A stretch of 64,000 nucleotides of DNA, from NCBI GenBank assembly GCA_030697645.1, contig JAUYPI010000008.1, forward strand, positions 4,301 to 68,300. The letters are read 5' to 3'. How positions within the stretch are numbered: position 1 is the stretch's first letter; each line of letters starts with the position of its first letter. The notes beneath the pieces are model-generated. The model did not search any database. It was not told where the DNA came from and worked only from the letters and a program-made list of their open reading frames with translations. This DNA comes from a bacterium (GTDB taxonomy: Bacteria > Patescibacteriota > Minisyncoccia > Phycocordibacterales > VMGT01). A program made the translations under genes and the position numbers. Shown one piece after another: positions 1-64,000 of the stretch.

Positions 1-113
1 CCGACAAGCCGCGGCAGCTTGCAAAGTCGGTGACGGTGGAGTAGCTCTCTTCATCCCTGGCTTATCAACAGCCCTCGCCGTTGTTCCTCTGACCCGCGTG
101 CTATACTATCCGC

Positions 114-368
114 ATGAATGACTCGCTCATTCATGCGGATGCTTTCTTTTTTACGACAACCGTAGCGGTGGTGCTGGTCGCACTTGGGCTCCTCGTGGTG
201 CTTTTCTATCTGATTCGCATCATGCGCGACGCCTCGCAGCTTGCGCGGCGTATGCGAGAGGAAGGCGACGCAATCGCCGATGGCGCAGGGCGATTCCGGC
301 GCACCGTGACGCAATTTTTTGTGCGCACGTCGAGGCGTGCGCGCGGTCGAAAGATACATCATCAGTAG
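114..368 (+). CDS. hypothetical small membrane protein (one TM helix plus charged tail)
   Basis: 84-aa ORF with a hydrophobic segment VAVVLVALGLLVVLFYLI. It is co-directional with the next small ORF. The minus-strand ORF overlapping it has wrong-frame composition. Confidence 0.4.
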   Translation: MNDSLIHADAFFFTTTVAVVLVALGLLVVLFYLIRIMRDASQLARRMREEGDAIADGAGRFRRTVTQFFVRTSRRARGRKIHHQ

Positions 369-379
369 GGTTTATTTTT

Positions 380-802
380 ATGCGACATAAAAAAGCAACG
401 AAAAAACACGCTCGGAGCGTGCGGAGGGCAGAGGCCGCGGGAGTAGGCGCCGGGCTCTCTCTTGCCGCAGCCGCGGCAGGGCTCTACTACCTTGCCGGTA
501 CGCGGCCGGGAAAAAAGGTGCGCCGCACTGTGACGCACATAGCCGAGGATTTGAAACGAGACGTGAGAGGCCGAGTGCGAAAAGTTGGCATCACGACCGA
601 GCGTGCTTATCACCGTCTCGTTGATGAGGCGGCGGGGGCATACGAGCGGGTGAGCGATATAGATACGCGGGAGCTCCGCGCCGCAGCGCGGAAAGTGAAA
701 GGCGAGTGGCGCGCGCTCAGTCGCGACGTCGGCAGCGCGGTGAAAAAGGCACGCCGTGTCGCGAAGCGCGTCGGGGCGAGTCGCAAGGGGGCACGAAGGT
801 AG
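380..802 (+). CDS. hypothetical basic (Lys/Arg-rich) protein with N-terminal hydrophobic segment
   Basis: 140-aa ORF followed by a strong GC hairpin (823-855), consistent with a terminator. No recognisable domain. Confidence 0.4.
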   Translation: MRHKKATKKHARSVRRAEAAGVGAGLSLAAAAAGLYYLAGTRPGKKVRRTVTHIAEDLKRDVRGRVRKVGITTERAYHRLVDEAAGAYERVSDIDTRELRAAARKVKGEWRALSRDVGSAVKKARRVAKRVGASRKGARR

Positions 803-822
803 CACGGATGTACGCGTTTGAT

Positions 823-855
823 CCCCCTCCGACATTCGATGTCGGAGGGGGGGGG
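823..855 (+). terminator. rho-independent terminator-like hairpin (CCCCCTCCGACA-ttcga-TGTCGGAGGGGG)
   Basis: Perfect 12-bp GC-rich stem immediately after the 380-802 ORF. Confidence 0.5.
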
Positions 856-1113
856 ATAACCATGTACTCGTACGGAACGCCCGGCTATTGTTATGGTAGT
901 GCGACGATGCCAGCTTTGGCATCTCGTATCCACAGCATGAGCATGCGTTATGGATATCTTTTCTATAGACAGCAGCATATCTGAATCGTTTCCCGACGAT
1001 CTCAAGGCGCAGCTGTGGGCACTTTGCCTCGATCGGGGAAACATGATTCAATACCTATCGGCGTGAGGTACAGGAACAGCAATGGAAAATCATTCGGGCG
1101 GAAGGAGGTTCCG

Positions 1114-1599
1114 ATGGAGAAGCCTAAAGGCGCAAGCATGTTCTTTATCAACCGAGAGGACAACATCCTGCTCTTTTTACGGGATAAGTATCCTATCGTA
1201 CCCAAGGATAAATATCCGAATATGTGGGACGTGCTCGGCGGGCACGTTGAGGATGAAAGCCCGCTTGAGTGCATCAGGCGCGAGATGCAGGAAGAGCTCG
1301 GGTTGTATATTAGCATGCCGTTGCTGCTCGGTGTTATTGAGTTTCCTGACAGGACGGACCATGTTTTTTGTGAATTCCTGTGGAACGATGATGTGAATCG
1401 ACTAAACAAAAAACTTACAGAGGGTCAGCGTGTCTGTTGGTTTGGCCTTGATGAGATCCGCAAGATGGATCTGGCCTACGGATGGCAACCCCATGTAATC
1501 GCATTTCTTGAACATAAAAAGCGTGTGCGTAGCGCCGATTTTGATCCGTGCTCGCCCGAACAGGCACTCGCCCGCGACCGAGCTTGGGGTTTTAGGTAG
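1114..1599 (+). CDS. NUDIX hydrolase
   Basis: Nudix box GGHVEDESPLECIRREMQEELGL (GX5EX7REUXEEXGU). An AGGAGG Shine-Dalgarno sits 6 nt upstream of the ATG at 1114. Confidence 0.8.
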   Translation: MEKPKGASMFFINREDNILLFLRDKYPIVPKDKYPNMWDVLGGHVEDESPLECIRREMQEELGLYISMPLLLGVIEFPDRTDHVFCEFLWNDDVNRLNKKLTEGQRVCWFGLDEIRKMDLAYGWQPHVIAFLEHKKRVRSADFDPCSPEQALARDRAWGFR

Positions 1600-1849
1600 T
1601 CTTCGATTTACCAACACTCCATACAGTTCTGAACTCTCATGAGAATGGCCCGCAACAGAAGCGCTGTCTCGGCCATCTCTGACGCAGAGCACTCTCAGAT
1701 ACCGCGCACACTTTGCGTGTAAACCCCGATAGTTCGCTGTCGGGGTTTGTCTTTGGTCTACCTTTGATGCATTTTTTAGCATCGACAGGCGGCTGTGTTT
1801 TAGCATCGGCGTAGCATTTACGCATTGTGCTGGCGTTCGATAGCGCGCA

Positions 1850-2030
1850 CCCATTCAAAATTTCATGCCCTAGCGAAAGGCGTTTTTGAAATGGCGAGCC
1901 GAGTAGCAAAATGCAGCTGTCTGAGGCCGAGCCCCGAGGGGGAGGCCGAGTTCTGCATTTTGCGTCAAGCGAGGCGACACCATTTCTAAACGCCGAAGCT
2001 CGAGCATGAAATTTTGAATGGGTAAGCGCC
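1850..2030. repeat. about 180-bp nested imperfect palindrome upstream of mraZ
   Basis: Outer arms ACCCATTCAAAATTTCATGC / GCATGAAATTTTGAATGGGT. Middle arms GCGTTTTTGAAATGGCG / CGACACCATTTCTAAACGCC. Inner arms GCAAAATGCAG / CTGCATTTTGC around a GC core GAGGCCGAGCCCCGAGGGGGAGGCCGAG. Confidence 0.7.
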
Positions 2031-2077
2031 GTTATCCACAGGTTGTCCACTTTTTGTGCACAATGAGGCACTTGCGG

Positions 2078-2127
2078 TGTGGGATGTGGTGGCATACACT
2101 TTCCAATAAGTGGGATACGGTGGGAAG
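2078..2127 (+). promoter_or_regulatory. putative MraZ operator: three in-phase TGGGA direct repeats
   Basis: TGGGA at 2080, 2111 and 2121 (spacings of 31 and 10 bp, in helical phase), directly upstream of mraZ. In E. coli, MraZ binds phased TGGGN repeats. Confidence 0.45.
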
Positions 2128-2144
2128 TAATCCCCACTGGTTGT

Positions 2145-2579
2145 ATGTTAATCGGAGAGTATGTGCACACGCTCGATGCGAAAAAGCGGCTGTCACTGCC
2201 GGCTAAATTCCGCAAAGAGCTCGGCAAGCACGTAGTCGTTACGAACGGGCTCGACGGGTGTTTATTTATCTATCCCCTTGCCGCATGGGAGGTCGTCAGC
2301 AAGAAGTTTGCGGCGCTCTCGATGGGGCAGGCGGATAGGCGCTCTTTGAGCCGCTTCATGCTCGCAGGCGCAGTCGAAGGAGAGATAGATGCGGTCGGGC
2401 GTGTGCTCATCCCCGATTTTCTCAAAGAGTTTGCGAAGTTGAAAAACAAAGTGATTGTCGCCGGCGTCTACGACCGTGTCGAGGTGTGGAACGATAAGCT
2501 TTGGCAGGAGTACAAGCGGCGGGTGGAAAGACAGGCGGATACGCTCGCTGAAAAGTTGGGAGACGTCGGAGCTTTATAG
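2145..2579 (+). CDS. mraZ: transcriptional regulator MraZ
   Basis: MLIGEYVHTLDAKKRLSLPAKFR matches the MraZ N-terminus (D-x-KGR-L-x-P). There are two SpoVT/AbrB-like halves and rsmH follows. Confidence 0.85.
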   Translation: MLIGEYVHTLDAKKRLSLPAKFRKELGKHVVVTNGLDGCLFIYPLAAWEVVSKKFAALSMGQADRRSLSRFMLAGAVEGEIDAVGRVLIPDFLKEFAKLKNKVIVAGVYDRVEVWNDKLWQEYKRRVERQADTLAEKLGDVGAL

Positions 2580-2620
2580 ACGTAAAACCGAGCGTCGAGA
2601 TTTTAATGGAGCATTACAGT

Positions 2621-2752
2621 CAAATTTTCAATTTTCAATGCTCAATTTTCAATAAATTTTCAATGTTTCAATGACGGACGACGTTGGCGTCGTGTTTGAA
2701 AATTGATTCATTGGAAAATTGATTGAAAATTGAAAATTGTGAATTGAAAATT
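2621..2752. repeat. ATTTTCAA-word palindromic element (family A) with ACGACGTTGGCGTCGT core
   Basis: Left arm is tandem (A)ATTTTCAAT units. The centre is GACGGACGACGTTGGCGTCGTGTTTG. The right arm is the reverse complement (ATTGAAAAT units). Confidence 0.8.
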
Positions 2753-2759
2753 GGTACGC

Positions 2760-3647
2760 ATGCACATCCCGGTCTTACTGCACGAAGTTCTCCAGTTCCT
2801 TTCAATTAAAAAAGGCGAGACGGTTCTCGACGCTACCGCGGGCGGCGGCGGGCACACGAGAGCGCTCTCGGATGCAGTCGGCGCGAAGGGAAAAGTCATT
2901 GCGATTGACGCCGACTCGAGCGCGCTCGCGCGGGTGCGCGATGGTCTCCGAGGAGCGGCGTGTCGCGCCGAGTTTATTCACGGAAATTTTCGCGATCTCG
3001 GCGAAATGCTTCAGGGTCGCGGCATCAGTGCGATAGACAAAGCGCTCTTTGACCTCGGTCTCTCGAGCGACCAGCTCGAGTATTCGGGGAGAGGGTTTAG
3101 CTTTGAGCGCGATGAGCCGCTCTTGATGACGTTTGCGGATCGAACGCCCGAGGGTACGCTCACGGCCTACGAGATCGTCAATAGTTGGGGCGAGGGTGAG
3201 CTTGTCGATATCCTGCACGTCTACGGTGAGGAGCGGCGGGCGAGGGGTATTGTGCGGGCAATCGTCGCAGCGCGCAAGATTCGTCCTATTGGAACGACTC
3301 GTGAGCTCGTGCGCGTGATTGAGGGTGTTGCGCCGCCGCGAGAGATGGGGCGCATCCATCCGGCGACGAAAACATTCCAGGCGCTGCGTATAGCGGTCAA
3401 TGATGAGATTGGCGCGCTTGAGGAAGGGCTCGACGCGGCGTTTAAGGCCCTGCGAGCAGGCGGAAGAATGGCGGTCATCTCATTCCACAGCATCGAGGAC
3501 CGAACAGTCAAGCACTACTTTGCTGACCTCGCGCGATCCGGCAGAGTGAACCTTTTAACAAAAAAACCAATCACGCCGACCGAGACGGAAGTCTCCACCA
3601 ACCGCCGTTCACGGAGTGCAAAGATGAGGGCGATCGAGAAAGCGTAA
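2760..3647 (+). CDS. rsmH: 16S rRNA (cytosine1402-N4)-methyltransferase RsmH
   Basis: MHIPVLLHEVL N-terminus and a SAM-binding motif DATAGGGGH. Canonical position after mraZ. Confidence 0.9.
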   Translation: MHIPVLLHEVLQFLSIKKGETVLDATAGGGGHTRALSDAVGAKGKVIAIDADSSALARVRDGLRGAACRAEFIHGNFRDLGEMLQGRGISAIDKALFDLGLSSDQLEYSGRGFSFERDEPLLMTFADRTPEGTLTAYEIVNSWGEGELVDILHVYGEERRARGIVRAIVAARKIRPIGTTRELVRVIEGVAPPREMGRIHPATKTFQALRIAVNDEIGALEEGLDAAFKALRAGGRMAVISFHSIEDRTVKHYFADLARSGRVNLLTKKPITPTETEVSTNRRSRSAKMRAIEKA

Positions 3648-3649
3648 AG

Positions 3650-3762
3650 TGTAAAACGAAAAACGCAAAACAACAACGCAAAACCTAAAACAGAACGAAC
3701 ACAGCAGCCGTTTTGAATTTTGTACTGTTGTTTTTCGCTTTTGCTTTGCATTTTTCGTTGCT
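3650..3762. repeat. CAAAACG-word palindromic element (family F)
   Basis: Left arm GTAAAACGAAAAACGCAAAACAACAACGCAAAACC, right arm CGTTTTGAATTTTGTACTGTTGTTTTTCGCTTTTGC, followed by GCTGACGTCTGACGTTAGG. Confidence 0.6.
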
Positions 3763-3779
3763 GACGTCTGACGTTAGGT

Positions 3780-4145
3780 ATGTCCCATAGATTAACTAGA
3801 TCAAATCAGTCTCATAGTCGAGTTATCGCACTCGCCTACTCTCGCGCGCTGCCGCTCGGTCTTCTTGTCATACTATGCGGTCTTGCGCTGCTGGCGCTCG
3901 CTTCCTATGGGTACTATTTGAATAAGGCCGTCGAGTATGCGTCGTTGCGCGCATCAAGCGAGGAGGAGCGCTCACGGCTCTCTGCGGTGGTCGCCCATCT
4001 TGAGGCTAAGCGCGCTCTGCTCGTCGCCTCGCTTACCCTCGATCGTGCCCGCGAGCTCGGCCTTCTCGAGGCCGCATATCCGATCTTCCTCACCCGCGGC
4101 GAGGAGAGGACGTTGTCGCTTGCTGCAGGCACTGAAGGATTGTAA
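3780..4145 (+). CDS. FtsL-like cell-division protein (single-TM, coiled-coil)
   Basis: 121 aa with an N-terminal TM helix LGLLVILCGLALLALASYGYYL. It sits between rsmH and ftsI, as in dcw clusters. No significant sequence motif was recognised. Confidence 0.5.
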   Translation: MSHRLTRSNQSHSRVIALAYSRALPLGLLVILCGLALLALASYGYYLNKAVEYASLRASSEEERSRLSAVVAHLEAKRALLVASLTLDRARELGLLEAAYPIFLTRGEERTLSLAAGTEGL

Positions 4146-4152
4146 GCAAATT

Positions 4153-4232
4153 TGAGCTTTTAGCTTATAGCTGTTAGCTTTTAGCACGACGTCGGAGCCT
4201 CTCAAGAGCTAACAGCTATAAGCTAAAAGCTT
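4153..4232. repeat. AGCTTTTAGC/AGCTGTTAGCT-word palindromic element (family C) with CACGACGTCGG core
   Basis: GAGCTTTTAGCTTATAGCTGTTAGCTTTTAGCACGACGTCGGAGCCTCTCAAGAGCTAACAGCTATAAGCTAAAAGCTT. Confidence 0.8.
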
Positions 4233-4244
4233 GTACACCGTGGT

Positions 4245-5987
4245 ATGGTTGTTCCCCCGAAGCGCTCGGCCCCTGTGAAGGTGAAGTCGCGCAGTACACG
4301 TCTCGCAATTCTCTCCACTTCGCTCTGCATTGCCGCGCTTGCGCTCGTCCTCCGGCTCTATATGGTGCAGATCGTGCGCGGCGAAGAATTCGCCGAGCGC
4401 GCTGACCGACAGTACGTGCGTCCGCAGTCGCTCTTCGACCGCGGTTCTATTTTTTTTACCGCGCGCGACGGCGAGCGCGTCGCTGCGGCGACGCTTGGAA
4501 GCGGGTTTGCTGTTGCGATCTCCCCGGACGCGATCGTCGACCCCGAGGCGACGTTCTTGAAACTCTCGAGCACTCTTCCTGAGCTCTCTCGCGACGAGTT
4601 TCTTTCGCGCGCATCACGCCGGGGCGATCCGTACGAGCGCATTGCGGAGAAGCTCACCGAGGGCGAAGCCTCAACGATCCGCGCGATGGAGCTTCCGGGG
4701 GTCACGATCGAGCGCGATCGTTGGCGTATATACCCGGGTGGCGCGGGCGCTGCGCATGCGCTGGGCTTTATTGGTTTTGAAGGAGATGAAAGGAAGGGCC
4801 GCTACGGACTCGAACGCTACTATGAGGACGTGCTTGGGCGCAGCGAAGGTGCGCTCGCGGTTAACTTTTTTGCCGAACTTTTCGCCGGGGCAGGCACGGC
4901 GCTCCGCGGTGCGGAGCATGCGCGTGGCGATCTTGAACTCACCATCGAGCCGTCGGTCGAGGCGGCGCTGGAGAGGGAGCTTGCGGAAGTTACCGCAACG
5001 TGGCATACAGCGGGTACTGGCGGGATTATCATGGATCCGAAAACAGGGGCCGTCATGGCGATGGCTGCGGAGCCGACGTTTAATCCCAATGAATTTGCAG
5101 AGGCCGATTCTGCTTCATTCGCAAATCCGTTGGTCGAACATGTATTCGAGATGGGCTCAATAATTAAACCCCTGACTCTTGCCGCCGGGCTCGATGCCGG
5201 TGTTATAACCCCGGAGAGCACGTACTATGACGCCGGTTCGCTCACGCTCGACACCTGGACGATTTCAAACTTCGACGGCAAGGGGCGCGGCAGAGTCTCG
5301 ATGCAGACGGTGCTGAACGAGTCTTTGAACACGGGCGCTGCGTATGTCGCCTTGAAGCTCGGCAGTGCCCGCTTTGCCGAGTATTTTCGCCGATACGGCC
5401 TCGGCGAGGAAACCGGCATAGACGTGCCGAATGAAACGCGGGGCCTCCTCGGCAACCTCGACAGCCCCCGCTCGATTGAGTACGCGACCGCATCTTTCGG
5501 GCAAGGGATCGCGCTCACCCCTATCGGCACCGCACGCGCGCTCGCCTCGCTTGCAAACGGAGGGCTGCTCGTCACGCCTCATGTCGTCGCACGGGTAGCG
5601 ACAGACCTCGGCGTCGCGCAGAGCGCGCCGGCCGCCCATCCACCCGAGCGCATCCTCTCCGCAAAAGCTGCCGAGGAGATCACGCGCATGCTGGTGAAAG
5701 TCGTTGACGAGGCGCTCGTCGGTGGTGCTGCGAGCCTGCCGCACTACTCTATCGCGGCAAAAACAGGCACCGCCCAGATTGCAAATTCAGAGGACGGCGG
5801 CTATTATGAAGACAGGTTCCTCCACGCATTTTTTGGCTATTTTCCGGCGTACGATCCGCGTTTCCTCATTTTTTTCTACGCACGGGAGCCGCAGGGCGTA
5901 CGGTACGCCTCCCAGACGCTCACCACGCCGTTTATGGACCTTGCGAGATTTCTGATCGGGTATTATGAAATAGCGCCGGACCGCTAA
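4245..5987 (+). CDS. ftsI: penicillin-binding protein 2 / FtsI transpeptidase
   Basis: N-terminal TM helix and dimerisation domain. Transpeptidase motifs SIIKP (SxxK), SLN (SxN) and KTGTAQ (KTG). Confidence 0.9.
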   Translation: MVVPPKRSAPVKVKSRSTRLAILSTSLCIAALALVLRLYMVQIVRGEEFAERADRQYVRPQSLFDRGSIFFTARDGERVAAATLGSGFAVAISPDAIVDPEATFLKLSSTLPELSRDEFLSRASRRGDPYERIAEKLTEGEASTIRAMELPGVTIERDRWRIYPGGAGAAHALGFIGFEGDERKGRYGLERYYEDVLGRSEGALAVNFFAELFAGAGTALRGAEHARGDLELTIEPSVEAALERELAEVTATWHTAGTGGIIMDPKTGAVMAMAAEPTFNPNEFAEADSASFANPLVEHVFEMGSIIKPLTLAAGLDAGVITPESTYYDAGSLTLDTWTISNFDGKGRGRVSMQTVLNESLNTGAAYVALKLGSARFAEYFRRYGLGEETGIDVPNETRGLLGNLDSPRSIEYATASFGQGIALTPIGTARALASLANGGLLVTPHVVARVATDLGVAQSAPAAHPPERILSAKAAEEITRMLVKVVDEALVGGAASLPHYSIAAKTGTAQIANSEDGGYYEDRFLHAFFGYFPAYDPRFLIFFYAREPQGVRYASQTLTTPFMDLARFLIGYYEIAPDR

Positions 5988-5989
5988 TT

Positions 5990-6025
5990 TTGAGCTTTTA
6001 GCTTGTAGCTGTTAGCTTTTAGACC
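5990..6025. repeat. family C half-element (left arm only)
   Basis: TTTTGAGCTTTTAGCTTGTAGCTGTTAGCTTTTAGACCG is present but no matching right arm follows. Confidence 0.5.
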
Positions 6026-6133
6026 GTTTGTTTCGATAAATTTTCGCAAACCTGTGTCATTTTGGTATATACAACGCTTGCATAACGTCAAGCTGCTGCT
6101 GCGATGTTATCCACAGCGGCGTTATTTGCGCCT

Positions 6134-6598
6134 ATGCCTCTCCACATAAAAATCATTACCCCCGAGCGCGTGGTGCTTGAGGAAGATGTTGACTCGCTTT
6201 CGCTTCCGACGCCGGATGGCGAGATCACCGTGCTGCCGAACCATCGGCCGCTTGTGTCTCTGCTTGCGACCGGAGCGATGACGTTGCGGAAAGGCGGAGA
6301 AGAATCACACCTTGCCTCTTCCGGCGGCTTTGTCGAGATTCTGCCGGACTCCGAAGTACGCATCCTCGCCGACTCTGCAGAGCGCGCCGAGGAACTTGCG
6401 CTCGAGAAGGTGGAGGAAGCGCGGGTACGTGCCGAGGAGGCGCTCCAAGGCAAGCGGTTCGCCGACGAGGGTGGCCACGCGGCGCTCCTCGGGTCCCTCG
6501 AGCGCGAGCTCGCGCGGCTCAAAGTGCTGCGGCGATCTGCGAGAGTTCGTAGACAGCAGCACGAAGACATGCATACGGGAGGATCAGTGCAGGAATAA
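6134..6598 (+). CDS. atpC: F-type ATP synthase epsilon subunit
   Basis: MPLHIKIITPERVVLEEDVDSLSLPTPDGEITVLPNHRPLVSLL matches the epsilon beta-sandwich, and a C-terminal helical hairpin follows. No other atp genes are adjacent. Confidence 0.75.
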   Translation: MPLHIKIITPERVVLEEDVDSLSLPTPDGEITVLPNHRPLVSLLATGAMTLRKGGEESHLASSGGFVEILPDSEVRILADSAERAEELALEKVEEARVRAEEALQGKRFADEGGHAALLGSLERELARLKVLRRSARVRRQQHEDMHTGGSVQE

Positions 6599-6646
6599 GA
6601 AATTGTCTGGAATCCGTTTTTATCCACATGTCATTAACGAATAGAA

Positions 6647-6682
6647 TTTGCAATAACCATGCGACCGCATTGTTATTGCAAA
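6647..6682. repeat. 36-nt conserved palindrome TTTGCAATAAC-catGCGACCGCat-TGTTATTGCAAA (copy 1 of 3)
   Basis: 11-bp inverted arms around a conserved GCGACCGC loop. Near-identical copies at 35845-35880 and 61963-61998. Confidence 0.8.
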
Positions 6683-6696
6683 TCTCTTAAAACCAC

Positions 6697-7143
6697 ATGG
6701 CGCAACATTACACCTGTCCTGCCGTCGTTTTTCTCTGTATTGATTGGCGTCTCCATCCGGACGCCGATAATTATTTTCGCGAGAAATTCGGGAGCTTTGA
6801 TCCGCCGACGACCGCGGGCGGCATCAAAGATTTTTTTGCCGAGGACGGAGGCGAAGGCTACCTTGTGAGCCAGCTCGTAAAGTCAATCCTGCTCCACGAC
6901 CCGGAGGAGATCGTGCTCACGATCCACACGGACTGCGGCGCTTATGGCGGCTCCAAGGCATTCGACTCGCGCGAGGATGAGCTTGCGCACCATCGCCGTG
7001 AGCTTGCGCGCACCGCGGCGCTCATTCTAGAGAAGTACCCGGCGAAGCACATCTCAACGTACATCCTCGACCTCGCCCCAGCCGAGAGTGGCTGGCACAC
7101 CAGGGCGATTCCGGTTACGACGGAGATGCCCGCATCCATTTAG
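6697..7143 (+). CDS. beta-carbonic-anhydrase-like protein
   Basis: CIDWR and HTDCGAYGG match the beta-carbonic-anhydrase zinc-ligand motifs (CxDxR ... HxxCG). Only 148 aa, so shorter than typical. Confidence 0.5.
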   Translation: MAQHYTCPAVVFLCIDWRLHPDADNYFREKFGSFDPPTTAGGIKDFFAEDGGEGYLVSQLVKSILLHDPEEIVLTIHTDCGAYGGSKAFDSREDELAHHRRELARTAALILEKYPAKHISTYILDLAPAESGWHTRAIPVTTEMPASI

Positions 7144-7270
7144 CACGAGAGTGTTAGCAGCTTCTCTTTGATTCAGTTATACCGTCGCAGTCTTCGCTCT
7201 CGCGGACACCACGCGGTTTGGCATGAAAACGATTACGACGTAGTAGTCCGTCCGTCATGCCGCAGAGCTT

Positions 7271-7330
7271 GCTTGGCGGTTCGTGATTTTGGAAATTGTC
7301 TTCCAAATTGGAGCTTTGGAACTTGGAAAT
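7271..7330. repeat. TTGGAAATT-word short palindromic element (family B)
   Basis: GATTTTGGAAATTGTCTTCCAAATTGGAGCTTTGGAACTTGGAAATTCG, immediately upstream of scpB. Confidence 0.6.
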
Positions 7331-7344
7331 TCGACTTTTGCCCC

Positions 7345-7887
7345 ATGCCTTTTCTCGAAACACACATTGAAGCCATACTATTTTACGTTACCGAACCCAT
7401 GTCGGTCGGCGAGTTAGCATGCCTGTTTGCATGTACGACTGCGGAGATAGAAATAGCGCTCACGGCGCTCGATGCCGCGCTTGCGGAGCGTGGAGTGCGG
7501 TTGGTGCGAATCGGCGAGAGCGTCGAGCTCCGCGCCGCGAGAGAGGCTGCGCCGCTCATTGAGAAACTCCGGCAGGACGAACTCTCGCGCGAGCTCTCGC
7601 GCGCTTCGCTTGAAACGCTCGCGGTCGTACTCTACCAGGGCCCGGTGACGCGATCCGAGATCGAGTATATCCGCGGCGTGCAGTCGCAGAGCTCAATCCG
7701 GTTGCTCGCGGGCCGCGGGCTCATTCAAAAAATATCGGAGTATGGGAGCAAACGCGGCACCTTCTATCGCGCGACCACCGAGGCGCTGGCGCATGTTGGG
7801 TTGAGTAGGGTAGAGGAGTTGCCCGACTACGAGAAGACGCAGGCAGTATTAAAGCAAAACGGGCGTGAAGAAGTGCAGGCATTTTAA
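7345..7887 (+). CDS. scpB: segregation and condensation protein B
   Basis: A winged-helix pair typical of ScpB (EAILFYVTEPMSVGELA ... ETLAVVLYQGPVTRSEIEYIRGV). Confidence 0.8.
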   Translation: MPFLETHIEAILFYVTEPMSVGELACLFACTTAEIEIALTALDAALAERGVRLVRIGESVELRAAREAAPLIEKLRQDELSRELSRASLETLAVVLYQGPVTRSEIEYIRGVQSQSSIRLLAGRGLIQKISEYGSKRGTFYRATTEALAHVGLSRVEELPDYEKTQAVLKQNGREEVQAF

Positions 7888-7895
7888 ATTCGACA

Positions 7896-8903
7896 TTGCG
7901 TCTCATTGAGATGCCACAGTATACTGGCGCTATGCGTAAAAGCCTTGCCCAACTCAATCTTCCGCGCTACTGCAGCGAGCTCGGTGTGCCGCTTGCGTCC
8001 TGCCCGCCGTTTCTTTTTATCATCATGGGCGTCGTGGTTATCGGCGCGATACTCGGTACGTACGCGGTGGCGCAGCGGTACGCAGAACCCGAGATTGCGG
8101 TGCTCATCATGCTTGCGCTCGCCGCGTTTCTGTTTGTCGTCGGGTACCTTATCATTGGCGCGTTTGAAAAATTGGCCGATTCGCGAGCGCGCGAGCGTCG
8201 TCAGGCCACCGAACTTCTCACGCTGAAGGATCAATTTGTGTTCCTCGCTGCCCACGAGCTCCGCGCACCGGCAACGGCAATCAAATGGGCGGTTGAATCC
8301 CTCGAGACCAACACACCAGAACTGGTCTCCAAAAATAAAGAGGAAATCCGACTGATTGTGCAAAATACGATGCGCCTCTTGGGCCTCGTGCATGATATTC
8401 TCGAGACTGCGCGGCTCGAGAGTCAGGCGCTGCGCATTTCTCTCCAGCCGACGCAACTCGGTGATATTATAGAGCAGGCGACCTCTTCAGTGCGTAATCT
8501 TGCTCAGGCACATGGAGTTACCGTTGTCTCCCGGTTGGAGGGGAATGTACCGCGTGTCAGTGCGGACCCCCTGCGACTTGGCGCGGTGTTCACCAATCTT
8601 CTTTCGAACGCGATTAAGTTTAGCGAACGCGGCAGCGAGGTTGAGATTACGGCGCTCACGAGTGAGAAGACCGTCGCCGTGGACGTCGTTGACCACGGGG
8701 TGGGTATCGCGAAGGACGACCAACCACACATTTTTGAAAAATTTTGGCATGGCGTCGGAACGATCGTATCGGTGGAACACAGCGGCCTTGGCCTTTTTAT
8801 CACGAAACAGCTCGTCCAACTTATGGGGGGTTCGATACGATTCGCCTCGGAGCAGGGCGAAGGTTCGACGTTCACCGTTGAGCTCAAGCGCGCGGAGGGG
8901 TGA
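7896..8903 (+). CDS. sensor histidine kinase (2 TM, HisKA + HATPase_c)
   Basis: H-box AAHELRAP, then N/G1/G2 boxes (LLSNAIKFS, DHGVGI, GLGLFITKQLVQLMGG). No response regulator is adjacent. Confidence 0.85.
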   Translation: MRLIEMPQYTGAMRKSLAQLNLPRYCSELGVPLASCPPFLFIIMGVVVIGAILGTYAVAQRYAEPEIAVLIMLALAAFLFVVGYLIIGAFEKLADSRARERRQATELLTLKDQFVFLAAHELRAPATAIKWAVESLETNTPELVSKNKEEIRLIVQNTMRLLGLVHDILETARLESQALRISLQPTQLGDIIEQATSSVRNLAQAHGVTVVSRLEGNVPRVSADPLRLGAVFTNLLSNAIKFSERGSEVEITALTSEKTVAVDVVDHGVGIAKDDQPHIFEKFWHGVGTIVSVEHSGLGLFITKQLVQLMGGSIRFASEQGEGSTFTVELKRAEG

Positions 8904-8904
8904 G

Positions 8905-8940
8905 TTGAGAGAGTAGAAAGTGGAGGGTGAAAAGTAGAAC
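8905..8940. repeat. GAGAGAGTAGAAAGTGGAG motif (copy 1 of 2)
   Basis: Shared with 29143-29176. Both copies directly follow the stop codon of a plus-strand gene (histidine kinase; rpoD). Confidence 0.5.
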
Positions 8941-8943
8941 GCG

Positions 8944-8973
8944 CTGCCCCGCTACTTTTTGGTAGCGGGGCAG
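8944..8973. terminator. bidirectional terminator hairpin between convergent histidine kinase and purM
   Basis: CTGCCCCGCTAC-TTTTTG-GTAGCGGGGCAG, a perfect 12-bp stem with A/T flanks on both sides. Confidence 0.7.
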
Positions 8974-9056
8974 ATGTGTAAAGATTTATGAGCTCTGCTT
9001 CTGTGGGACCGCCAGGTCGTAGAGCTTGAATAGTTCTACGTGGCACTCTGCAGCGC

Positions 9057-10214
9057 TCAACACGCTCGGTAGCAAATCTGTGCGCTCGAGAATTTTGAGT
9101 GGATGCTGATCCCCGGTTCGCGGTTTGCAACGACACGGCCACACACGCGAGCCTCAATGTCGTGCCGAGATGCGAGAGCGAGGAATTGCTCGTGGGTTTC
9201 TTGCGGGACCACGACGAGCCCTCCCTGCCCGCATCCCCAGACGCGGTAGCATTCTTCATCGCTCATGTTAAGCCACTCGGCACACGCTCTTATCGCCGTT
9301 GGCGGCTCCCAAAGGTCATCGAGCTCGACGGAGAGGCCGCGTGCAACAAGAAGCGGCCCGAATTTTTCCGGAATGCCGCCGCCAGTGACGTGCACGATGG
9401 CGTTCATCGGGACGCGCACTCTCTCCTCTGCGTTGGGTAGGAGGTCATACCAGCCGTTAGCCTCGACGAGAAGGCGATCATAGAGTACTGCGGGCTGGGC
9501 CGCCTCGAAGATAAACGTGCGCGCTTTGTCTTTGCGCCACCAGTGTTTGCCGAATTTTTTTCGAAGCGCCATGCGCACCGCGCTCCCCCCGTTTGATCGA
9601 AAACCATACTCGCGGAGCGCGATTATGTTGTCCCCTGCGCCTATGGCCTTGCCCGTAATCATGCGGTCGGACATGTACGCCCCGATCATGACACCGGACC
9701 AGTTGAAACGGGTCACGGAGTGCGCGATCTCTGAGCCGACGCACTGACCCATTTGTGCAGTATCCCCCCGGAGGCAAACAACATTTTGGTACGCGGCGTA
9801 GTGGCGGAGGCCGCGTAAGAGACTTCGATGCATTTCTATAACGTGGCCGCGGTCTTCTGCGGCAAGTGTGGCTACCTCGAGATTGTTAAAGAGCACGAGC
9901 GGCAGGCCGCCCCAGCGCGTGATATCGCCTCCGGTCATCGCGAGAAGGTCCGCTGCGGCACTCACATGCGAGCCCGCAGCGTCTAGGATGATCGTTTTCG
10001 TGCCGATACCGTCCGGGGCCCCGTCGAGCCAGACTTCTCGCGGATCAGGGTGTTTCAATCGAAATCCCCGCGGTCCTCGAAAGTTCTCTGAAAATTCGAC
10101 TACCTCGACAAAGGGAGAGAAGCCATACGTTTCGGCACACACCTTTTTTGCTTCTTCACTCAATTGATGCTCGAGCTCGACGTTAACGCCCGCTTTTGCA
10201 TACGACTTGCTCAT
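9057..10214 (-). CDS. purM: phosphoribosylformylglycinamidine cyclo-ligase (AIR synthetase, PurM family)
   Basis: N-terminus SKSYAKAGVNVE (PurM SYKDAGVDI), DGIGTKT and HVTGGGIPE. purB and purC are also in the window. Confidence 0.65.
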   Translation of the reverse strand: MSKSYAKAGVNVELEHQLSEEAKKVCAETYGFSPFVEVVEFSENFRGPRGFRLKHPDPREVWLDGAPDGIGTKTIILDAAGSHVSAAADLLAMTGGDITRWGGLPLVLFNNLEVATLAAEDRGHVIEMHRSLLRGLRHYAAYQNVVCLRGDTAQMGQCVGSEIAHSVTRFNWSGVMIGAYMSDRMITGKAIGAGDNIIALREYGFRSNGGSAVRMALRKKFGKHWWRKDKARTFIFEAAQPAVLYDRLLVEANGWYDLLPNAEERVRVPMNAIVHVTGGGIPEKFGPLLVARGLSVELDDLWEPPTAIRACAEWLNMSDEECYRVWGCGQGGLVVVPQETHEQFLALASRHDIEARVCGRVVANREPGISIHSKFSSAQICYRAC

Positions 10215-10551
10215 CGCTCTTTCCTTTGCTGTATACGTGTTGCGTCTAGAATCGGTCTTCTCAGCATTGCATAGCGTACATTTTTCCCGCTGTCAACGCA
10301 TAAAACTTGACGTGTTTGTTTTTATAGTGTAAACAACAATAAGAAGAAAAGTAAAGGCCATGTATCGTAACCGCTCACACCTATCACAATGCTCCGTCAC
10401 AGAACCGTCTTTGCGAGGAGTAGCGCGACGAAGCAATCCAGAGCGAGTAACGCAAAACCCCTGGATTGCTTCGCTCCTTTCAGTCGCTCGCAAAGACGGG
10501 CGTGAGTGGTTACCATGTATCTTTCCGACCATCATCTAAAGGGGGAAGGCG

Positions 10552-10839
10552 ATGGAAATCCTCGTGCTCTGGTTTCGGGAAGTTTGGTTGCGTTTTAAGC
10601 TCGCGACGATCGTTCTCCGCAAACGTGAACTGCTGCAGACCGCGACTCCTCTCGTGGCGCACTTGTTAAACATGCCGGACCAGCTTTCAGAGATTGAGAA
10701 CGTATACCGGCAGGGGATGCATGCTGCGCCTACGCAAGGGCAGCGCCAACAATGCCTGGCGATCATACAAGCGGCACGCGAGGCACGAGTTGCCGTGGAA
10801 AAACTTGTAGACGCGATTCGTGCTCTCAAGCAGGCGTAA
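10552..10839 (+). CDS. hypothetical protein
   Basis: 95-aa ORF followed by a perfect 14-bp hairpin terminator at 10864-10905. No recognisable domain. Confidence 0.4.
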   Translation: MEILVLWFREVWLRFKLATIVLRKRELLQTATPLVAHLLNMPDQLSEIENVYRQGMHAAPTQGQRQQCLAIIQAAREARVAVEKLVDAIRALKQA

Positions 10840-10863
10840 TGTTTCTGTTCGCGGTCGTAAAAG

Positions 10864-10905
10864 AATCGAGACAGCTTTCGACAAGCTGTCTCGATTTGTT
10901 TATAT
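10864..10905 (+). terminator. rho-independent terminator (AATCGAGACAGCTT-tcgac-AAGCTGTCTCGATT + TTTGTTTAT)
   Basis: Perfect stem plus a T-rich tail. Confidence 0.7.
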
Positions 10906-10988
10906 AGAGCCCGTTTAAGAGACCGCATTATGCCGTGAGTTCAATCGCGAGTTCAATTCGCAGCACTCCTCTCTTACTGCCGAATCCA

Positions 10989-11028
10989 TCGTCATAATAA
11001 AAATGCGGCCGCATTTTTATTATGACGG
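10989..11028. terminator. perfect 17-bp palindromic hairpin CGTCATAATAAAAATGCGGCCGCATTTTTATTATGACG
   Basis: Lies in the convergent intergenic region and could terminate either strand. Confidence 0.5.
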
Positions 11029-11109
11029 CGTAAAAACATATTTTGCCCGAGTGCCCGAATGTCAGAGGCAATCATGAGTAAAGTATTAAAAGCAATCATG
11101 AGCAAAATA

Positions 11110-11150
11110 AGAACGCGCGGTGAGCATGATGAGCTCACCGCGCGTTTCTT
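11110..11150 (-). terminator. terminator hairpin downstream of the E1 gene (AAGAACGCGCGGTGAGC-atgat-GAGCTCACCGCGCGTTTCTT)
   Basis: 15-bp stem with T/A runs on both sides, just 3' of the minus-strand stop at 11198. Confidence 0.65.
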
Positions 11151-11197
11151 CTTTGTCCTCTGGCTGCTCCAAGGAGGTTTTGGCAGCGTGATACTCG

Positions 11198-13432
11198 CTA
11201 CCACTCATTTTCAAGAACACGTTCCGCTGCTTCTCTGATGCGCCGTTCGTCCGGGATGTGGAAGTGCTGCATTGGGAACCCCGGCATGGTGATGTCCCAG
11301 CCGGTTACCCGCTGAATTGGCGCCTCGAGGTATTCGGGGATCATTTCCCACAGTCGCGCCGCTATTTCCGCGCCCACACCACAATGCCGCGGCGCTTCCT
11401 GGATAATCACCGCCCGGCCAGTCTTGCGGACTGATGCAGCGATCGTTTCCATATCGAGCGGTACCAGTGACGCGACGTCAACGACGTCTGACTCGACCCC
11501 TCTCTCTTCTCGCAGAAGATCTGCCACGGTGAGCGCCTTGTAGACCATTGCGCCCCATGCAATGAACGTGATCTTGGCGTCGATGCTCTCCTCGACGATA
11601 AAAGCGGTATCGAGCGGCAGTGTGTCACCTTGATCCGTGCACACCTCTTTTACCCCTCGGTAGAGGCTTATTGGTTCCAAAAAGATGACAGGGTCCTCAT
11701 CTCGAATAGCTGCGAGCAGGAGGCCGTAGGCTTTCTGTGGCGATGAGGGTACCAGCACGCGCAGCCCAGGGATGCTCGTAAAGAAAGCCTCATTACTCTC
11801 GAGATGGTGCTCCGGTGCGGGCACGCCGCCCCCCCATGGCATGCGCACTACGATCGGGCAGTGCAGCCTGCCGCGTGTGCGTGCCCGCAGACGAGTCGTG
11901 TGATTCACCAACTGGTCAATGATCGGGTACGCAAAGCCGCTGAACTGCATTTCTACGACCACCCTCATGCCGAGCGCGGCAGCGCCTGTGGCCGCACCCA
12001 TGATTCCAAGTTCAGCGAGTGGCGTATCAACGACGCGCGTCTTCCCGAATCGCCCGAGCAATCCTTCTGTTGCCCGGAATACGCCGCGACTCTTTCCCAT
12101 GTCTTCCCCCCAAAGCACCACGCGCTCATCGCGGGACATTTCGTAGACGAGTGCTTGGTTGAGCGCCGTGATCATAGTTATCCCTTTAGGGTCTCCATAG
12201 ATCGTCTCAATTGGTATATTGATAACCCCGCTCGCCTCAGAGGCGAGCTGCTTTCTGGGGCTGTCCCGGATGGTAGAAAGGTTCTTCCCCCCATAGAGCG
12301 CGTGCACTTCCTCACGCTCGGCGAGAATACTCTTCGGCAATTTTTCCATTTGGTAGTCGAAGAGTGTCGTTGGAGATTCCCGCACCGTGGAGAGGTAGCG
12401 ATCTGCCGCTTTTTCAACGAGCTCGCTACTCTCAGCCTGGAGTTTTTCTTCGTCATTTTCGCTCCACAGCCCACGGCCTGTCAAATATGCTCTGAGACGC
12501 CGTATGGGGTCATTCAGGCGTGCCTGCTCTACCTCTTCCTTCGGGCGATAGTGCTCTGGGACATCGGCGGTTGTGTGAGCGCCAAGACGGTAGGTGATCG
12601 CCTCGATGACGCTCGGCCCCATGCCGCGTCGTGCCCGCTCGATAGCGGCGCGCACTACGGTGTAGACCGCGAGGACATCATTACCATCCACTTGTTCGCA
12701 ATGTCTGATGCCGGCGGCAATACCCTTCTGCGCAAGCGTCTCTGCCGCAGTTTGCCCCGTGCGCGGCATCGAGATCGCCCACTGGTTGTTGGTGATGATA
12801 AAAACAATGGGTGCTTGCCAGAGTGCGGCGAAGTTCATCGCCTCATAGGTGTCGCCTTTCGACGTACCACCATCTCCCACCGTGGTGACAACCACTCTCT
12901 TCTCTCGACCTTGCATGAAGTAGCGACATACCCCGGCAGCGCCGCTTGCGTGCAAGGTCTGCGAGGCGATCGGGATTGCCGGTGGAAAATCAAGACTGTG
13001 GTAGAGCGACAGCGGGTCATTTGCCCGCGTGTCTCCTAACCAAAAAAGGAGAGAGCGTACCATGGCGTCGATTTTCTTGTCGCCCTCGGCAAAGGTAATG
13101 AGCGCGGCGGTTTGGCGATAGTGCGGTATGTGGATATCAACCGTACTCATGGCACTTGCATATCCTACCCCGACCGCCTCTTCGCCTTCGGAGCAGGCAA
13201 AGGTGCCGAGCTGCCCCTGCCGCTGCAGCGCAATAGCCTTTTTATCAAAGACCCTGGTAAGTACCATGTCGCGGTACCACACTACCAACCGGTCTGTATC
13301 GTATGTCAACGCTTCTGGTATGTCGGAGGTCACGGTGCCGTCTGGGGAGAGATACTGTGTGTAATTGATCGTAAATCGGGCGACTTCTTTTCTCATACGA
13401 GACACCTCACGTAGGTGTTTTTTCTTATTCAC
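11198..13432 (-). CDS. fused alpha/beta E1 component of a 2-oxoacid (pyruvate/branched-chain) dehydrogenase, TPP-dependent
   Basis: The N-terminal half has the E1-alpha TPP-binding region (GQLGTFACSEGEEAVGVG ... TVGDGGTSKGD). The C-terminal half is E1-beta/transketolase-like (MITALNQALVYEMSRDERVVLWGEDMG ... MQFSGFAYPIIDQLVNH). Confidence 0.85.
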   Translation of the reverse strand: MNKKKHLREVSRMRKEVARFTINYTQYLSPDGTVTSDIPEALTYDTDRLVVWYRDMVLTRVFDKKAIALQRQGQLGTFACSEGEEAVGVGYASAMSTVDIHIPHYRQTAALITFAEGDKKIDAMVRSLLFWLGDTRANDPLSLYHSLDFPPAIPIASQTLHASGAAGVCRYFMQGREKRVVVTTVGDGGTSKGDTYEAMNFAALWQAPIVFIITNNQWAISMPRTGQTAAETLAQKGIAAGIRHCEQVDGNDVLAVYTVVRAAIERARRGMGPSVIEAITYRLGAHTTADVPEHYRPKEEVEQARLNDPIRRLRAYLTGRGLWSENDEEKLQAESSELVEKAADRYLSTVRESPTTLFDYQMEKLPKSILAEREEVHALYGGKNLSTIRDSPRKQLASEASGVINIPIETIYGDPKGITMITALNQALVYEMSRDERVVLWGEDMGKSRGVFRATEGLLGRFGKTRVVDTPLAELGIMGAATGAAALGMRVVVEMQFSGFAYPIIDQLVNHTTRLRARTRGRLHCPIVVRMPWGGGVPAPEHHLESNEAFFTSIPGLRVLVPSSPQKAYGLLLAAIRDEDPVIFLEPISLYRGVKEVCTDQGDTLPLDTAFIVEESIDAKITFIAWGAMVYKALTVADLLREERGVESDVVDVASLVPLDMETIAASVRKTGRAVIIQEAPRHCGVGAEIAARLWEMIPEYLEAPIQRVTGWDITMPGFPMQHFHIPDERRIREAAERVLENEW

Positions 13433-13667
13433 TTTCGTGGAACCTACCCTGTAGCCTTCATACTCTGAAGACCTGGCGCTGTCAACTGCGGGCAGTTATG
13501 CACAACCGCTTGCGACGGAGAAGAGAAGTATGCGTGGTATACTGATCACATGCGCGCGAACTTCCGAGTGTCGAGCGGTTGCGGATTGTTGCATACCCGA
13601 ACGCCATACCCATACAGTGTGCGATACCGAACGGTGATGGTTATCTTCCGAAGTTCCGTGTAAATGT

Positions 13668-14900
13668 GTGCAACACACACCAAAAGTGCTCATGATCGGC
13701 TGGGAACTGCCGCCCTTTAACAGCGGCGGGCTTGGTGTTGCTTGCTACGGGCTCGCCAAAGCGCTTGCCGGACGCGGGACGGACATACTCTTCACGCTCC
13801 CGCACGAGGCAGCAGTCTCGGCGCCGTTCATGAGAGTGTGGTTTGCGGGAAGCGAGGTTTCGAGAGCAGCGGCGAAGTTCACCGCATACAGTTCTGTCGG
13901 GCCGCGAGGCACTCGGGCGCGAGGCATGGAACAGGGCGGTAACACGCTTTTTGATACGGTGTATGCTTACGCTCGCGCGGTGCGCGAGCGTGCGATGAGA
14001 GAGCACTTCGACCTCATCCACGCGCACGACTGGCTCACGTTTCCAGCGGGGCTTGCCGCGGCGGAGGCGACGGGAAAACCTTTGATTACGCACGTCCATG
14101 CGACCGAGTTTGACCGCACCGGCGGCCGGGGCGCGAACAGTGAGGTGTATCGGATTGAACGTGAGGCCTTCGAGGGAGCAGAGCGCGTTGCGACGGTGAG
14201 CAACTACACGCGGGAGCTCGTCGCGCGAAACTACAGTGTCGATCCGGACAAAATTTCAGTGCTGCACAACGGCATTGATCCGGAAGAATTCAAGGCGGGG
14301 CAGGGGAGGATCGAGGCCCTCCGGCGCCTGCGCGAGCGGGGCGCGAAAATTGTTCTTTTTGTCGGACGGCTCACGATACAGAAAGGGCCGGATTATTTTA
14401 TCGCTGCCGCCGCACGCACGCTCGCGCATCGCCCGAACACCTATTTTGTTATCGCGGGATCCGGCGATATGGAACGGCAAATAATAGAAGAGGCCGCCTA
14501 TCGGCGGATCGCGGAGCGGGTGCTCTTTACGGGATTTGTTCGCGGCGATGAGCGCGACGCGCTCTACCGAGCGGCGGATGTCTACGTGATGCCCTCGGTT
14601 TCGGAGCCGTTCGGCATCACGGCGCTTGAAGCTATCGGGTACGGCGTGCCGGCAATCGTCTCGAAGCAAAGCGGCGTGCGCGAAGTCTCGCCGCACATGC
14701 TGCTTGCCGATTTTTGGGACGTCGACGAGCTCGCGAACAAAATTATTGCCGTCATAGACCACCCCGCCCTCACCGACACCCTGCGCGAGCACAGCATCAA
14801 GGACGTCCTGCGGGCCACGTGGGATAGGACGGCGGAGAAATGCCTTGAGATGTATCGGGGCTTACTTGCGGGGCAAGCGTATGCAGCGGGCTGTGCATGA
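13668..14900 (+). CDS. GT4-family glycosyltransferase (glycogen-synthase-like)
   Basis: Retaining GT-B glycosyltransferase motifs: HAHDWLTF, GRLTIQKGPDY, EPFGITALEA. Followed by GH57 and GH15 genes. Confidence 0.8.
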   Translation: MQHTPKVLMIGWELPPFNSGGLGVACYGLAKALAGRGTDILFTLPHEAAVSAPFMRVWFAGSEVSRAAAKFTAYSSVGPRGTRARGMEQGGNTLFDTVYAYARAVRERAMREHFDLIHAHDWLTFPAGLAAAEATGKPLITHVHATEFDRTGGRGANSEVYRIEREAFEGAERVATVSNYTRELVARNYSVDPDKISVLHNGIDPEEFKAGQGRIEALRRLRERGAKIVLFVGRLTIQKGPDYFIAAAARTLAHRPNTYFVIAGSGDMERQIIEEAAYRRIAERVLFTGFVRGDERDALYRAADVYVMPSVSEPFGITALEAIGYGVPAIVSKQSGVREVSPHMLLADFWDVDELANKIIAVIDHPALTDTLREHSIKDVLRATWDRTAEKCLEMYRGLLAGQAYAAGCA

Positions 14901-14925
14901 AGGAACCAATCAGTTCAAGGCGTCT

Positions 14926-15030
14926 AAATTTTCAATTATCAATTTACAATTTTCAATCAATTTTCAATGACACAATTTTCAAACACGACGTCGTCGTTTT
15001 GAAAATTAGAAATTGAAAATTGGTAATTGT
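14926..15030. repeat. family A palindromic element with ACACGACGTCGTCGTTTT core
   Basis: TAAATTTTCAATTATCAATTTACAATTTTCAATCAATTTTCAATGACACAATTTTCAAACACGACGTCGTCGTTTTGAAAATTAGAAATTGAAAATTGGTAATTG. Confidence 0.8.
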
Positions 15031-15036
15031 GTAAAC

Positions 15037-16335
15037 ATGCCTTCCGTCTGCTTCTACTTCCAAGTCCATCAGCCGATGCGCATTCGCCGCTTCAGGGTGT
15101 TTGATGTGGGCAACGACCACGGGTACTTCGACGAGGGGAGCGGTGCGAGAACAGACAATCGCGCGGTGCTCGAAAAGGTGGCGCGCAAGTCATATCTTCC
15201 CACGAACCGACTGCTCCTCGCCCTCCTCGAGCGCCATCCGGAATTTCGCGTGAGTTTTTCGCTCTCGGGAGTTCTCCTCGAGCAGCTCGAGCGCTACGAG
15301 CCGGACGTACTTGCCTCGTTTCAAGCCCTGGTGAAGACCGGCCGCGTCGAGCTCCTCGCCGAGACCTATTACCACTCGCTCTCTTTTCTTTTCTCACGGG
15401 AAGAATTCGAGCGGCAGGTGCGACTCCATGAGCGTTTAATCAAAAGATTGTTCGGCGTTCGGCCGCGCGTGTTCCGCAATACCGAGCTCATTTACCACAA
15501 TGACATCGGGCGAGTGGTGAGTGCGATGGGTTACAGCGGCATACTTGCCGAAGGCGCGGATCACATTCTCGGCTGGCGGAGCCCGTGCTTTCTCTACCGG
15601 CCGAAAGGAGTGTCGCGGACAGCGCTCCTCCTCAAGAATTACCGCCTCTCGGACGATATCGCATTTCGCTTCGGTGAGCGTTCATGGAAAGAGTACCCAC
15701 TGACAGCCGGCAAATTCGCCGATTGGGTCGAATCACACAACGGAGGCGGAAACCTGATCAATCTCTTTATGGACTACGAGACATTCGGGGAGCACCAATG
15801 GGAGGACACCGGCATTTTTGCATTTCTTGAGCATCTGCCTCGCGAGCTCCTGCGCCGCCGCGATACTGATTTTGTGACGCCATCCGAGGCGATCCGCCGG
15901 TACCGGCCGGTCGCCGAGCTCGACGTGCCGCACTACGTCTCGTGGGCCGATATCGAGCGCGATCTCTCAGCATGGCGCGGCAATGCCCTGCAGGAGCAGG
16001 CCTTGAGGGAGCTCTACTCACTTGAGCGCGATGCGCTCGCGAGCCGCGACCCCGTACTCATCGAAGATTGGCGTCGGCTCCAGACCTCCGACCACTTTTA
16101 CTACATGTGCACGAAGTGGTTTGCGGACGGCGATGTGCACAAATACTTCAATCCGTACGAGTCGCCGTATGACGCATTTATCTCATACATGAATGTGCTT
16201 GCGGACCTGCGGCTGCGCCTTGGTGGCGTTTCGGGTCGGAGCCGCGCAGGGCCGATTGCGCGAATACGCGAGTGGGGCACTCTGATCCGCTCCCCGCTAT
16301 CGTTTTTGAAAAACGTCGTATCATTATCAGCGTAA
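15037..16335 (+). CDS. glycoside hydrolase family 57 (alpha-amylase / 4-alpha-glucanotransferase-like)
   Basis: GH57 hallmark N-terminus VCFYFQVHQPMRIRRF (HQP motif). An earlier TTG in the ORF lies inside the palindrome and was not used. Confidence 0.8.
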   Translation: MPSVCFYFQVHQPMRIRRFRVFDVGNDHGYFDEGSGARTDNRAVLEKVARKSYLPTNRLLLALLERHPEFRVSFSLSGVLLEQLERYEPDVLASFQALVKTGRVELLAETYYHSLSFLFSREEFERQVRLHERLIKRLFGVRPRVFRNTELIYHNDIGRVVSAMGYSGILAEGADHILGWRSPCFLYRPKGVSRTALLLKNYRLSDDIAFRFGERSWKEYPLTAGKFADWVESHNGGGNLINLFMDYETFGEHQWEDTGIFAFLEHLPRELLRRRDTDFVTPSEAIRRYRPVAELDVPHYVSWADIERDLSAWRGNALQEQALRELYSLERDALASRDPVLIEDWRRLQTSDHFYYMCTKWFADGDVHKYFNPYESPYDAFISYMNVLADLRLRLGGVSGRSRAGPIARIREWGTLIRSPLSFLKNVVSLSA

Positions 16336-16349
16336 TATAAGTTAATACC

Positions 16350-16655
16350 ATGTCATTTATGGCAACAGTCAAACGAACACTCGGAAGCAAGAAGCTCTCA
16401 AGTAGAGCGATGCACGAGGTGACCGGCGCCGCCTGTTTCTGGGTCAATAACGGACCGATTCTCTGCAGCCTGCGCGATTTGCACACCGCGCTCGGCGTGA
16501 TGACCAAAAAGCAGTTTGAGCACCACGCGCGAGCGCAACACAACGACTTCGCATCATGGGCGGAGGGCGTCTTTGCCGACAAGGCGCTCGCTCTGAGGCT
16601 CCGTCGCGCAAAGACCCCGGCAGGAATGCGCAAGGCGCTCGCGGCGTACCTGTAA
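16350..16655 (+). CDS. hypothetical protein within the glucan cluster
   Basis: 101-aa ORF with genome-typical codon usage, between GH57 and GH15. No recognisable motif. Confidence 0.45.
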   Translation: MSFMATVKRTLGSKKLSSRAMHEVTGAACFWVNNGPILCSLRDLHTALGVMTKKQFEHHARAQHNDFASWAEGVFADKALALRLRRAKTPAGMRKALAAYL

Positions 16656-16658
16656 CGT

Positions 16659-16793
16659 AAATTTCCAATTTTCAATTTTGCAATTTTCAATCAATTTTCA
16701 ATGGATCAATGATTCAATGACGGACGCCGTCGCGTTTGAAAATTGCGTCATTGAAAATTCATTGGAAATTGAAAATTGTACATTGAAAATTTT
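16659..16793. repeat. family A palindromic element with GACGGACGCCGTCGCG core
   Basis: AATTTCCAATTTTCAATTTTGCAATTTTCAATCAATTTTCAATGGATCAATGATTCAATGACGGACGCCGTCGCGTTTGAAAATTGCGTCATTGAAAATTCATTGGAAATTGAAAATTGTACATTGAAAATTTT. Confidence 0.8.
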
Positions 16794-16801
16794 ACACTCC
16801 C

Positions 16802-18757
16802 ATGCCCTTATCCTTAGTCCTCGGCAACGGTGAAATGCTCGTCGGGCTTGACAACAAAGGTCAAGTGCGGGATCTCTATCAGCCGCACCCCGGGCTCGAG
16901 AACCACGTCGGAGCAGCATGCGTGCATCGGATCGGCGTATTCGTTGACGGCAGGTTCTCATGGCTCTCGGAGGAGAGCTGGCGCGTCGGCATTATCTACG
17001 AGCCGCAAACGCTCGTTTCCGAGATACAAGCGGTTCATGCCGGGCTCGGCGTCCAGCTCCATTTCACCGATGTTGTCTACAACGAGGAGCCGATTTTTGT
17101 GCGGCGGCTACGCGTACGGCAGACGGGGAGAGAGCCGCGCACGATCAAAATATTCTTCCACCAACAGTTTCAGATTTACGGCACGGCGTATGGCAATACG
17201 GCGCTCTACGATCCGAAAAACGCCTCGATCGTCCACTATCGCGGTCGGAGAGTATTTTTAGTGAGCGGCATTCGTGGGGGTAAGAGTTTTGACGACTTCA
17301 GCATCGGCGTCGCGGGAATCGAGGGTAAAGAAGGGACCTGGCGGGACGCTGAAGACGGCGCACTCTCGAAAAACGCCGTTGAGCACGGAGCGGTTGATTC
17401 CGTGATTGCGTTTACGCTCCCGACAGGCAGCGAGCAGAGCGAAATCTACTACTGGATCGCTGCCGGGGCGACGCTCGCCGAGGCGCGGGAGCGCCACGAT
17501 CTCATCAAACTTCGCTCGCCGGAGCACATCATCGAGAGTACCGGCGATTTTTGGAGGGCATGGAGCAGGGCTGGCGAGCGAGGTCTCGAGAAACTTCCCG
17601 CAAAGATTGCCGGACTATTTACGACATCGCTCCTCGTGATCCGCGCGCACCTCGATCATGAAGGGGGCATTATTGCATCTGCGGATTCCGAAATGCTGAA
17701 GTATGGCAGGGATAGCTATGCATATGTCTGGATGCGCGATGCCGCATTGGCGGCGAGAGCGCTTGACTGCGCGGGCTACCCCGACACCGCCGAGCCGTTT
17801 TATCAGTTTTGCGCGGACACGCTTATGCCCGAAGGGTACTTTTATCACAAGTATCTACCGGACAAATCGCTCGGAAGCTCCTGGCATCCATGGGTGCGGG
17901 GGGGGAAGGAGCAGCTTGGTATCCAGGAGGACCAGACGGCGACGGTGCTCTTTGAGCTGTGGGGCCACTACGAGTCGAGCCGCAATCTTGAGTTTATTGA
18001 GCGGCTCTACAATCCTCTGATTAAGCGAACGGCCACGTTTCTTGTAACCTACCGTGACCGAGCGACGGGCCTGCCGCTTCCGAGCTATGACCTCTGGGAG
18101 GAGCGCTATGGCGTGTCCACATATACTGCAGCGTCCGTCTTTGGGGGCCTCAGAGCCGCGGCCCGTTTTGCGGAGCTTCTCGGGAAGGAGCAGGACGCGC
18201 GTGATTTTAGCAGCGCGGCAGAAGAAGTTCGGACAGGCATCCTGAAATACCTCATAAACTCCGAGACTGGATACTTCCTCAAGCAGATTTCCTACGAGCA
18301 CGATGAACCGATGTCCGATCCGACGCTTGATACCGCGGGTTTTGCCGGGGTCTTTCGCTTCGGCATCCTAGAGCCCGACGACAAGCGGCTCCGCAAGGCC
18401 GCCGAGTCTCTCAGGGATTGGCTCTGCTGCAAGACCCCGTTTGGCGGCGCAGCGCGCTACGAGGGAGATATGTACTATCGCGCTGATGCGCGGCTGCCGG
18501 GTAACCCCTGGATAATTTCAACGCTCTGGTATGCGCAGTACTTGATTGCAATCGCCGAAAAGACGCGTGAACTTGAAGAAGCGCTGGTTTGGCTGAACTG
18601 GACCGTTGATCGCGCGAATGGCGCCGGCATGCTGCCCGAGCAAGTTGACCCGCATACCGGCGCGCCAGTCTCCGCCTCGCCTCTGGTCTGGAGCCACGCG
18701 GAGTTTGTGTATACCGTTCTCCAATACCTTGCCAAATTGAAAGAATTGGAGAAGTAG
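16802..18757 (+). CDS. glycoside hydrolase family 15 (glucoamylase/glucodextranase-like)
   Basis: (alpha/alpha)6-barrel GH15 signatures (YAYVWMRDAALAARAL, LWEERYGVSTYTAASV) with an N-terminal beta-sandwich domain. Confidence 0.8.
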   Translation: MPLSLVLGNGEMLVGLDNKGQVRDLYQPHPGLENHVGAACVHRIGVFVDGRFSWLSEESWRVGIIYEPQTLVSEIQAVHAGLGVQLHFTDVVYNEEPIFVRRLRVRQTGREPRTIKIFFHQQFQIYGTAYGNTALYDPKNASIVHYRGRRVFLVSGIRGGKSFDDFSIGVAGIEGKEGTWRDAEDGALSKNAVEHGAVDSVIAFTLPTGSEQSEIYYWIAAGATLAEARERHDLIKLRSPEHIIESTGDFWRAWSRAGERGLEKLPAKIAGLFTTSLLVIRAHLDHEGGIIASADSEMLKYGRDSYAYVWMRDAALAARALDCAGYPDTAEPFYQFCADTLMPEGYFYHKYLPDKSLGSSWHPWVRGGKEQLGIQEDQTATVLFELWGHYESSRNLEFIERLYNPLIKRTATFLVTYRDRATGLPLPSYDLWEERYGVSTYTAASVFGGLRAAARFAELLGKEQDARDFSSAAEEVRTGILKYLINSETGYFLKQISYEHDEPMSDPTLDTAGFAGVFRFGILEPDDKRLRKAAESLRDWLCCKTPFGGAARYEGDMYYRADARLPGNPWIISTLWYAQYLIAIAEKTRELEEALVWLNWTVDRANGAGMLPEQVDPHTGAPVSASPLVWSHAEFVYTVLQYLAKLKELEK

Positions 18758-18788
18758 CAACAGATTTGGAAAGATGGGTTGAAGGGTA

Positions 18789-18917
18789 AAATTTTCAATG
18801 TACAATTTTCAATTTTCAATCAATTTTGCAATGACACAATTTTCAAACACGACGTCGTCCGTCACTCAGTCATTGACACGTTGAAAATTGATTGAAAATT
18901 GCAAAATTGAAAATTTT
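18789..18917. repeat. family A palindromic element with ACACGACGTCGTCCGTCA core
   Basis: AAATTTTCAATGTACAATTTTCAATTTTCAATCAATTTTGCAATGACACAATTTTCAAACACGACGTCGTCCGTCACTCAGTCATTGACACGTTGAAAATTGATTGAAAATTGCAAAATTGAAAATTTTT. Confidence 0.8.
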
Positions 18918-18979
18918 TGGCATGCTACGAGTTGGGTATGTGGATAAGTCAACAGTGGTTGATGGTGTATGATTTAATC

Positions 18980-19246
18980 ATGAGCAACAAGATATTATTG
19001 CAAGAGTTGAGCGCTCCCGGCTGCCTGCACTGCAAAGAGTTTGCGGCATTTTGGGAGTCCATAAAGGGTGAGTGGTCGAATGTCGAGTTTCAAGACGTGA
19101 GTGTTGTCACACCCGAGGGTCAAGAGCTCGCGCAAAAGCACATGATCTTCGCGTCGCCGGGAATAATTATCAACGGGGAGTTGTTTAGTACGGGCGGGGT
19201 GGACAAAAAGAAGTTTGTGGAGAAGCTGAAGAAGCTGTCTGCTTAA
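18980..19246 (+). CDS. thioredoxin-fold protein (CxxC)
   Basis: CLHC active-site motif in a thioredoxin/glutaredoxin-like fold. First gene of the copper/redox cluster. The start codon is uncertain (alternatives at 18917 and 18962). Confidence 0.6.
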   Translation: MSNKILLQELSAPGCLHCKEFAAFWESIKGEWSNVEFQDVSVVTPEGQELAQKHMIFASPGIIINGELFSTGGVDKKKFVEKLKKLSA

Positions 19247-19286
19247 TGCAAAAGGACCAAGAGCGTATGGCGGCAAACTTTTTATC

Positions 19287-19670
19287 ATGAACCTCTTCGA
19301 CAAACTCACCCCACAATTGTTCCTCCGTCTCGGCCTCGGCGCGGTGTTTGCGTACTCGGGACTTAATATTCTGCTGCACCCCACTGCGTGGACGTGGGCT
19401 CTGCGCGGGCTGCCGGCGTTCATCCAAACCCAGATCGATCGGGTTGGCCCCGAGATGTATCTTCGCGGTCAGGGCATCGCCGAGCTCGCTATGGCGGCGG
19501 CGTTCCTTGCGTGGTTCCTGCCGCGCTGGCTTGTACGTATCGCGGCGTTTTTTGCGGCCGTTGAAATGGCGGCGATACTGGTTTTTGTCGGCGTCGACGC
19601 CGCGACATTCCGCGACATCGGCCTTCTCGGCGCGGCGCTCGGGGTATTGTTCGGCAGGGCGTTTTATTAG
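19287..19670 (+). CDS. DoxX-family membrane protein
   Basis: Four predicted TM helices with a DoxX-like pattern (LGLGAVFAYSGLNILLHP ... AELAMAAAFLAWF). Confidence 0.7.
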   Translation: MNLFDKLTPQLFLRLGLGAVFAYSGLNILLHPTAWTWALRGLPAFIQTQIDRVGPEMYLRGQGIAELAMAAAFLAWFLPRWLVRIAAFFAAVEMAAILVFVGVDAATFRDIGLLGAALGVLFGRAFY

Positions 19671-19832
19671 ATTTTTAATTGTGGAACAATCAAACAAACT
19701 AAAAAAACCACTCTCGCCGTGACTGCGATCGGCATTTTTGCCGTGATTTTGATGGGTGTGCTTTAGTTATGCACAATATATCGTATCGCATCGTTGAGTT
19801 GTATAGTACAATTTGAATACTAGAAGATATCT

Positions 19833-21983
19833 ATGCCTGAGGAAATTCAATCACAACAAACATCGGCGCAATCACCTAGCCAGAATGTCGTCCCCGAAAG
19901 TCAGAGCGACAATCAGGCCGAGCACCGCACCAAAATACGCATTGCGATGGTAGGTTTTGCCTTGTTTTTTGTTTTTGTCATCGGTCTTTTTTGGCTTGCG
20001 ACGACTCCCCAGCAGACCGTAGGCCTGACTCTCTCTTTTGCCGCGGGCCTTTCAATGATTTTCTTGCCCTGCACTCTGCCGCTTGCGTTTGTGATTGTGC
20101 CGCTCACACTGGGGAAAAATCCTAAGAAGGGGCTTTTCATGGCGCTGTCCTTCACTCTCGGGCTCACCATTACCCTGTCTTTATACGGCGTTTTTATTGC
20201 CGCCGCGGGCAAGGCCTTTGGTTTGAAGTCCGATGCCGAGGTGTACGCGGTTCTTCTTGGAGGGACCGCCGCTTTCCTTTTCGGTTTGTCAGAAATCGGA
20301 TTGCTGAAATTCAGACTTCCTTCATATTCCGGAAAGTTCCCGGATTTTATCCAGCGCCAAAAGGACTATGTCAAGACCTTCCTTTTGGGACTTTTGCTCG
20401 GGAATGCCGGGGTGGGCTGCCCGAACCCGGCTTTTTATGTGCTCCTCGGATATATCGCGACAACAGGAGATATCTTTAACGGATGGTTTTTGGGTTTTGT
20501 CCACGGAATGGGTCGCTCTGTTCCGCTTATCTTTCTTGCCATTCTCGGGACGCTCGGCGTGAACGCCCTCGCGCCGGTTGTGAAGCACAAGGAAACGATT
20601 GCGCGCGCCATGGGATGGATGCTTCTCATCGTCGGTGCTTATCTTCTCACGTTTGGCATTTTCGGCCATGATTGGTTTATTGCGTCGGGAACTCACTCGT
20701 CGTGGGAGCAATTCGTCAATAACATCGGAGGAGAGAGGTTTGGTGAAATAGTACTCGAGCACGAGCATCCGCTTATTGACGCTTCTGGTTTTATCCGATA
20801 CGGCAATATGTTTTTCTTGGGCCTTCTTGCGGTGACGATGCTCACGGCGTTTATCGTCAAACGGCCCTCTAGGCGCACGATAAAATGGCTTGTCGCCGTA
20901 TACATGGGGCTTGCGCTTATCATCGGGTATTCCACGGGATGGACATTTACCCTGGGGAGAAATATGCAGGGACATGGAAAAGAAGCTGCAGAGGCTGGTC
21001 ATGAGCACGGAGACATGATGGATACGCGCGACATGCCGAGCGCCGCGTCGCTCGCTGCGCTCCCGCTCCGCGGACCGTCAAATCGTCTCGAGCGCTTACC
21101 TTTCAGCGTGAGTCCTGACGGCTATAAAGAATTCCGCCTCGAGGCGAGCGAATTCCGTTGGGAGTATGCAGATGGGAAATGGGTGCATGTCTGGGGCTAC
21201 AACGGCCAGGTCCCCGGGCCGGAGATACGCGCGAATGAGGGCGACAAGGTGCGGGTAATTGTAAAAAATAGTTTGCCGGATGCGACCACGATCCACTGGC
21301 ATGGACTCGATGTGCCGTGGCAGATGGACGGCGTTGCAGGGGTTACGCAGAAAGCGATCGAGCCGGGCGCTACGTTTACATACGAATTCGTGGCGACACC
21401 GGCTGGCACGCGCTTTTACCATTCGCACGGGAAAGACCACAGTACTGCGGCGCAGCAGATGGACATGGGGCTCTCGGGGGCGTTTATTGTAGCGCCGGAT
21501 TATGGTGATATTGACATAGATTCCCTTCGTGAGTATACGCTTGTACTTGACGAGTGGGACATTCAGGCAGGCGGTGTTAATTCTGCAATCTCGCACATGC
21601 ACGACACGGGCATGATGGGTGCGGTGCCGGACTTCAATACGTTCACTATCAACGGTCGCATTTTTCCATACGTCCCGAAGCTTGATATTAAGAAAGGGGA
21701 GTCCGTGCTCGTGCGCTTTATCAATGCCGGCACTGCGGCATTCCACCCTATGCATCTCCACGGCCACAGTTTTAAGGTAGTCGCGCGCGACGGCTTCCTG
21801 CTTGAACATCCAGAGGAGCGCAATACGATTACCGTAAACCCCGGTGAGACGGTTGACATATCGGTTGAAGGCAACAATCCGGGCCCGTGGCTCCTGCACT
21901 GCCACCACGTGCACCACGCGGCGGCAGGGATGATTACACTCCTACAGTATGAGGGGTATGAGCCGATACAGTCGCTCAAATGA
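19833..21983 (+). CDS. CcdA/DsbD-like transmembrane thiol-disulfide transporter domain fused to a multicopper oxidase
   Basis: N-terminal six-TM domain with conserved Cys in TM1 (FLPCTLPLAF) and TM4 (NAGVGCPNPAF), as in CcdA. C-terminal multicopper-oxidase copper ligands HWHGLD, YHSHG, HPMHLHGH and HCHHVHH. Confidence 0.8.
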   Translation: MPEEIQSQQTSAQSPSQNVVPESQSDNQAEHRTKIRIAMVGFALFFVFVIGLFWLATTPQQTVGLTLSFAAGLSMIFLPCTLPLAFVIVPLTLGKNPKKGLFMALSFTLGLTITLSLYGVFIAAAGKAFGLKSDAEVYAVLLGGTAAFLFGLSEIGLLKFRLPSYSGKFPDFIQRQKDYVKTFLLGLLLGNAGVGCPNPAFYVLLGYIATTGDIFNGWFLGFVHGMGRSVPLIFLAILGTLGVNALAPVVKHKETIARAMGWMLLIVGAYLLTFGIFGHDWFIASGTHSSWEQFVNNIGGERFGEIVLEHEHPLIDASGFIRYGNMFFLGLLAVTMLTAFIVKRPSRRTIKWLVAVYMGLALIIGYSTGWTFTLGRNMQGHGKEAAEAGHEHGDMMDTRDMPSAASLAALPLRGPSNRLERLPFSVSPDGYKEFRLEASEFRWEYADGKWVHVWGYNGQVPGPEIRANEGDKVRVIVKNSLPDATTIHWHGLDVPWQMDGVAGVTQKAIEPGATFTYEFVATPAGTRFYHSHGKDHSTAAQQMDMGLSGAFIVAPDYGDIDIDSLREYTLVLDEWDIQAGGVNSAISHMHDTGMMGAVPDFNTFTINGRIFPYVPKLDIKKGESVLVRFINAGTAAFHPMHLHGHSFKVVARDGFLLEHPEERNTITVNPGETVDISVEGNNPGPWLLHCHHVHHAAAGMITLLQYEGYEPIQSLK

Positions 21984-23068
21984 AAAATGAAAAAATCAAA
22001 GTGAAAAATGATACTGTGCAATGCAAAATTTTTAATTTTGCATTGTCGTTATTAGTTTTTCATTTGTACTTTCTACCTTTGTTGGTGTTCGCAAACGGCG
22101 GTGACGCCCATGACACGGCATCTCCACACGACGCGGAGCTTCCACATGTCGGCGTAGGGACCGTCATCGAGGAGATATCTGTGCGCGAGGGACTTGTGGT
22201 GCATATGAGTATAACGACGCCGGTGACGACTAGCATGCCGCTTCCGTTCAGTTTTTTGATCAACGAAAAACCTGGCAATACTGTGGTGCCATTCTACGAG
22301 CTCGACGTGGAGCATACAAGACTGATGCACGTCATCGGCGTACGAAGTGATCTCAATGAGTTCCGCCACATCCACCCGGAGCCGTCGCCAGATGATCCGG
22401 CGGTTTTCAGAATCGAGCATACGTTCGATAACCCGGGTGAGTACAAATTTTGGTCCGAGATAGCTCGCGGACAGCAGCATTTTACTTTTGGCCATCCAAT
22501 GTTCATGGTCACGGGCGATGGCGTCGAGTCCAAGAAAGTGATCTCGCTTGCTCGTAACGTGATCGTCGGCGACTACCAAGTAGCGCTCTCGGTACCGCAG
22601 CGCATTGCTACGGGCCGCGCCGCAGACCTGACGTTTGACGTCCATACGCTCGTTGGCGACGGCATCGCGCTCGAGGAATATCTTGGTGAGCCGATGCACC
22701 TCGTGGCGATCAAGGGAGACCTCAGCCAATTTGTCCACGCGCACCCGACGGAAGCGCACACTCATGCGATCAATACACTCGCACCGGTTGCTCACGCTCA
22801 CGGCCCGACCGGCGACGCGCCCGGCTACGAGCCGGTGAATTTTCATGTAGCGTTTCCCACTGCCGGATTTTACAAGCTCTTCGCGCAATTTCGGCCGCAG
22901 GGGGCTAACCTTGACACAGACGAAACATTGACCGCGACTTTTTGGGTTGAGGTTAAAGACAGTACGCTCGCGCCGGCCACGGGGCAGGTTCTGCTCACGA
23001 CAGTCTCACTGGTGTTGATGGCGTTGCTTAGTGTTTGGGTGTATCGGTATATTCATCGCACGGCATAA
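21980..23068 (+). CDS. secreted/membrane-anchored His-rich protein (putative copper-binding)
   Basis: Signal-anchor-like N-terminus, His-rich stretches (HAHPTEAHTHAINTLAPVAHAHGPTGD) and a C-terminal TM helix. It overlaps the previous stop codon (ATGA), which suggests translational coupling. Confidence 0.6.
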   Translation: MKNEKIKVKNDTVQCKIFNFALSLLVFHLYFLPLLVFANGGDAHDTASPHDAELPHVGVGTVIEEISVREGLVVHMSITTPVTTSMPLPFSFLINEKPGNTVVPFYELDVEHTRLMHVIGVRSDLNEFRHIHPEPSPDDPAVFRIEHTFDNPGEYKFWSEIARGQQHFTFGHPMFMVTGDGVESKKVISLARNVIVGDYQVALSVPQRIATGRAADLTFDVHTLVGDGIALEEYLGEPMHLVAIKGDLSQFVHAHPTEAHTHAINTLAPVAHAHGPTGDAPGYEPVNFHVAFPTAGFYKLFAQFRPQGANLDTDETLTATFWVEVKDSTLAPATGQVLLTTVSLVLMALLSVWVYRYIHRTA

Positions 23069-23077
23069 AAGCGAAAA

Positions 23078-23168
23078 GTGTATCTCGTATTTTGTAGCTC
23101 GTATCTTGTATAGTTTGTATAAAACTCCTCATACGAAATATAAGATACACAATACAAAATACAAGGCA
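23078..23168. repeat. ATACAAAATACAAG-word palindromic element (family E)
   Basis: Left arm GTATCTCGTATTTTGTAGCTCGTATCTTGTATAGTTTGTAT, right arm ATACGAAATATAAGATACACAATACAAAATACAAGG. A second copy lies at 34338-34470. Confidence 0.75.
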
Positions 23169-23172
23169 CACT

Positions 23173-23610
23173 ATGAACAAATATCTCATCGTCGGTATTA
23201 TTGCAGTTGTAGTCATCGGCGGCGGCATATTCTACCGCACGACGCTGCTCTCGGAGGATAAGGTGCCGCTCGTGACCGGCGTGGTGCACGAGGTCGCTGT
23301 CGTTGCGAAGAAAAATGAGTGGCGCTTTGTGCCGGAGGAGATAGAGATTAATCACGGTGACCACGTCATAATGACGGTGATTAATGAAGACGACTATGAC
23401 CACGGCATCGCCATAGATTCCTATGGTGTCTCACAGAGAATGCCTGCCAATAGTACAAGAGTCATAGAGTTCGATGCCACCCAGCAGGGCGATTTTCCTT
23501 TTTATTGCTCTGTTCCGTGTGGCGAGGGCGAGGTGGACGGCGTCCTTCGCACCCACTTCGACATGATAGGCAAATTGCACGTTAAGAGTTTAATTTCCGA
23601 GACACGCTAA
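23173..23610 (+). CDS. cupredoxin-like (blue copper / CoxII-like) protein with N-terminal TM anchor
   Basis: Type-1 copper ligand pattern H...C..C..H..M (HGIAIDS ... FYCSVPCGEGEVDGVLRTHFDM). Confidence 0.7.
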   Translation: MNKYLIVGIIAVVVIGGGIFYRTTLLSEDKVPLVTGVVHEVAVVAKKNEWRFVPEEIEINHGDHVIMTVINEDDYDHGIAIDSYGVSQRMPANSTRVIEFDATQQGDFPFYCSVPCGEGEVDGVLRTHFDMIGKLHVKSLISETR

Positions 23611-23686
23611 AATTGAATGCGTACGTTTGACGGTAGACAGTCGATGTGGTACTCTGCTGCAGGGTGAAAAGAGAAAGGAGGCGATA

Positions 23687-24109
23687 ATGCTAGATATACC
23701 AGTAGTGGTCTCAGGTTCTTTCCGTAAACATTTGGCAGAGATTCAGGAGGCGATACGGCAATTCAGAGCGCTTGGGGTGACCGTGCTTTCACCACAACTC
23801 TCGCCAGCGGTAAATCCTGGCGACGACTTCGTTCTCCTCGAGAGCGACGATACAGACGACCCGAGCGTGCTCGAACAACGACACCTTGATGCGATCGCAG
23901 AGGCGCATCTGCTCTATATTTGCAATCCGGGTGGCTATATCGGCCCAACGGTCGCGATGGAGATCGGTTGGGCGAGAGCGCATGAGGTACCTATCGTTGC
24001 AAGCCACACGCTGGCGGACGTCACGCTCATGCACTTTGTTGACCAGACGTTGCTATCACCGAAGGAGGTGGTTGCGGCCTTCCTCCGCTATCGCAGTGGC
24101 ACAAGCTGA
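23687..24109 (+). CDS. nucleoside 2-deoxyribosyltransferase / Rcl (DNPH1)-like protein, paralog 1
   Basis: Rossmann-like NDT-superfamily motifs: VVVSGSF near the N-terminus and YIGPTVAMEIGWA (the D/x-G-x3-E-x-G-x-A loop). A Shine-Dalgarno AAAGGAGG precedes the ATG. Confidence 0.55.
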   Translation: MLDIPVVVSGSFRKHLAEIQEAIRQFRALGVTVLSPQLSPAVNPGDDFVLLESDDTDDPSVLEQRHLDAIAEAHLLYICNPGGYIGPTVAMEIGWARAHEVPIVASHTLADVTLMHFVDQTLLSPKEVVAAFLRYRSGTS

Positions 24110-24135
24110 CGGTATCGAACTCACCTATAAATAGT

Positions 24136-24165
24136 AGCCCGCTCATGTTGTTTCGTGAGCGGGCT
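24136..24165 (+). terminator. terminator hairpin AGCCCGCTCA-tgttgtttcg-TGAGCGGGCT
   Basis: 10-bp stem followed by GTCGTTATTTTATT. Confidence 0.6.
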
Positions 24166-24218
24166 GTCGTTATTTTATTCATCGGGATTATGGGCGTTCG
24201 GTGTGGTACACTGTTGTT

Positions 24219-24665
24219 ATGAAAATCACTATCTGCGGGAGTATTGCGTTTTACAACGAGATGCTTGAAGCGCAGGCGGCGCTCGAAGATTTTGGGCATG
24301 AGGTGAAATTGCCGCCACAGAGCATAAAAGACGAGAACGGCGCCGTGATGTCGGTTCAGGAGTATTACGATCTACGCAAAGCAGCCACGACCGACACGGG
24401 CTGGATATGGGACAGAAAGGCGGAGGCAATCGCAGCCCATTTTGAAAAAGTCGAGTGGGCGGATGCCATCCTCGTGACCAATTACGACAAAAACGATATT
24501 TCGGGCTACATCGGCGGCAATACGCTGATGGAGATGGGCGTGGCGTTCTTTTTACGGAAACCGGTCTATCTTCTCAAACAAATCCCCCTACTCTCCTATA
24601 GAGAAGAAATTATCGGCATGAAGCCGATCGTGATCGAGCACGATTTTGCACGCATCAGTGTGTAA
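24219..24665 (+). CDS. nucleoside 2-deoxyribosyltransferase / Rcl (DNPH1)-like protein, paralog 2
   Basis: ITICGSIAFYN resembles the Rcl IYFCGSIRGG motif. GYIGGNTLMEMGVAF matches the NDT active-site loop. Confidence 0.55.
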   Translation: MKITICGSIAFYNEMLEAQAALEDFGHEVKLPPQSIKDENGAVMSVQEYYDLRKAATTDTGWIWDRKAEAIAAHFEKVEWADAILVTNYDKNDISGYIGGNTLMEMGVAFFLRKPVYLLKQIPLLSYREEIIGMKPIVIEHDFARISV

Positions 24666-24682
24666 CACCGGATGTCGCTAGT

Positions 24683-25852
24683 ATGTCCACTGTTTCTACC
24701 ACTGTGCAGCGTGGCGTCCTGATCGCCTTCGGCGAGTTATTTTTGAAATCCACTGGCGTGCGGCGGCTGATGCTCGGGCGACTTGCGCGGACGATCGAGC
24801 AGCAGCTCAAGAGAGCGGGGATTGGCGCGCATCTTGCGCGCTCACACGACCGCTTTTTTATCCGCCGAGATGAGACGGGGTCTATTGGTGAGATCGTGCG
24901 GCACATCCCCGGCATCGCGTGGTTCGCCGAAGGATACTCTCTTAGAGGTGCGACGCTTGGGAGTGTAGCTACATTTTTGGCCGAATGCGCCGAGGAGTGG
25001 ATACCGAAGAACGCCACCTACGCGCTTGCGCTGCGGCGGGGGGCAGGAGTGACACTCTCGCGCGAGGAGATCATCGAGGTACTCGCGCGTGGCATTGAGA
25101 GGCGTGTTGATCTTTCTTCGCCAGATCGGGAAATTCTCATCGAAGCAGAGCGATATGGGTGGTTTCTCGCCTGCGGCCGAGAGCGCGGAGTTGGGGGTCT
25201 GCCTCTCGGAAGCGAAGGACGGGTCGCGGTGCTTCTCTCTGGCGGGATTGACTCGCCGGTTGCAGCGTATCTTGCGGCAAAGCGCGGCGCGGAAAACGTT
25301 TGGATCCACTTTCACAGCTTTCCACTCGTCTCCCGAAAGAGTATCGAGAAGGTGCGGGAGCTTGCACGGGGCTTCTTGCGCTTTCAGAGAGAACTTCGTG
25401 TACACTTCGTGCCGCTTGGTGACATCCAGCTTCGCGTACGAAGTGGTACCACGGAAAAGTACCGCGTGTTGCTCTATCGTCGCGCGATGATGAAGATCGC
25501 CGAGCACATCGCGCGGCGCGAGCACGTTGGGGCGCTCGTCACCGGCGAGGCGCTCGGGCAAGTCGGCTCCCAGACGCTCACGAACCTCACCATTGTCGAG
25601 CAGGCGACGAAACTTCCCGTGCTTCGGCCAGTCATCGGTTTTGATAAAGAAGAAATTATCGCGCTCGCGCGTCGTATCGGCACCTATGAAATTTCAATAA
25701 AGCCGCAGGAGGACTGCTGCTCACTTTTCGTCCCGAAGCACCCGACCGCCGCGGGGAAGCTCGTAGAAGTCGTGCGCATAGAACGCGAACTTGCGCTCGC
25801 ACCGCTCATCCGTGCTGCGCTTAGCGCGGCAGAAATCGAAACTTTTGTATAG
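24683..25852 (+). CDS. thiI: tRNA 4-thiouridine(8) synthase ThiI (THUMP + PP-loop ATPase, no rhodanese domain)
   Basis: PP-loop VLLSGGIDSPVAAYL, an N-terminal THUMP-like region, and a C-terminal Cys in EDCCSLFVPKHP. Confidence 0.8.
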   Translation: MSTVSTTVQRGVLIAFGELFLKSTGVRRLMLGRLARTIEQQLKRAGIGAHLARSHDRFFIRRDETGSIGEIVRHIPGIAWFAEGYSLRGATLGSVATFLAECAEEWIPKNATYALALRRGAGVTLSREEIIEVLARGIERRVDLSSPDREILIEAERYGWFLACGRERGVGGLPLGSEGRVAVLLSGGIDSPVAAYLAAKRGAENVWIHFHSFPLVSRKSIEKVRELARGFLRFQRELRVHFVPLGDIQLRVRSGTTEKYRVLLYRRAMMKIAEHIARREHVGALVTGEALGQVGSQTLTNLTIVEQATKLPVLRPVIGFDKEEIIALARRIGTYEISIKPQEDCCSLFVPKHPTAAGKLVEVVRIERELALAPLIRAALSAAEIETFV

Positions 25853-25946
25853 CACATGTCCAACAGATGTCCGATACCAGTCTGTTTGAGCCTTCAGACG
25901 GTGACTTTGTAACCTATTAGACGTAGTGGTACTCTGGTGCATACGG

Positions 25947-27698
25947 ATGTCCACTACGACCGAACAAATCAAAGAGCGACTTTCGATAGCGGATCTCATC
26001 AGCGGCTATGTGAAGCTTGAGCGCGCCGGGGCGAACTTCAAGGCGCGTTGCCCGTTCCACAATGAGAAAACTCCTTCGTTTTTTGTCTCGCCGTCGCGCA
26101 ACACCTATTATTGCTTTGGGTGCGGAAAGTCAGGCGACGTCTTTACATTCGTCCAGGAATTTGACGGCCTCGATTTCCGCGGCGCGCTGAAGATGCTCGC
26201 CGAGCGCACGGGCGTGGTCCTGGTGGACGAACCGCGTGAGAGCGCGGACGAACGCGCGCGGCTCTTTGCCGCGCTCGAGAGTGCGTGCGTATTTTTTGAG
26301 CAGGGGCTCGGAAGTGCGCCGGAGGCTCGGGAGTACCTCCTTGGACGCGGCCTCACAGAGGCATCTATTACGCACTGGCGCATCGGCTTTGTGAAAGAAG
26401 GCTGGAGCACGCTCCGCGACGAGCTCGCGCTGCAGGGCTTTCGCGAGCGTGAGCTCGAGGGCGCGGGGCTCATCAAGCGCGGGGAGCGTAGTTTTTATGA
26501 CCGCTTCCGCAGCCGGATTATGTTTCCGATATCGGATAGCGCCGGGCGAGTCGTTGCGTTCTCCGGCAGGATTTTCGGCCAAGCGGGCCAGGAGGGTGAT
26601 GCGGCAAAGTACCTCAACAGTCCCGAGACCGAACTCTTTCACAAATCATCTCTCTTGTATGGATTTGATAAGGCAAAACATACGATTCGTACGCTCCGCT
26701 GTGCTATCGTTGTTGAAGGCCAGATGGACTTAATCCTCTCGCACCAGGCGGGGTTTACGAATACCGTTGCGCTCTCGGGAACGGCGCTCACCGACGTGCA
26801 GTGCAAGCTCCTGAAACGCCTGACGGACAACATGATCATCGCGCTTGACGCGGACAGTGCGGGTATTGCTGCAGCGGGCCGCTCCGCTACCATAGCACTC
26901 GGGCTCGGGATGGACGTGAAGGTGGCCCGGCTCCCCGAGGGAAAGGACCCAGCCGATCTCATCAAAGAGAGCCGCGAGGCGTGGAAGAGCGCGATCCGCT
27001 CCGCGATGCACGTCGTCGAGTTTTACCTTACTGTCTTGGAGCAGAGGCATGCGACAGACCGCCGCGCTCTCCGTCGCGAGGCAGCGCGAGTAGTGATACC
27101 GTTTCTTGCTGCGATGTCTGGTGCCATTGATCGTGCGCATTTCATCTCGCTCGTCGCCGCGCGGCTTGCTCTCCCTGAGAGCGCGATCATGGAAGAGGTA
27201 GTGAAGTACCGCGAGACGGCGCGTCGGATTCCGCCGAGTGCCGAGGAGGCGGGAGGAGCAGCGGCAGATGCCCGTGTGGCTGCGGAGTCGGGCAGTACCG
27301 CAGCACCTACTGAGCACGAGCAGCTCCTGCGGCGGCTCGTTGGCATCTATTATTGGATTGCGGATGACGTGGCGCTTGCCGCGCTCGTCCCGGAGTTCGC
27401 TCGCGCGTTTGTTACTGCCCTCGGCGGCGATCGCGAGTTTCGCGAGACAGCGGTGCGTTTTAGCGAGAATCGTGATACGCTTATTTTTGAAGCCGAGCGC
27501 GCGCTCGGTGAGCATCGGGAGCGGCTCGCCGAAGAAAGCGTATCGCTGTTGCGGCGATTTCAGGCCGCGATACTTCTCGAACGCTACGAGACGGTGATCG
27601 CCGAAGTGCGCGCGGCGGAGCTCTCAGGGGACAACGAAGCGCTCACAGAGGCGATGGCTGCGTGCGCGGAGATATCGAAGGCGATGGCGGCGCTCTGA
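25947..27698 (+). CDS. dnaG: DNA primase
   Basis: CHC2 zinc finger (CPFHNEKTPSFFVSPSRNTYYCFGCGKSGD) and a TOPRIM domain (VVEGQMDLI ... ALDADSAG). Confidence 0.9.
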   Translation: MSTTTEQIKERLSIADLISGYVKLERAGANFKARCPFHNEKTPSFFVSPSRNTYYCFGCGKSGDVFTFVQEFDGLDFRGALKMLAERTGVVLVDEPRESADERARLFAALESACVFFEQGLGSAPEAREYLLGRGLTEASITHWRIGFVKEGWSTLRDELALQGFRERELEGAGLIKRGERSFYDRFRSRIMFPISDSAGRVVAFSGRIFGQAGQEGDAAKYLNSPETELFHKSSLLYGFDKAKHTIRTLRCAIVVEGQMDLILSHQAGFTNTVALSGTALTDVQCKLLKRLTDNMIIALDADSAGIAAAGRSATIALGLGMDVKVARLPEGKDPADLIKESREAWKSAIRSAMHVVEFYLTVLEQRHATDRRALRREAARVVIPFLAAMSGAIDRAHFISLVAARLALPESAIMEEVVKYRETARRIPPSAEEAGGAAADARVAAESGSTAAPTEHEQLLRRLVGIYYWIADDVALAALVPEFARAFVTALGGDREFRETAVRFSENRDTLIFEAERALGEHRERLAEESVSLLRRFQAAILLERYETVIAEVRAAELSGDNEALTEAMAACAEISKAMAAL

Positions 27699-27778
27699 AG
27701 CTGTTAGCTGATAGCTTTTAGCTTTTAGCACGACGGCGTAGCCTCTCAAAAGCTATAAGCTAACAGCTAAAAGCTTAA
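27699..27778. repeat. family C palindromic element with CACGACGGCGTAG core, between dnaG and rpoD
   Basis: GAAGCTGTTAGCTGATAGCTTTTAGCTTTTAGCACGACGGCGTAGCCTCTCAAAAGCTATAAGCTAACAGCTAAAAGCTTAACA. Confidence 0.8.
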
Positions 27779-27780
27779 CA

Positions 27781-29142
27781 ATGGCTACTCTTAAAAAAAT
27801 ATCCAAAAGGAAACTGCCCTCCCGCAGCGGTGCGAGTCGTTTTTTGCGCTCCTCTGCGGTACGGACGCTTCCGAAAGGGAATGTGGGCAGGGGGCGTGTT
27901 CCACCTCGAAGCAGCGCGTTTGGTCGTGCCCGGGGTAGCGTGACGAGTGGAGCGCGTGCTGTGGCAGCGTCGAGCCGCGCTGTGCGCCTCGAGCCATCGC
28001 GTGCGGCGCGTCCGCTAGTGAGGGCAGGGCAGCGCCGCACCACTACGCCGCGCGCGGCGCAGCGGGTGCTCGACCGCGAGGAGAGAGCGGAGCGGCTTAT
28101 AGCGAAGGGTCGGGAGCGCGGGTTCATCGTATACGATGAGATTTTGAAGGAGTTTCCGAATATCGAGACCGACGTCATCTTTCTCGATGAGCTCTACGAG
28201 CGGCTCGCTGCGGCGAGGGTTGACGTGCTCGAGGGCGGTGCCATGCTCTCCGGGGAAGAGGAGGAGCCGCTTCCGGCAACGAAGCGCGGCCGACTTGGCG
28301 GCGAGCGTGGGTATGATTCGATCCAGATGTACCTCAAGGAAATCGGCCAGTACCCGCTGCTCTCGGGGCAGGAGGAGAAGGATCTCGCCAAGCGCGTCGC
28401 GTCGGGGGAGGAGGAAGCGAAGAATCTCCTCGCGCGCGCGAACCTGCGGCTCGTGGTCTCGATCGCAAAAAAGTACGTCGGCCGGAGCGCCGACCTCACA
28501 CTCCTCGATCTCATCCAGGAGGGGAACCTCGGGCTCTTCAAAGCGGTGGAGAAGTTTGACTGGACCAAGGGGTACAAGTTTTCAACCTACGCGACGTGGT
28601 GGATCCGACAGGCGATCACCCGCGCGCTCGCCGACCAGTCGCGCACCATTCGCATTCCGGTCCACATGGTGGAGACCATAGCGAAGTACAAGCAGGTCGT
28701 GCGCCGCCTTGCGCAGGACTTGGGGCGCGATCCGATGAGCGAGGAGGTAGCGCTCGAGATGGGACTCGATGTTGAAAAAATCCGCCAGATTGAGCAGATT
28801 GATCAGAGCACGGTCTCGCTCGAGAGCCCAGTCGGGGACGACGGCGACGATAAGGCCTCGACGCTCGGCGATTTCATCGCGGACGACAAGATTCTCTCGC
28901 CGGATCAAGAGGTCTCGCGCCGGATTCTTGCGGATCAGATAAGGGATATTTTAGGCGAGCTCTCGGAGAAGGAGCGGCGGATCCTTGAGATGCGCCAAGG
29001 GCTCGACGACGGCATCACGCATACGCTCGAGGAAGTGGGGAGGGAATTCGGCGTCACGCGCGAGCGCATTCGCCAGATCGAAGCCAAGGCGCACGAAAAA
29101 ATCCGCTTGCATGAGAAGGCGGAACGGTTGAGAAATTATTGA
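27781..29142 (+). CDS. rpoD: RNA polymerase sigma-70 factor RpoD
   Basis: Region 1.2 to 4.2 signatures ([66 protein letters not shown]). Follows dnaG, as in the conserved macromolecular-synthesis operon. Confidence 0.9.
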
Positions 29143-29176
29143 CGAGAGAGTAGAGAGTAGAAAGTGGAGAGTAGGC
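29143..29176. repeat. GAGAGAGTAGAGAGTAGAAAGTGGAGAGTAGG motif (copy 2)
   Basis: Shares GAGAGAGTAGAAAGTGGAG with 8905-8940. Both copies directly follow a stop codon. Confidence 0.5.
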
Positions 29177-29190
29177 CGCCCGTGTAGTAC

Positions 29191-29949
29191 GTGCATGGCA
29201 CAAAGTGCACGGTGCGTGGTACGAGACGAGGACGGCTGTGCATAGCGGTAAGACAAACGGATTATTTTTTGTACGATATACCGGTTGACCTATTACGACA
29301 CTCTTGTTATCATTATGTCGTGGGGGCCATTCCAGAAAACAAAACCGCTCTGCTCAAGAAGCTGTACTACGAAAAGAAATTCAGTGCTCGAAAGATTGCA
29401 GAGTCTTTCGGCGTATCTTTGGATGCCGTATATTACTTTATGCGGCATCATAAGCTTGCGCGGCGTAGTTTTTCTGAGGAGAATAGATTACGATTCCTGC
29501 GCAAACAGCCATCGTTTACTCTTGCGAGGGGACTATCGAAACGAGAAAGACAACTGAAACTCATCGGGGTCATGCTCTATTGGTGTGAGGGGTATAAAAC
29601 GGGCAAGAGCTCTACCGTTGACTTTGTGAATAGTGACCCGTCGATGGTAAAAATCTTTACTGAGTTTTTAAGAACAGTGTGTGGTATCAATGAGAACAAA
29701 CTGCGCGCGTATCTCTATTACTATTCGAACCAAGACGCCCGTGAGCTTATAAAATTTTGGAGCGCAGTGACGCGCATTCCCCCGAGTCAATTCACCAGGC
29801 CATACATGAGAGAAAGCCTTCATGTCACCCCAAAGCACAAAATGCCCCATGGTCTTGTGCATATCCGCTATTGTGATAAGAAATTATTGCTTCAAATCAT
29901 GGAGTGGATTGAGCAGTATAAGATGGCACAAGAGAGTTTGCGTCGGTAG
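29191..29949 (+). CDS. hypothetical HTH-containing protein in a low-GC patch (possibly homing-endonuclease-like or a mobile-element remnant)
   Basis: Much lower GC than neighbours. A predicted helix-turn-helix (KKFSARKIAESFGVSLDAVYYF). The 3' end overlaps the tRNA-Tyr-like sequence. The start is uncertain (next Met is at residue 84). Confidence 0.3.
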   Translation: MHGTKCTVRGTRRGRLCIAVRQTDYFLYDIPVDLLRHSCYHYVVGAIPENKTALLKKLYYEKKFSARKIAESFGVSLDAVYYFMRHHKLARRSFSEENRLRFLRKQPSFTLARGLSKRERQLKLIGVMLYWCEGYKTGKSSTVDFVNSDPSMVKIFTEFLRTVCGINENKLRAYLYYYSNQDARELIKFWSAVTRIPPSQFTRPYMRESLHVTPKHKMPHGLVHIRYCDKKLLLQIMEWIEQYKMAQESLRR

Positions 29950-30027
29950 TCCCGTAGGGGGCGGGAGCGGACTGTAAATCCGTCGTCTTCAATGGCCCCG
30001 TGAGTTCGACTCTCACCCGACGCACCA
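29940..30027 (+). tRNA. tRNA-Tyr(GUA)-like, with a long variable arm and encoded CCA. The 5' third is non-canonical.
   Basis: Anticodon loop CUGUAAA in GCGGA-CTGTAAA-TCCGT. Perfect T-arm GTGAG-TTCGACT-CTCAC. Acceptor GCGTCGG/CCGACGC + A + CCA. The D-arm only folds as CCCG-TAGGGGG-CGGG with two extra nucleotides after the acceptor stem. Confidence 0.45.
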
Positions 30028-30133
30028 CGTAGTGTTAAGGTCGGCTCGAACTACATTTAATTTTGGGGGAAGAAGTTTTTTAATCATATAAGTTGGGGGT
30101 CGAATTAGTTACAAAGAAGACGATTTTAAAACT

Positions 30134-30811
30134 ATGAAGAAATATTTTCCTACATTATTTTTTGGAGCTTACTGGATTTTTCTTGGTGTTTTAATTTCAC
30201 AGAATGTGGGTTGGGATATGCCGGATAGCAGTCCTGGTGCCTTCTTTATAAAACCCCAGGTTAACTTCATTACGAATATAGTTGAGGACCTGCTTCCCGG
30301 GAGAGGCTTCGTACCAGGAAGATTTTATCCAAGCATGTTCGGGTGGCTCATATCGGCAATTTTCCTTACAGGCGCAATGGCATTTGTAAACATCATTGCA
30401 ATAGTTGTATTGCGTTCACCGAAAGAATATAAGCCGACAATAATTAACGCGATATATCTTCTTGTCGGCGCATTTCTTCCTGCGGATATCACTATTTATA
30501 AAATATTGAGAGCCATTCCCTTGCATGCGGGATACGGAGGACAATGGGGAATTCAAGCGTGTGGGGGGTTTGTTTGTTTTCCGCCACCTACTACTGGCGC
30601 TTGGGCAATTATTGGAGCTGTGGCCATAGGGATAGTTTTTGCTCTAAATCATTTCTCTGTTTCCTTAATAAATTCTGGTAGCACGACTCTAGGAAAAATA
30701 ATACGGAGAACTTTAATGTTCCTGCCCGTGTGGATTTTATTAATAGCAATTTTCGTAACTATTTTTCCGCAAATCCATAAACAACCGCTACCACCGTCAA
30801 TCAACTTATAA
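30134..30811 (+). CDS. hypothetical polytopic membrane protein (AT-rich, likely horizontally acquired)
   Basis: 225 aa with six or more hydrophobic helices. GC is far below the window average. It lies immediately downstream of the tRNA-Tyr-like sequence. Confidence 0.5.
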   Translation: MKKYFPTLFFGAYWIFLGVLISQNVGWDMPDSSPGAFFIKPQVNFITNIVEDLLPGRGFVPGRFYPSMFGWLISAIFLTGAMAFVNIIAIVVLRSPKEYKPTIINAIYLLVGAFLPADITIYKILRAIPLHAGYGGQWGIQACGGFVCFPPPTTGAWAIIGAVAIGIVFALNHFSVSLINSGSTTLGKIIRRTLMFLPVWILLIAIFVTIFPQIHKQPLPPSINL

Positions 30812-31078
30812 AAGGTGAATTCTTTTCACAAAAAAGTTTCTGTATTCAAAATTGTAAAGAACTTTGCCGCCAAAGAAAAACTTGCTTGTCCGCCGTAGCT
30901 CATGATAGCGAAGGCGGGAAATTGTCAGCGGTGCGGCTCCGCCGCTTTTCCGGATTTTCGTCCTCCTTCGCCTTTCGACTTCGGACGGGCAAGCGGGGAG
31001 ACTTCCTCGCCGCCGCAGGCGGCGAAATGCGTTCGAACTATTTTAAGAATGGGCACCAAGCAGTTTTGGTTCGCCTCG

Positions 31079-31816
31079 CTACTGCACCGATGCTTCCGTT
31101 TCGCTTCCCGCCTGCGGCACGTTTTGGAGAATGCTCTCGATGAGAGATCGAATGGAGCTGTAGGGCTGGGCACCTTCGAGGGGGAGCTGGTTACCGGCGA
31201 CGAGTACGACAGTGTGCGGGGTACCCGTGGCGCCGGCGCGCTCGGCATCCGCAACCATCGCCTCGACTTTCTTAGCATATTTGCCGCTCTTGAGGCAGCG
31301 CTCGAATTCGGCACGGTCGAGGCCGATATCTGCAGCGATTGTTGCGAGGAGTGCGGGGTCGAGTTTGTTGTCCGAGGGAGTGATAGTAAAGATGCGGTCG
31401 AGGTAGAGCCAGAATCCGCTGTTTCCCCCGAGCTCCGCCGCGCACTCCGTGGCCTCGGCTTCCTTGGGGGACTTGCTGTGGACCGCCGCGAGCGGAAAGT
31501 GGCGGTACACCCAGGCAACCGCGCCCATCTTCCCGTACTCATCCATGATGCGGTGGAGCGTGGCGTGATAGTTCTTGCAGAACGGGCATTCGGTATCCGA
31601 ATACTCAATGAGAATGATCGGCGCCTGCGGGTTCCCCAGAATATGGTCGTCGCCCGAAATCGGCGCAGCACCCTGCTGCTTTGGTGCTGTGGCGGACTCG
31701 CCGACATTCTCTACCACCGCCGCAGGACGAGAGGCTTTGTTCGAGAAGAAAACCGCGCCGCCGATAAAAACTCCGGCGAGAATAATGGCGGTGGGAATGG
31801 TGAGGGAGCGGGGCAT
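31079..31816 (-). CDS. dsbA: DsbA-family thiol:disulfide oxidoreductase with signal anchor
   Basis: CPFC active site (SDTECPFCKNYH) and an N-terminal TM/signal segment MPRSLTIPTAIILAGVFIGGAVFF. The plus-strand ORF 30902-31840 overlapping it is rejected. Confidence 0.8.
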   Translation of the reverse strand: MPRSLTIPTAIILAGVFIGGAVFFSNKASRPAAVVENVGESATAPKQQGAAPISGDDHILGNPQAPIILIEYSDTECPFCKNYHATLHRIMDEYGKMGAVAWVYRHFPLAAVHSKSPKEAEATECAAELGGNSGFWLYLDRIFTITPSDNKLDPALLATIAADIGLDRAEFERCLKSGKYAKKVEAMVADAERAGATGTPHTVVLVAGNQLPLEGAQPYSSIRSLIESILQNVPQAGSETEASVQ

Positions 31817-31825
31817 GGGAGAACG

Positions 31826-31903
31826 ACATTTGACATGTAACCTTTGACATTTGACGTCGCGTCGCCGGTCGTTCGAAGTCAAATGTCAATGGTCAAATGT
31901 TTA
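31826..31903. repeat. CATTTGACA-word palindromic element (family D) with GACGTCGCGTCGCC core
   Basis: CGACATTTGACATGTAACCTTTGACATTTGACGTCGCGTCGCCGGTCGTTCGAAGTCAAATGTCAATGGTCAAATGTT, between rpsU and dsbA. Confidence 0.8.
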
Positions 31904-31909
31904 TAGGCC

Positions 31910-32164
31910 TTATCCCCTCCTCCCCCCCTTTCTCTTCTTCGGCTCCGGCGTCTTGCCGAGTTTCGCCAGGCGTTCGCGCTCAATCTGCCGCGCGATGAGT
32001 GCAAGGCGACTGCGTTTTTTCGTGTGCTGAGACGCGTCTCGTTTATAGTGCTTGAGTGAGCGGGCGCGAGTGAGCACGCCTGACTCTTGGACGCGTTTAG
32101 AGAATCTCCGGAGCGCGGCGACGTTGTTTTCAGTCTCCGTTTTGGTGACTTCGACGTTGATCAT
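31910..32164 (-). CDS. rpsU: 30S ribosomal protein S21
   Basis: MINVEVTKTETENNVAALRRFSKRVQESGVLTRARSLKHYKR matches the S21 consensus (VxVxENE..ALRRFKR...G.L...R...YEKP), with a basic tail. Confidence 0.85.
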   Translation of the reverse strand: MINVEVTKTETENNVAALRRFSKRVQESGVLTRARSLKHYKRDASQHTKKRSRLALIARQIERERLAKLGKTPEPKKRKGGRRG

Positions 32165-32235
32165 GATAGTGAGACTATACCACGGGGATAACCATGATAC
32201 AAACCTATAGCGATGTGCGCAATATCAAGGTGTGC

Positions 32236-32333
32236 AAGCTTTTAGCTTTTAGCTGATAGCTTTTAGCACGACGACGTAGCTTCTAAAAGCTAACAGCTAA
32301 AAGCTCGTCTGATTAAGTTAACAGCTAAAAGCT
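32236..32333. repeat. family C palindromic element with CACGACGACGTAG core
   Basis: GCTTTTAGCTTTTAGCTGATAGCTTTTAGCACGACGACGTAGCTTCTAAAAGCTAACAGCTAAAAGCTCGTCTGATTAAGTTAACAGCTAAAAGCTG. Confidence 0.8.
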
Positions 32334-32345
32334 GACACGTGCGTT

Positions 32346-33623
32346 TTATCGTACCCGCGCCGTGGTTTTGAAGTACCGTGGCAGGAGCGAGACGGGAATG
32401 GTTTCCTGGGAGCGGGTGGCGGTATTGCGGACGATCGCGGTGCCGTCGAGCGCCTCGCGGTGGCCGATGATCACGGTGTAGGGTATGCTCTCGCGCTCCG
32501 CGCGCACGACCTGCTCCGAGAGCGAGTGGGAGCCGAGCGCCTGAAGCACGGGTATCCGCGCCCGCCGCAGGAGCTCGAGGATGACAAGGCCGCGGCGCAG
32601 CGCGTCCGCTCCGAGCTGGATAAAGAGAATGCGCGGTACGAGCGGTCGCGGGGCCTCGGCGGCACGTTGGCGAGCGTTTTCTGAGGCGATCGTGAGTGAG
32701 AGCGCGACGCCGGAGAGCGCCCCGCGGATTCCCGTGCGCCGGGCGAGTCCCTCGTAGCGGCCGCCGTAGCCGAACGGCTCTTTCTGCCGCGCATCCGCCG
32801 CGCTTGCAGGGCGGAGTTCGAAGATTGTCGCCGCAAAGTTTAGCTTCGGCTCGATGAGCGCTTCGTCGATTGCGTAGGGGATGTCCATCCCCTCAAGATA
32901 CTCGAGCACCTCTTTGAGGTGCCGCCGGTGCGAGTCGTGGAGGTAGCTGATTGATTTCGGGGCGTTTTCGCGCACCTCGCTGCACCGCTCGGTGGTACAG
33001 CGCATGAGCGCGAGCAGGTTCTCGCCGACGCGCGTTCTGCAGCAGGGTGCGAGGGAGCCCGCGTACCGGCGGTAATAGAACGAGAGTTCGTGGAAAAATC
33101 GTCCCGCGGTCTCACGGTCGCCGACGCTGTTTATGTGGATGATGACGCCTCCTTGCTTGAGCTCATCGAGGATGGCCGAGGCGGCGCGAATGAGGAGCGC
33201 TTCGCCGAGCGCGTCTTTCATCCCGAATACTTCGAGCTGTAGCGTGTAGGCGCTTCGGCGGCTCGCCTCGCTCCCGCTTCGGCGAAGCGGGCCCATGCCC
33301 TTTCCGTCCTTCTCGTCGTGGAGGTACCGGTAGAGAAGCGCGGGGGGTGAGACGCTCGTGAGGACGCCGCTTGTGAGACAGGCGATGATAGCGGAAACAT
33401 CCTCTCGACTTCCGGGCGGCGCATGGGGAGGCACCGGGGCGAGCCATCGGCGCTTGTCGGCGCTTCGCACCTCCCGGCGCTCCGCTCTCGCCGCCCGGTA
33501 GCGCTCGTCGAGCGAGACAAAACCATAGTGCTCGGCGATGCCGAGCGCCTGCGCGAGCGGCGCGGGGAGCGCATCATGGCGCGGTCGTGAGACAGGCGCA
33601 TTCATTTTTGATATGGTGTCCAC
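32346..33623 (-). CDS. histidyl-tRNA synthetase-like class II aaRS (HisS/HisZ family) with divergent N-terminal region
   Basis: HisRS motif 3 GYGGRYEGL and a C-terminal class-II anticodon-binding domain (RILFIQLGADALRRGLVILELLRRARIPV ... YTVIIGHREALDGTAIVRN). The N-terminal roughly 100 aa is Arg/Pro-rich and lacks recognisable motifs 1 and 2. Confidence 0.5.
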   Translation of the reverse strand: MDTISKMNAPVSRPRHDALPAPLAQALGIAEHYGFVSLDERYRAARAERREVRSADKRRWLAPVPPHAPPGSREDVSAIIACLTSGVLTSVSPPALLYRYLHDEKDGKGMGPLRRSGSEASRRSAYTLQLEVFGMKDALGEALLIRAASAILDELKQGGVIIHINSVGDRETAGRFFHELSFYYRRYAGSLAPCCRTRVGENLLALMRCTTERCSEVRENAPKSISYLHDSHRRHLKEVLEYLEGMDIPYAIDEALIEPKLNFAATIFELRPASAADARQKEPFGYGGRYEGLARRTGIRGALSGVALSLTIASENARQRAAEAPRPLVPRILFIQLGADALRRGLVILELLRRARIPVLQALGSHSLSEQVVRAERESIPYTVIIGHREALDGTAIVRNTATRSQETIPVSLLPRYFKTTARVR

Positions 33624-33668
33624 CCGGTCGATTCCGTTCGCGCTAATCTAGAGTCTAATACCTAAAAC

Positions 33669-34244
33669 CTAATTACCTCGTCCGACATATCCCGGGAAGA
33701 GCGCAATGTTCTGGAGGGGGAAGAGCCTCGCGAGCGCGCGCCCCACGATGAGGTCGCGTGGCAGGGTCCCCCACGAGCGGGAGTCGAAGCTTGCCGAGCG
33801 GTTGTCGCCGAGCACGAAGTAGTCGCTCTCGCCGAGGGTGACGAGAAACGAACCAGCGGTGCCACCCACGAGATAGGGCTCGTCGAGCACGAATCCGCGA
33901 GGCGTGCCCTCGTTTTTCACCGAGAGCGTGCCATCTTGTATCTCAACGGTTTCTCCAGGGAGTCCGATAATGCGCTTAATGAAGAACTGCGTTCGTTTCT
34001 GTGGGAAGCGGAAAACGATGACGTCGCCGCGTTTCGGCTCGCGAAGTCGGTAGCTGATTTCGTCCACGATGAGGTATTCGCCGTGCGCGAACGTCGGATC
34101 CATTGAGGAGCCGCTGACGATAAAGGGTGTGGCGATATAGAGGCGGATCGCAAACACGACGGCCGAGATAATGACGAGAAAGCGGATGAACTCGAAGAAT
34201 GATCGGCTGTTTTTTTGGTTTTGATTTTGTAGAGGAACGTTCAT
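33669..34244 (-). CDS. lepB: signal peptidase I
   Basis: S26 catalytic Ser box GSSMDPTF, Lys box GDVIVFRFP ... KRIIGLPGE, and the GDNRSASFDSR motif. Confidence 0.85.
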   Translation of the reverse strand: MNVPLQNQNQKNSRSFFEFIRFLVIISAVVFAIRLYIATPFIVSGSSMDPTFAHGEYLIVDEISYRLREPKRGDVIVFRFPQKRTQFFIKRIIGLPGETVEIQDGTLSVKNEGTPRGFVLDEPYLVGGTAGSFLVTLGESDYFVLGDNRSASFDSRSWGTLPRDLIVGRALARLFPLQNIALFPGYVGRGN

Positions 34245-34337
34245 GGAGGTTGAGGAGAAAAAAGATTACTGCTATTGTAGTCGTATTGACGAGAGAGCGC
34301 AAGAGAAATCGGAGAAAATACTGCAGTACAAAATGAA

Positions 34338-34470
34338 AACGTAAAAATCAAAAATCAAACTGTGTATTTTGTAGCTCGTATTTTGTATCTTGTGTCGAAA
34401 ATGTAACCTCATTCACAGAGTTAGAGTGCGTGCAAAAATACAAGATACAAAATACCAAATACAAGGTACC
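34338..34470. repeat. family E palindromic element (ATACAAAATACAAG words)
   Basis: CTGTGTATTTTGTAGCTCGTATTTTGTATCTTGTGTCG ... GCAAAAATACAAGATACAAAATACCAAATACAAGG. Preceded by AAAACGTAAAAATCAAAAATCAAAC. Confidence 0.75.
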
Positions 34471-34491
34471 TAAAACGTCTAAACTTTTGCT

Positions 34492-35133
34492 ATGTTAACA
34501 ATCAAAGAGGAAGGAAAGAGGAAAGCTACATACCTTGTCGTCGGCCTCGGCAATCCGGGGGTGGAGTACGAGCGCACACGGCACAACGCGGGACGGCGGG
34601 CGCTCGAGGCGCTCCGCGAGCGCGGCGAGTTTGAGCCCTGGCGCGAGGACAGAGGGCTCAAAGCCCTGAAAGCAGGAGGTGCAATTGATGGAGCGCGCGT
34701 GACACTTCTCCTGCCGCAGCAATTTATGAACCGCTCGGGGGCTTCCGTGGCTAGTTTAGTCAAGAGTCCGCGTGCCGCCGAGCGGCTTATTGTGGCGTAC
34801 GACGACCTCGACCTACCACTCGGCGTCGTAAAAATTTCCTTCGGCCGGAGCTCGGGCGGGCACAAAGGGCTTGAGTCCGTGATCCGCGCGATCAAAACGC
34901 GCGATTTTACTCGTGTGCGTATCGGCATTGCGCCTCTCGGAGTGCGCGGCAAGCTCGCGAAGCCCCGCGGCGAGCAGGCGGTGCTCGACTTTCTCCTCGG
35001 GGCGTTCAGTAAGCGCGAAGAGGGAGTGCTTACCAGCTCACTTGCGCGTGCCTGCGATGCGATCATGACTCTCATCACCGATGGCCGCGAAAAGGCGATG
35101 AGCGCTTTTAATAGGGTAGTGGGCGAGCAATAA
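34492..35133 (+). CDS. pth: peptidyl-tRNA hydrolase
   Basis: YLVVGLGNPGVEYERTRHNAG matches the Pth N-terminus (GLGNPG ... TRHN). Confidence 0.85.
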   Translation: MLTIKEEGKRKATYLVVGLGNPGVEYERTRHNAGRRALEALRERGEFEPWREDRGLKALKAGGAIDGARVTLLLPQQFMNRSGASVASLVKSPRAAERLIVAYDDLDLPLGVVKISFGRSSGGHKGLESVIRAIKTRDFTRVRIGIAPLGVRGKLAKPRGEQAVLDFLLGAFSKREEGVLTSSLARACDAIMTLITDGREKAMSAFNRVVGEQ

Positions 35134-35328
35134 GCAGCATGAAACAAGGCCCACCTTCGCCAGAGGGTACGGCGGACGAGGCAACAGGCAGTAGACAGTA
35201 TGCACGACTTCTTTGCGACGAATTTCAAAGCCGGCGACCCCTCTGGGTCGCCGGCACATCGTTGTCGGTAGTGCGCAGAACACGTTCAACACTCGGTGTT
35301 CAACAGGTGCTCAACGTTTTTCGGCCTC

Positions 35329-35736
35329 TCACTTCAGGACGCCGACCTCGTACACGTCGTCGAGCGGGATGTCCGCGCTCTTGTGCGCATCCCGAACCGC
35401 CGCCTCGGATGGCGCTTCCGTGATACAGTACGCAACGCCTTTCTCTTTGCTGTAGTAGACCTTCTTCGCTTTGAGACCACTCTCGTCGCACGCTTTTTTA
35501 TACGTATTCCATGCCTGCTCTAATTGCTCTCTCCCGGCGCTACCTGTCGAGTGGAGCCCCATAAAGAGCGACATCGCGCAGGCACACTTTGCTTCCGCCT
35601 CGCCGCAGCCGGAGCATTTTGGCATACAATGCTCTCCGCCACACTCATGCTCGGCGTCATGCTCCTCGGCCTCCGCACCGCACATGTCGCATTTGTACCC
35701 CTCCGTTTCTTGGGCACATTTTTCACATTTTTGCAT
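35329..35736 (-). CDS. small cysteine-rich putative metal-binding protein
   Basis: The start codon was chosen at an internal Met: MQKCEKCAQETEGYKCDMCGAEAEEHDAEHECGGEHCMPKCSGCGEAEAKCAC, i.e. multiple CxxC pairs, followed by a conserved-looking C-terminal domain. The longer ORF upstream runs through the 36-nt palindrome. Confidence 0.5.
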   Translation of the reverse strand: MQKCEKCAQETEGYKCDMCGAEAEEHDAEHECGGEHCMPKCSGCGEAEAKCACAMSLFMGLHSTGSAGREQLEQAWNTYKKACDESGLKAKKVYYSKEKGVAYCITEAPSEAAVRDAHKSADIPLDDVYEVGVLK

Positions 35737-35844
35737 AGGATTTGAAAATGACCGTCTTCTAATGATCGACCTTGCTATACTTATACCATACTCATTGCCT
35801 CGCGCGTGCCCTCCGTTATAGGTCATAAAAAACAGAAAAAGATA

Positions 35845-35880
35845 TTTGCAATAACTCTGCGACCGCATTGTTATTGCAAA
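35845..35880. repeat. 36-nt conserved palindrome (copy 2): TTTGCAATAAC-tctGCGACCGCat-TGTTATTGCAAA
   Basis: Same arms and loop as copies 1 and 3, flanked by AAAAGATA on the left and TTTTCG on the right. Confidence 0.8.
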
Positions 35881-35973
35881 TTTTCGTTCAGTTCGTTTCT
35901 CGGTGAGTGTGTCGGTTCTCTTTTTGGACAGGCCCGCTTCTCGTTTTTGATATTGGCGTATATACTGCAGCGT

Positions 35974-36855
35974 ATGGACGAGACAAAACAAGGCACCGAC
36001 CGCCTCAAAGAACTTGAGGCTCTGATGCAGGCGAGCGATTTTTGGGCTGACAAGGAGCGAGCGCAGACGCTGATCCGTGAATATCAGGCACTAAAAGATA
36101 CCGCAGCCGGTGTCGGCGTGTATGAGAGCGGCGATGCGATCATGACCATTTTTGCCGGAGCCGGGGGTGACGATGCCGAGGATTTTACGCGTATGCTCTC
36201 GGAAATGTACGGGAAATATATCGTCGCACACGGCTGGAGCACTCGAGAGCTCCACGCGCACTCGAGTGAGTCCGGCGGCTACCGCAATATCACGACGGAG
36301 ATTGCGGGGCGCGGGGCGTATGGGACCCTTAAGCACGAGAGCGGGGTACACCGCCTCGTGCGGATCTCGCCCTTTAATGCGTCAAAGAAACGGCAGACGT
36401 CGTTTGCGCTTGTCGAGGTCGTGCCGAAGTTTGAGAAGGTGGGACCTGTGGATATCGCGGAGAGCGACCTTCGGGTCGAGTTCGCGCGATCAGGGGGCGC
36501 AGGCGGGCAGAATGTGAATAAGCGCGAAACTGCCGTGCGTATCGTGCACCTGCCGACCAATATCGCGGTACATGTGTCCTCCGAGCGCAGCCAGCAGCAG
36601 AACAGGGAGAAGGCACTGGCGCTCCTCCGCGGAAAGCTCTATCATAGGGAAGAGGAGGCGCGACACGCGCGCGAGCGCGGCCTCTCGACTGCCGCGACGA
36701 TCTCTGCCGAATGGGGCAACCAGATCCGCTCATACGTGCTGCACCCGTACCGAATGGTGAAAGACCACCGCACCGGGGTCGAAACAAGCGACATCGAGCG
36801 CGTGCTTGAGCGCGGGGAGATCGATGAGTTCATCGAGGCGGAGAAAAATGTGTAG
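35974..36855 (+). CDS. prfB: peptide chain release factor 2, N-terminally short form
   Basis: GGQ motif (SGGAGGQNVNK), RF2-specific SPF tripeptide (RISPFNASKKRQTSFA), and DFWADKERAQ aligning to E. coli DVWNEPERAQ. No upstream CTT-TGA-C frameshift site is seen, and the in-frame upstream translation is not RF-like. Confidence 0.8.
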   Translation: MDETKQGTDRLKELEALMQASDFWADKERAQTLIREYQALKDTAAGVGVYESGDAIMTIFAGAGGDDAEDFTRMLSEMYGKYIVAHGWSTRELHAHSSESGGYRNITTEIAGRGAYGTLKHESGVHRLVRISPFNASKKRQTSFALVEVVPKFEKVGPVDIAESDLRVEFARSGGAGGQNVNKRETAVRIVHLPTNIAVHVSSERSQQQNREKALALLRGKLYHREEEARHARERGLSTAATISAEWGNQIRSYVLHPYRMVKDHRTGVETSDIERVLERGEIDEFIEAEKNV

Positions 36856-36861
36856 GTGAAT

Positions 36862-37227
36862 ATGAAAAATTTTCTGAAGCCGACGAGGGTGACGTGCTTA
36901 GTAATGACACTGTTCTTCTGTGTAGTTCTTATCGGGCTACTTTTTTCTTCGGGCATTTTGCCGGACATTGGGATGGCGACTACTTTTTTTGTTGGAATTG
37001 CAATCGTCGTATTATTGGTACCGGCCGTGTTGTTCGATCAGGTGGGTATTCCAACATTACATCCCAGCAGTGGGGCTTTTCTTGCACTTCCCAACCCAAC
37101 CGTCCTCGGTTTCGCAGCGAGCATTTTTACAAGCACCGTGATTCTCTATCTGGCCGCAAGTACCGTTTCATTACTTTGGTACAAACTGCGATCGAAATCA
37201 AAACTTCCCGACTCAAAGGCGCGTTGA
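36862..37227 (+). CDS. hypothetical small membrane protein (3 TM)
   Basis: ORF abutting the prfB stop, with hydrophobic helices. GC is lower than neighbours. Confidence 0.45.
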   Translation: MKNFLKPTRVTCLVMTLFFCVVLIGLLFSSGILPDIGMATTFFVGIAIVVLLVPAVLFDQVGIPTLHPSSGAFLALPNPTVLGFAASIFTSTVILYLAASTVSLLWYKLRSKSKLPDSKAR

Positions 37228-37236
37228 ACTACTGAA

Positions 37237-37305
37237 TTGGAAGTGAGTAGTTCGTTGTTGGCAGTTGCGTCAGCATGATTTACTTCGACAAAGTTTCAAA
37301 AATAT
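37237..37305 (+). repeat. direct repeat, copy 1 (duplicated ftsE 5' region)
   Basis: TTGGAAGTGAGTAGTTCGTTGTTGGCAGTTGCGTCAGCATGATTTACTTCGACAAAGTTTCAAAAATAT is about 94 % identical to 38033-38100. It includes the ftsE start codon and its first 10 codons ([10 protein letters not shown]). Confidence 0.85.
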
Positions 37306-37633
37306 GGATCAAAAATCAGTTGATAAAAAAATTAAGACCATTGTGGATACGATCGTCCGTACGTTTAAGCCGGAGAAGGTTATTCTCTTTGGCTCGTACG
37401 CGTGGGGCGTACCGACCGAAGACAGCGATGTTGATCTGCTGGTTGTGGGAGAATCCGCGAAGCCGCGGCGTGAGCGGGAGCGTGATATAGATAGGTCACT
37501 GGTTCCGCGTACGATGCCGCTCGATATTCTCGCGTATACACCGAAGGAACTTCGTGAGAAAATAGACGACGATCGAAATTTATTTCTCGAAGATATCGTC
37601 AGTAATGGCACCGTGCTTTATGCCGATGACTAA
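37304..37633 (+). CDS. minimal nucleotidyltransferase (MNT) antitoxin of a HEPN/MNT toxin-antitoxin pair
   Basis: Pol-beta-type nucleotidyltransferase motif GSYAWGVPTEDSDVDLLV (GS-x9-13-DxD). Overlaps the downstream HEPN gene by 8 nt. Confidence 0.8.
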   Translation: MDQKSVDKKIKTIVDTIVRTFKPEKVILFGSYAWGVPTEDSDVDLLVVGESAKPRRERERDIDRSLVPRTMPLDILAYTPKELREKIDDDRNLFLEDIVSNGTVLYADD

Positions 37634-38009
37634 ATACGTCGTGGATTGGTTTCATCGCGCCGATGAAGATTTACAGATGGTTGATTTGGCGCTGAAAGAG
37701 GACGGTCCCGTCAACCCCGTTTGTTTTCATGCGCAACAAGCCGCAGAGAAATACCTGAAAGGGTTTCTTGCTTTCCACGCCCAGAACGTACGGAAAATAC
37801 ACGATCTCAAGGCGCTGCTCCAGGAGTGTCAAAATGTTGACCCCTCGTTCCGCGAGCTTGATGAAGACACAGCGGTGCTCAACCGATTTTATATGACGTC
37901 TCGATACCCCGACGACACGCCAGAGTTTAGCTCTGCTGAATGCAGAGAGGCATCCGAGGCTGCTGTGCGGATCAAAGAGTTTGTGTTGAAAAAAATGGAT
38001 GACAAGTAG
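37626..38009 (+). CDS. HEPN-domain protein (HepT-like toxin)
   Basis: PF05168-like HEPN pattern (AQQAAEKYLKGFL ... RFYMTSRYPD). Partner of the MNT gene. Confidence 0.8.
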   Translation: MTKYVVDWFHRADEDLQMVDLALKEDGPVNPVCFHAQQAAEKYLKGFLAFHAQNVRKIHDLKALLQECQNVDPSFRELDEDTAVLNRFYMTSRYPDDTPEFSSAECREASEAAVRIKEFVLKKMDDK

Positions 38010-38032
38010 ACGAGGGTCGGAAGTTCGTCATT

Positions 38033-38100
38033 GAAAGTGAGTAATTCGTTGTTGGCAGTTGCGTACGCATGATTTACTTCGACAAAGTTTCAAAAATATA
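38033..38100 (+). repeat. direct repeat, copy 2 (native ftsE 5' region)
   Basis: Matches 37237-37305 and here continues into full-length ftsE. Confidence 0.85.
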
Positions 38101-38752
38101 CAATGGCGGCACGGTGGCGCTCGAGGACGTCACGCTCACGGTGGACTCCAAGGAGTTTGTCTCGATCGTTGGCCACAGCGGGGCCGGGAAGACGACGCTT
38201 CTCAAGATGCTGCTTGCCGAGGACTTTCCGACAGCGGGCGCGGTGTATTTTGAGTCTACGGACATCCACTCGCTTCGCCGGAGAGCGATCAGCCGCCTGC
38301 GGCGGCGCATCGGCATGATTTTTCAGGATTTTCGGCTCCTTCCCGCCCGTACCGCCTATGAGAATGTCGCGTTTGCGATGGAGGCCGCAGGCCGCAGTGA
38401 TGAGGAAATCCAGTCCGACGTGCCGTATGCGCTTGGTCTCGTTGATCTCGAGGAACACATGTGGAACTTCCCCCATGAGCTCTCCGGGGGCGAGAAGCAG
38501 CGCGTGGCGATCGCGCGTGCGATCGTGAACCAGCCGGACATTTTGGTCGCCGACGAGCCGACGGGGAACCTCGATCCGGTCAATACCTATGATATCGTGC
38601 AGATTTTGAAAAAAATCAACGGCCTCGGCACAACCGTGCTGCTCACGACGCACAACACCGGCGTCGTGGAATCCCTCAAACGTCGCGTCATTACGATGGA
38701 GCGCGGCAGGGTGGTCGGAGACGAGGCGCATGGACACTATAATAACCACTGA
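38069..38752 (+). CDS. ftsE: cell-division ABC transporter ATP-binding protein FtsE
   Basis: [14 protein letters not shown], Walker [13 protein letters not shown] signature [14 protein letters not shown], Walker B ILVADEPT. Followed by ftsX. Confidence 0.9.
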
Positions 38753-38803
38753 GCTTTTAGCATGGACGGCGACGGCGAAGCTTCTAAAAGCTAACAGCTC
38801 GCA
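38752..38803. repeat. family C short palindromic element between ftsE and ftsX
   Basis: TGAGCTTTTAGCATGGACGGCGACGGCGAAGCTTCTAAAAGCTAACAGCTCGC. Confidence 0.7.
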
Positions 38804-38806
38804 CTT

Positions 38807-39730
38807 ATGTTGATTTCTCTCAAACGCATCTTCCGCTCCGGCTTTCTTGATTTTTGGCGCAATAGCGTCGTGTCATTCTCGTCCGTTTTCGTGCTTACGG
38901 TGACGCTCTTTGTGATCGGTTGCCTGCTTTTCCTCCAGGCGACGCTTGAGTCTACGCTCCAAGAGCTTCGTGATAAAGTGGACGTGAATGTATATTTTAT
39001 TCCGATTGCGGGAGAGGCAGACATCCTTGGGGTGAAAACCCAGATCGAGGCGCTGCCGGAGGTTGAGCGCGTCGAGTATGTGACGCGCGAGCAGGCACTT
39101 GAGAATTTCCGCATCCGCCACGCGGACGACCAGCTCACTCTCCAGGCGCTCGACGAGCTCGGCGATAATCCCCTCGGCGCCGTGCTGAATGTAAAGGCCC
39201 GCGAGCCCTCGCAGTACGAGAGCGTTGCGCGTTTTCTTGAGTCCTCGCCCGCGCTCTCGAAGGGAGAATCCTCGATCGTAGACAACGTTAATTATTTCCA
39301 GAATAAAATCGCGATCGAGCGCCTCGCGGGCTTCATTGACGTCTCCGAGCGCGTCGGACTCCTTGCGACGATCGCGCTTGCAGCGATTTCCGTCCTCATT
39401 ACATTCAACACGATCCGTCTTGCGATCTACACCTCGCGCGATGAGATAGCGGTGATGAAGCTCGTCGGGGCTTCAAGCGCCTATGTGCGGGGACCGTTTA
39501 TTATCGAGGGTGTGCTCGCAGGCGTCGTCGCGGGAGTGCTTGCGCTCGGGCTCTTTTATCCGCTCACCTACTGGCTCGGGCCGATTACCGAGCAGTTTTT
39601 CGCAAGCATTAATCTATTTATCTACTACCGCGCGCATTTTGCGGAAATATTTTTGATCGTGATGGGATCCGGCATCGCCCTCGGCGCCCTCTCGAGCTTC
39701 CTTGCGACGAAGAGGTATCTCAGGGTTTAG
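38807..39730 (+). CDS. ftsX: cell-division permease FtsX
   Basis: One N-terminal TM, a large periplasmic loop, then three C-terminal TM helices (FtsX/MacB-type permease fold). Confidence 0.85.
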   Translation: MLISLKRIFRSGFLDFWRNSVVSFSSVFVLTVTLFVIGCLLFLQATLESTLQELRDKVDVNVYFIPIAGEADILGVKTQIEALPEVERVEYVTREQALENFRIRHADDQLTLQALDELGDNPLGAVLNVKAREPSQYESVARFLESSPALSKGESSIVDNVNYFQNKIAIERLAGFIDVSERVGLLATIALAAISVLITFNTIRLAIYTSRDEIAVMKLVGASSAYVRGPFIIEGVLAGVVAGVLALGLFYPLTYWLGPITEQFFASINLFIYYRAHFAEIFLIVMGSGIALGALSSFLATKRYLRV

Positions 39731-39882
39731 AAATTCGAAATACGAATATCAAATCCGAGCCGAACATTTGACATGTAACATTTGACATTTGACCGCGTCG
39801 CCTCGTCTGTCAAATGTCAATGGTCAATTGTCACATGTTCTGTTCGTGCTTCGATATTCGGATTTAGGCATATTCGGATTTC
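39731..39882. repeat. family D palindromic element (CATTTGACA words) with CGCGTCGCCTCGTC core, nested in outer arms
   Basis: Outer arms GAAATACGAATATCAAATCCGAG / CTTCGATATTCGGATTTAGGCATATTCGGATTTC. Inner AACATTTGACATGTAACATTTGACATTTGACCGCGTCGCCTCGTCTGTCAAATGTCAATGGTCAATTGTCACATGTT. Confidence 0.8.
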
Positions 39883-39930
39883 GTGACTGATAGGTCATCG
39901 GAAGTTGCACAGACTTTTTACGGCTACATC

Positions 39931-41598
39931 ATGGCTAAAAAGACAACGCACAAATACATCTTCGTCGTCGGCGGCGTGATGTCCGGCGTCGGGAAGGGCA
40001 TCGCCGCATCCTCGATAGGAAAGATCTTGCAGGCTCGGGGGTATCGCGTGACCGCTCTTAAGATCGACCCGTACATAAACGTTGATGCGGGCACGATGAA
40101 TCCCACGGAGCACGGGGAAGTTTTTGTGCTCCGCGACGGCATGGAGTGCGATCAGGACATGGGCAACTACGAGCGATTTCTCGGTACTGATCTCACGCGC
40201 GCGAACTATATGACCACGGGGAGCATCTATCTCTCTGTTATCAATCGGGAGCGGAATCTCGGCTACGACGGCAAGTTCGTGAGCGTCGTGCCCTATATCC
40301 CCCTTGAGGTTATTGATCGTATCAATAAGGCGGCAAAAGACTGCGATGCCGAGATCGCCATTACTGAGATAGGCGGCACCGCAGGAGAATATGAAAATTT
40401 GTTATTCCTTGAGGCAGTGAAGATGCTCAAGATCAAACGCCCCGGGAGCGTCGTGCTCGTGCTCGTGACGTTTCTCCCCTTGCTTGATAATGATAACGAG
40501 CTTAAAACGAAGCCGACCCAACATGCCGTTCGCGCCCTGAATGCCGCCGGTCTGCAGCCGGACATCGTCATTGCGCGAGCCCGGGACGGTATCGACAAGA
40601 AGCGCCGCGAAAAGATCGCCTTTTTTTGCAGCGTGCGAAAGGAGGATGTCATATCCGCGCCGAATGTCTACAGCATCTACGAAGTGCCGGTAAACTTTGA
40701 GCGTGATAATTTAAGCGCTTCCATTCTGCGCAAGCTCCACCTGCGCGCGCGCGGGACAGACATGAAGGAGTGGCGCGCATTTGTGGAAAAAATTCATGCT
40801 TCAGAGGAGCCGGTGCGTATTGGCATTGTCGGCAAGTATTTCGGCACCGGTAGTTACATTCTTGCGGATTCATATATTTCCGTAATCGAGGCGGTGAAGC
40901 ACGCCGCGTTCAGCGAGCGTCGCAAACCGCAGATCGAGTGGCTTGACGCCGAGACATTTGAGAAAAAGAAAGGCGTCGCGCTGACCGCGAACCTGGAGAA
41001 GTTGTGTGAGTACGACGGCATCATCGTCCCGGGTGGGTTTGGTGCGCGCGGCGTCGAGGGAAAAATAGCGGTGATTGAGTTCTGCCGCAAAAATAAAATC
41101 CCCTACCTCGGCCTCTGCTACGGCATGCAGCTCTCACTCGTCGAGTATGCGCGGCATGTCGCGGGGCTCACGGGGGCGCATACGACGGAGATCGCGCCCG
41201 ATGCGCCGCACCCGGTGATCGACGTGATGCCCGAGCAGAAGAAGCTCATCGCCGAAGGACGTTACGGCGGCACCATGCGCCTCGGCGCCTACACGGCGCT
41301 CCTCTCGCGCGACACGATCGCACACGAGGCGTACCGTACACATGAGATCAGCGAGCGTCATCGGCATCGCTACGAGGTGAACCCAGAGTACATCGAGCAG
41401 CTTGAAAAGGCAGGGGTGGTCTTCTCCGGCCGCTCGCCCGACGGTACCCTGATGGAAATCGCGGAGCTCCCGCGCTCGGTGCACCCCTTCTTTCTCGGCA
41501 CCCAATTCCACCCCGAGCTCCAGAGCCGTCCGCTGCGTCCGCATCCGCTCTTCGTCGAGTTCATAAAAGCCGCGATCAGCGCCGAGCGTTCGGCCTGA
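39931..41598 (+). CDS. pyrG: CTP synthase
   Basis: KYIFVVGGVMSGVGKGIAASS N-terminus and a class-I glutamine amidotransferase domain (GLCYGMQL ... HPE). Confidence 0.9.
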   Translation: MAKKTTHKYIFVVGGVMSGVGKGIAASSIGKILQARGYRVTALKIDPYINVDAGTMNPTEHGEVFVLRDGMECDQDMGNYERFLGTDLTRANYMTTGSIYLSVINRERNLGYDGKFVSVVPYIPLEVIDRINKAAKDCDAEIAITEIGGTAGEYENLLFLEAVKMLKIKRPGSVVLVLVTFLPLLDNDNELKTKPTQHAVRALNAAGLQPDIVIARARDGIDKKRREKIAFFCSVRKEDVISAPNVYSIYEVPVNFERDNLSASILRKLHLRARGTDMKEWRAFVEKIHASEEPVRIGIVGKYFGTGSYILADSYISVIEAVKHAAFSERRKPQIEWLDAETFEKKKGVALTANLEKLCEYDGIIVPGGFGARGVEGKIAVIEFCRKNKIPYLGLCYGMQLSLVEYARHVAGLTGAHTTEIAPDAPHPVIDVMPEQKKLIAEGRYGGTMRLGAYTALLSRDTIAHEAYRTHEISERHRHRYEVNPEYIEQLEKAGVVFSGRSPDGTLMEIAELPRSVHPFFLGTQFHPELQSRPLRPHPLFVEFIKAAISAERSA

Positions 41599-41938
41599 AC
41601 TACGCGGGGCTTGCTCCCGCGTGGTTCAGGGATTTGGACAGAAATAAAAATTGAAGTAATTTTAGACCTACGCAAAATGTAAAAAATGGCTTAATCGGCA
41701 TGTGCAAACTTGTTTTAGTGGCTTGCTTGTATCGCTTATCAACTATTTTGCGTAGGTCCTATAATTAAAATCTTGGTCACCAAGTAGCTGGAAGCCGACT
41801 TAATTTTTTGCGATGATTGACAGGCTGTTCCATGAATGTTACTTTTATAGACAGCGATCAGTGCTGATGAGGTGTGGTTCGAGCTTCTGTTGCAGCCATT
41901 GTATTTGATATATTATTCGCAAAATTTTTTACGCTATC

Positions 41939-42145
41939 ATGCAAGAAGGAACAATCGCCCGCCTCATTGCGGGCAAAGGCTTCGGCTTTATAAAGTGCGA
42001 AGGCCAAGAAAGGGATCTCTTTTTCCACTCGAACGAACTTGTGGGTGTACGGTTCGACGAACTTCACGAAGGTGACAAGGTGACATTTGAAATCGCCGAC
42101 AGTCCGAAAGGGCCGAACGCGATTAGGGTAAACAAGGTATCCTAA
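41939..42145 (+). CDS. cspA: cold-shock protein (CspA family)
   Basis: RNP1/RNP2 motifs GKGFGFI and DLFFHSN. 68 aa. Confidence 0.85.
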   Translation: MQEGTIARLIAGKGFGFIKCEGQERDLFFHSNELVGVRFDELHEGDKVTFEIADSPKGPNAIRVNKVS

Positions 42146-42161
42146 GGGCTCATCCACTAAT

Positions 42162-42190
42162 CGCTGCGGGACATCCGATGTCCCGCAGCG
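42162..42190 (+). terminator. csp terminator hairpin CGCTGCGGGACAT-ccga-TGTCCCGCAGCG
   Basis: Perfect 12- to 13-bp stem just after the csp stop. Confidence 0.65.
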
Positions 42191-42267
42191 ATAGTGCTAT
42201 CTCGCATTCCGAACCGCAGTCTTGATGTGCTATAGTACAAGCGCGCATGCATGCGCGCTTTCTATTT

Positions 42268-42341
42268 TGCCGGGTCGTCTAAAGGTAGGACAATTGCCTC
42301 TGGAGCAATTTATCTTGGTTCGAGTCCAAGCCCGGCAGCCA
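42268..42341 (+). tRNA. tRNA-Gln(CUG)
   Basis: Cloverleaf: acceptor TGCCGGG/CCCGGCA, D-arm GTC-TAAAGGTAG-GAC, anticodon arm ATTGC-CTCTGGA-GCAAT (anticodon CUG), T-arm CTTGG-TTCGAGT-CCAAG, discriminator G, then CCA. Confidence 0.75.
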
Positions 42342-42351
42342 GTGTGGAGAA

Positions 42352-42373
42352 GCGGCGGCGAGAGCCGCTTTTT
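42352..42373 (+). terminator. terminator hairpin GCGGC-ggcgaga-GCCGC + TTTTT after tRNA-Gln
   Basis: GC stem followed by T5. Confidence 0.6.
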
Positions 42374-42789
42374 GGCTTGCTATAGAGCCAGATTTTGTAG
42401 GTTCGAACCATGGCTGTTGGGCCTAAACCGCGATACGTGACTCTTTACTGAGGCAATGCACATATAGGATTTTTTTGAAAAATAGCGGTTCGAAAGCGTA
42501 GAGACGGTGGTAGACGAGAAACCATTGACTTAGGTGTGCGGTTATGTATACTAGAACGAGGTTAACAACTACATATGGTGTATCCAGAGTACGGAGATGC
42601 GAAGGGTAATGGCCCAATGCTCCGTCCGCAACCTGTTCGCCGAGTGGCGAAAAAGGTGCGAACTCCATCCTTCAGACTTCCTGTTTGAAGGAAAGATACG
42701 TTCTAAAATTGGATGTCTGGATACACCGCCTTCGTGGGCGGTGTATTTGTTTGGTAGAAGGTCCTTGACAATACTATAAGGAACAACGC

Positions 42790-44208
42790 ATGGTACAAAA
42801 ACATAGTACGGCCGAACCAAGCATCCTTCAGTTGCTTGGAATCGTTGGATACGACTCAGTTGAGTCGGTAGTCATCGCCGCGCTCGCGACGGAAGCTCCG
42901 CTGCTCATTATCGGCCCACACGGGACTGCAAAATCATTGCTGCTGAATTTGCTCGCGGAGGCACTTCGTCTTGAACATCGCCATTATAATGCAGCGATGA
43001 TCAATTTCGACGACCTCATCGGGTTTCCGTATCCGAACGAAAGCAAGACTGGCCTTGAGTATATACCAACGAAAGGCTCTATATGGGGAGTAGAGTCTGT
43101 GTTTATTGACGAAATATCACGCACTCGCGTTGATATGCAAAACCGGCTGTTCCCAATCATCCACGAGAAGATGATCCAAGGCATTCCGCTTTCGGGTCTT
43201 CGTTTCAGATGGGCGGCCATGAACCCTCCACGAAAGGACGAGGAAGAAGAGCGCGGGTGGACGTACGAAGGCTCGGAGCCACTTGATGTGGCGTTGGCGG
43301 ACCGATTTCCGTTTATTCTTTCACTTCCGTCTTTTGCAGCGTTTTCCGAGAGCCACAAGCTCGCGGTCATTCGCGGCCAGCCGGAAGTGGAAGCTGCAAA
43401 AGTTGGCACTCTGCTCTCTCAGCGAATTAACCTCGCGAGAGTTGCGGCAGGGGAAGTAAGGAAAACTTTGAGCGAGAGTATCGGCTCCTATGTCCTTGCC
43501 ATTCATGCGCTTCTTGAAAAGATGAAACGGCCAATATCACCGAGACGCGCCCGCATGCTCCACGATGCCATTGTTGGGGTTATCGCGGCGGAATCGGTTG
43601 CCGGTCGCCACGATTCAAAGTCCGCGACATTCATGGCGCTTACGAACGCCTTACCGCATCCCGCGTACGGCGAGGTTATAGATGCGTTAGAATTACTCAC
43701 GGCCCATAACCAGGCGTGGAAATTAGCCGAAATTCCTGCAACGGATCCAAGGCGACTCATCTTTGCCGAACCCAATCCGGTGAAGCGGGTGGCGTTGGGA
43801 TTATCACTCTCGATTCCGGATTTGGATATGTCGATCCTAGTGCAGGACGCGTACGCCTCGCTTGAGGCAGTTGAGCGCATCTGCTTTGGGGTTGCGCTCT
43901 ATCCTATAGTGAGTACCACGAAAAATCTGACAGCCGTTGCGTTCGAGGCTCTAGCCGACGAATGGTTCGAGGTTGAGAATCAATCGGCGCGCAGACATCA
44001 AGTGGCGAGCGGGTCGAAACGGCATCGGCAGTGGCAAAAACTGGTCGATTGGATCAGTGAGCAGACGACGAACACCTTAGAAGAAAGTGTGAAAGTTAAT
44101 ATCGCACTTGTCCTCTTTGAGCGGGAAGTCGAGTTTGAACCGGAAATCGTCGCACTGACCTTCAACAAGTTTAACGAGTTATTCCCCTGGAGAAAGGAAA
44201 ACGTATGA
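42790..44208 (+). CDS. MoxR-like AAA+ ATPase with C-terminal extension
   Basis: Walker A LLIIGPHGTAKS, Walker B VFIDEISR, sensor and arginine-finger region. Lower GC than the core genome. The stop overlaps the next start (ATGA). Confidence 0.8.
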   Translation: MVQKHSTAEPSILQLLGIVGYDSVESVVIAALATEAPLLIIGPHGTAKSLLLNLLAEALRLEHRHYNAAMINFDDLIGFPYPNESKTGLEYIPTKGSIWGVESVFIDEISRTRVDMQNRLFPIIHEKMIQGIPLSGLRFRWAAMNPPRKDEEEERGWTYEGSEPLDVALADRFPFILSLPSFAAFSESHKLAVIRGQPEVEAAKVGTLLSQRINLARVAAGEVRKTLSESIGSYVLAIHALLEKMKRPISPRRARMLHDAIVGVIAAESVAGRHDSKSATFMALTNALPHPAYGEVIDALELLTAHNQAWKLAEIPATDPRRLIFAEPNPVKRVALGLSLSIPDLDMSILVQDAYASLEAVERICFGVALYPIVSTTKNLTAVAFEALADEWFEVENQSARRHQVASGSKRHRQWQKLVDWISEQTTNTLEESVKVNIALVLFEREVEFEPEIVALTFNKFNELFPWRKENV

Positions 44209-44711
44209 GAGAAATCGCCCGTGCGCTGCACAACATGAGCTCATCTTCACGCTCAACCGCGTATGTCAAACCGCGTCGAGTCGAATCACCCCCGACTCTG
44301 GCCCATGGAGCAAGCGTAAGAAGTAATAGAGGTGTGACGATCTCGCTCCGCACGTCCGCTGATGAAGAGAGTTTTCTCAAAGGGCTTCATGACGAGATTC
44401 TCTTAGGCGCACTATGCACGACCATTGAGGAGGATTTGAGAGACATTGCCAACAGGACTGTTATCGAACACGGCCTCATTGGTTGCGTTCTGGTGCATCT
44501 TTACTCTGGCACATTGAGTAAAGCGACCTCATTGAGGTCATTAACGTGCCCCAAACTGAAACTAGCTCTCTTATCGAAAAGTTCAGATCGTTTGTTTGTG
44601 GCATCAAAAACGCCAAATCTTTCGATCAGCTTGCTTTACCGAGAGCTGGTTACCTTCGATTCACGGATCGTAGCGCTACAGGAGAAACTACATGAAGAGA
44701 CCGGAGCATAA
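44205..44711 (+). CDS. hypothetical protein (middle gene of the MoxR/vWA operon)
   Basis: 168 aa, translationally coupled at both ends. No recognisable domain. Confidence 0.45.
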   Translation: MREIARALHNMSSSSRSTAYVKPRRVESPPTLAHGASVRSNRGVTISLRTSADEESFLKGLHDEILLGALCTTIEEDLRDIANRTVIEHGLIGCVLVHLYSGTLSKATSLRSLTCPKLKLALLSKSSDRLFVASKTPNLSISLLYRELVTFDSRIVALQEKLHEETGA

Positions 44712-46140
44712 CGAGGATGCCGGGAATGCGCTCCGCGGACGCATTCTTGCGGCTTTCCCGGCAGGTCACTACGCGCTTGACGCATTCTTTCGCCTCACTG
44801 ACATCGTTGTCACAGACCGCGTGGATACGGCAGCGGTAGAGTGTGTTGCGGCACCACGGATGCTCGTCAATGGGCAGTTCGTCTCAAAACACTGCGCCAC
44901 CGATGAACACCTCTTCATGCTTATCCTGCATGAACTTCACCACGTGCTCATGGGGCATACCACTCTGTTCAAGCGAACAACAGTGCTCGATAACATCGCT
45001 TTTGACGCTGTGATAAATGCAATTCTCTCACAGCTCTTCAGAGAACCGATGTACTACTCGTTCTTCCAAAAGCTGTACAAGCCGGACAGATTACCGGATG
45101 CACTGCTTCGGCCGCCCGACGGTTGGCCGAAGGAATGGGACATCCCGATGAGTCTTCCGAAACCCGTATCAGAAATGATCCGAGTACTCTATTCGGAGGC
45201 AAGCGGTACCTACAAGGAGGTCTACGACCTCTTCAAGAAAGACACCGCGCTCAAAGAACACCTTGCCGGTGCAGGCATACCGCTTGACGGGAGAGGCCAA
45301 GATGGAACGTTGGGTACGGGGGGCGATGCTCAGTGCCCTCTTTTAGGGGATCATTCTCCTGAAGGAATAGTTGGACGAGGCGAGTCGGCCGCGAACAGCC
45401 CGGCCCTGGAGGGGGCTGTCCGCTCAATCGTTGAGAAGTGGCCAATGCCGCCGGATCCCATACGCGGCAGAAGCTCTGGCAGAGAACTCAGGGAGATCCT
45501 GCTTGAGAAGGTGAAAACTCCGCCTACGGCACAGAGGATCCTGGAGCGACTCATCAGGAAGATGGTTGAAGAGGGCCCTGCCGGCGGCGTGACGCGATAT
45601 ACGCTTCAAGACGTGGATCGAACGATCGAGCATCCCCTGCCGACACTACGCGATCGGCGGGCGCTTGTGGCCGCCAGTTTCGGCTGGCAACCGCTCGTGT
45701 ATCGAACCTCACTTGAAATAAGACGGCGACGTAAGGAACGAGGTATCACGTCGGTCTACGTTGATGTAAGTGGGAGCGTGGCTCGGTATCGATCACTTAT
45801 GGCTTCTCTTGTGAAGCCGTATGTTCTGAGAAAACGTGCTCGGCTCTTCGTATTCAGCGAAGTGGTGGATGCGGTCACCCCCGACGCGCTCAAGCGCGGC
45901 ATATACAAAACAACGGACGGCACGGATGCTGTCTGTATTTGGAAACACGCGAGTGAAAATGGCTTCAGAAAGATTGTCGTGCTCACTGACGGGTATGTCG
46001 GCAAGCCACCTCGGTATTGGTCTCATGAGCTATCAAAGAACGGCGTTCGAATATGTGTGGCGCTGGTCGCTGACGGCTATATGTGTGATCTTGAAGACAT
46101 TGCCGATGAGATCATAGAGTTACCACTGGAGTTAACCTGA
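44692..46140 (+). CDS. putative metallopeptidase (HExxH) domain fused to a vWA domain (DUF2201-like vWA partner of MoxR)
   Basis: N-terminal HELHHVLMGH zinc-binding motif. C-terminal von Willebrand A domain with MIDAS DVSGSV ... TDG. Confidence 0.75.
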   Translation: MKRPEHNEDAGNALRGRILAAFPAGHYALDAFFRLTDIVVTDRVDTAAVECVAAPRMLVNGQFVSKHCATDEHLFMLILHELHHVLMGHTTLFKRTTVLDNIAFDAVINAILSQLFREPMYYSFFQKLYKPDRLPDALLRPPDGWPKEWDIPMSLPKPVSEMIRVLYSEASGTYKEVYDLFKKDTALKEHLAGAGIPLDGRGQDGTLGTGGDAQCPLLGDHSPEGIVGRGESAANSPALEGAVRSIVEKWPMPPDPIRGRSSGRELREILLEKVKTPPTAQRILERLIRKMVEEGPAGGVTRYTLQDVDRTIEHPLPTLRDRRALVAASFGWQPLVYRTSLEIRRRRKERGITSVYVDVSGSVARYRSLMASLVKPYVLRKRARLFVFSEVVDAVTPDALKRGIYKTTDGTDAVCIWKHASENGFRKIVVLTDGYVGKPPRYWSHELSKNGVRICVALVADGYMCDLEDIADEIIELPLELT

Positions 46141-46196
46141 GAAGCAGAAGGTGAGACATTCGCTCGCGCATGCTTCACCCATAGAGAGGAAGAAGA

Positions 46197-47366
46197 ATGA
46201 AAACGTATGGAGAATGGGTATTCCCTGGGCATCCCGATAAGCTGTCCGACCGCATAGCGGATTCGATTGTTGATGAGGCGCTCATCGACGACCCCGATGC
46301 GCTCGTCGGTATCGAAGTTGCTGTACACCGAAATAAGGTCTTCATCGATGGTCGAATCGCGTGTCCACATGCAGAGACATTCGACTGTTCCGAGATTGCG
46401 CGAAGGGTATTTCGCGAAAGCGGGTACAGTTCGGTATTTCTGCCTGATCCCACAAGACTCTCGATAGACACCGATCTGTGCGTTGGTGACTTTCGTGAAG
46501 ATGAACGGCGCATTCGCTCTATCTCCGACGATCAAAACATCGTCACGGGATATGCGGAACTAAATCCGGACACCAACTTTCTCCCGATCGCGCACTTTGT
46601 CGCTTATACAATCGCGCGAGAGTTTTGTGATCAGAGGAAGGAAAACATCCGGATCGGTCCTGACGGCAAGGTACTTGTAGTGATTGAAAGTGAAGGGCGG
46701 TCATCTGGAGTGCGGACAGAGTATCGTCTCGAGGCGGTGAGTTTTTCGGTTCACCATCAGTCCGAACTCAACACTATAGAGATCGTGAAAACCGCCAAGC
46801 AGGTTCTTGAATGTGCTATGGTTAAACTCCCTTCGGTACACACCAGGTGGAACGGCGGAAGCGGGAAGACGGAGGTTATTGTCAACGGCGCAGGAGACTT
46901 TGCGGTTGGCGGACCTGAAGGAGATAACGGTCTTGCCGGCAAGAAGCTTGTCGTAGATGCATACGGGCCGCACATTCCGATTGGGGGAGGAGCACTATCC
47001 GGTAAAGATCCCCACAAGATCGATCGGGCGATGGCGCTTCGTGCCAGGCAAATTGCAAAGCATATCGTCATCTCCGGAGTCGCCGAGCGTGCCTTGGTCT
47101 GGCTCGCGTTCGTGCCAGGTGAGCGGGAACCACGGTGGAAGAACATCACGCTTTTTAAGGAGGGTGCCGACGGATCGGCGCGAATGTGGCCAATGGATGC
47201 GGTGCTGTCTCGTCGATGGCTGGCCGGCTATGATCTGACCATCGAGGGTACCTTTCGAGACTTGCGCTTAGACGCGGTATGGTGGTCTGAATTTGCCGCG
47301 TGGGGACACTTCACAAACCCCAATGCTTCATGGGAGAGGTGGTTTCCGGGGAGAACCTCGGTGTAG
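46197..47366 (+). CDS. divergent S-adenosylmethionine synthetase (MetK)-like protein
   Basis: Full-length collinearity with MetK: GHPDKLSDRIADSIVDEAL (MetK GHPDKIADQISDAVLDAIL), GAGDFAVGGPEGDNGLAGKKLVVDAYG (MetK [25 protein letters not shown]), GGGALSGKDPHKIDRAMALRARQIAKHIV (MetK [29 protein letters not shown]). The GAGDQG loop is replaced by SDDQNIV. Confidence 0.7.
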   Translation: MKTYGEWVFPGHPDKLSDRIADSIVDEALIDDPDALVGIEVAVHRNKVFIDGRIACPHAETFDCSEIARRVFRESGYSSVFLPDPTRLSIDTDLCVGDFREDERRIRSISDDQNIVTGYAELNPDTNFLPIAHFVAYTIAREFCDQRKENIRIGPDGKVLVVIESEGRSSGVRTEYRLEAVSFSVHHQSELNTIEIVKTAKQVLECAMVKLPSVHTRWNGGSGKTEVIVNGAGDFAVGGPEGDNGLAGKKLVVDAYGPHIPIGGGALSGKDPHKIDRAMALRARQIAKHIVISGVAERALVWLAFVPGEREPRWKNITLFKEGADGSARMWPMDAVLSRRWLAGYDLTIEGTFRDLRLDAVWWSEFAAWGHFTNPNASWERWFPGRTSV

Positions 47367-47604
47367 TCTCCACAGGTGGCCTCACAGAGCAGATGCACTG
47401 GTAAAAATCCGTGCTCACTGCGGCCACGAATCGCCGAGAAAAATAAGATAGTTCTTTATTACCTCGAGTTCGGAGAGTTCCTGCTTTAAACTCTCCTCTG
47501 TTTCGGGGTGCGTATCTCGACTGATGAGCCACAATAACGAAACAGGAAATGTGTTTTTGGGCAAACCGGCTCTATACGAGCTCCTAGGAAGAGACAGGTG
47601 ACAT

Positions 47605-47979
47605 ATGAGTGTGGAACGACGAGGCAAACCTATGTTTCGAGTGGAAAAATTCCTTCCGAACGAGTGTCCGAAATGTAGGCATCATTTTCTGAAGGAAGGA
47701 GAAGACTATGTCCGATTATTTGGAGACATCATAGACGGTCGTAAGATTCTGCGGGAAACAACGGGGTACGACATTATCATCTGTGATAAGTGCAAGAATT
47801 GTACTGCCCGGGTGATGATCGAAGCATACCACGTTTCCGATCGAACCAAAGCGGAGGCTCTCTTCCGAGAAGGATTTATCAATCTGCAACCGGTTGAATC
47901 TTTCGGGAGTCATATTGAGGATGCGCACGAAATTTTTACCGAGATACCGGGGCTTCGAGTGAGGTCTCTGAAACTCTAA
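47605..47979 (+). CDS. hypothetical zinc-ribbon protein
   Basis: CPKC ... CDKCKNC pairs. No other recognisable domain. The start is uncertain (alternative Met at 47632). Confidence 0.45.
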   Translation: MSVERRGKPMFRVEKFLPNECPKCRHHFLKEGEDYVRLFGDIIDGRKILRETTGYDIIICDKCKNCTARVMIEAYHVSDRTKAEALFREGFINLQPVESFGSHIEDAHEIFTEIPGLRVRSLKL

Positions 47980-48179
47980 AGAGTTCGCGCCATTCAGTCA
48001 CAAAAGGTCGTAAAATCTCAAAGCGCCTGACCAGCGCTTTTTTCTTTTTTGACCTCTCACTATAAACAAAAATTGTACATGCAGGTTAGACGTTATTTTC
48101 CATGCTCAATAGCTCCTCCAACTGCTCCATAGTATACTGCGGATATACAATGATTTTTCATTAATCTCGGTCAATAACT

Positions 48180-48524
48180 ATGGGCTCATTACGAACTCCG
48201 GAAGGAAAGGAGAGGTACGAGGAATATTTGTCTCTTGCCGATCTATCGGCCTGCCCGCTTTGTGGGAAGGAGTCGATAGAGACTTTCCAGTTTTGGAAGG
48301 TTACTGAAAATTCTTTCCCGTACGATCTGATTGCCAAGGTGCACCATATGCTGGTGCCAAAACGGCATGCTGTTGAAAACGAGCTGACGCCGGAGGAGTT
48401 GGGTGAGTTGGCAGTGATTAAGGAATCGTTCGTGCACCAGCACTACGAATGGATAGTTGAACCGACGCACCCTAGTAAATCAATCCCGAGCCACTTCCAT
48501 CTCCACCTCATTGTGGGGAAATAG
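48180..48524 (+). CDS. HIT-family (histidine triad) protein
   Basis: Histidine triad HFHLHLI near the C-terminus and an N-terminal CPLC. 114 aa. Confidence 0.6.
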   Translation: MGSLRTPEGKERYEEYLSLADLSACPLCGKESIETFQFWKVTENSFPYDLIAKVHHMLVPKRHAVENELTPEELGELAVIKESFVHQHYEWIVEPTHPSKSIPSHFHLHLIVGK

Positions 48525-49347
48525 CTCCATTAGAATTTTCCGCGACCTCGCGCAGGCGAGGGAGGGTCTATTTTGGTTACGTTTCCGTCTCATTCCCCCC
48601 GTTTTTTATACACCAATGCAGATGGAAAAGAAGCTTGACTCTCATCATAACAACAGCAAACCAGCGCTCGGAGCGAAGCGCTGGTTTCGTTTGGGGAAAA
48701 GGCTCACGCCGGAAATTGCCTCTATTCTATAGGCAGCTTCCACTTATACGGCGTCATGCGACGCAACCATACATTGAGCTTTTATAGCCTCCCCGGTATC
48801 TTTTATATCTTTGTAAGCACACTCCAGCCGCACGCAGTACCACTGCCACATCAGGTAGAGTATCAGACTCCCATATTCTAAAGAAAGCGGCTCGGGAACA
48901 GAAACGCTGCCAGTGCGTACACCATACCTCTTCGTGCGATGCGGCAAAATAGGACTGCTCCAACAGCTCAACAAATAGATGCCAAGAGGCACGCTTGTGG
49001 GCGTCAAAGAAAAAATGTGCCCGAGATTTCACCAAAGTTTCCACCTCTCTGTCTTCAGGAATGACAATCCACCTCAGCGAAAATTCCTGCACCACCCTTC
49101 TGCCACGGACGTAAAAAACTACAGGCAGTACTGCGGGCAATACCGGGTATCGCTCCGCTACGCAACGGCAGATACCAAATCTCAATTCCCGTATCGATCC
49201 CATGACACACCTCTAGGTAAGCGAGACCCCATGGAACAATATCGGTTATTCTCTAAAATGAGACTAGCACATATGCATGGCGCTGGAAAGCGTTTGAGGT
49301 TAAGGGTGTCTTTTGTCAGGAAATTTTCGTGGTACCATAATGACTGT

Positions 49348-49986
49348 ATGAAAAAGACGCCTCTGGCTCTTGGTACTTTTGCTTTTGTTCTGCTTTTCAT
49401 AATCGGCTCTATTTTTTCTCTCCTGTGGTTCTTTAAACCTGGGCCGGAAATCCGCAATTATCCTTCGGCAGGGAAAGATATTATTGCATTTGGGGACAGT
49501 TTGGTGGAAGGGATCGGCTCGACCGCGGGCGGGGGTTTTGTACCTATTCTCTCGGAACGGATCGGGCGCAGGATTGTGAATCTCGGCCGCTCCGGGGACA
49601 CAACGGCTTCCGGTCTTGCTCGTGTGGAGGAAATTTTCCGCTACGACCCTCAAGTGGTCATACTCGTTCTCGGTGGCAATGACTTTTTGCGGAAAATAGC
49701 CCAAGAGACCACGTTCGCCAACCTTGAGCGCATCATAGAGCGTGTCCAGGAAAAGGGCGCCATAGTGTTATTGCTCGGTGTTAAGGGCACGCTTCTCGGC
49801 GATAAGGCGGAGTCATATTTCAAGGAACTCTCGGAGCGTCGAGGCACTGCGTATGTGCCCAATATTCTAGACGGTATTTTTGGGAAGCCGGGTTTGATGT
49901 ATGACAGCATTCATCCGAATGATGCGGGCTATACGCGTATCGCGGACAGACTATACCCGGAACTTAAAAAACTTATAGATAGTTGA
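49348..49986 (+). CDS. SGNH/GDSL-family hydrolase with N-terminal TM anchor
   Basis: Block I AFGDSL, block III GGND, block V DSIHPND. Confidence 0.75.
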   Translation: MKKTPLALGTFAFVLLFIIGSIFSLLWFFKPGPEIRNYPSAGKDIIAFGDSLVEGIGSTAGGGFVPILSERIGRRIVNLGRSGDTTASGLARVEEIFRYDPQVVILVLGGNDFLRKIAQETTFANLERIIERVQEKGAIVLLLGVKGTLLGDKAESYFKELSERRGTAYVPNILDGIFGKPGLMYDSIHPNDAGYTRIADRLYPELKKLIDS

Positions 49987-50058
49987 ACGCCTTCTCGGAT
50001 ATTGTCGAGGTGGGGATAGCGTTGTTGCTCGAAGTTTTGCGGCTGGTTCCGTGTCGAT

Positions 50059-51348
50059 TCACTCCGGCAGAGCCTCGAGGGTGACTCGGACGATTTTTTC
50101 TTCGCCGCGGTGGAGAATGACAAGCGTGACGCTCTCGCCGACGTTTTTGCGCCGAATCGCCGAGGCGAGCGAGTGATTCTCGTCGAGCTTGACGCCGTCA
50201 ATTGTGAGAATGATGTCGTTTTCGACGATGCCGGCTTTGTCCGCAGGGGAGCCGGGCATCACCGCAAGCTCCTCGCGGCCCTCGCCTCGTCCGACAAGCG
50301 CGCCGTAATCTACCGTGAGATTATTCGCTTGCTTGATGCGCTCGGTTATCATCGTGTAACGCACGCCAAGGTACGGCCGCACGATCTTTCCGGTCGTCTT
50401 CACCGACTCGACGACGCTTGCGACCGTGTTTGAAGGAAGGGCAAAACCGATATTCTCCGAGCCCTGCGCGACGGCGACGTTGACGCCGATGACCAAACCG
50501 CCAAGGTTGAGCAGGGGGCCTCCGGAGTTGCCTGGGTTGATCGCGGCGTCGGTCTGGATCACTTCCTCAAGGAGCTCGAAGCGGCCTCGGGAGTCACCGG
50601 CGACAATCGAGCGCGCGAGACCCGAGATGACGCCGACTGAGACGGTGTTGCGAAACTCGCCGAGCGCGTTTCCGATCGCGATCACCTTCTGGCCGACGTC
50701 GAGCACCGCGGAGTCGCCAAAGGATAGGGCAGGGAATGAGCCGCCGCCCTTGAGACGAATCACAGCGATGTCGAGCATCGGGTCTTTTGCCACGACCTCG
50801 ACGTCGTATTTTTTGCCGTCGTTGGTGAAGGCGGTATAGGAGGCGTTTGTGTCCTCGACTACGTGGCGGTTCGTCACGGCAAGCCCGTCCGTCCCGATGA
50901 TGAAGCCCGAGCCGCTCCCGATATCCCTGCGCTCGGTTCCGCGCTCGCGCAAACGCGGCATCTGGAAGCCGCCCCCGAAGTTATCGCCGAAGAAATCAAA
51001 AAACGGATCCTCTTCAAAGTATTGCTCAATAATGGGAACATCTTTGCTGACCACGATCGAGATCACCGCAGGAGACGCGCGTTTGACGGCGCTGATCACA
51101 CGTTCTTCTTCGCTCTGGAGCGCTTTGGCAAAACCGCTACGCTCGACTGGGGCCCCACTCGTTGAAGTTGCGGTCGCGTCGCCATCTTCGCCACCTGCTT
51201 CTTCGAGGATCTCCGACGCGAAGTAGTTAAAAATTGCGCCCCGGTTAAGATAAACGTATCCGCCGAGCGCCGCGAGGACGATTCCGAGCACCAAGGCACT
51301 CGTCGCAGCGCTCACGAGAATGGTTTTTTTGTAGTAGGACATACTCAC
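50059..51348 (-). CDS. htrA: HtrA/DegP-family serine endoprotease with PDZ domain
   Basis: Catalytic triad context (TNRHVV, D, GNSGGPLLN) and a C-terminal PDZ domain. N-terminal TM anchor. Confidence 0.85.
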   Translation of the reverse strand: MSMSYYKKTILVSAATSALVLGIVLAALGGYVYLNRGAIFNYFASEILEEAGGEDGDATATSTSGAPVERSGFAKALQSEEERVISAVKRASPAVISIVVSKDVPIIEQYFEEDPFFDFFGDNFGGGFQMPRLRERGTERRDIGSGSGFIIGTDGLAVTNRHVVEDTNASYTAFTNDGKKYDVEVVAKDPMLDIAVIRLKGGGSFPALSFGDSAVLDVGQKVIAIGNALGEFRNTVSVGVISGLARSIVAGDSRGRFELLEEVIQTDAAINPGNSGGPLLNLGGLVIGVNVAVAQGSENIGFALPSNTVASVVESVKTTGKIVRPYLGVRYTMITERIKQANNLTVDYGALVGRGEGREELAVMPGSPADKAGIVENDIILTIDGVKLDENHSLASAIRRKNVGESVTLVILHRGEEKIVRVTLEALPE

Positions 51349-51497
51349 TGCCTTTTATGCGTGGATTATATACCGGCCTTTTTGTTGCTCGCAAGTCAAA
51401 ACAGAGGTCGCCCCAGCGTGAATATTTTTATACAGCAGCCCCGCGTGCATGCACGCGGGGCTTAATAATGTAGCGGGGTTCTACGTTCATGTCGGCG

Positions 51498-52331
51498 TTA
51501 CCGAAAAGGACAGCTCGTGCCATCCTGGGGTTTATAGCCAAGCGTGCGCTCGGCGTCCGAGATGTTGAACGGGTTGCAGGCGTTGTCGGAGACGGTGAAG
51601 AATGTCGAGAATGACCGGAGGTTCTTCGCCGAAAGGCATCGCTCAATAAACTGAACGCAATCACGGTGCGAGAGGTAAAACGGGTATTCGCTCTGAGCCG
51701 CGTTGTCGTCCGGACGGACGTTGCCGAAGCGAACGGCGATTGCAGTGAGCGCGCCGCCTGCTTCCGCTGCCGCCGCGCGGGCTGCTTCCTCCATCCAGAC
51801 TTTCGTTGCGCCGTAGAGCCCTGAGGCCGCGGGGCCATCCGAGACCCTGATTTTGGTTTTGCGGTGGAAAGCGCCGTGTCGGTCTTTCTCACGGATACTT
51901 GCCGGATACTCGTAGCCGCCGAGGTGGCCGATTGCGGCATGCACACTGCTGGCGAGGATGAGGCGTGGCACCTTATGCGTCGTCGTTGCCATGAGCACTG
52001 TCCGTACCATGCGCTCATTCATCTCGTGCGCGTCCCACGTCGCATAGTCAAGCCGACCGGGTAGGCCACCACCACCCTCGCGTATATTCCACGCAAGGTG
52101 GATGATAGCGTCTGGCTCTGTCTCTGCGACAAGCGTCTTGAAGCGCACTGCTTCATGCACGAGGTTGAGCGCTATGCATTGCTCGTCGTCTTTGCCGAGC
52201 CTAGCCCCATAATATTCAGAATCAACACCAACAATCTCGTATCGGGTCGTGAGCCCGCGCACGAGGACTCTCCCGATCGTTCCTGCTGAACCGGTGATAA
52301 TGATTCGCATACTCCTATTCCTTTCCGCCAT
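51498..52331 (-). CDS. NAD(P)-dependent epimerase/dehydratase family protein
   Basis: Rossmann motif IIITGSAGTIGRVL, a short-chain dehydrogenase/reductase (SDR) catalytic-Tyr-like region YGATKVWME (Y-x3-K). Confidence 0.8.
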   Translation of the reverse strand: MAERNRSMRIIITGSAGTIGRVLVRGLTTRYEIVGVDSEYYGARLGKDDEQCIALNLVHEAVRFKTLVAETEPDAIIHLAWNIREGGGGLPGRLDYATWDAHEMNERMVRTVLMATTTHKVPRLILASSVHAAIGHLGGYEYPASIREKDRHGAFHRKTKIRVSDGPAASGLYGATKVWMEEAARAAAAEAGGALTAIAVRFGNVRPDDNAAQSEYPFYLSHRDCVQFIERCLSAKNLRSFSTFFTVSDNACNPFNISDAERTLGYKPQDGTSCPFR

Positions 52332-52406
52332 TCTAGCATGTTTCGGCCGGCACCATTGTTGGTGCCGCCCGAAACTCTGGCTCCGCGATGGCCGTACTTC
52401 TACGGG

Positions 52407-52997
52407 CTACTTGCTGCGCGCACGCCGTATACTCGCGATAGTACACAGCCCTTCGCAGAGGAGCTTGGCGAGCTCTTTTGGCAGCTCTTTTGCAAGAGAG
52501 CGCCAGGAAAGTTTCGTACGGGCCATGGAGACACGGATCGGCCGGTGAAAAATGATGAACGCAGCAAGCCATACGCGTGGCGCGTGCCACCACGAGGTCA
52601 CGATCCGAACGCGTATGCTTTTTTCGCCGCCCCACCGTAAGCGTCTGTCCCACCGCTCCACTTGTCTGATCGCGAGAAGCTCCGTGCGGGTGTTGTTGCC
52701 TTTCGGATTTTTTATGATCTGGAGCGGCTCCCACGCGCGATTGATCAGCCACCGCTCGGCGAGATCTGCGAGTGTTTGCTCGCCGAACGGCTCGCCATAG
52801 CGATGCGGTATGGCGGCCCCGAGCAGGATCCAGACGCTATCACGCCTATCGCCAATTTTCTTCGCGAGCCGGAATGCTTTTTCGCATCGGCTCCCTCCCT
52901 CCGGATCCGGTACTGGAATTTCTCTGTCTCGCCCAAACGCCATTGGTACGATAAACCAGCGCTTCTGTGCCACGCGCACTTCCTTCACTGTTTGCAT
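52407..52997 (-). CDS. hypothetical protein (possibly DUF218/YdcF-like)
   Basis: 196-aa ORF. No motif confidently recognised. Confidence 0.35.
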   Translation of the reverse strand: MQTVKEVRVAQKRWFIVPMAFGRDREIPVPDPEGGSRCEKAFRLAKKIGDRRDSVWILLGAAIPHRYGEPFGEQTLADLAERWLINRAWEPLQIIKNPKGNNTRTELLAIRQVERWDRRLRWGGEKSIRVRIVTSWWHAPRVWLAAFIIFHRPIRVSMARTKLSWRSLAKELPKELAKLLCEGLCTIASIRRARSK

Positions 52998-53052
52998 CTA
53001 CTACCCTCCAGGGAAGACATTTGCCAAGGAACAACCCGTGTCAATCGAATCA

Positions 53053-54108
53053 TTAAATTTTATCTGCGTCAAATTTCAAAACAACGAGCGTCCGGTCGTG
53101 GGAGTAGAGAGCGCCGTTTTCGTGCGCTTTTTCCTCACTGAAGTGATGGAGTTCTTTTTTTAGATTGTGGGGCCAGCGGCGGAAAAGGTCGATGAATTCT
53201 GGGAGGTCGAAGTAACGCTCGAAGCCATCGGTATAGAGAAAGACAAGGTCGCCTGGCGCGACTCTGAGCGTGCCGGTGTTAAGGTAGGGCTCCGCGGCGT
53301 CCTCGCCAGTCGCGACGCCGTAGCCGATGAGTTCGCCTTTCGGCCCCAAGCCGTTGCGGTAGAGGCGGCGGAGTTCTTTTTTGCGCTCTTCTTCCGGCCG
53401 TGATTCCCAGTCTTTGGGAAAGCAGCGGCGCTCGGGAGTACTCGGCCAGCATTCGGGAGAGCGGAATTTGAGGGAGCCATGTGAGTCGTAGTGCGCGACA
53501 AAGCTGTCGCAAATTGAGGCCCAGTAAAGTAACCGTTTACTGTTTCCTGATCGGTGGACATCGGATGTCCACCGACGTGGCGGTGCGAGAATCGCAAAAG
53601 CAGCCGTCGTGGTGAAGAGATCTTTTCCCCAGTAGTCGAGCGCGCCGGGGACTCTACCTCGGGAGTGATTGTACTCGCTCACGGCTGCATTTCCAGCGCG
53701 AAAGATGGCGGGGAGGTCGCTTGTGCTAAAATGTTTATATCGCCGCCGCGCGCTCTTGAGCGCGTCCATACAAAAGAGGCGGGCCGCACGAGCGGCTCCG
53801 GAGGGCAGGGGATAGGTGCCGTCCGGATTGAACTCAAGCGTCACTCCGTCGGCAACCACAAAAATCGGGCGGCGCGGGTCGGCGAGCAGGAAGTCTTCAT
53901 TCGGGTGCGCGAGCGCCTCGAGTCGGTCGAGATTATGGTGAAGTTTCTCCTCGATAAAGTGATCGAGCGCGTGCGCAAGCGGAGCAAAGAAGCGCGTTAC
54001 GCTCCGGTGCTCTCGTATGAACGAAGCGACAGCGTTCGCGGGGAGCGGGGCGCGAAAGGTAATGATACGATAGCGCATGAACCTTATCGTATCAGGCGGC
54101 CGCTTCAT
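53053..54108 (-). CDS. PP2C-family (SpoIIE-like) Ser/Thr protein phosphatase
   Basis: Metal-binding Asp motifs FVVADGV, DLVFLYTDGF and DRTLVVL. The start is uncertain (alternative Met at 54075). Confidence 0.7.
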   Translation of the reverse strand: MKRPPDTIRFMRYRIITFRAPLPANAVASFIREHRSVTRFFAPLAHALDHFIEEKLHHNLDRLEALAHPNEDFLLADPRRPIFVVADGVTLEFNPDGTYPLPSGAARAARLFCMDALKSARRRYKHFSTSDLPAIFRAGNAAVSEYNHSRGRVPGALDYWGKDLFTTTAAFAILAPPRRWTSDVHRSGNSKRLLYWASICDSFVAHYDSHGSLKFRSPECWPSTPERRCFPKDWESRPEEERKKELRRLYRNGLGPKGELIGYGVATGEDAAEPYLNTGTLRVAPGDLVFLYTDGFERYFDLPEFIDLFRRWPHNLKKELHHFSEEKAHENGALYSHDRTLVVLKFDADKI

Positions 54109-54269
54109 TTTTTCTTGTCAGACAGCATATAAAGCCTTGCGTCAAGTGTTTTTTCTTTTTGTGGTTGTGCACTATACTTAATACTTATGAGTAATAATGA
54201 GTCCAGCAGTGTGCAACGAGCAACTTTTTCTTGGTAACTGTTTGCCGCTGACCGAGACAGTTTTTATTT

Positions 54270-56711
54270 ATGTCAGACGACACAGGAGAAAATTTCTCTT
54301 CACTAGAGAGCGATAGCGGGGCGCAGTCTCACAGAAAACGAGATGGCTTTTTGTCGCGCCTACCATTTTGGTCTCTGGTGGGGCTTACGTTTCTGCTGCC
54401 GGTTTTTTTCCTCCCCTCGCCCGCGTCCCACTTTCAGCTCACGAAGGTAGTCCTGCTCGCGGTGTTTGTTGTCGGAGCATTGGTCATGTGGATTGTGGGG
54501 CGTCTCCGCACCGCGGAGGTGACCCTCCCCCGCGTTCTATTCTTCTATGCGCTGCTCTTCCTTCCGATTGTCTCGCTCCTTTCAGCCGTTTGGGCGCGTT
54601 CATTCAGTACCGCGCTTTTTGGCGGTGGGTTTGAGACGGATACGGTCGCGTTCCTCCTGCTATGCGCGCTGTTTACATTGGTCACCGCGGTCTCCGTGCG
54701 TACCCGCGAACACGCCATTAAAATCTATGCAGCGCTGCTCGCTTCGTTTTTTGTCGTCGCGCTCTTTCAGATGGCTCGACTCTCCTTCGGGTTTGATACG
54801 CTCGCTTTCAGCGGCACGTTTACGACGAGCATTGCGAATCTTATCGGCAAATGGAATGATCTCGGCATTTTTTTTGGGCTCATCGCGATCCTCACGCTCA
54901 CATCGCTCGAGTTTCTGACCGTGCGTCCGTTGGTCCGCGTCCTGCTCTCGATCCTGCTTGCGTTCGCGCTGTTTCTGCTTGCGGTGGTGAATTTCCTTGC
55001 GGTCTGGACCGTGCTCGGTGCTCTTGCAATCGTTTTCGCCGTGTACCGATTTTCACTGAGGCGCGGCGTCCGCAGAGCCGCGCGAGCGAGCGAGGGTAAG
55101 AGCGAGGCGCCCCGACTTGCGGACATTCGCCGCGAGCTGCCGATCGCGACACTTGCGGTACTTGTGGTAGCATCGGTCTTTATCTTTACCGGAAATATGG
55201 ACGATAACCGGCTCGGCTCGGCGATCTCATCCGCGTTCAAGGTCGTGCACCTTGAGGCACGGCCGTCCTGGACCTCAACGCTCGCTGTTGCGCGGCAGAC
55301 GCTCCTGGCGCACCCGATACTCGGCGTCGGGCCGAACCACTTCCTCGCCGAGTGGCACAGGCTTAAGCCCGAAGGCATCAACAGCACTCCATTCTGGGCC
55401 GTCGACTTCTCGCTTGGTGTTGGACTTCTGCCGACGATGCTGATTACCACCGGGCTCCTCGGCGCTGCCGTGCTTCTCACTGTGCTTATCGGATTTTGCT
55501 ACCATGGTTTTCGAGCTCTCTTTGTGCTGCGCGAGGATCCTCTCGGTTTCTATCTCCTGGTTTCATCCTTTGTCGGCGCGCTTTACGGCTGGATCATTCT
55601 CGTGATCTATGTGCCAAGCCCGCCGACGGTCGCGCTCACATTCCTTTTCACCGGACTTTTTCTTGCGGTACTTGTGTCTGAGAAGATGCTCGGGGAGCGC
55701 ACGATCAGTTTTTTGAGCCCGAGGGCGAGCCTCGTAGGCGCAACGATACTGGTCTCACTCGGGATTGTCAGTCTCGTTGGCGTTGGTGCCTATGCAAAAC
55801 GTGCTCTCGCGATGTACTACTATCAACGGGCGACGATCGTCCGTGCCGCCGGTGCGGGCGTTGAGGAAACTGACGCACCCCTCACTCGTGCCCGAAAAAT
55901 TCACGCTTTTACGATCATAGATCGCGCTCGCGCGCAGCTCGGGCTTGCGGCGCTCTCGGAGCTCCTCGCTCGTGAAGAGATCAATACCGACGCGGGGAGA
56001 GAGGCATTTCGCGCGACGCTCGGCACTACTATAGACCGCGCGCGCGCGGCTATGGAGCGCAATGAATACGAATACCAGAACTGGCTTGTGCTCGGCGATG
56101 TCTATACGAGCATTGTGCCGCTCAAGATTGAAGGTGCGTACGGGCAGGCGAAGGATGCCTATGATCGGGCTCGTGCCCTGAATCCGACACATCCGGCGAT
56201 CCTCCTTGCTCTAGCGCGGCTCGAGGCGGCACGAGGGGAAAACGGCTCGGCGCGGGATCTCGTCAAGGATGCGCTCAATATGAAAAATAATTACTCAGAA
56301 GCCATCTTTTTCCTCTCGCAACTCGATATCGCCGCAGGCAATCTCGACGAGGCTCTCAAGAGCGTCGAATCCGCCTCACTCCTTGAGCCGAACAACCCCC
56401 TTATCTTCTTCCAACTCGGGCTTCTGCGCTACAATGGAGAATCATGGGATAACGCGATTGCCGCCTTCGAGCGTGCGGTCTTGCTCAATGACGTGTATGC
56501 AAATGCGCGCTACTTCCTTGGCCTCTCGTATGCAAGAGTGGGCCGCACCGCCGACGCCCTTACGCAGTTTGAGGTCGTCGCGCGGTACAATCCGGACAAC
56601 GCGGAAGTGAAAACGGTTGTGGCCAATTTGCGTGCGGGCCGCGAACCGTTCGCGGGTGCCGACGTTAAGCCGCCGGAGGAGCGGGAGGAGCTGCCGATTG
56701 CGGAAGAGTAA
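54270..56711 (+). CDS. O-antigen ligase/polymerase-like (Wzy_C) membrane protein with C-terminal TPR repeats
   Basis: At least ten TM helices, a periplasmic-loop motif region (LGVGPNHFLAEWH), then about six TPR units. Confidence 0.75.
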   Translation: MSDDTGENFSSLESDSGAQSHRKRDGFLSRLPFWSLVGLTFLLPVFFLPSPASHFQLTKVVLLAVFVVGALVMWIVGRLRTAEVTLPRVLFFYALLFLPIVSLLSAVWARSFSTALFGGGFETDTVAFLLLCALFTLVTAVSVRTREHAIKIYAALLASFFVVALFQMARLSFGFDTLAFSGTFTTSIANLIGKWNDLGIFFGLIAILTLTSLEFLTVRPLVRVLLSILLAFALFLLAVVNFLAVWTVLGALAIVFAVYRFSLRRGVRRAARASEGKSEAPRLADIRRELPIATLAVLVVASVFIFTGNMDDNRLGSAISSAFKVVHLEARPSWTSTLAVARQTLLAHPILGVGPNHFLAEWHRLKPEGINSTPFWAVDFSLGVGLLPTMLITTGLLGAAVLLTVLIGFCYHGFRALFVLREDPLGFYLLVSSFVGALYGWIILVIYVPSPPTVALTFLFTGLFLAVLVSEKMLGERTISFLSPRASLVGATILVSLGIVSLVGVGAYAKRALAMYYYQRATIVRAAGAGVEETDAPLTRARKIHAFTIIDRARAQLGLAALSELLAREEINTDAGREAFRATLGTTIDRARAAMERNEYEYQNWLVLGDVYTSIVPLKIEGAYGQAKDAYDRARALNPTHPAILLALARLEAARGENGSARDLVKDALNMKNNYSEAIFFLSQLDIAAGNLDEALKSVESASLLEPNNPLIFFQLGLLRYNGESWDNAIAAFERAVLLNDVYANARYFLGLSYARVGRTADALTQFEVVARYNPDNAEVKTVVANLRAGREPFAGADVKPPEEREELPIAEE

Positions 56712-56719
56712 AGGTTCAC

Positions 56720-56883
56720 GAATTTCCAATTTCCAAATTCACAATTTCCAAATAATTTCCAAAACTTCAAGTTCCAATTTCCAAACACGACGCGGCTACT
56801 CGTAATGGTAGTGGTGTTTGGGATTTAATTTTTTGGAATTTGAGATTTGTTTGGAAATTGGTTACTTGGAAATTGGAAATTTA
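56720..56883. repeat. AATTTCCAA-word palindromic element (family B) with ACACGACGCGGCTACTCG core
   Basis: AATTTCCAATTTCCAAATTCACAATTTCCAAATAATTTCCAAAACTTCAAGTTCCAATTTCCAAACACGACGCGG ... TTTGGAAATTGGTTACTTGGAAATTGGAAATTT. Confidence 0.8.
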
Positions 56884-56924
56884 GATACTCGGTGGTGTTT
56901 GAATTCTCCAACGGGCAACCACGT

Positions 56925-58601
56925 ATGGTTCGCAAACTGTTTTCATTTTTGTCTCGAGAAACGAGCGGCCTTCACTCGGCCGCTCTTCTTTTGGCCGGCT
57001 CGGCACTGGCCTCGCAGCTCCTCGGCCTTCTGCGCGACCGACTCCTCGCGCATACCTTCGGCGCAAGTACCGAGCTTGACCTCTACTTTGCGGCATTCAG
57101 GATCCCGGATTTGATTTTCGTCGGCTTCACCTCGCTCGTTTCACTCTCGGTCCTGATCCCCGTGCTTGCACGGGTGCTTGAGCGCGGCTCGGAGGAGGCA
57201 CGGCGTTTTCTTGACAGCATGTTTACGGTCTTTCTCGTCGCGATGCTCCTCGTGTGCACTCTGGCTTATCTTGCGCTGCCGGCACTCGTGCGGATTTTCT
57301 TCAGCGGCTTCCCCACGGAGCTCGCGGCGCGCGAGCTCGTAGAGCTCTCGCGCATGCTCCTACTCTCACCGCTTCTCCTTGGCATCTCGAGCCTCTTTGC
57401 GGGCATCACACAGACGCACCGCGTGTTTATGCTCTATGCGCTCTCGCCGCTTTTCTATAATGTCGGCATTATCTGCGGCGTGCTGTTTTTGTATCCTATC
57501 TACGGTCTCGGAGGGCTTGGCGCTGGCGTTATTCTGGGGGCCTTGTTCCATGCATCGATCCAGCTACCGTTTCTCCTGCGGCGCGGCTTACTGCCGCGCC
57601 TTACTCTGCGGCCGGCGTTTAGGAACGTGCGCCGCGTATTCGTGCTTTCGCTTCCACGCTCGCTCGCGCTCTCAGCGCAGCAGATCGCCATGCTCGTTCT
57701 CGTCTCTCTTGCGACACGTCTCTCCCAAGGCTCGGTTGCTGCCCTCTCGCTTAGCTTCAACCTCCAGTCCGTGCCGCTCTCTATCATCGGCGTTGCGTAC
57801 GCGACTGCGGCATTCCCGACACTCGCGCGCCTTGCGGCGCGTGGCGAGCGTGAGGTGTTCCTCGAGCGAGTGGCGTCAGCGCTGCGCCACGTTATTTTTT
57901 GGTCATTGCCGGTTTTAGTTTTGTTTATTGTTCTCCGGGCGCACCTCGTGCGGCTTATCCTCGGGAGCGGGGCGTTTGATTGGGACGCCACGCGGCTCGT
58001 TGCAGCCCTGCTCGCCGCGTTCGGACTCTCAATCGTCGCGCAGTCGGTGAATATACTCTTATTACGCGCATGGTACGCTCTCGGCGAAACGTGGAAGCCG
58101 CTCATGGCCCAATTTTTTTCCGCATTTATTACGATCGCCTTTGCAATGCTCGCGGTGCGATCTTTTGAGGAACACACTGCTCTTCGTACACTCGTCGAAC
58201 AGATCTTTCGAATCGAGGGAGTGCGCGGGAGCGGCACGCTTGCGCTCGCGCTCTCCTTCAGCATCGGGTCACTCGCGGGCGCTACGGCGCTCTGGATATT
58301 TTTTGAGAGGAAAGTCGGCGGGCTTTTTCGCGAGATACGCGGAAGCCTCTTTGAGAGCGCACTCGCGAGCGTCCTCCTCGGCGGCACCGTGCTTCTCATC
58401 CTACGGCTCTTTGCTGGAGCGGTCACCCTCTCGACATTCTGGGGAGTGCTCACCCACGTCGCTCTTGCCGCACTCGGCGGCGTCACTGTAGCGCTCTCGG
58501 CCCTCATCGCGCTCCGCAACCGCGAGCTTCTCGAGCTTGTGCACGCGCTCAAGAGTCGCATCCGCAGTCCCACCCCCATCGCCGTCGAGATGCGGATGTA
58601 G
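56925..58601 (+). CDS. murJ: lipid II flippase MurJ
   Basis: 14-TM MOP (multidrug/oligosaccharidyl-lipid/polysaccharide exporter) superfamily pattern. N-terminus MVRKLFSFLSRETSGLHSAALLLAGSALASQLLGLLRDRLLAHTFG matches the MurJ consensus. Confidence 0.85.
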   Translation: MVRKLFSFLSRETSGLHSAALLLAGSALASQLLGLLRDRLLAHTFGASTELDLYFAAFRIPDLIFVGFTSLVSLSVLIPVLARVLERGSEEARRFLDSMFTVFLVAMLLVCTLAYLALPALVRIFFSGFPTELAARELVELSRMLLLSPLLLGISSLFAGITQTHRVFMLYALSPLFYNVGIICGVLFLYPIYGLGGLGAGVILGALFHASIQLPFLLRRGLLPRLTLRPAFRNVRRVFVLSLPRSLALSAQQIAMLVLVSLATRLSQGSVAALSLSFNLQSVPLSIIGVAYATAAFPTLARLAARGEREVFLERVASALRHVIFWSLPVLVLFIVLRAHLVRLILGSGAFDWDATRLVAALLAAFGLSIVAQSVNILLLRAWYALGETWKPLMAQFFSAFITIAFAMLAVRSFEEHTALRTLVEQIFRIEGVRGSGTLALALSFSIGSLAGATALWIFFERKVGGLFREIRGSLFESALASVLLGGTVLLILRLFAGAVTLSTFWGVLTHVALAALGGVTVALSALIALRNRELLELVHALKSRIRSPTPIAVEMRM

Positions 58602-58639
58602 GTTGAGTATGCGTTACTCAAAAATGCCGCAGCGTTATA

Positions 58640-58915
58640 GTATGCCGACTGCAATGAAACGTATGTATAATCACAAGCGAGCGGAAAGCGAAAAGAGGAC
58701 TTTTACCAAAGATGAGAAAAGATGCACTGTTCGGAAAGGTGCGAAAAGCACGGGGAACAATCCTTCACGCACTGGCAAAACAGAAGGAATGTGAAATAAT
58801 CGAAGGACACGTGATGCCCGATCATGTCCACGTGCTCACTGAAATGACGTTATGGTGCCGATGGGAGGAATCGGACCTCCTTCTGAGCTTTATGAGGGCT
58901 CTGCTTTACCATTAA
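58640..58915 (+). pseudogene. degenerate IS200/IS605-family (Y1/HuH) transposase TnpA fragment, possibly a remnant REP-associated tyrosine transposase (RAYT)
   Basis: KECEIIEGHVMPDHVHVL matches the IS200 TnpA HuH motif (ieghvmpDHVHLL). The ORF is short, and downstream motifs and the catalytic Tyr are absent. An AT-rich non-coding flank follows. Confidence 0.5.
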
Positions 58916-59486
58916 GCTACATCGGCGTCTTCCATTCTTCATCGCTTCTATAAGCCCTACTATGCGATATCGTAGGTATGTGTTTCGTCGTATTCGCAAA
59001 GATAGTATACCCTAGAAGTAGTTCCGACTTTCCCCCAATCACGCTATACTGTATAGGCATTATCAGCCTTAATGGCTAGGGTTGGTATAAAAGCGTACAC
59101 CGTACAAACTTAATAGTCTGTGGCTTGACACGAATGGACATGTGAATGTGGAATGTGAATGGGGTCAGACAGCACTTCAGTATGTCTATGCTATAATATA
59201 CTGCTTAACAAAAATATCTATACAAAAAAACTGCCTGAATATTGAGTTTACTCTTGTAGACTGATTTTGTATACCAACCGTCGCCAAAAATCCCGTCCGT
59301 CCCCGCAAGAACACGGCGGAATGGTGTGGGAGGAATTCCGCCGCGCCCGAGCGTTCCGCCGGAGCGCCTGCCCGCCGAAGCCTCGGCGCAGGCGGGAAGC
59401 GGAGGCGGTCAGTTCCCTTCAAAAAATGTTCGAGCAGAGTTGTATAATTCTACCATCTCACGAAAAATATCGCTCCAATCAAGTGT

Positions 59487-59999
59487 ATGCTAGATAAAGG
59501 ACCGGTTTTCCCACCAAAAAGACGAGTCAGGCGCTTACAGGCACTGGTCGGCACCGTACTTGTTGTGCTTGCTGCCATATTATTTATCGTTTCGCGCTAT
59601 TCCGCGGGGGAAGGAGATGCTATTGCGCTTGATTTTATCCCAAAAACTGCTTATTTTGAGCGCCCAGACACCCTAATCGAGCTCGAGGTAGCAACATCAA
59701 CCGAGGCACGTACCCGAGGCCTTAGTGGGCGCGAGAAGCTCGCGGAAAATAAAGCTCTGCTCATGGTGTTCCCGGAGGATGGTGCGTACGGAATCTGGAT
59801 GAAAGACATGCTCTTCTCGATTGATGTGCTCTGGCTCGATTCAAAGGGCAGGATCACTGACTTTGTGGAGCGGATGGCGCCGGAGACGTATCCGCTGTCA
59901 TTTGTGCCGAGCGGGAAAGTGCGCTATGTCATTGAGGCGAGCGCGGGGTTTGTCGCGGAGCACGGAATAGCCGCCGGCGACGTGGTTGTTTTTGAGTAA
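59487..59999 (+). CDS. DUF192-domain protein with N-terminal TM anchor
   Basis: DUF192-like core (LMVFPEDGAYGIWMKDMLFSIDVLWLDSKGRI). Confidence 0.6.
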   Translation: MLDKGPVFPPKRRVRRLQALVGTVLVVLAAILFIVSRYSAGEGDAIALDFIPKTAYFERPDTLIELEVATSTEARTRGLSGREKLAENKALLMVFPEDGAYGIWMKDMLFSIDVLWLDSKGRITDFVERMAPETYPLSFVPSGKVRYVIEASAGFVAEHGIAAGDVVVFE

Positions 60000-60109
60000 G
60001 CGTCAATAGTAAAAAAAAGGTTATTCTGAAATGCTCGTGCCTGACCGGCGCCCCATATTTCCGCCGCCCTCGGCTCGATCGTAGGAAGCGTGGGGGGCTA
60101 CAGTTGTGT

Positions 60110-60150
60110 CGGCAGCGTGTTTTTATACCCGCTGCCGATTTTGTTTTTTG
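60110..60150 (+). terminator. terminator hairpin TCGGCAGCG-tgtttttatac-CGCTGCCGA + TTTTGTTTTTTG
   Basis: 9-bp stem plus a T-rich tail after the DUF192 gene. Confidence 0.65.
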
Positions 60151-60192
60151 TGCTACACTCACTGTAGAAAAAAACTATCAATGGAGGACACG

Positions 60193-60534
60193 ATGATGTC
60201 GACTTTGATCATTAACGGTTTTGAGTTTCCTGTCACTAATTACACGGTGACGTCACCGAGCGAGGTGCTCGTCAAACGGCTTGGTTTGGAGCGCGTTGAC
60301 CTCCATCGTGCCGAGATGCCTTTTGAAACGATGTTTGGAAAGTCACGGCCGGCTCTCCGCATGTTCATTTTTTATACACGATGCGTGGTACGCGCCGGTG
60401 AGAGAGTGTGGGCACCGTTTGCCGCATGGTGCTGGGGGTTGCCGGGGTTTGGTCTGAAGATTGGTGTTGTATACCACGGGGGCAACGATATAGTGCCGTA
60501 CCAGACGTTTTACCTCTGCGGCACTCTTGGTTGA
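60193..60534 (+). CDS. hypothetical protein
   Basis: 114 aa. A strong Shine-Dalgarno GGAGGA sits 4 nt upstream of the ATG, and an extended -10-like TGCTACACT lies upstream. Confidence 0.5.
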   Translation: MMSTLIINGFEFPVTNYTVTSPSEVLVKRLGLERVDLHRAEMPFETMFGKSRPALRMFIFYTRCVVRAGERVWAPFAAWCWGLPGFGLKIGVVYHGGNDIVPYQTFYLCGTLG

Positions 60535-60738
60535 ACAATGGCGATACGTCTTGGAAAGACGCTCTTTCGCATGAATGATGTGCAGAACCCCACGCTCAGC
60601 GTATTTACGCTCCTTGACCAAGACCGCCGTCCTCTTGGCGATGATATTGGCGTTGACGATACGCCGATCGAGTTTTTCTGTCGCCAGTATGGCAAGGGTG
60701 ATCGATTTTAGTACGCCGCAGAGTGAAGGAGGTACTTT

Positions 60739-60990
60739 ATGCCGAATGTTATGTACACGATCGAAGCGCCAGATGGTCAGCCGACAATGGCCGAGGTAGC
60801 GCAGCTGTTGCAAGTGCAAGAGTCTGATCTCGATTCGAGCTTTAGCGTCGTCCTCATCGACCCCAAGCGTGGCCTCTACACAGTGCGCATACGTGAGCAG
60901 TCGGGTGCCCATCCCTATACGACCGGCCCGCGGCTCAAAGGTCCATTTGCCGATCCTGGCATTGCCCATTTCGGACCGTTGCAGTCCTAG
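60739..60990 (+). CDS. hypothetical protein
   Basis: 83 aa. A strong Shine-Dalgarno AAGGAGG sits 7 nt upstream of the ATG, and a hairpin plus T7 terminator follows (61031-61064). Confidence 0.5.
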   Translation: MPNVMYTIEAPDGQPTMAEVAQLLQVQESDLDSSFSVVLIDPKRGLYTVRIREQSGAHPYTTGPRLKGPFADPGIAHFGPLQS

Positions 60991-61069
60991 GCGTTTAGTC
61001 CCGCGTACCGGGTTCCGCCGTCCAACCATTGGCGCCTCATTACGGATAGTGGGGCGCTTTTTTTGTATA

Positions 61070-61906
61070 ATGGAGCGCGTTATGAAGCCGGACCGCATCA
61101 GAGTGTTGCGTCGCGTTGTCTGGCGTTATTATCGTCGGGCGGGGCGGGATTTGCCGTGGCGACGGACAAGAAATCCGTACCGGATTTTGGTCTCCGAAGT
61201 GATGCTCCAACAGACGCAAGCTGAACGAGTGCTGTCGAAGTATCGCGAGTTTCTCCATCGCTTCCCGACTGTTCGTGCCCTTGCCGAGGCGTCGCTCTCC
61301 GAGGTACTTCGTGCCTGGTCCGGCCTCGGGTACAACCGCCGTGCGCTTTTCCTCAAGACAGCGGCGGAAATTATTCTGGCCGAGCATGGCGGCCGCGTGC
61401 CGCGGCGCTCTGCGGCGCTCGAGCGGCTTCCGGGCGTCGGCGCGTACACGGCGCGGGCGATCCTCTGTTTTGCGTTTGACGAGCCGACGGTGTTCCTCGA
61501 GACGAACATCCGCACGGTTTTTATCCACCATTTTTTTGCTGAGCGCATCAGGCGGGGAAGTGGAGTGAGCGACCGTGAGCTCCTACCGCTCATTGGAGCG
61601 TCGCTTGATCGCCGCGATCCTCGCGAGTGGTACTTCGCGCTCATGGACTATGGCGCACATCTCAAACAAACGGTCGGGAACGTCTCGCGCGCGAGCACAC
61701 AATACGCGCGGCAGAGCGCGTTTCGCGGCTCCGCGCGCGAAGCGCGCGGCCGCACGCTGAAGCTTCTTGTCGTTCGCGCGATGTCGGAGACTGAGCTCGT
61801 GCGTCTTTCGACGCTGCCGCGCGATCGGATCCGTCGCGCGCTCGCCTCGCTCGCGCGCGACGGACTCGTCGAAAAGACGGGGAAGCGCTACGCACTCACG
61901 GCGTAG
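61070..61906 (+). CDS. HhH-GPD base-excision glycosylase (MutY/Nth family), apparently lacking the 4Fe-4S cysteine cluster
   Basis: DLPWRRTRNPYRILVSEVMLQQTQAERV matches the MutY N-terminus. HhH-GPD motif LPGVGAYTARAI. No C-x6-C-x2-C-x5-C motif is present. Alternative start at 61082. Confidence 0.75.
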   Translation: MERVMKPDRIRVLRRVVWRYYRRAGRDLPWRRTRNPYRILVSEVMLQQTQAERVLSKYREFLHRFPTVRALAEASLSEVLRAWSGLGYNRRALFLKTAAEIILAEHGGRVPRRSAALERLPGVGAYTARAILCFAFDEPTVFLETNIRTVFIHHFFAERIRRGSGVSDRELLPLIGASLDRRDPREWYFALMDYGAHLKQTVGNVSRASTQYARQSAFRGSAREARGRTLKLLVVRAMSETELVRLSTLPRDRIRRALASLARDGLVEKTGKRYALTA

Positions 61907-61962
61907 CGTCGTCTGACTGCTTCCTTTTAATGAAACTGATGATGAAACTGAAAAATAAAAGA

Positions 61963-61998
61963 TTTGCAATAACTATGCGATCGCATTATTATTGCAAA
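61963..61998. repeat. 36-nt conserved palindrome (copy 3): TTTGCAATAAC-tatGCGATCGCat-TATTATTGCAAA
   Basis: Same architecture, with a single substitution in the loop (GCGATCGC) and in the right arm. Confidence 0.8.
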
Positions 61999-62148
61999 TT
62001 TTTCAACTCGTTCAGAATAGACCTCTTGCATAACCCCCCCCTCGCGCGAAAATGGTTTGGCTCGCAAAAGGTGGCTAAAATAGACAGAAGTGGTAAATTA
62101 CAATTGGTGCAGTGACCTTTGATAATTGCATAAGACAGGAGAACACAC

Positions 62149-63525
62149 GTGAAAATGCGTGATGTATTCGACAGTCTCTCGCCGGCTGACTACCGGTACT
62201 GGGATAAAGAAGTGGCGAAGTATCTCTCCGAGAACGGGTTCACTCGCTACAAGCTCCTCGTGGAGCGTGCTCTCGTGAGAGCTCTCGCGCGCCGCGGACT
62301 GTGTTCCACGGAAGTTGTCCAAGAAGTTGAGACGGCTTGCGGCCAAGTAACCACCGAGGAAGTGTACGAGGAAGAAGATCGAATTCGACATGACATCCGT
62401 GCGCTCGTAAATCGTATTCTCGTCAAAGTCAGTAAAAGTGCAAAGCCGTACGTGCACATGACGGCGACTTCGTGCGATATTATTGATTCGGCGAATGCCG
62501 CTCGCTACAAAGACGTCGTCGAGCAAGTACTGGTTCCTTCGCTCACAAAACTGGAAGGAGTGCTCATCGACATCTCGCTCCGCGAAGCGGAAACGGTGCA
62601 GGTCGGCAGGACGCACGGCCAGCACGCGGTGCCGATTACGTTTGGCTTCGCGCTCGCCGAATATGTCAGTCGTCTTGGCGGGTCCATTGAAGCACTGAAA
62701 GCACTCGCCGCGAATCTTCCGGGCAAGTTTTCAGGGGCGGTTGGAGCGTACAATGCTTCCTCGCTGTTCTTCGACGACCCCGAAGGTTTCGAGGCGGAAG
62801 TGCTTGCCGAGTTGGGACTCGTGCCAGCCGAGCACTCGACGCAAATCGTGCCGCCGGAGGCACTGACACGTCTTTTCTGCGAAATTACAATCGCAGCGGG
62901 TATTCTCGCCAATTTGTCCGATGACATGCGACATCTCCAGCGGACGGAGATCGGAGAAGTGGGCGAGGAGTTTGAGGCGGCGCAAGTCGGTTCTTCAACC
63001 ATGCCGCAAAAACGAAACCCTATAAACTTCGAGAACGCCAAGAGTTTATGGAAGGTGGTCCTGCCGCGAATCATAACGGTGTTCCTGGACCAGATCAGCG
63101 AACACCAGCGCGACCTAACCAACTCTGCGTCTGGGCGGACGTATGGCGAGATCATCGCATACGTCGTTTCGATGGCCAAGCGGCTCACGCGAACAATGAG
63201 CAAGCTCAAGGTTGATCGCGGGAACCTTCTGAAGAACCTCGAGATGACAAAAGGAGCAATTGTCGCCGAGCCGTTGCAGCTCATTCTTGCCGCGCAGGGA
63301 CACCCCGATGCGCACGAGAAGGTGCGGACGCTTACTCTTCAAGCGGAGCGCGAGAAGCGACCGCTTGAAGAAGTGGTCGTCGGCGATGTTGAGGTGAAGG
63401 ACTACCTCAAAAAGATGACGCCGTACCAACGGCAGATTCTGTCGAGTCCGTCTCTCTACACCGGCATCGCCGCCAAGAAAGCAAGAGCTGTCGCCGAGCG
63501 GTGGAAACAGAAACTCGAATTATAG
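62149..63525 (+). CDS. purB: adenylosuccinate lyase
   Basis: Fumarate-lyase signature GSSTMPQKRNP. Full-length PurB-like. Confidence 0.9.
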   Translation: MKMRDVFDSLSPADYRYWDKEVAKYLSENGFTRYKLLVERALVRALARRGLCSTEVVQEVETACGQVTTEEVYEEEDRIRHDIRALVNRILVKVSKSAKPYVHMTATSCDIIDSANAARYKDVVEQVLVPSLTKLEGVLIDISLREAETVQVGRTHGQHAVPITFGFALAEYVSRLGGSIEALKALAANLPGKFSGAVGAYNASSLFFDDPEGFEAEVLAELGLVPAEHSTQIVPPEALTRLFCEITIAAGILANLSDDMRHLQRTEIGEVGEEFEAAQVGSSTMPQKRNPINFENAKSLWKVVLPRIITVFLDQISEHQRDLTNSASGRTYGEIIAYVVSMAKRLTRTMSKLKVDRGNLLKNLEMTKGAIVAEPLQLILAAQGHPDAHEKVRTLTLQAEREKRPLEEVVVGDVEVKDYLKKMTPYQRQILSSPSLYTGIAAKKARAVAERWKQKLEL

Positions 63526-63544
63526 ACCAAAAAGGAAGGGTGAA

Positions 63545-64000
63545 ATGGACAGTGTACGCGCAGGAAGATTAGCATCAGAAGGGAAGACGAAAAGAATTTG
63601 GGAAACAAAAGGACAGCCGTTGCACGTTGTCGTCGAGTCGAAAGATGATTTGACTGCCGGTGACGGCGCAAAGCACGATGTCATCAACGGTAAAGCGTCG
63701 CTCTCGAACCGAACGACATCGAACGTCTTCCGGCTTCTCAAAGAATGCGGACTGCCGGTGGCGTTTGTCGAGGAAATAGACGAGACACGATTTCTCGCCG
63801 AGCGCTGCGCCATGATCCCCTACGAGGTAGTGGTGAGGCGAGAAGCGCACGGTTCTTTCCTCAAACGGCATCCGGGACTTCCGAAGGGGCATATCTTTCC
63901 GCGTCTGCTCCTCGAGTTTTTTCTCAAGACGTCGGGGAGGCACTGGAAAGACATTGATCTCCCCAAAGACGACCCATTCCTACGCTTCGATGGAGACCGC
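63545..64000 (+). CDS. purC: phosphoribosylaminoimidazole-succinocarboxamide synthase (SAICAR synthetase), 3'-truncated by the window end
   Basis: EGKTKRIWET ... ESKDDLTAGDGAKHDVINGKASL ... MIPYEVVVRREAHGS matches PurC. A Shine-Dalgarno AAGGAAGGG lies upstream. No stop codon before the window end. Confidence 0.8.
   Translation, partial: MDSVRAGRLASEGKTKRIWETKGQPLHVVVESKDDLTAGDGAKHDVINGKASLSNRTTSNVFRLLKECGLPVAFVEEIDETRFLAERCAMIPYEVVVRREAHGSFLKRHPGLPKGHIFPRLLLEFFLKTSGRHWKDIDLPKDDPFLRFDGDR

Follow-up and report, generated by a model that had tools for sequence, protein, structure and literature searches.

Introduction

HEPN/MNT modules, including the type VII system HepT/MntA, consist of a minimal nucleotidyltransferase (MNT) with a GSx10DxD motif followed by an overlapping small HEPN gene (Makarova 2009, PMC2701414; PMC3710099; for HepT/MntA, PMC7641770 and PMC4621449), and the same layout is found in the cassette described here, which lies just 5' of ftsEX in an uncultured Paceibacteria (Patescibacteria/CPR) bacterium. 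Such modules have a widespread but patchy, mobile-looking distribution, as does this cassette. Unlike in HepT/MntA, its HEPN protein belongs to PF05168 (HEPN-T) rather than DUF86/HepT and carries the motif RYPDDT, and its MNT scores below the MntA cut-off. To our knowledge, no member of this HEPN-T subgroup has been tested for toxicity.

Hotspots between core genes gather toxin-antitoxin and defence cassettes, which are exchanged via flanking homology, e.g., ccdO157 between folA and apaH in E. coli, or the hotspots of defence islands. Similarly, small selfish cassettes of several kinds occupy a single gap, that between prfB and ftsE, depending on the genome. Unlike at such hotspots, the cassette described here also has a long copy of the start of its own target gene on either side of it, and brackets of this kind recur around related cassettes at unrelated sites. 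We know of no description of toxin-antitoxin hotspots in which the duplicated start of the target brackets the cassette. Orphan toxin/immunity arrays are found downstream of rhs and cdiA, and partial tRNA-gene repeats flank arrays of integrated islands. In one related locus (L084), cassettes also stand in series and are separated by fragments of a conserved gene; in contrast to rhs/cdiA arrays, the cassettes are followed by a housekeeping gene whose 5' end supplies the fragment, and there is neither a polymorphic toxin gene nor a tyrosine recombinase. Integron arrays likewise stack small cassettes that lack promoters and are often toxin-antitoxin pairs, all facing the same way and set apart by a separator that recurs, but there the separators are attC palindromes, whereas here they are copies of the local target gene.

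In merodiploidy and homology-facilitated illegitimate recombination, homology on one side suffices to integrate DNA and leaves recipient sequence duplicated (PMC3784515, PMC3240628), which resembles the arrangement reported here. These processes were described in experiments and concern kb-to-900-kb duplications or insertions with deletions; they are not known as a routine way for small toxin-antitoxin cassettes to enter genes, nor from Patescibacteria.

Toxin-antitoxin pairs are among the most mobile prokaryotic genes, most of them have no mobility function, and their entry into chromosomes is largely unexplained. The locus and its relatives provide a testable signature, consisting of brackets of duplicated target ends, recurrence at the same conserved genes and one stacked array. 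If this signature is general, host recombination, probably fed by DNA uptake, would be what carries such cassettes into the streamlined genomes of Candidate Phyla Radiation bacteria, and this would explain how cassettes come to lie inside essential operons such as prfB-ftsEX without breakage.

The cassette lies within a co-directional prfB-ftsEX cluster

The window, i.e., the whole 64-kb stretch of DNA that was analysed, contains the co-directional run prfB-hyp-MNT-HEPN-ftsE-ftsX-pyrG. The following features were assigned (L001 is an identical locus in a second assembly, L086 a relative without the cassette):

35974–36855, + strand: prfB, release factor 2 (Pfam PCRF and RF-1; also called as a gene in L001)
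36862–37227, + strand: hyp123, a small predicted membrane protein, genus-specific and normally directly 5' of ftsE
37236–37305, + strand: repeat copy 1, a vestigial ftsE leader (-39 to -1), ATG at 37275 and 10 codons
37275–37490, + strand: 71-codon out-of-frame ORF from the vestigial ftsE' ATG across the MNT start (MNT frame -1 relative to it)
37304–37633, + strand: MNT, minimal nucleotidyltransferase, putative antitoxin, with the GSx10DxD motif GSYAWGVPTEDSDVD
37620–38009, + strand: HEPN-domain protein (PF05168 / HEPN-T family), putative toxin (Pfam 7.5e-27)
38009–38017, + strand: 9-mer GACGAGGGT at the right cassette junction, identical to hyp123 codons 7-10 (36882-36890)
38017–38068, + strand: native ftsE leader, 52 nt, orthologous to L086 3949-4000 and including the non-coding part of copy 2
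38030–38099, + strand: repeat copy 2, functional ftsE leader, start codon and first 10 codons
38069–38752, + strand: ftsE (NCBIfam equivalog TIGR02673, 270.7 bits against a cut-off of 264.85; Pfam ABC_tran)
38807–39730, + strand: ftsX (Pfam FtsX_ECD and FtsX)

The gene prfB is the conserved upstream anchor of a prfB-ftsE-ftsX-pyrG cluster with synteny in about 150 Paceibacteria loci. A promoter scan of positions 35700-39900 identified no sigma-70-like promoter between hyp and ftsE, and candidate intrinsic terminators in the same region were not clearly above those in shuffled sequences. Given this result and the co-directional run, the placement of the cassette next to an ftsEX promoter, as suggested in an earlier note on this DNA, was not borne out; we infer that the cassette is co-transcribed with prfB-ftsEX.

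The identical sequence, with 0 mismatches and spanning both junctions, is present in NCBI assembly GCA_034376905.1 (JAXMIX010000188.1; L001), and the junction from HEPN through copy 2 into ftsE was recovered with 0 mismatches in a Logan contig of SRR26726066 (L002). The three agreeing assemblies probably represent one sample, and the exact MNT and HEPN proteins are on record from this population alone.

The cassette encodes an MNT protein and an atypical HEPN protein

An overlapping pair of MNT and HEPN genes between the repeat copies had been recognized from the open reading frames, and the Pfam matches agree: MNT matched NTP_transf_2 (PF01909, 9.6e-12) and Polbeta (PF18765, 2.8e-10), and HEPN matched PF05168 with 94 bits at a cut-off of 22. 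The motif GSYAWGVPTEDSDVD is invariant across 16 MNT homologs. Altogether, 300 MNT homologs were found, mostly in Patescibacteria and with a best non-self match of 70%; a scan of viral contigs with the MNT alignment returned only two weak partial matches, which are uninformative. MNT precedes HEPN in the same orientation and the two genes overlap by 14 nt, and both order and overlap are identical in L083, L084, L168 and L169. At third codon positions, the GC content (GC3) of MNT and HEPN is 51% and 57%, respectively, compared to 70-75% in prfB, ftsE, ftsX and pyrG, which makes the cassette foreign in composition.

The nearest PDB entry to HEPN is 1UFB (TT1696; E = 1.3e-7). The canonical histidine of the Rx4-6H motif is missing, as the window has SRYPDDT, L083 RYPADT and L084 RYPGDF where TT1696 has RYPDAH. 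Aspartate in place of histidine occurs in several HEPN-T members (Anantharaman 2013, PMC3710099), and an alternative active site is possible. The features of a DUF86/HepT toxin with Rx4HxY were not found, PF05168 being the sole Pfam match of HEPN and NCBIfam giving none. MNT failed the MntA equivalog model (NCBIfam NF047752) with 28.1 bits against a cut-off of 60. The label of a 'classic type II/VII' module is therefore too strong for a HEPN without the canonical catalytic histidine and an MNT below the MntA cut-off, and toxin-antitoxin activity of the pair is presumed.

A 70-nt repeat of the ftsE start flanks the cassette

A repeat search yielded one two-copy family of direct repeats of 70 nt (37236-37305 and 38030-38099), the copies being identical at 66/70 positions (94%) with a start-to-start spacing of 794. 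The duplication reported in the earlier note is thus real and its identity of 94% was kept, but it measures 70 instead of 68 nt, and the second copy, placed there at 38033-38100, was off by 1-3 nt. In each copy, 39 leader nt precede the ATG and 10 codons of ftsE; 4/4 mismatches fall within the 39 nt 5' of the ATG, and the ATG and the 10 codons are identical. Nowhere else in the 64-kb window does the repeat occur: a 21-mer taken from it matched those two places alone (0 expected, 100 shuffles).

Copy 1 starts 8 nt past the hyp123 stop and is identical to the ftsE leader of L086 at 65/68 positions. As described before, it runs into the MNT start: its end reads ...AAAATAT, the last two bases belonging to the MNT ATG at 37304, which overlaps the repeat and has no upstream region of its own. 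The sole novel joint is that between ftsE position +31 and the MNT ATG, with a possible microhomology of 2-4 nt (AT/ATAT). The downstream copy was also correctly taken as the real ftsE start, since homologs align from residue 1. Homology to the cassette-free L086/L087 begins at 38017 (blastn), 13 nt left of copy 2; these 13 extra nt (TCGGAAGTTCGTC) are contiguous with the leader in L086, whereas copy 1 abuts the hyp123 stop instead. Therefore, the native leader extends beyond copy 2 on the left, and the insert does not end where the repeat begins. The leader is present only in the window and L086, i.e., in lineages with a cassette or a cassette remnant, and absent from L181-L183, so that 'native' is a provisional term for it.

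The ORF at 37275-37490 extends from the vestigial ATG 62 codons out of frame into MNT and is probably not a gene. Translation of MNT by a -1 frameshift out of the vestigial ftsE' frame was rejected, as the sequence lacks a canonical slippery heptamer. The repeat can be folded with a GGAAGUGAG element paired to the start region, with a z-score of -2.7 for copy 1 alone that was not significant with flanks. Leader RNA structure was dropped as the main explanation in view of the weak z-scores and the absence of any Rfam family matching the leader repeat. Among 80 genome and 80 metagenome ftsE loci, only this population had the 5' end of ftsE duplicated.

Close relatives lack the cassette, and the prfB-ftsE gap is a hotspot

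The closest four relatives found (L086/L087, L183 and L181/L182; ftsE 84-87% identical at the nucleotide level) are all without MNT-HEPN. In L183, hyp is followed after 17 nt by ftsE, and in L181/L182 the hyp 3' end is followed by ftsE after 31-35 nt. In L086/L087, the prfB-ftsE gap contains a PemK/MazF remnant on either side of which 47 nt of the hyp 5' end are repeated, an observation in favour of the homology-driven route proposed below. Within 128 loci with both prfB and ftsE, leaving L001 aside, MNT-HEPN occurred at this position only in L083, a distant relative, and L083 was also the only one with the cassette among about 160 further ftsE loci. Because the closest relatives are without it and hyp lies directly beside ftsE in two of these lineages, the cassette is, on the sequences compared, a lineage-specific gain with low GC3. 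The comparison with relatives proposed in the earlier note hence revealed empty ftsEX sites in L183, L181/L182 and L086/L087, and an arrangement shared by all related genomes was not seen.

The nearest relative of the cassette, that of L083 (MNT 70% identical), is arranged as prfB-MNT-HEPN-ftsE without any duplication. Since it occupies the same gap in another genome, the prfB-ftsE gap is a recurrent hotspot and not a chance target. Across genomes, the gap contains MNT-HEPN, MazEF, GIY-YIG, a 23S-IVP protein or, in L139, a reverse transcriptase gene. The MazEF pairs found there (L060, L099, L108) have no flanking repeats, which speaks against the route proposed below.

Most related cassettes are bracketed by ends of their own target genes

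At each of seven distinct MNT-HEPN loci, the window included, the 420 nt on one side of the cassette were compared with the 420 nt on the other, and at 6/7 loci they had a local match in common that lay beyond the 99.8th percentile of 1500 geometry-matched controls. These loci, seven being the number on which any statement of generality rests, are flanked by 40-170-nt repeats of their own target gene, the ftsE 5' end in the case of the window. L084 is an array of three cassettes with four copies of the transketolase-N 5' end (first 13 codons) as separators. In L167, the repeat is the transketolase-C 5' end (about 140 nt), in L168 and L175 the repeats are 3' parts of pilin, and in L169 the repeat is the 3' end of a histidine kinase.

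Nearest cassettes share their target gene, which is ftsE for the window and L083 and pilin for L168 and L175. The latter two have an identical HEPN|pilin junction, and the repeats within each genome are 93-100% identical, a pattern which a unit travelling with its arms and refreshed by recombination would show. All cassettes end close to the HEPN stop (3' boundary at -10 to +19 nt), whereas their 5' boundary ranges from 0 to -292 nt. No conserved sequence was found at the cassette termini across loci, and no integrase or recombinase domain among the called genes of the few kb seen per locus. Duplications of target-gene ends around toxin-antitoxin cassettes were not described in the literature searched, an absence that is no proof of novelty.

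A proposed route of insertion driven by homology

The 724 nt between the repeat copies encode MNT and HEPN only, the neighbours are hyp123 and ftsE, and no transposase or integrase was present in or beside the insert, nor were terminal inverted repeats found at its ends. A transposon or IS element with target-site duplication was therefore rejected, in addition because of the repeat length of 70 nt (40-170 nt elsewhere) and the 13 nt of native leader that precede copy 2. The earlier reading as an insertion with target duplication thus holds as far as the lineage-specific gain is concerned, but not as a target-site duplication of the transposase type. An integron gene cassette was also rejected, since the separators are local target-gene copies and not attC, and no intI was seen in the loci read.

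Target-derived direct repeats of which one copy is contiguous with the intact gene, as homology-driven duplicative insertion would leave them, are present in the window and likewise in L084, L167, L168, L169 and L175. Cassette-free alleles are seen in L183, L181/L182 and L086/L087, and the arrangement of a possible donor in L083, although the cassette there is only 70/52% identical (MNT/HEPN). We therefore favour, giving it an even chance, a reading in which a horizontally acquired MNT/HEPN module was put between hyp and ftsE by a recombinase-free, homology-driven insertion. From the observed anatomy of the locus, the empty sites, the hotspot and the recurrence of the signature elsewhere, we infer the recombination route and the identity of donor and recipient; the donor-recipient scenario is a reconstruction, as no near-identical donor cassette was found (best MNT match 70%).

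Host recombination would act on DNA in which the cassette was linked to part of the target gene, with no need for a transposase or a cassette-encoded integrase. The donor would likely be a relative with the cassette already 5' of ftsE. On one side, homologous exchange would take place in the ftsE leader and 5' coding region, while the other end would be joined illegitimately at ftsE codon 10/11, immediately before the MNT start codon. This could happen through Campbell-type integration of a circularised fragment, recombination with one-sided homology, or inter-chromatid integration after DNA uptake. In the product, the target segment would be present twice, with copy 2 and its full native leader starting the working ftsE and copy 1 left as a non-functional stub. 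Where genes are densely packed, an insertion would survive only if it restored intact genes on both sides, and therefore cassettes would regularly be bracketed by duplicated gene ends. The bracket might then serve as portable homology arms that move the cassette to the same gene in related genomes. Patescibacteria have been reported to keep homologous-recombination genes as well as comEC and pili for DNA uptake (PMC12455944), transformation creates duplications via alternative pairing and inter-chromatid integration (PMC3784515), and one-ended homology combined with an illegitimate join is an established route (PMC3240628).

A broader proposal, which is possible but doubtful, is that small toxin-antitoxin and further selfish cassettes of Patescibacteria spread without a recombinase of their own, each with a copy of the end of the conserved gene beside it. 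DNA uptake and homologous recombination by the host would place the cassette at this gene in other genomes and duplicate the end each time, repeated rounds would produce integron-like arrays as in L084, with the first codons of a housekeeping gene as separators, and the duplicated starts would act as launch pads for translation of the promoterless cassettes.

It is unlikely that the repeat arose in situ, i.e., that the cassette came first and the 70-nt leader and ftsE start were later copied before MNT by template switching or gene conversion and maybe retained for the translation signals that they give to the promoterless antitoxin gene. The two copies share two lineage-specific states that L086 does not have (position 10 of the leader and ATA at codon 10) as well as identical 31 coding nt, and an intragenomic duplication followed by 3-4 substitutions would fit equally well. 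The MNT ATG, overlapping the repeat and lacking its own upstream region, also agrees with such copying, as does L084, where a 29-codon ORF that begins in the duplicated 5' end of tkt comes to a stop 5 nt ahead of the MNT start codon, as is typical when translation of two genes is coupled. However, the ORF from the vestigial ATG in the window, running out of frame into MNT, should hinder MNT initiation. In addition, copying in situ requires two separate events, insertion and then copy, and does not account for the target-derived repeats around cassettes at six unrelated sites, some of which come from the 3' ends of genes lying upstream.

The regularity of flanking target duplications in this cassette family could also point to a true target-site duplication by trans-acting machinery with strand cuts 40-170 nt apart (retrotransposition-like or casposase-like), the cassettes being non-autonomous passengers. 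Variable repeat lengths, as in target-primed processes, the tight 3' and variable 5' boundary, and the reverse transcriptase gene in the prfB-ftsE gap of L139 are in line with this. We consider it quite unlikely nonetheless, as the cassettes lack conserved termini, no candidate enzyme lies beside any locus, and a simple staggered cut does not leave native leader, here 13 nt, between insert and copy 2. Moreover, the single junction common to L168 and L175 argues for inheritance or transfer, not for repeated de novo insertion.

An ancient vertical arrangement, lost in most relatives and with the repeat kept similar by gene conversion or selection, is very unlikely. It would agree with the position of the closest cassette homolog (L083), which also lies between prfB and ftsE, and with an MNT identity (70%) near that of FtsE (73-78%) between the window and the L083 genome. 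However, 4/4 genus-level relatives lack the cassette, as do all of the about 160 further ftsE loci except L083; HEPN is no closer to that of L083 (52%) than to those of cassettes at other sites (52-53%), and the cassette junctions differ between the window and L083. In addition, GC3 is unameliorated in both genomes, with 40-45% for the cassette against 69-77% for its neighbours in L083. Finally, an assembly artefact in the form of a chimeric join or collapsed repeat is unlikely to the point of being hardly credible, because window, JAXMIX010000188.1 and the Logan contig, even if apparently all from one sample, are identical across the junctions covered, the copies differ at four positions, and the ORFs are intact with the family-conserved 14-nt MNT/HEPN overlap.

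The flanking hyp gene and the right junction

No Pfam or NCBIfam match was obtained for hyp123. Its homolog in L183 (122 aa) is 32% identical and has the same N-terminus (MKNFLKPT) and C-terminus (YKLKSKS), and the hyp 3' end is also found 5' of ftsE in L181 and L182. A foreign origin of hyp123 on account of its low GC3 (48%) was rejected, as that of the resident homolog in L183 is lower still (40%).

The 9-mer GACGAGGGT at the right junction has 3 matches in the window at 0.44 expected. It may be what is left of a 5' fragment of hyp such as precedes the leader in L086, where the second copy of the hyp 5' end (copy B) lies 29 nt upstream of the leader. No single-step history could be reconstructed for the locus, and the window looks like a mosaic, in which the left part, a full hyp beside an ftsE start, resembles L183/L181 and the right part, with the hyp 5' relic, leader and ftsE, resembles L086.

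Anatomy of the duplicated ftsE start

The MNT-HEPN cassette, consisting of a gene for a minimal nucleotidyltransferase (MNT, putative antitoxin) and a HEPN gene (putative toxin), lies between hyp123 (hyp), which encodes a small predicted membrane protein, and ftsE. The locus is arranged as follows:

37227: hyp123 stop, followed by 8 nt up to the repeat
37236-37305: repeat copy 1 (vestigial ftsE'), flanked by the hyp123 stop and the MNT ATG
37304-37633: MNT (Pfam NTP_transf_2/Polbeta)
37620-38009: HEPN (Pfam PF05168), its end separated from copy 2 by 20 nt
38030-38099: repeat copy 2, including the ftsE ATG at 38069
downstream of copy 2: ftsE (Pfam ABC_tran), then ftsX (Pfam FtsX)

A repeat search of the window identified one two-copy family of 70 nt (66/70 identical, spacing 794), which is unique within the window. 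All four mismatches fall in the 39 non-coding bases, and the ATG and the ten following codons do not differ between the copies. FtsE scored above the TIGR02673 equivalog cut-off. The junctions are identical to those in NCBI contig JAXMIX010000188.1 and in a Logan contig of SRR26726066. The duplicated ftsE start around the MNT/HEPN pair is confirmed. The earlier note had recognized this duplication, and only its length and coordinates required small corrections to the values listed here.

The cassette is a lineage-specific insertion

FtsE-based scans yielded about 160 loci from Paceibacteria/Parcubacteria (Patescibacteria or CPR), nearly all of which display prfB-ftsE-ftsX-pyrG in one direction; among the 128 loci holding both prfB, the upstream anchor gene, and ftsE, the gap between the two has a median of 65 bp. 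The closest relatives, four contigs representing three genus-level lineages, have an ftsE 84-87% identical to that of the window at the nucleotide level, and FtsE is 95% (L086/L087), 97% (L183) and 96% (L181/L182) identical in amino acids. In L183, a hyp123 homolog of 122 aa is followed by 17 nt and an ftsE starting with GTG, and in L181 and L182 the hyp 3' end is followed by 31-35 nt and a GTG ftsE; therefore, hyp immediately 5' of ftsE is the genus ground plan. Comparison with the ftsE loci of these relatives, as the earlier note had suggested, revealed empty-site alleles, MNT-HEPN being absent from this site in L086/L087, L183 and L181/L182. The cassette is thus a lineage-specific insertion with its target duplicated along with it. 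GC3 is 51% for MNT and 57% for HEPN, no higher than the 5th percentile for the window's long ORFs, compared to 70-75% in prfB, ftsE, ftsX and pyrG; low GC by itself is no proof of foreign origin, as it is found in hyp123 too, and the resident L183 homolog is lower still.

The ftsE start is an ATG after a 52-nt leader in the window (38017-38068) and L086 (3949-4000), and a GTG after an unrelated 17-35-nt spacer in L183 (424-440) and L181/L182 (L181:44-74). The first 60 coding bases are more than 90% identical across these loci despite the differing leaders. Over its first roughly 38 nt, hyp of the window (36859-36896) matches the two L086 copies (3426-3463, 3875-3918) at 86-97% identity, and this stretch is visibly conserved in L183 (55-90) as well. 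Past this point, protein identity is no more than about 32%, the body of the gene being far less conserved than its start. The prfB gene is short in the window (35974-36855, 293 aa; the Pfam PCRF match spans profile positions 97-194 only) and of similar length in relatives (297 aa in L086).

The repeats are not a classic target-site duplication

Gene content, the lack of terminal inverted repeats and the position of a 13-nt leader segment show that this is not a classic, transposon-type target-site duplication; the earlier note had proposed a target duplication. The 724 nt between the copies code for MNT and HEPN alone, and the repeat search of the window found no inverted repeats at the insert ends. 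Homology of the ftsE side to cassette-free L086 starts at 38017, and TCGGAAGTTCGTC stands before the repeat unit in both; thus, the native leader (52 nt) extends beyond copy 2 on the left. Copy 1, which spans -39 to +31, is partial and ectopic; the 13 nt are missing from its left side, where staggered cutting of a single target would have placed them. Compared to L086, copy 2 carries two derived G-to-A changes and copy 1 a CA/AC swap, and two more states are common to both copies and differ from L086. The copies therefore trace back either to a single genome or to a pair of very close strains.

Target-derived repeats bracket related cassettes

Six further homologs, whose MNT shares 56-64% identity with that of the window, were examined in their sequence context; only the short contig L166 was uninformative. 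At L084/L085, the first 13 codons of transketolase-N (roughly 39 nt; MPHLHDDKIKFLE) are present in four copies between rpe and the transketolase-N gene (L084 743-3454; Logan SRR22387938_8219), the first overlapping the rpe stop and the final one being the true tkt start. They separate three cassettes: DUF5678 with a membrane protein; MNT-HEPN; and a weak RelB/ParE-like pair accompanied by a membrane protein to which the duplicated codons are fused. The layout is like that of an integron array, except that copies of a housekeeping gene's start act as separators. At L167, about 140 nt of the transketolase-C 5' end are duplicated 5' of MNT; at L168 (36 + 40 nt) and L175-L177 (122 nt at 93%), both sides of the cassette carry duplicated parts of a T4SS-pilin gene; and 47 nt of a histidine-kinase gene 3' end are duplicated at L169-L174.

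In a geometry-matched test (420 nt upstream against 420 nt downstream, 1500 control window pairs), flank-flank similarity exceeded the 99.8th percentile of controls in 6/7 loci, the remaining one being L083, where the upstream sequence amounts to only 101 nt. Comparable repeats are otherwise rare in 1.17 Mb of related loci, tRNA paralogs excepted, and no conserved sequence occurs at the cassette ends across the loci compared. The nearest cassettes have the target gene in common, ftsE for the window and L083 and pilin for L168 and L175. The HEPN/pilin junction is exactly alike in L168 (2625-2694) and L175 (3691-3812), with MNT 66% and HEPN 83% identical between them and the repeats within each genome 93-100% identical. 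Target-derived brackets at 6/7 related cassette loci are the main new result and, with one array and the prfB-ftsE hotspot, constitute a pattern wider than a single finding.

In L084, an ORF beginning in tkt copy 2 ends 5 nt short of the MNT ATG, and in L168/L175 the HEPN stop codon falls within duplicated pilin sequence. Two samples (L175:2700-2735 and L176:2700-2735) differ by a single base in a poly-G tract that closely follows the duplicated pilin segment, so that the upstream pilin-like ORF has 300 or 213 aa, which may represent phase variation.

Host recombination as a possible mechanism

Given that the repeats are specific to each locus, long, of varying length and without an associated enzyme or terminal motif, host recombination is favored as the best explanation for the duplicative insertion as a whole, with about an even chance of being correct. 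A DNA fragment consisting of the cassette and part of a neighboring conserved gene would integrate via that homology on one side, and the opposite end would be joined illegitimately, in the window ftsE +31 onto the MNT ATG, where microhomology amounts to at most 2-4 nt. Candidate routes are a circularized fragment (Campbell-type), one-sided-homology recombination or inter-chromatid integration, each of which would duplicate the homologous segment. One-ended recombination (PMC3240628) and transformation-induced duplications (PMC3784515) have been documented, and recombination and DNA-uptake genes are reportedly kept in Patescibacteria (PMC12455944). In gene-dense genomes, insertions deleting gene ends would be purged by selection, leaving the duplicative ones. 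Once formed, a bracket could provide homology arms for moving the cassette to the same gene in relatives, which fits what L168 and L175 show, a common junction together with fresh repeats.

The locus in the window has the look of a mosaic. On the left, with full hyp beside an ftsE start, it is like L183/L181, and on the right it is like L086, where the leader is preceded by a hyp 5' fragment; the 9-mer GACGAGGGT just 3' of the HEPN stop equals hyp123 codons 7-10. Both the mechanism and these mosaic steps are inferred.

The prfB-ftsE gap is an insertion hotspot

The prfB-ftsE gap exceeds 200 bp in 30/128 loci and is a hotspot at which insertions recur in Paceibacteria. Among its contents are intact MazE/MazF pairs (L060, L099, L108), a GIY-YIG gene (L037), a 23S-rRNA-IVP protein (L123), a reverse transcriptase of 287 aa (L139; weak YafQ-like match) and weak PaaX/Cas2-like matches (L140). 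Of 5.8 billion proteins, the MNT of L083 was the nearest homolog found (70% aa), arranged as prfB-MNT-HEPN-ftsE with the HEPN stop overlapping the ftsE ATG; this cassette has no duplication around it, and its GC3 is 40-45% compared to 69-77% for the neighboring genes. In L086/L087 (the closest JGI relative), the gap (L086:3287-4000) contains a PemK/MazF C-terminal remnant (Pfam 2.9e-6) flanked by two copies of a 47-nt stretch from the hyp 5' end. Directly 3' of prfB, these contigs (Ga0114945_10001017, Ga0114944_1001150) also have a perfect inverted repeat of 18 nt whose loop is 91 nt long. The L048 gap has a 199-aa ORF resembling other gap contents by eye only.

Putative function and control of the module

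MNT-HEPN is oriented in the same direction as prfB-hyp-ftsEX-pyrG, and a scan of the stretch from hyp to ftsE found no promoter-like site; therefore, co-transcription with these genes is probable. The vestigial ftsE' ATG begins an out-of-frame 71-codon ORF that crosses the MNT start and may interfere with MNT initiation. The CA/AC swap, present in copy 1 only (37256-37275 compared to 38050-38069) and different from both copy 2 and L086, makes a 7-bp hairpin out of a weak stem, with the vestigial ATG at its end, and a terminator scan flagged it in copy 1 alone; conceivably, though weakly indicated, this hairpin could damp the interference.

Toxin-antitoxin activity is suggested by family membership only. 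The HEPN protein is of the HEPN-T/PF05168 type and misses the canonical histidine (RYPDDT compared to RYPDAH in TT1696), and MNT is below the MntA equivalog cut-off. The earlier interpretation is partly supported: the lineage-specific insertion with target duplication is retained, but the cassette is not a classic target-site duplication, not a proven type II/VII pair and not demonstrably next to a promoter.

Other repeats in the window

Several families of long intergenic hairpins have arms of short degenerate repeats (AGCTnTTAGCT..., AATTTTCAAT..., ACATTTGACAT...):

4155-4232, 27699-27776, 32237-32314, 38752-38799: intergenic hairpins
2622-2706, 14926-15010, 16660-16775, 18789-18859, 56721-56797: intergenic hairpins
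31826-31901, 39764-39839: intergenic hairpins

One such hairpin lies between ftsE and ftsX and another between ftsX and pyrG, and a matching half-arm occurs 5' of ftsE in L181. The palindrome TTTGCAATAAC-N-GCGAnCGC-N-GTTATTGCAAAT is present in three copies (6638-6686, 35836-35884 and 61954-62002), the middle one upstream of prfB, and may represent a shared operator or terminator.

Follow-up and report, generated by a model that had tools for sequence, protein, structure and literature searches.

Our analysis suggests that four consecutive genes on the plus strand of a 64-kb stretch of bacterial DNA (the whole of which is called the window here) form a SAM-starvation operon. We consider it probable, taking the three parts of the reading together, that the block belongs to the SAM/methionine regulon and is controlled by a SAM riboswitch; that its last core gene encodes a MetK-like paralogue that supplies SAM; and that a MoxR/vWA pair encoded upstream matures or reactivates that paralogue. 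A SAM-synthetase paralogue with its own AAA+ ATPase and vWA helpers under a SAM riboswitch seems to be a combination not described before.

The regulatory part of this reading starts from the leader of the operon. A SAM-I (S-box) riboswitch aptamer (Rfam RF00162) lies at 42577-42702 on the plus strand, just upstream of the MoxR gene. The match covers the full model (1-108) and scores 46.9 bits, only 2.5 bits over the Rfam gathering threshold of 44.4, with E values of 1.9e-8 (9 kb searched) and 9.7e-10 (451 nt searched); the alignment includes helices P1-P4 as well as the conserved elements AUC.AGAG, GCAACC and AAGGUGC.AA. The expression platform contains an intrinsic terminator (42720-42752, plus strand) with a 12-bp stem (GAUACACCGCCU/GGGCGGUGUAUU), a UCGU loop and a UGUUU tail, whose fold of -25.6 kcal/mol (z -3.9) was equalled by 0 of 200 shuffles. 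The 5' arm of this terminator can alternatively pair with the 5' strand of P1 (42577-42588), yielding an antiterminator, and when the whole leader is folded, its minimum-free-energy structure pairs GGUGUAUCCAGA with UCUGGAUACACC. A promoter-like site (TTGACT-16 nt-TATACT; 42525-42552, plus strand) lies 25 nt upstream of the riboswitch and agrees with the consensus at 10 of 12 positions, a consensus match only, as such sites are no commoner in the region than in shuffled sequence. The initial annotation had treated the stretch that holds the aptamer and its expression platform as plain intergenic DNA.

As judged from sequence and folding, the leader would work by the SAM-I terminator/antiterminator attenuation that it shares with S-box metK genes of the Bacillus type: with SAM bound, helix P1 would form and the terminator would halt transcription; with SAM scarce, the 5' strand of P1 would pair with the terminator 5' arm, and the polymerase would read into the MoxR, small-protein, zincin-vWA and MetK-like genes, and perhaps into a zinc-ribbon gene beyond them. 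The same control recurs in relatives. A SAM riboswitch (SAM-I, SAM-I/IV or SAM-II) stands ahead of MoxR on the same strand in 60 of the 85 non-redundant loci whose upstream DNA extends to 500 nt or more, including the candidate-phyla-radiation (CPR) relatives L001 and L002; it was not detected in the other 25, among them Opitutae loci with a metK gene upstream. Across the approximately 1.5 Mb searched, nearly all SAM-riboswitch matches sit ahead of MoxR. Because SAM riboswitches of two unrelated folds govern the operon, we place it in the SAM/methionine regulon; the occurrence of two unrelated aptamer folds on one gene set argues for selection for SAM control.

The four genes are tightly packed: a MoxR-type AAA+ ATPase (42790-44208, 472 aa), a small conserved protein (44205-44711, 168 aa, of which about 145 form the core), a zincin-like (DUF2201_N) plus vWA/MIDAS protein (44692-46140, 482 aa) and the MetK-like adenosyltransferase paralogue (46197-47366, 389 aa). 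The first two overlap by 4 nt (ATGA) and the second and third by 20 nt, and 56 nt separate the vWA gene from the MetK-like gene. All predicted ORFs of the block fall where the initial annotation had drawn them, and its gene coordinates for these four, its tRNA-Gln(CUG) and both overlaps stand; only the last gap, which it gave as 57 bp, differs. The structural linkage that it proposed is borne out in about 150 loci, far more strongly than one window could show: the MoxR-small-vWA-MetK-like order was found in every one of the 80 related genome loci retrieved via the vWA protein and, among the 70 metagenome loci that had room and were retrieved via the MetK-like protein, in about 67. The cassette occurs in more than eight phyla and in unrelated neighbourhoods, and 4-nt overlaps are common at its gene junctions in relatives. 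The four genes are one coupled unit, and their linkage is essentially invariant across phyla.

This linkage bears directly on the proposal that the MetK-like gene is a divergent housekeeping metK and that a tRNA-linked insertion placed the MoxR/vWA genes, functionally unrelated to it, at its side. Such a history would agree with the tRNA-Gln(CTG) at 42268-42341 upstream of the operon, with a modest composition shift and with the finding that the 64-kb window contains no other MetK. However, four genes joined in about 150 loci of many phyla by stop/start overlaps, with a shared riboswitch ahead of gene 1, are not unrelated neighbours; canonical metK is also present in other carriers, in some of them beside the cassette, which contradicts a housekeeping role there; and neither an integrase domain among the ORFs of the block nor a tRNA-derived direct repeat was found, as the initial annotation had also reported. 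We regard this proposal as extremely improbable, and on linkage it is already contradicted; it came nearer the truth on metabolism and was wrong in making MoxR/vWA a mere context. The composition shift itself is smaller than first described, as overall GC falls by 4 points (0.513 vs. 0.555) rather than about 10, and a drop of that order (10-20 points below the flanking genes) is seen at third codon positions (GC3) only. The tRNA-island framing is left with this modest shift as its sole basis, which is weak evidence of an island.

All three MetK Pfam domains are present in the MetK-like protein, which shares 35% identity with solved MetK structures and retains the residues for triphosphate, Mg and adenine (residue roles according to PMC6850014); H14, D16, K17, E42, D118, D163, K165, F230, D238, K245, K265, K269 and D271 are invariant. 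It thus shares the three-domain fold and the ATP/triphosphate/Mg residues with canonical MetK (TIGR01034) under S-box control, e.g. Bacillus metK, whereas its gene is always the last of a MoxR/vWA operon and, in several genomes, occurs alongside a true metK. The initial annotation rightly called it full-length and divergent; its GAGDQG loop, described as lost, is altered to SDDQ, with Asp and Gln retained. From the retained residues we infer that the protein most likely has adenosyltransferase activity and provides SAM during SAM starvation.

The methionine pocket and the gating loop of the protein, on the other hand, appear rewired. E. coli E55 (human E70), a ligand of the methionine alpha-amino group, is replaced by an invariant Arg, and the gating loop, shorter by 7 residues, has no Q98; given these changes, the substrate might not be free L-methionine. 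It is conceivable, if unlikely, that the enzyme transfers the adenosyl group to a different sulfur or selenium compound (e.g. a keto or desamino analogue of methionine, or methionine within a peptide), leading to SAM salvage or to another sulfonium product, with the operon still SAM-regulated and MoxR/vWA still needed. The change of GAGDQG to SDDQ, a TIGR01034 score (207.5) below the equivalog cut-off (309.4) and the coexistence of canonical MetK, whose function a paralogue need not duplicate, would all suit such a substrate. However, SAM as product is the simplest explanation of SAM-riboswitch control; Asp238, the second alpha-amino ligand, is retained; the new Arg could assume the carboxylate-binding role of the lost Gln98; and the human Q113A mutant keeps 75% of its activity (PMC6850014).

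On the favoured reading, in which the paralogue makes SAM, the genes ahead of it would serve to mature or reactivate it. The first protein matches Pfam AAA_5 (30.3 bits, cut-off 22) and bpMoxR (27.0, cut-off 27), carries Walker A (GPHGTAKS) and Walker B (FIDEIS) motifs and belongs to a family (profile score 560) that provides the first gene of the cassette in every case. The third combines an N-terminal zincin-like domain (DUF2201_N, HELHHVLMGH) with a MIDAS (DVSGS...TDG), and solved NorD and BchD vWA domains are among the structural matches; of 50 family members, 42 match PF13203, 38 VWA_CoxE and 3 DUF2201. Its two-domain layout is that of uncharacterised DUF2201_N plus vWA proteins ("predicted metal-dependent peptidase", a source name that one family member bears), but the subfamily is distinct, scores mostly under the Pfam gathering scores and owes its definition to being strictly linked with the small protein and the MetK-like gene. 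The small protein has the motifs HNMSxPP[KR]S (N-terminal) and L[ST]KS[ST]xxVW[LV]RxKxPxL (C-terminal) and belongs to no known family, with no matches in Pfam, NCBIfam or PADLOC; a homologue is gene 2 in nearly every locus, and its AlphaFold model (pLDDT 36.6) is too low in confidence for use.

Operons that likewise combine one conserved metabolic enzyme with a MoxR AAA+ ATPase and a vWA partner whose MIDAS is intact are those of CbbQ/CbbO and Rubisco, NorQ/NorD and nitric oxide reductase, and CoxD/CoxE and CO dehydrogenase. CbbQ/CbbO is a dedicated assembly or reactivation factor for Rubisco, as is NorQ/NorD for nitric oxide reductase. By analogy, and by the logic of the operon, the MetK-like enzyme would be the client of such a machine here: the vWA protein would tether a MoxR hexamer through its MIDAS site, the small protein would serve as adaptor or substrate, and the assembly could open the gate, release product or load metal; the HExxH domain may process the small protein. 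The cassette differs from all three systems in that its enzyme is a SAM-synthetase paralogue, its vWA protein bears a zincin-like DUF2201_N (HExxH) domain, a fourth, small protein is obligatory and the whole unit is under a SAM riboswitch; the HExxH domain and the small protein have no counterpart in CbbQO or NorQD. A partner-dependent gating loop is known from human MATalpha2, whose gating-loop mutants are inactive and regain activity on binding MATbeta (PMC6850014); the parallel is an analogy, and the partner here would be an unrelated, ATP-driven AAA+/vWA machine.

In about eight loci a canonical GAGDQG metK stands beside the cassette, on its upstream side in Opitutae and on its downstream side in Planctomycetota; it is co-oriented and directly downstream in L023, L046, L129 and L139, and directly upstream in L051 and L081. 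As a SAM riboswitch precedes MoxR in L023, L046 and L129, one riboswitch may control both cassette and canonical metK there; none was detected ahead of MoxR in L139. This repeated co-transcription raises the question whether canonical MetK is the client and the MetK-like protein an adaptor, or a partner in hetero-oligomers, through which MetK that is damaged, inhibited or product-locked is brought in at low SAM to be remodelled or proteolysed. MetK active sites lie at dimer interfaces, which makes hetero-oligomers conceivable, and the zincin domain is conserved; yet canonical metK is adjacent in only those few loci and the paralogue is present in all, and its full catalytic residue set would be superfluous in a mere adaptor. 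We judge this arrangement improbable.

The initial annotation had preferred to read the block as an NTP-dependent conflict or defence module, and the layout of the cassette (MoxR, a peptidase-fused vWA protein and a small third component) is indeed that of the MoxR-vWA ternary conflict systems (Kaur et al. 2020, PMC7159879) and their iSTAND variants (PMC12839542). In such a system the MetK-like protein would be the effector; a riboswitch might, for instance, sense SAM depletion by phage SAM lyases, whereupon the cassette would restore SAM or trigger a response. The bpMoxR score at threshold and one locus adjoining phage-tail and GTA genes are in keeping with this, as are the varying neighbourhoods, the patchy distribution (481 carriers among 185,579 species representatives) and the GC3 below that of flanking genes, the last two of which fit a horizontally moving accessory module in general; within the cassette, order is conserved across relatives. 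However, a PADLOC search gave no match, none of 140 flanking ORFs is a defence gene, and 2.9 million viral contigs (IMG/VR) yielded a single match. VMAP, beta-propeller, iSTAND and variable effector domains were not detected in the cassette, which lies outside defence islands; its partner is not a variable module but one highly conserved enzyme, and MetK is not mentioned in the ternary-systems paper (PMC7159879). SAM-riboswitch control and metK adjacency are hallmarks of metabolism, and a defence function is in our view very unlikely.

Beyond the conserved core, a zinc-ribbon protein (CxxC...CxxC, 124 aa) is encoded at 47605-47979 on the plus strand. No plus-strand terminator is predicted between it and the MetK-like gene, and a terminator-like hairpin followed by a T run (48020-48040, plus strand) is likely the end of the transcription unit. 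The gene lies downstream of the cassette in the window, as it does in L171 and L172, relatives with 80% identity, is found upstream on the opposite strand in L001, and was found in no other locus; it is possibly a clade-specific passenger of the transcription unit. The HIT protein of the initial annotation is a 114-aa ORF with no significant match in a Pfam search, and it does carry a C-terminal histidine-triad motif (HFHLHLI). The last ORF of the range (48979-49986), which the initial annotation had left unnamed, encodes a GDSL lipase.

The flagged block (42241-49986) lies between housekeeping genes, dnaG, rpoD, prfB, ftsEX and pyrG upstream and htrA and murJ downstream, in a window that resembles a genome of the candidate phyla radiation (CPR, Patescibacteria); the nearest named relatives are Candidatus Uhrbacteria. 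Every open reading frame of the initial annotation was recovered where it had been placed, together with the adjoining tRNA-Gln(CUG) (found as tRNA-Gln(CTG), 42268-42341) and the overlaps described within the operon, ATGA between the MoxR and small genes and 20 nt between the small gene and the vWA gene. The first gene (42790-44208) encodes a MoxR-class AAA+ ATPase: it matches AAA_5 at 30.3 bits (cut-off 22) and bpMoxR at 27.0 bits (cut-off 27), carries an AAA_5-type P-loop with Walker A (GPHGTAKS) and Walker B (FIDEIS) motifs, and shares its operon with a vWA/MIDAS protein. The 168-aa small protein that follows has no match in Pfam, NCBIfam or PADLOC; a homologue search returned only four matches, from which an AlphaFold model of pLDDT 36.6 was built that was unusable, and a partial copy at NCBI is filed as "Patescibacteria group bacterium". 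The third product, a 482-aa zincin-like/vWA protein, combines HELHHVLMGH with the MIDAS motif DVSGS...TDG; among 50 members of its family, DUF2201_N (a putative metallopeptidase) was matched by 42 and VWA_CoxE by 38, and its N-terminal domain has no structural match in the PDB.

The fourth gene (46197-47366) encodes a protein with three MetK domains that scores 207.5 bits against the canonical MetK equivalog TIGR01034, whose cut-off is 309.4. It is divergent, as had been claimed; its GAGDQG loop, reported as lost, is present in altered form as SDDQ. Compared with E. coli MetK, the protein keeps H14, D16, K17, E42, D118-Q119, D163, K165, S186, F230, D238, K245, K265, K269 and D271, residues that contact ATP, triphosphate, metal and adenine; H14, D16, K165, F230, D238, K245, K265, K269 and D271 are invariant in both family alignments. 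The methionine site departs from canonical MetK: besides the GAGDQG change, the Glu55 position is an invariant Arg in the MetK-like family, and the gating loop is seven residues shorter and lacks Gln98. In the human enzyme, Glu70 (E. coli E55) hydrogen-bonds the methionine alpha-amino group and Gln113 (E. coli Q98) contacts the methionine carboxylate; the Q113A variant retains 75% of activity, and inactive gating-loop mutants recover activity once the partner MATbeta binds (PMC6850014). From the residues kept and altered, we infer that the MetK-like protein is an active adenosyltransferase with a rewired substrate gate. We give a small but appreciable chance to an enzyme that uses a different substrate, or that yields another sulfonium compound as product.

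The linkage of the four genes extends far beyond the window. Six MetK-like homologues (44-60% identical) all stand in the order MoxR, small gene, gene for a ~460-aa protein and MetK-like gene, in neighbourhoods unrelated to one another. When 185,579 species-representative genomes were searched with a vWA-protein profile, 481 had relatives; almost all of the 481 are MAGs, and they come from Burkholderiales and other Proteobacteria, Verrucomicrobiota/Opitutae, Planctomycetota, Acidobacteriota, Gemmatimonadota, Chloroflexota, Myxococcota and Uhrbacteria, among other taxa. As far as contig ends permit, the four-gene order on a single strand was kept in all 80 loci fetched, commonly with 4-nt overlaps at the gene junctions; in the reverse test, a MetK-like family profile run against metagenome contigs, the vWA gene lay directly upstream in about 67 of the 70 loci with room for it, and two related exceptions held only a vWA remnant. 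With the family profile, the paralogue scores ~390-540 bits and canonical MetK ~290-354 bits (342 for the E. coli protein), which keeps the two apart. The proposal of a coupled MoxR/small/vWA operon joined by a MetK-like gene is borne out by these counts, which contradict the reading of a plain housekeeping metK beside functionally unrelated genes; we find that reading scarcely credible. The zinc-ribbon gene is common to the closest CPR relatives only. The HIT and GDSL genes (the latter, a GDSL lipase frame, at 48979-49986) occur in none of the related loci compared and therefore fall outside the conserved unit; the HIT gene is a 114-aa frame that ends in the histidine-triad motif HFHLHLI, with no significant Pfam match.

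Horizontal movement of the cassette is indicated by its patchy distribution, its lower GC3 and the variety of its neighbourhoods, and is compatible with an accessory metabolic module. A Burkholderiaceae chromosome of 804,601 bp (L064; OZ248540.1) has kept both the cassette and a SAM-I/IV riboswitch, and retention in so reduced a genome argues that the function is worth keeping. Near-identical cassette contigs occur under three 'cleanbin' isolates (L071, L079 and L082; an unnamed bacterium, Parabacteroides distasonis and Bacteroides caccae), and this contig looks like a common contaminant or a mis-binned sequence. A second, more distant MoxR and vWA pair lies near the cassette in four loci (L049, 17927-20336; L057, 11394-12653; L078, 542-2892; L086, 2-1924).

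The leader of the operon in the window carries a SAM-I (S-box) aptamer (RF00162; 42577-42702; E 1.9e-8, model positions 1-108) whose score of 46.9 bits exceeds the gathering score of 44.4 by 2.5 bits only; the call is supported because stronger homologues, of 57-71 bits, occupy the same position in homologous operons. A promoter-like site (TTGACT-16 nt-TATACT) lies 25 nt upstream of the aptamer, and a GC-rich hairpin of 12 bp followed by a U tail, a terminator by its form, lies at 42720-42752 (-25.6 kcal/mol, z -3.9). When the whole leader is folded, GGUGUAUCCAGA, the 5' strand of P1, is paired with UCUGGAUACACC, the 5' arm of the terminator hairpin; this predicted pairing has the form of the classic antiterminator alternative, and the predicted folds thus offer, 3' of P1, a terminator and an antiterminator helix that exclude each other. 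By sequence and modelled folding, a predicted SAM-responsive transcription attenuator precedes the translationally coupled operon.

Related loci repeat this arrangement. An Rfam scan of 49 of them placed a SAM aptamer, at or above its gathering score, upstream of MoxR and on the MoxR strand in 28, the classes being SAM-I, SAM-I/IV and SAM-II (SAM_alpha), with tandem aptamers in several loci. When two covariance models built from the aptamer matches were searched against ~1.5 Mb of loci, nearly all matches fell upstream of MoxR on the cassette strand, those of the CPR relatives L001 and L002 included. Of the non-redundant loci, 85 extend 500 nt or more upstream of MoxR (12 others were too short to judge); a SAM riboswitch was found in 60 of the 85, mostly 100-700 nt before MoxR, and Rfam and the two covariance models detected none in 25. 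Because two structurally unrelated aptamer folds stand ahead of the same gene set in different phyla, the operon can be placed, by its leader sequences, in the SAM regulon. Two aptamers in a row before MoxR (L067, L021, L015, L157, L122, L165, L144 and L073) suggest that the response to SAM is sharper and more digital. Some twelve loci of Burkholderiales type (L016, L030, L032, L037, L045, L077, L085, L129, L136 and L162 among them) hold a DUF3293 (PF11697) gene of ~143 aa between a SAM-I/IV riboswitch and MoxR, followed in several by a second small frame; one member gave a weak S-AdoMet_lyase match (E 0.005), and for this family a PDB sequence search returned nothing relevant and a literature search no mention.

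Pairs of MoxR and vWA proteins are known as helpers of particular enzymes: CbbQ/CbbO act on Rubisco and NorQ/NorD on NO reductase. The cassette parallels both systems in setting MoxR and vWA proteins beside a metabolic enzyme, whereas its conserved HExxH domain and small protein have no counterpart in either. By this analogy, the cassette would function the way MoxR/vWA activase operons do: read-through would occur at low SAM, and the MetK-like enzyme would supply SAM; a MoxR hexamer would dock via the vWA protein's MIDAS site and, with the small protein serving as adaptor or substrate, would assemble or reactivate that enzyme, possibly by gate opening, product release or metal loading. A bolder form of this proposal is speculative, and we rate its chances as low: the riboswitch would gate a hitherto unrecognised route to SAM or to a sulfonium compound resembling SAM, in which the paralogue takes a substrate different from free L-methionine or cannot turn over unaided, and depends on an ATP-driven MoxR/vWA/zincin machine. 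The paralogue would then be the first chaperone-dependent adenosyltransferase, and the route would be widespread in uncultured aquatic bacteria and tiny-genome CPR bacteria. We also considered the methionine of the HNMS motif of the small protein as a peptidyl-methionine target of adenosylation; this idea is weakened, since 3 of 29 sequences have Tyr, Leu or Ser in its place.

Canonical GAGDQG metK genes occur beside some cassettes in at least two independent arrangements. Co-oriented copies immediately follow the MetK-like gene in Planctomycetota (L023, 12595-13560; L046, 10508-11683) and in metagenome loci (L129, 6670-7806; L139, 9225-10397), and stand directly upstream of MoxR in Opitutae (L051, 6607-7743; L081, 6856-7959); in a Polyangiaceae MAG (L012), canonical metK is 6 kb from the cassette. 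These genomes therefore carry both enzymes, and in L023, L046 and L129 one riboswitch may control the cassette together with canonical metK. Such adjacency bears on the reading that canonical MetK is the client of the MoxR/vWA pair and the paralogue an adaptor, which has to accommodate the catalytic contacts kept by the paralogue; we regard it as improbable.

The initial annotation had favoured a conflict or defence module, and the searches lend it no support. PADLOC returned nothing for seven of the eight block proteins and, for MoxR, only a 13.5-bit match to mad8 (E 0.0097); an NCBIfam scan of all block proteins found no named family except MetK, below its cut-off; and no enrichment of defence genes emerged from a Pfam census of 140 flanking frames from ~60 loci, in which DUF3293, canonical MetK, sulfatase/FGE and MerR ranked highest. 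The ternary conflict systems of MoxR and vWA (Kaur et al. 2020; PMC7159879, PMC12839542) combine a VMAP, beta-propeller or iSTAND third component with variable effectors; the cassette lies outside them, since none of these components was detected in it and its fourth gene encodes one conserved enzyme throughout the loci. We hold a defence system, possibly one that senses phage-induced loss of SAM, to be very improbable, and the cassette cautions that not every cluster of MoxR, vWA and a third gene is a defence system. The MetK-like query met only ordinary phage MetKs (31-36% identity) in a cultured-phage database, and the idea of a phage-borne module was dropped because an IMG/VR scan with the vWA profile yielded a single locus. 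In a marine Rhodospirillaceae lineage (L008, 4962-10416), the cassette adjoins GTA-holin and phage-tail genes; the IMG/VR match (L090), whose riboswitch scores and spacing are identical to those of L031 and L094, appears to come from the same lineage, and L008 and L090 probably reflect a GTA or prophage next to the cassette, not carriage of the cassette by a phage.

To our knowledge, bacterial SAM synthesis is regarded as a one-enzyme step without helper proteins. In full-text literature searches, no paper came up that connects MoxR or vWA proteins to MetK or to SAM riboswitches, nor anything relevant on DUF2201 with MoxR, and MoxR is unmentioned in the 2010 paper describing SAM-I/IV and the part of its supplement covered. 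On these searches, the putative client and the regulation appear to be undescribed within the MoxR/vWA kind. A distinct MetK paralogue locked across many phyla to an AAA+ ATPase, a MIDAS/zincin protein and a small protein, under SAM riboswitches, suggests that in some bacteria, minimal-genome CPR organisms and abundant freshwater and marine lineages among them, an energy-driven accessory machine serves to produce or sustain SAM once it becomes scarce. This would give MoxR/vWA chaperones a new client class and assign a function to genes downstream of many metagenomic SAM-I/IV riboswitches, in a testable system of four proteins, one RNA and a simple assay.

The composition of the block bears on its description as a tRNA-linked island. 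Its GC content is 0.513 against 0.555 in the flanks, a fall of 4 points where about 10 had been claimed; GC3 alone falls by 10-20 points (0.47-0.60; the housekeeping genes on either side have 0.65-0.75). This shift in composition is genuine but modest, and expression level could also explain it. No frame between 42.3 and 50 kb has a recombinase or integrase domain and a repeat search found no direct repeat involving tRNA-Gln, as the initial annotation had itself observed, and the block thus lacks both hallmarks of such an island. Between pyrG and tRNA-Gln lies a perfect 22-nt palindrome, AAGCGCGCATGCATGCGCGCTT (42239-42260), with a T-rich tail, flagged as terminator-like. A weak Hammerhead_3 match at 47495-47548, in the 238-nt gap between the MetK-like and zinc-ribbon genes (22 bits, where the gathering score is 48.5; E 0.59), is most likely due to chance. 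Elsewhere in the window, GC content is 0.42-0.485 at 29000-31900, right after tRNA-Tyr (29940-30027), where two frames (30134-30811 and 30902-31840) have no Pfam match; this region may be a small insertion and, by composition, is a better island candidate than the flagged block.
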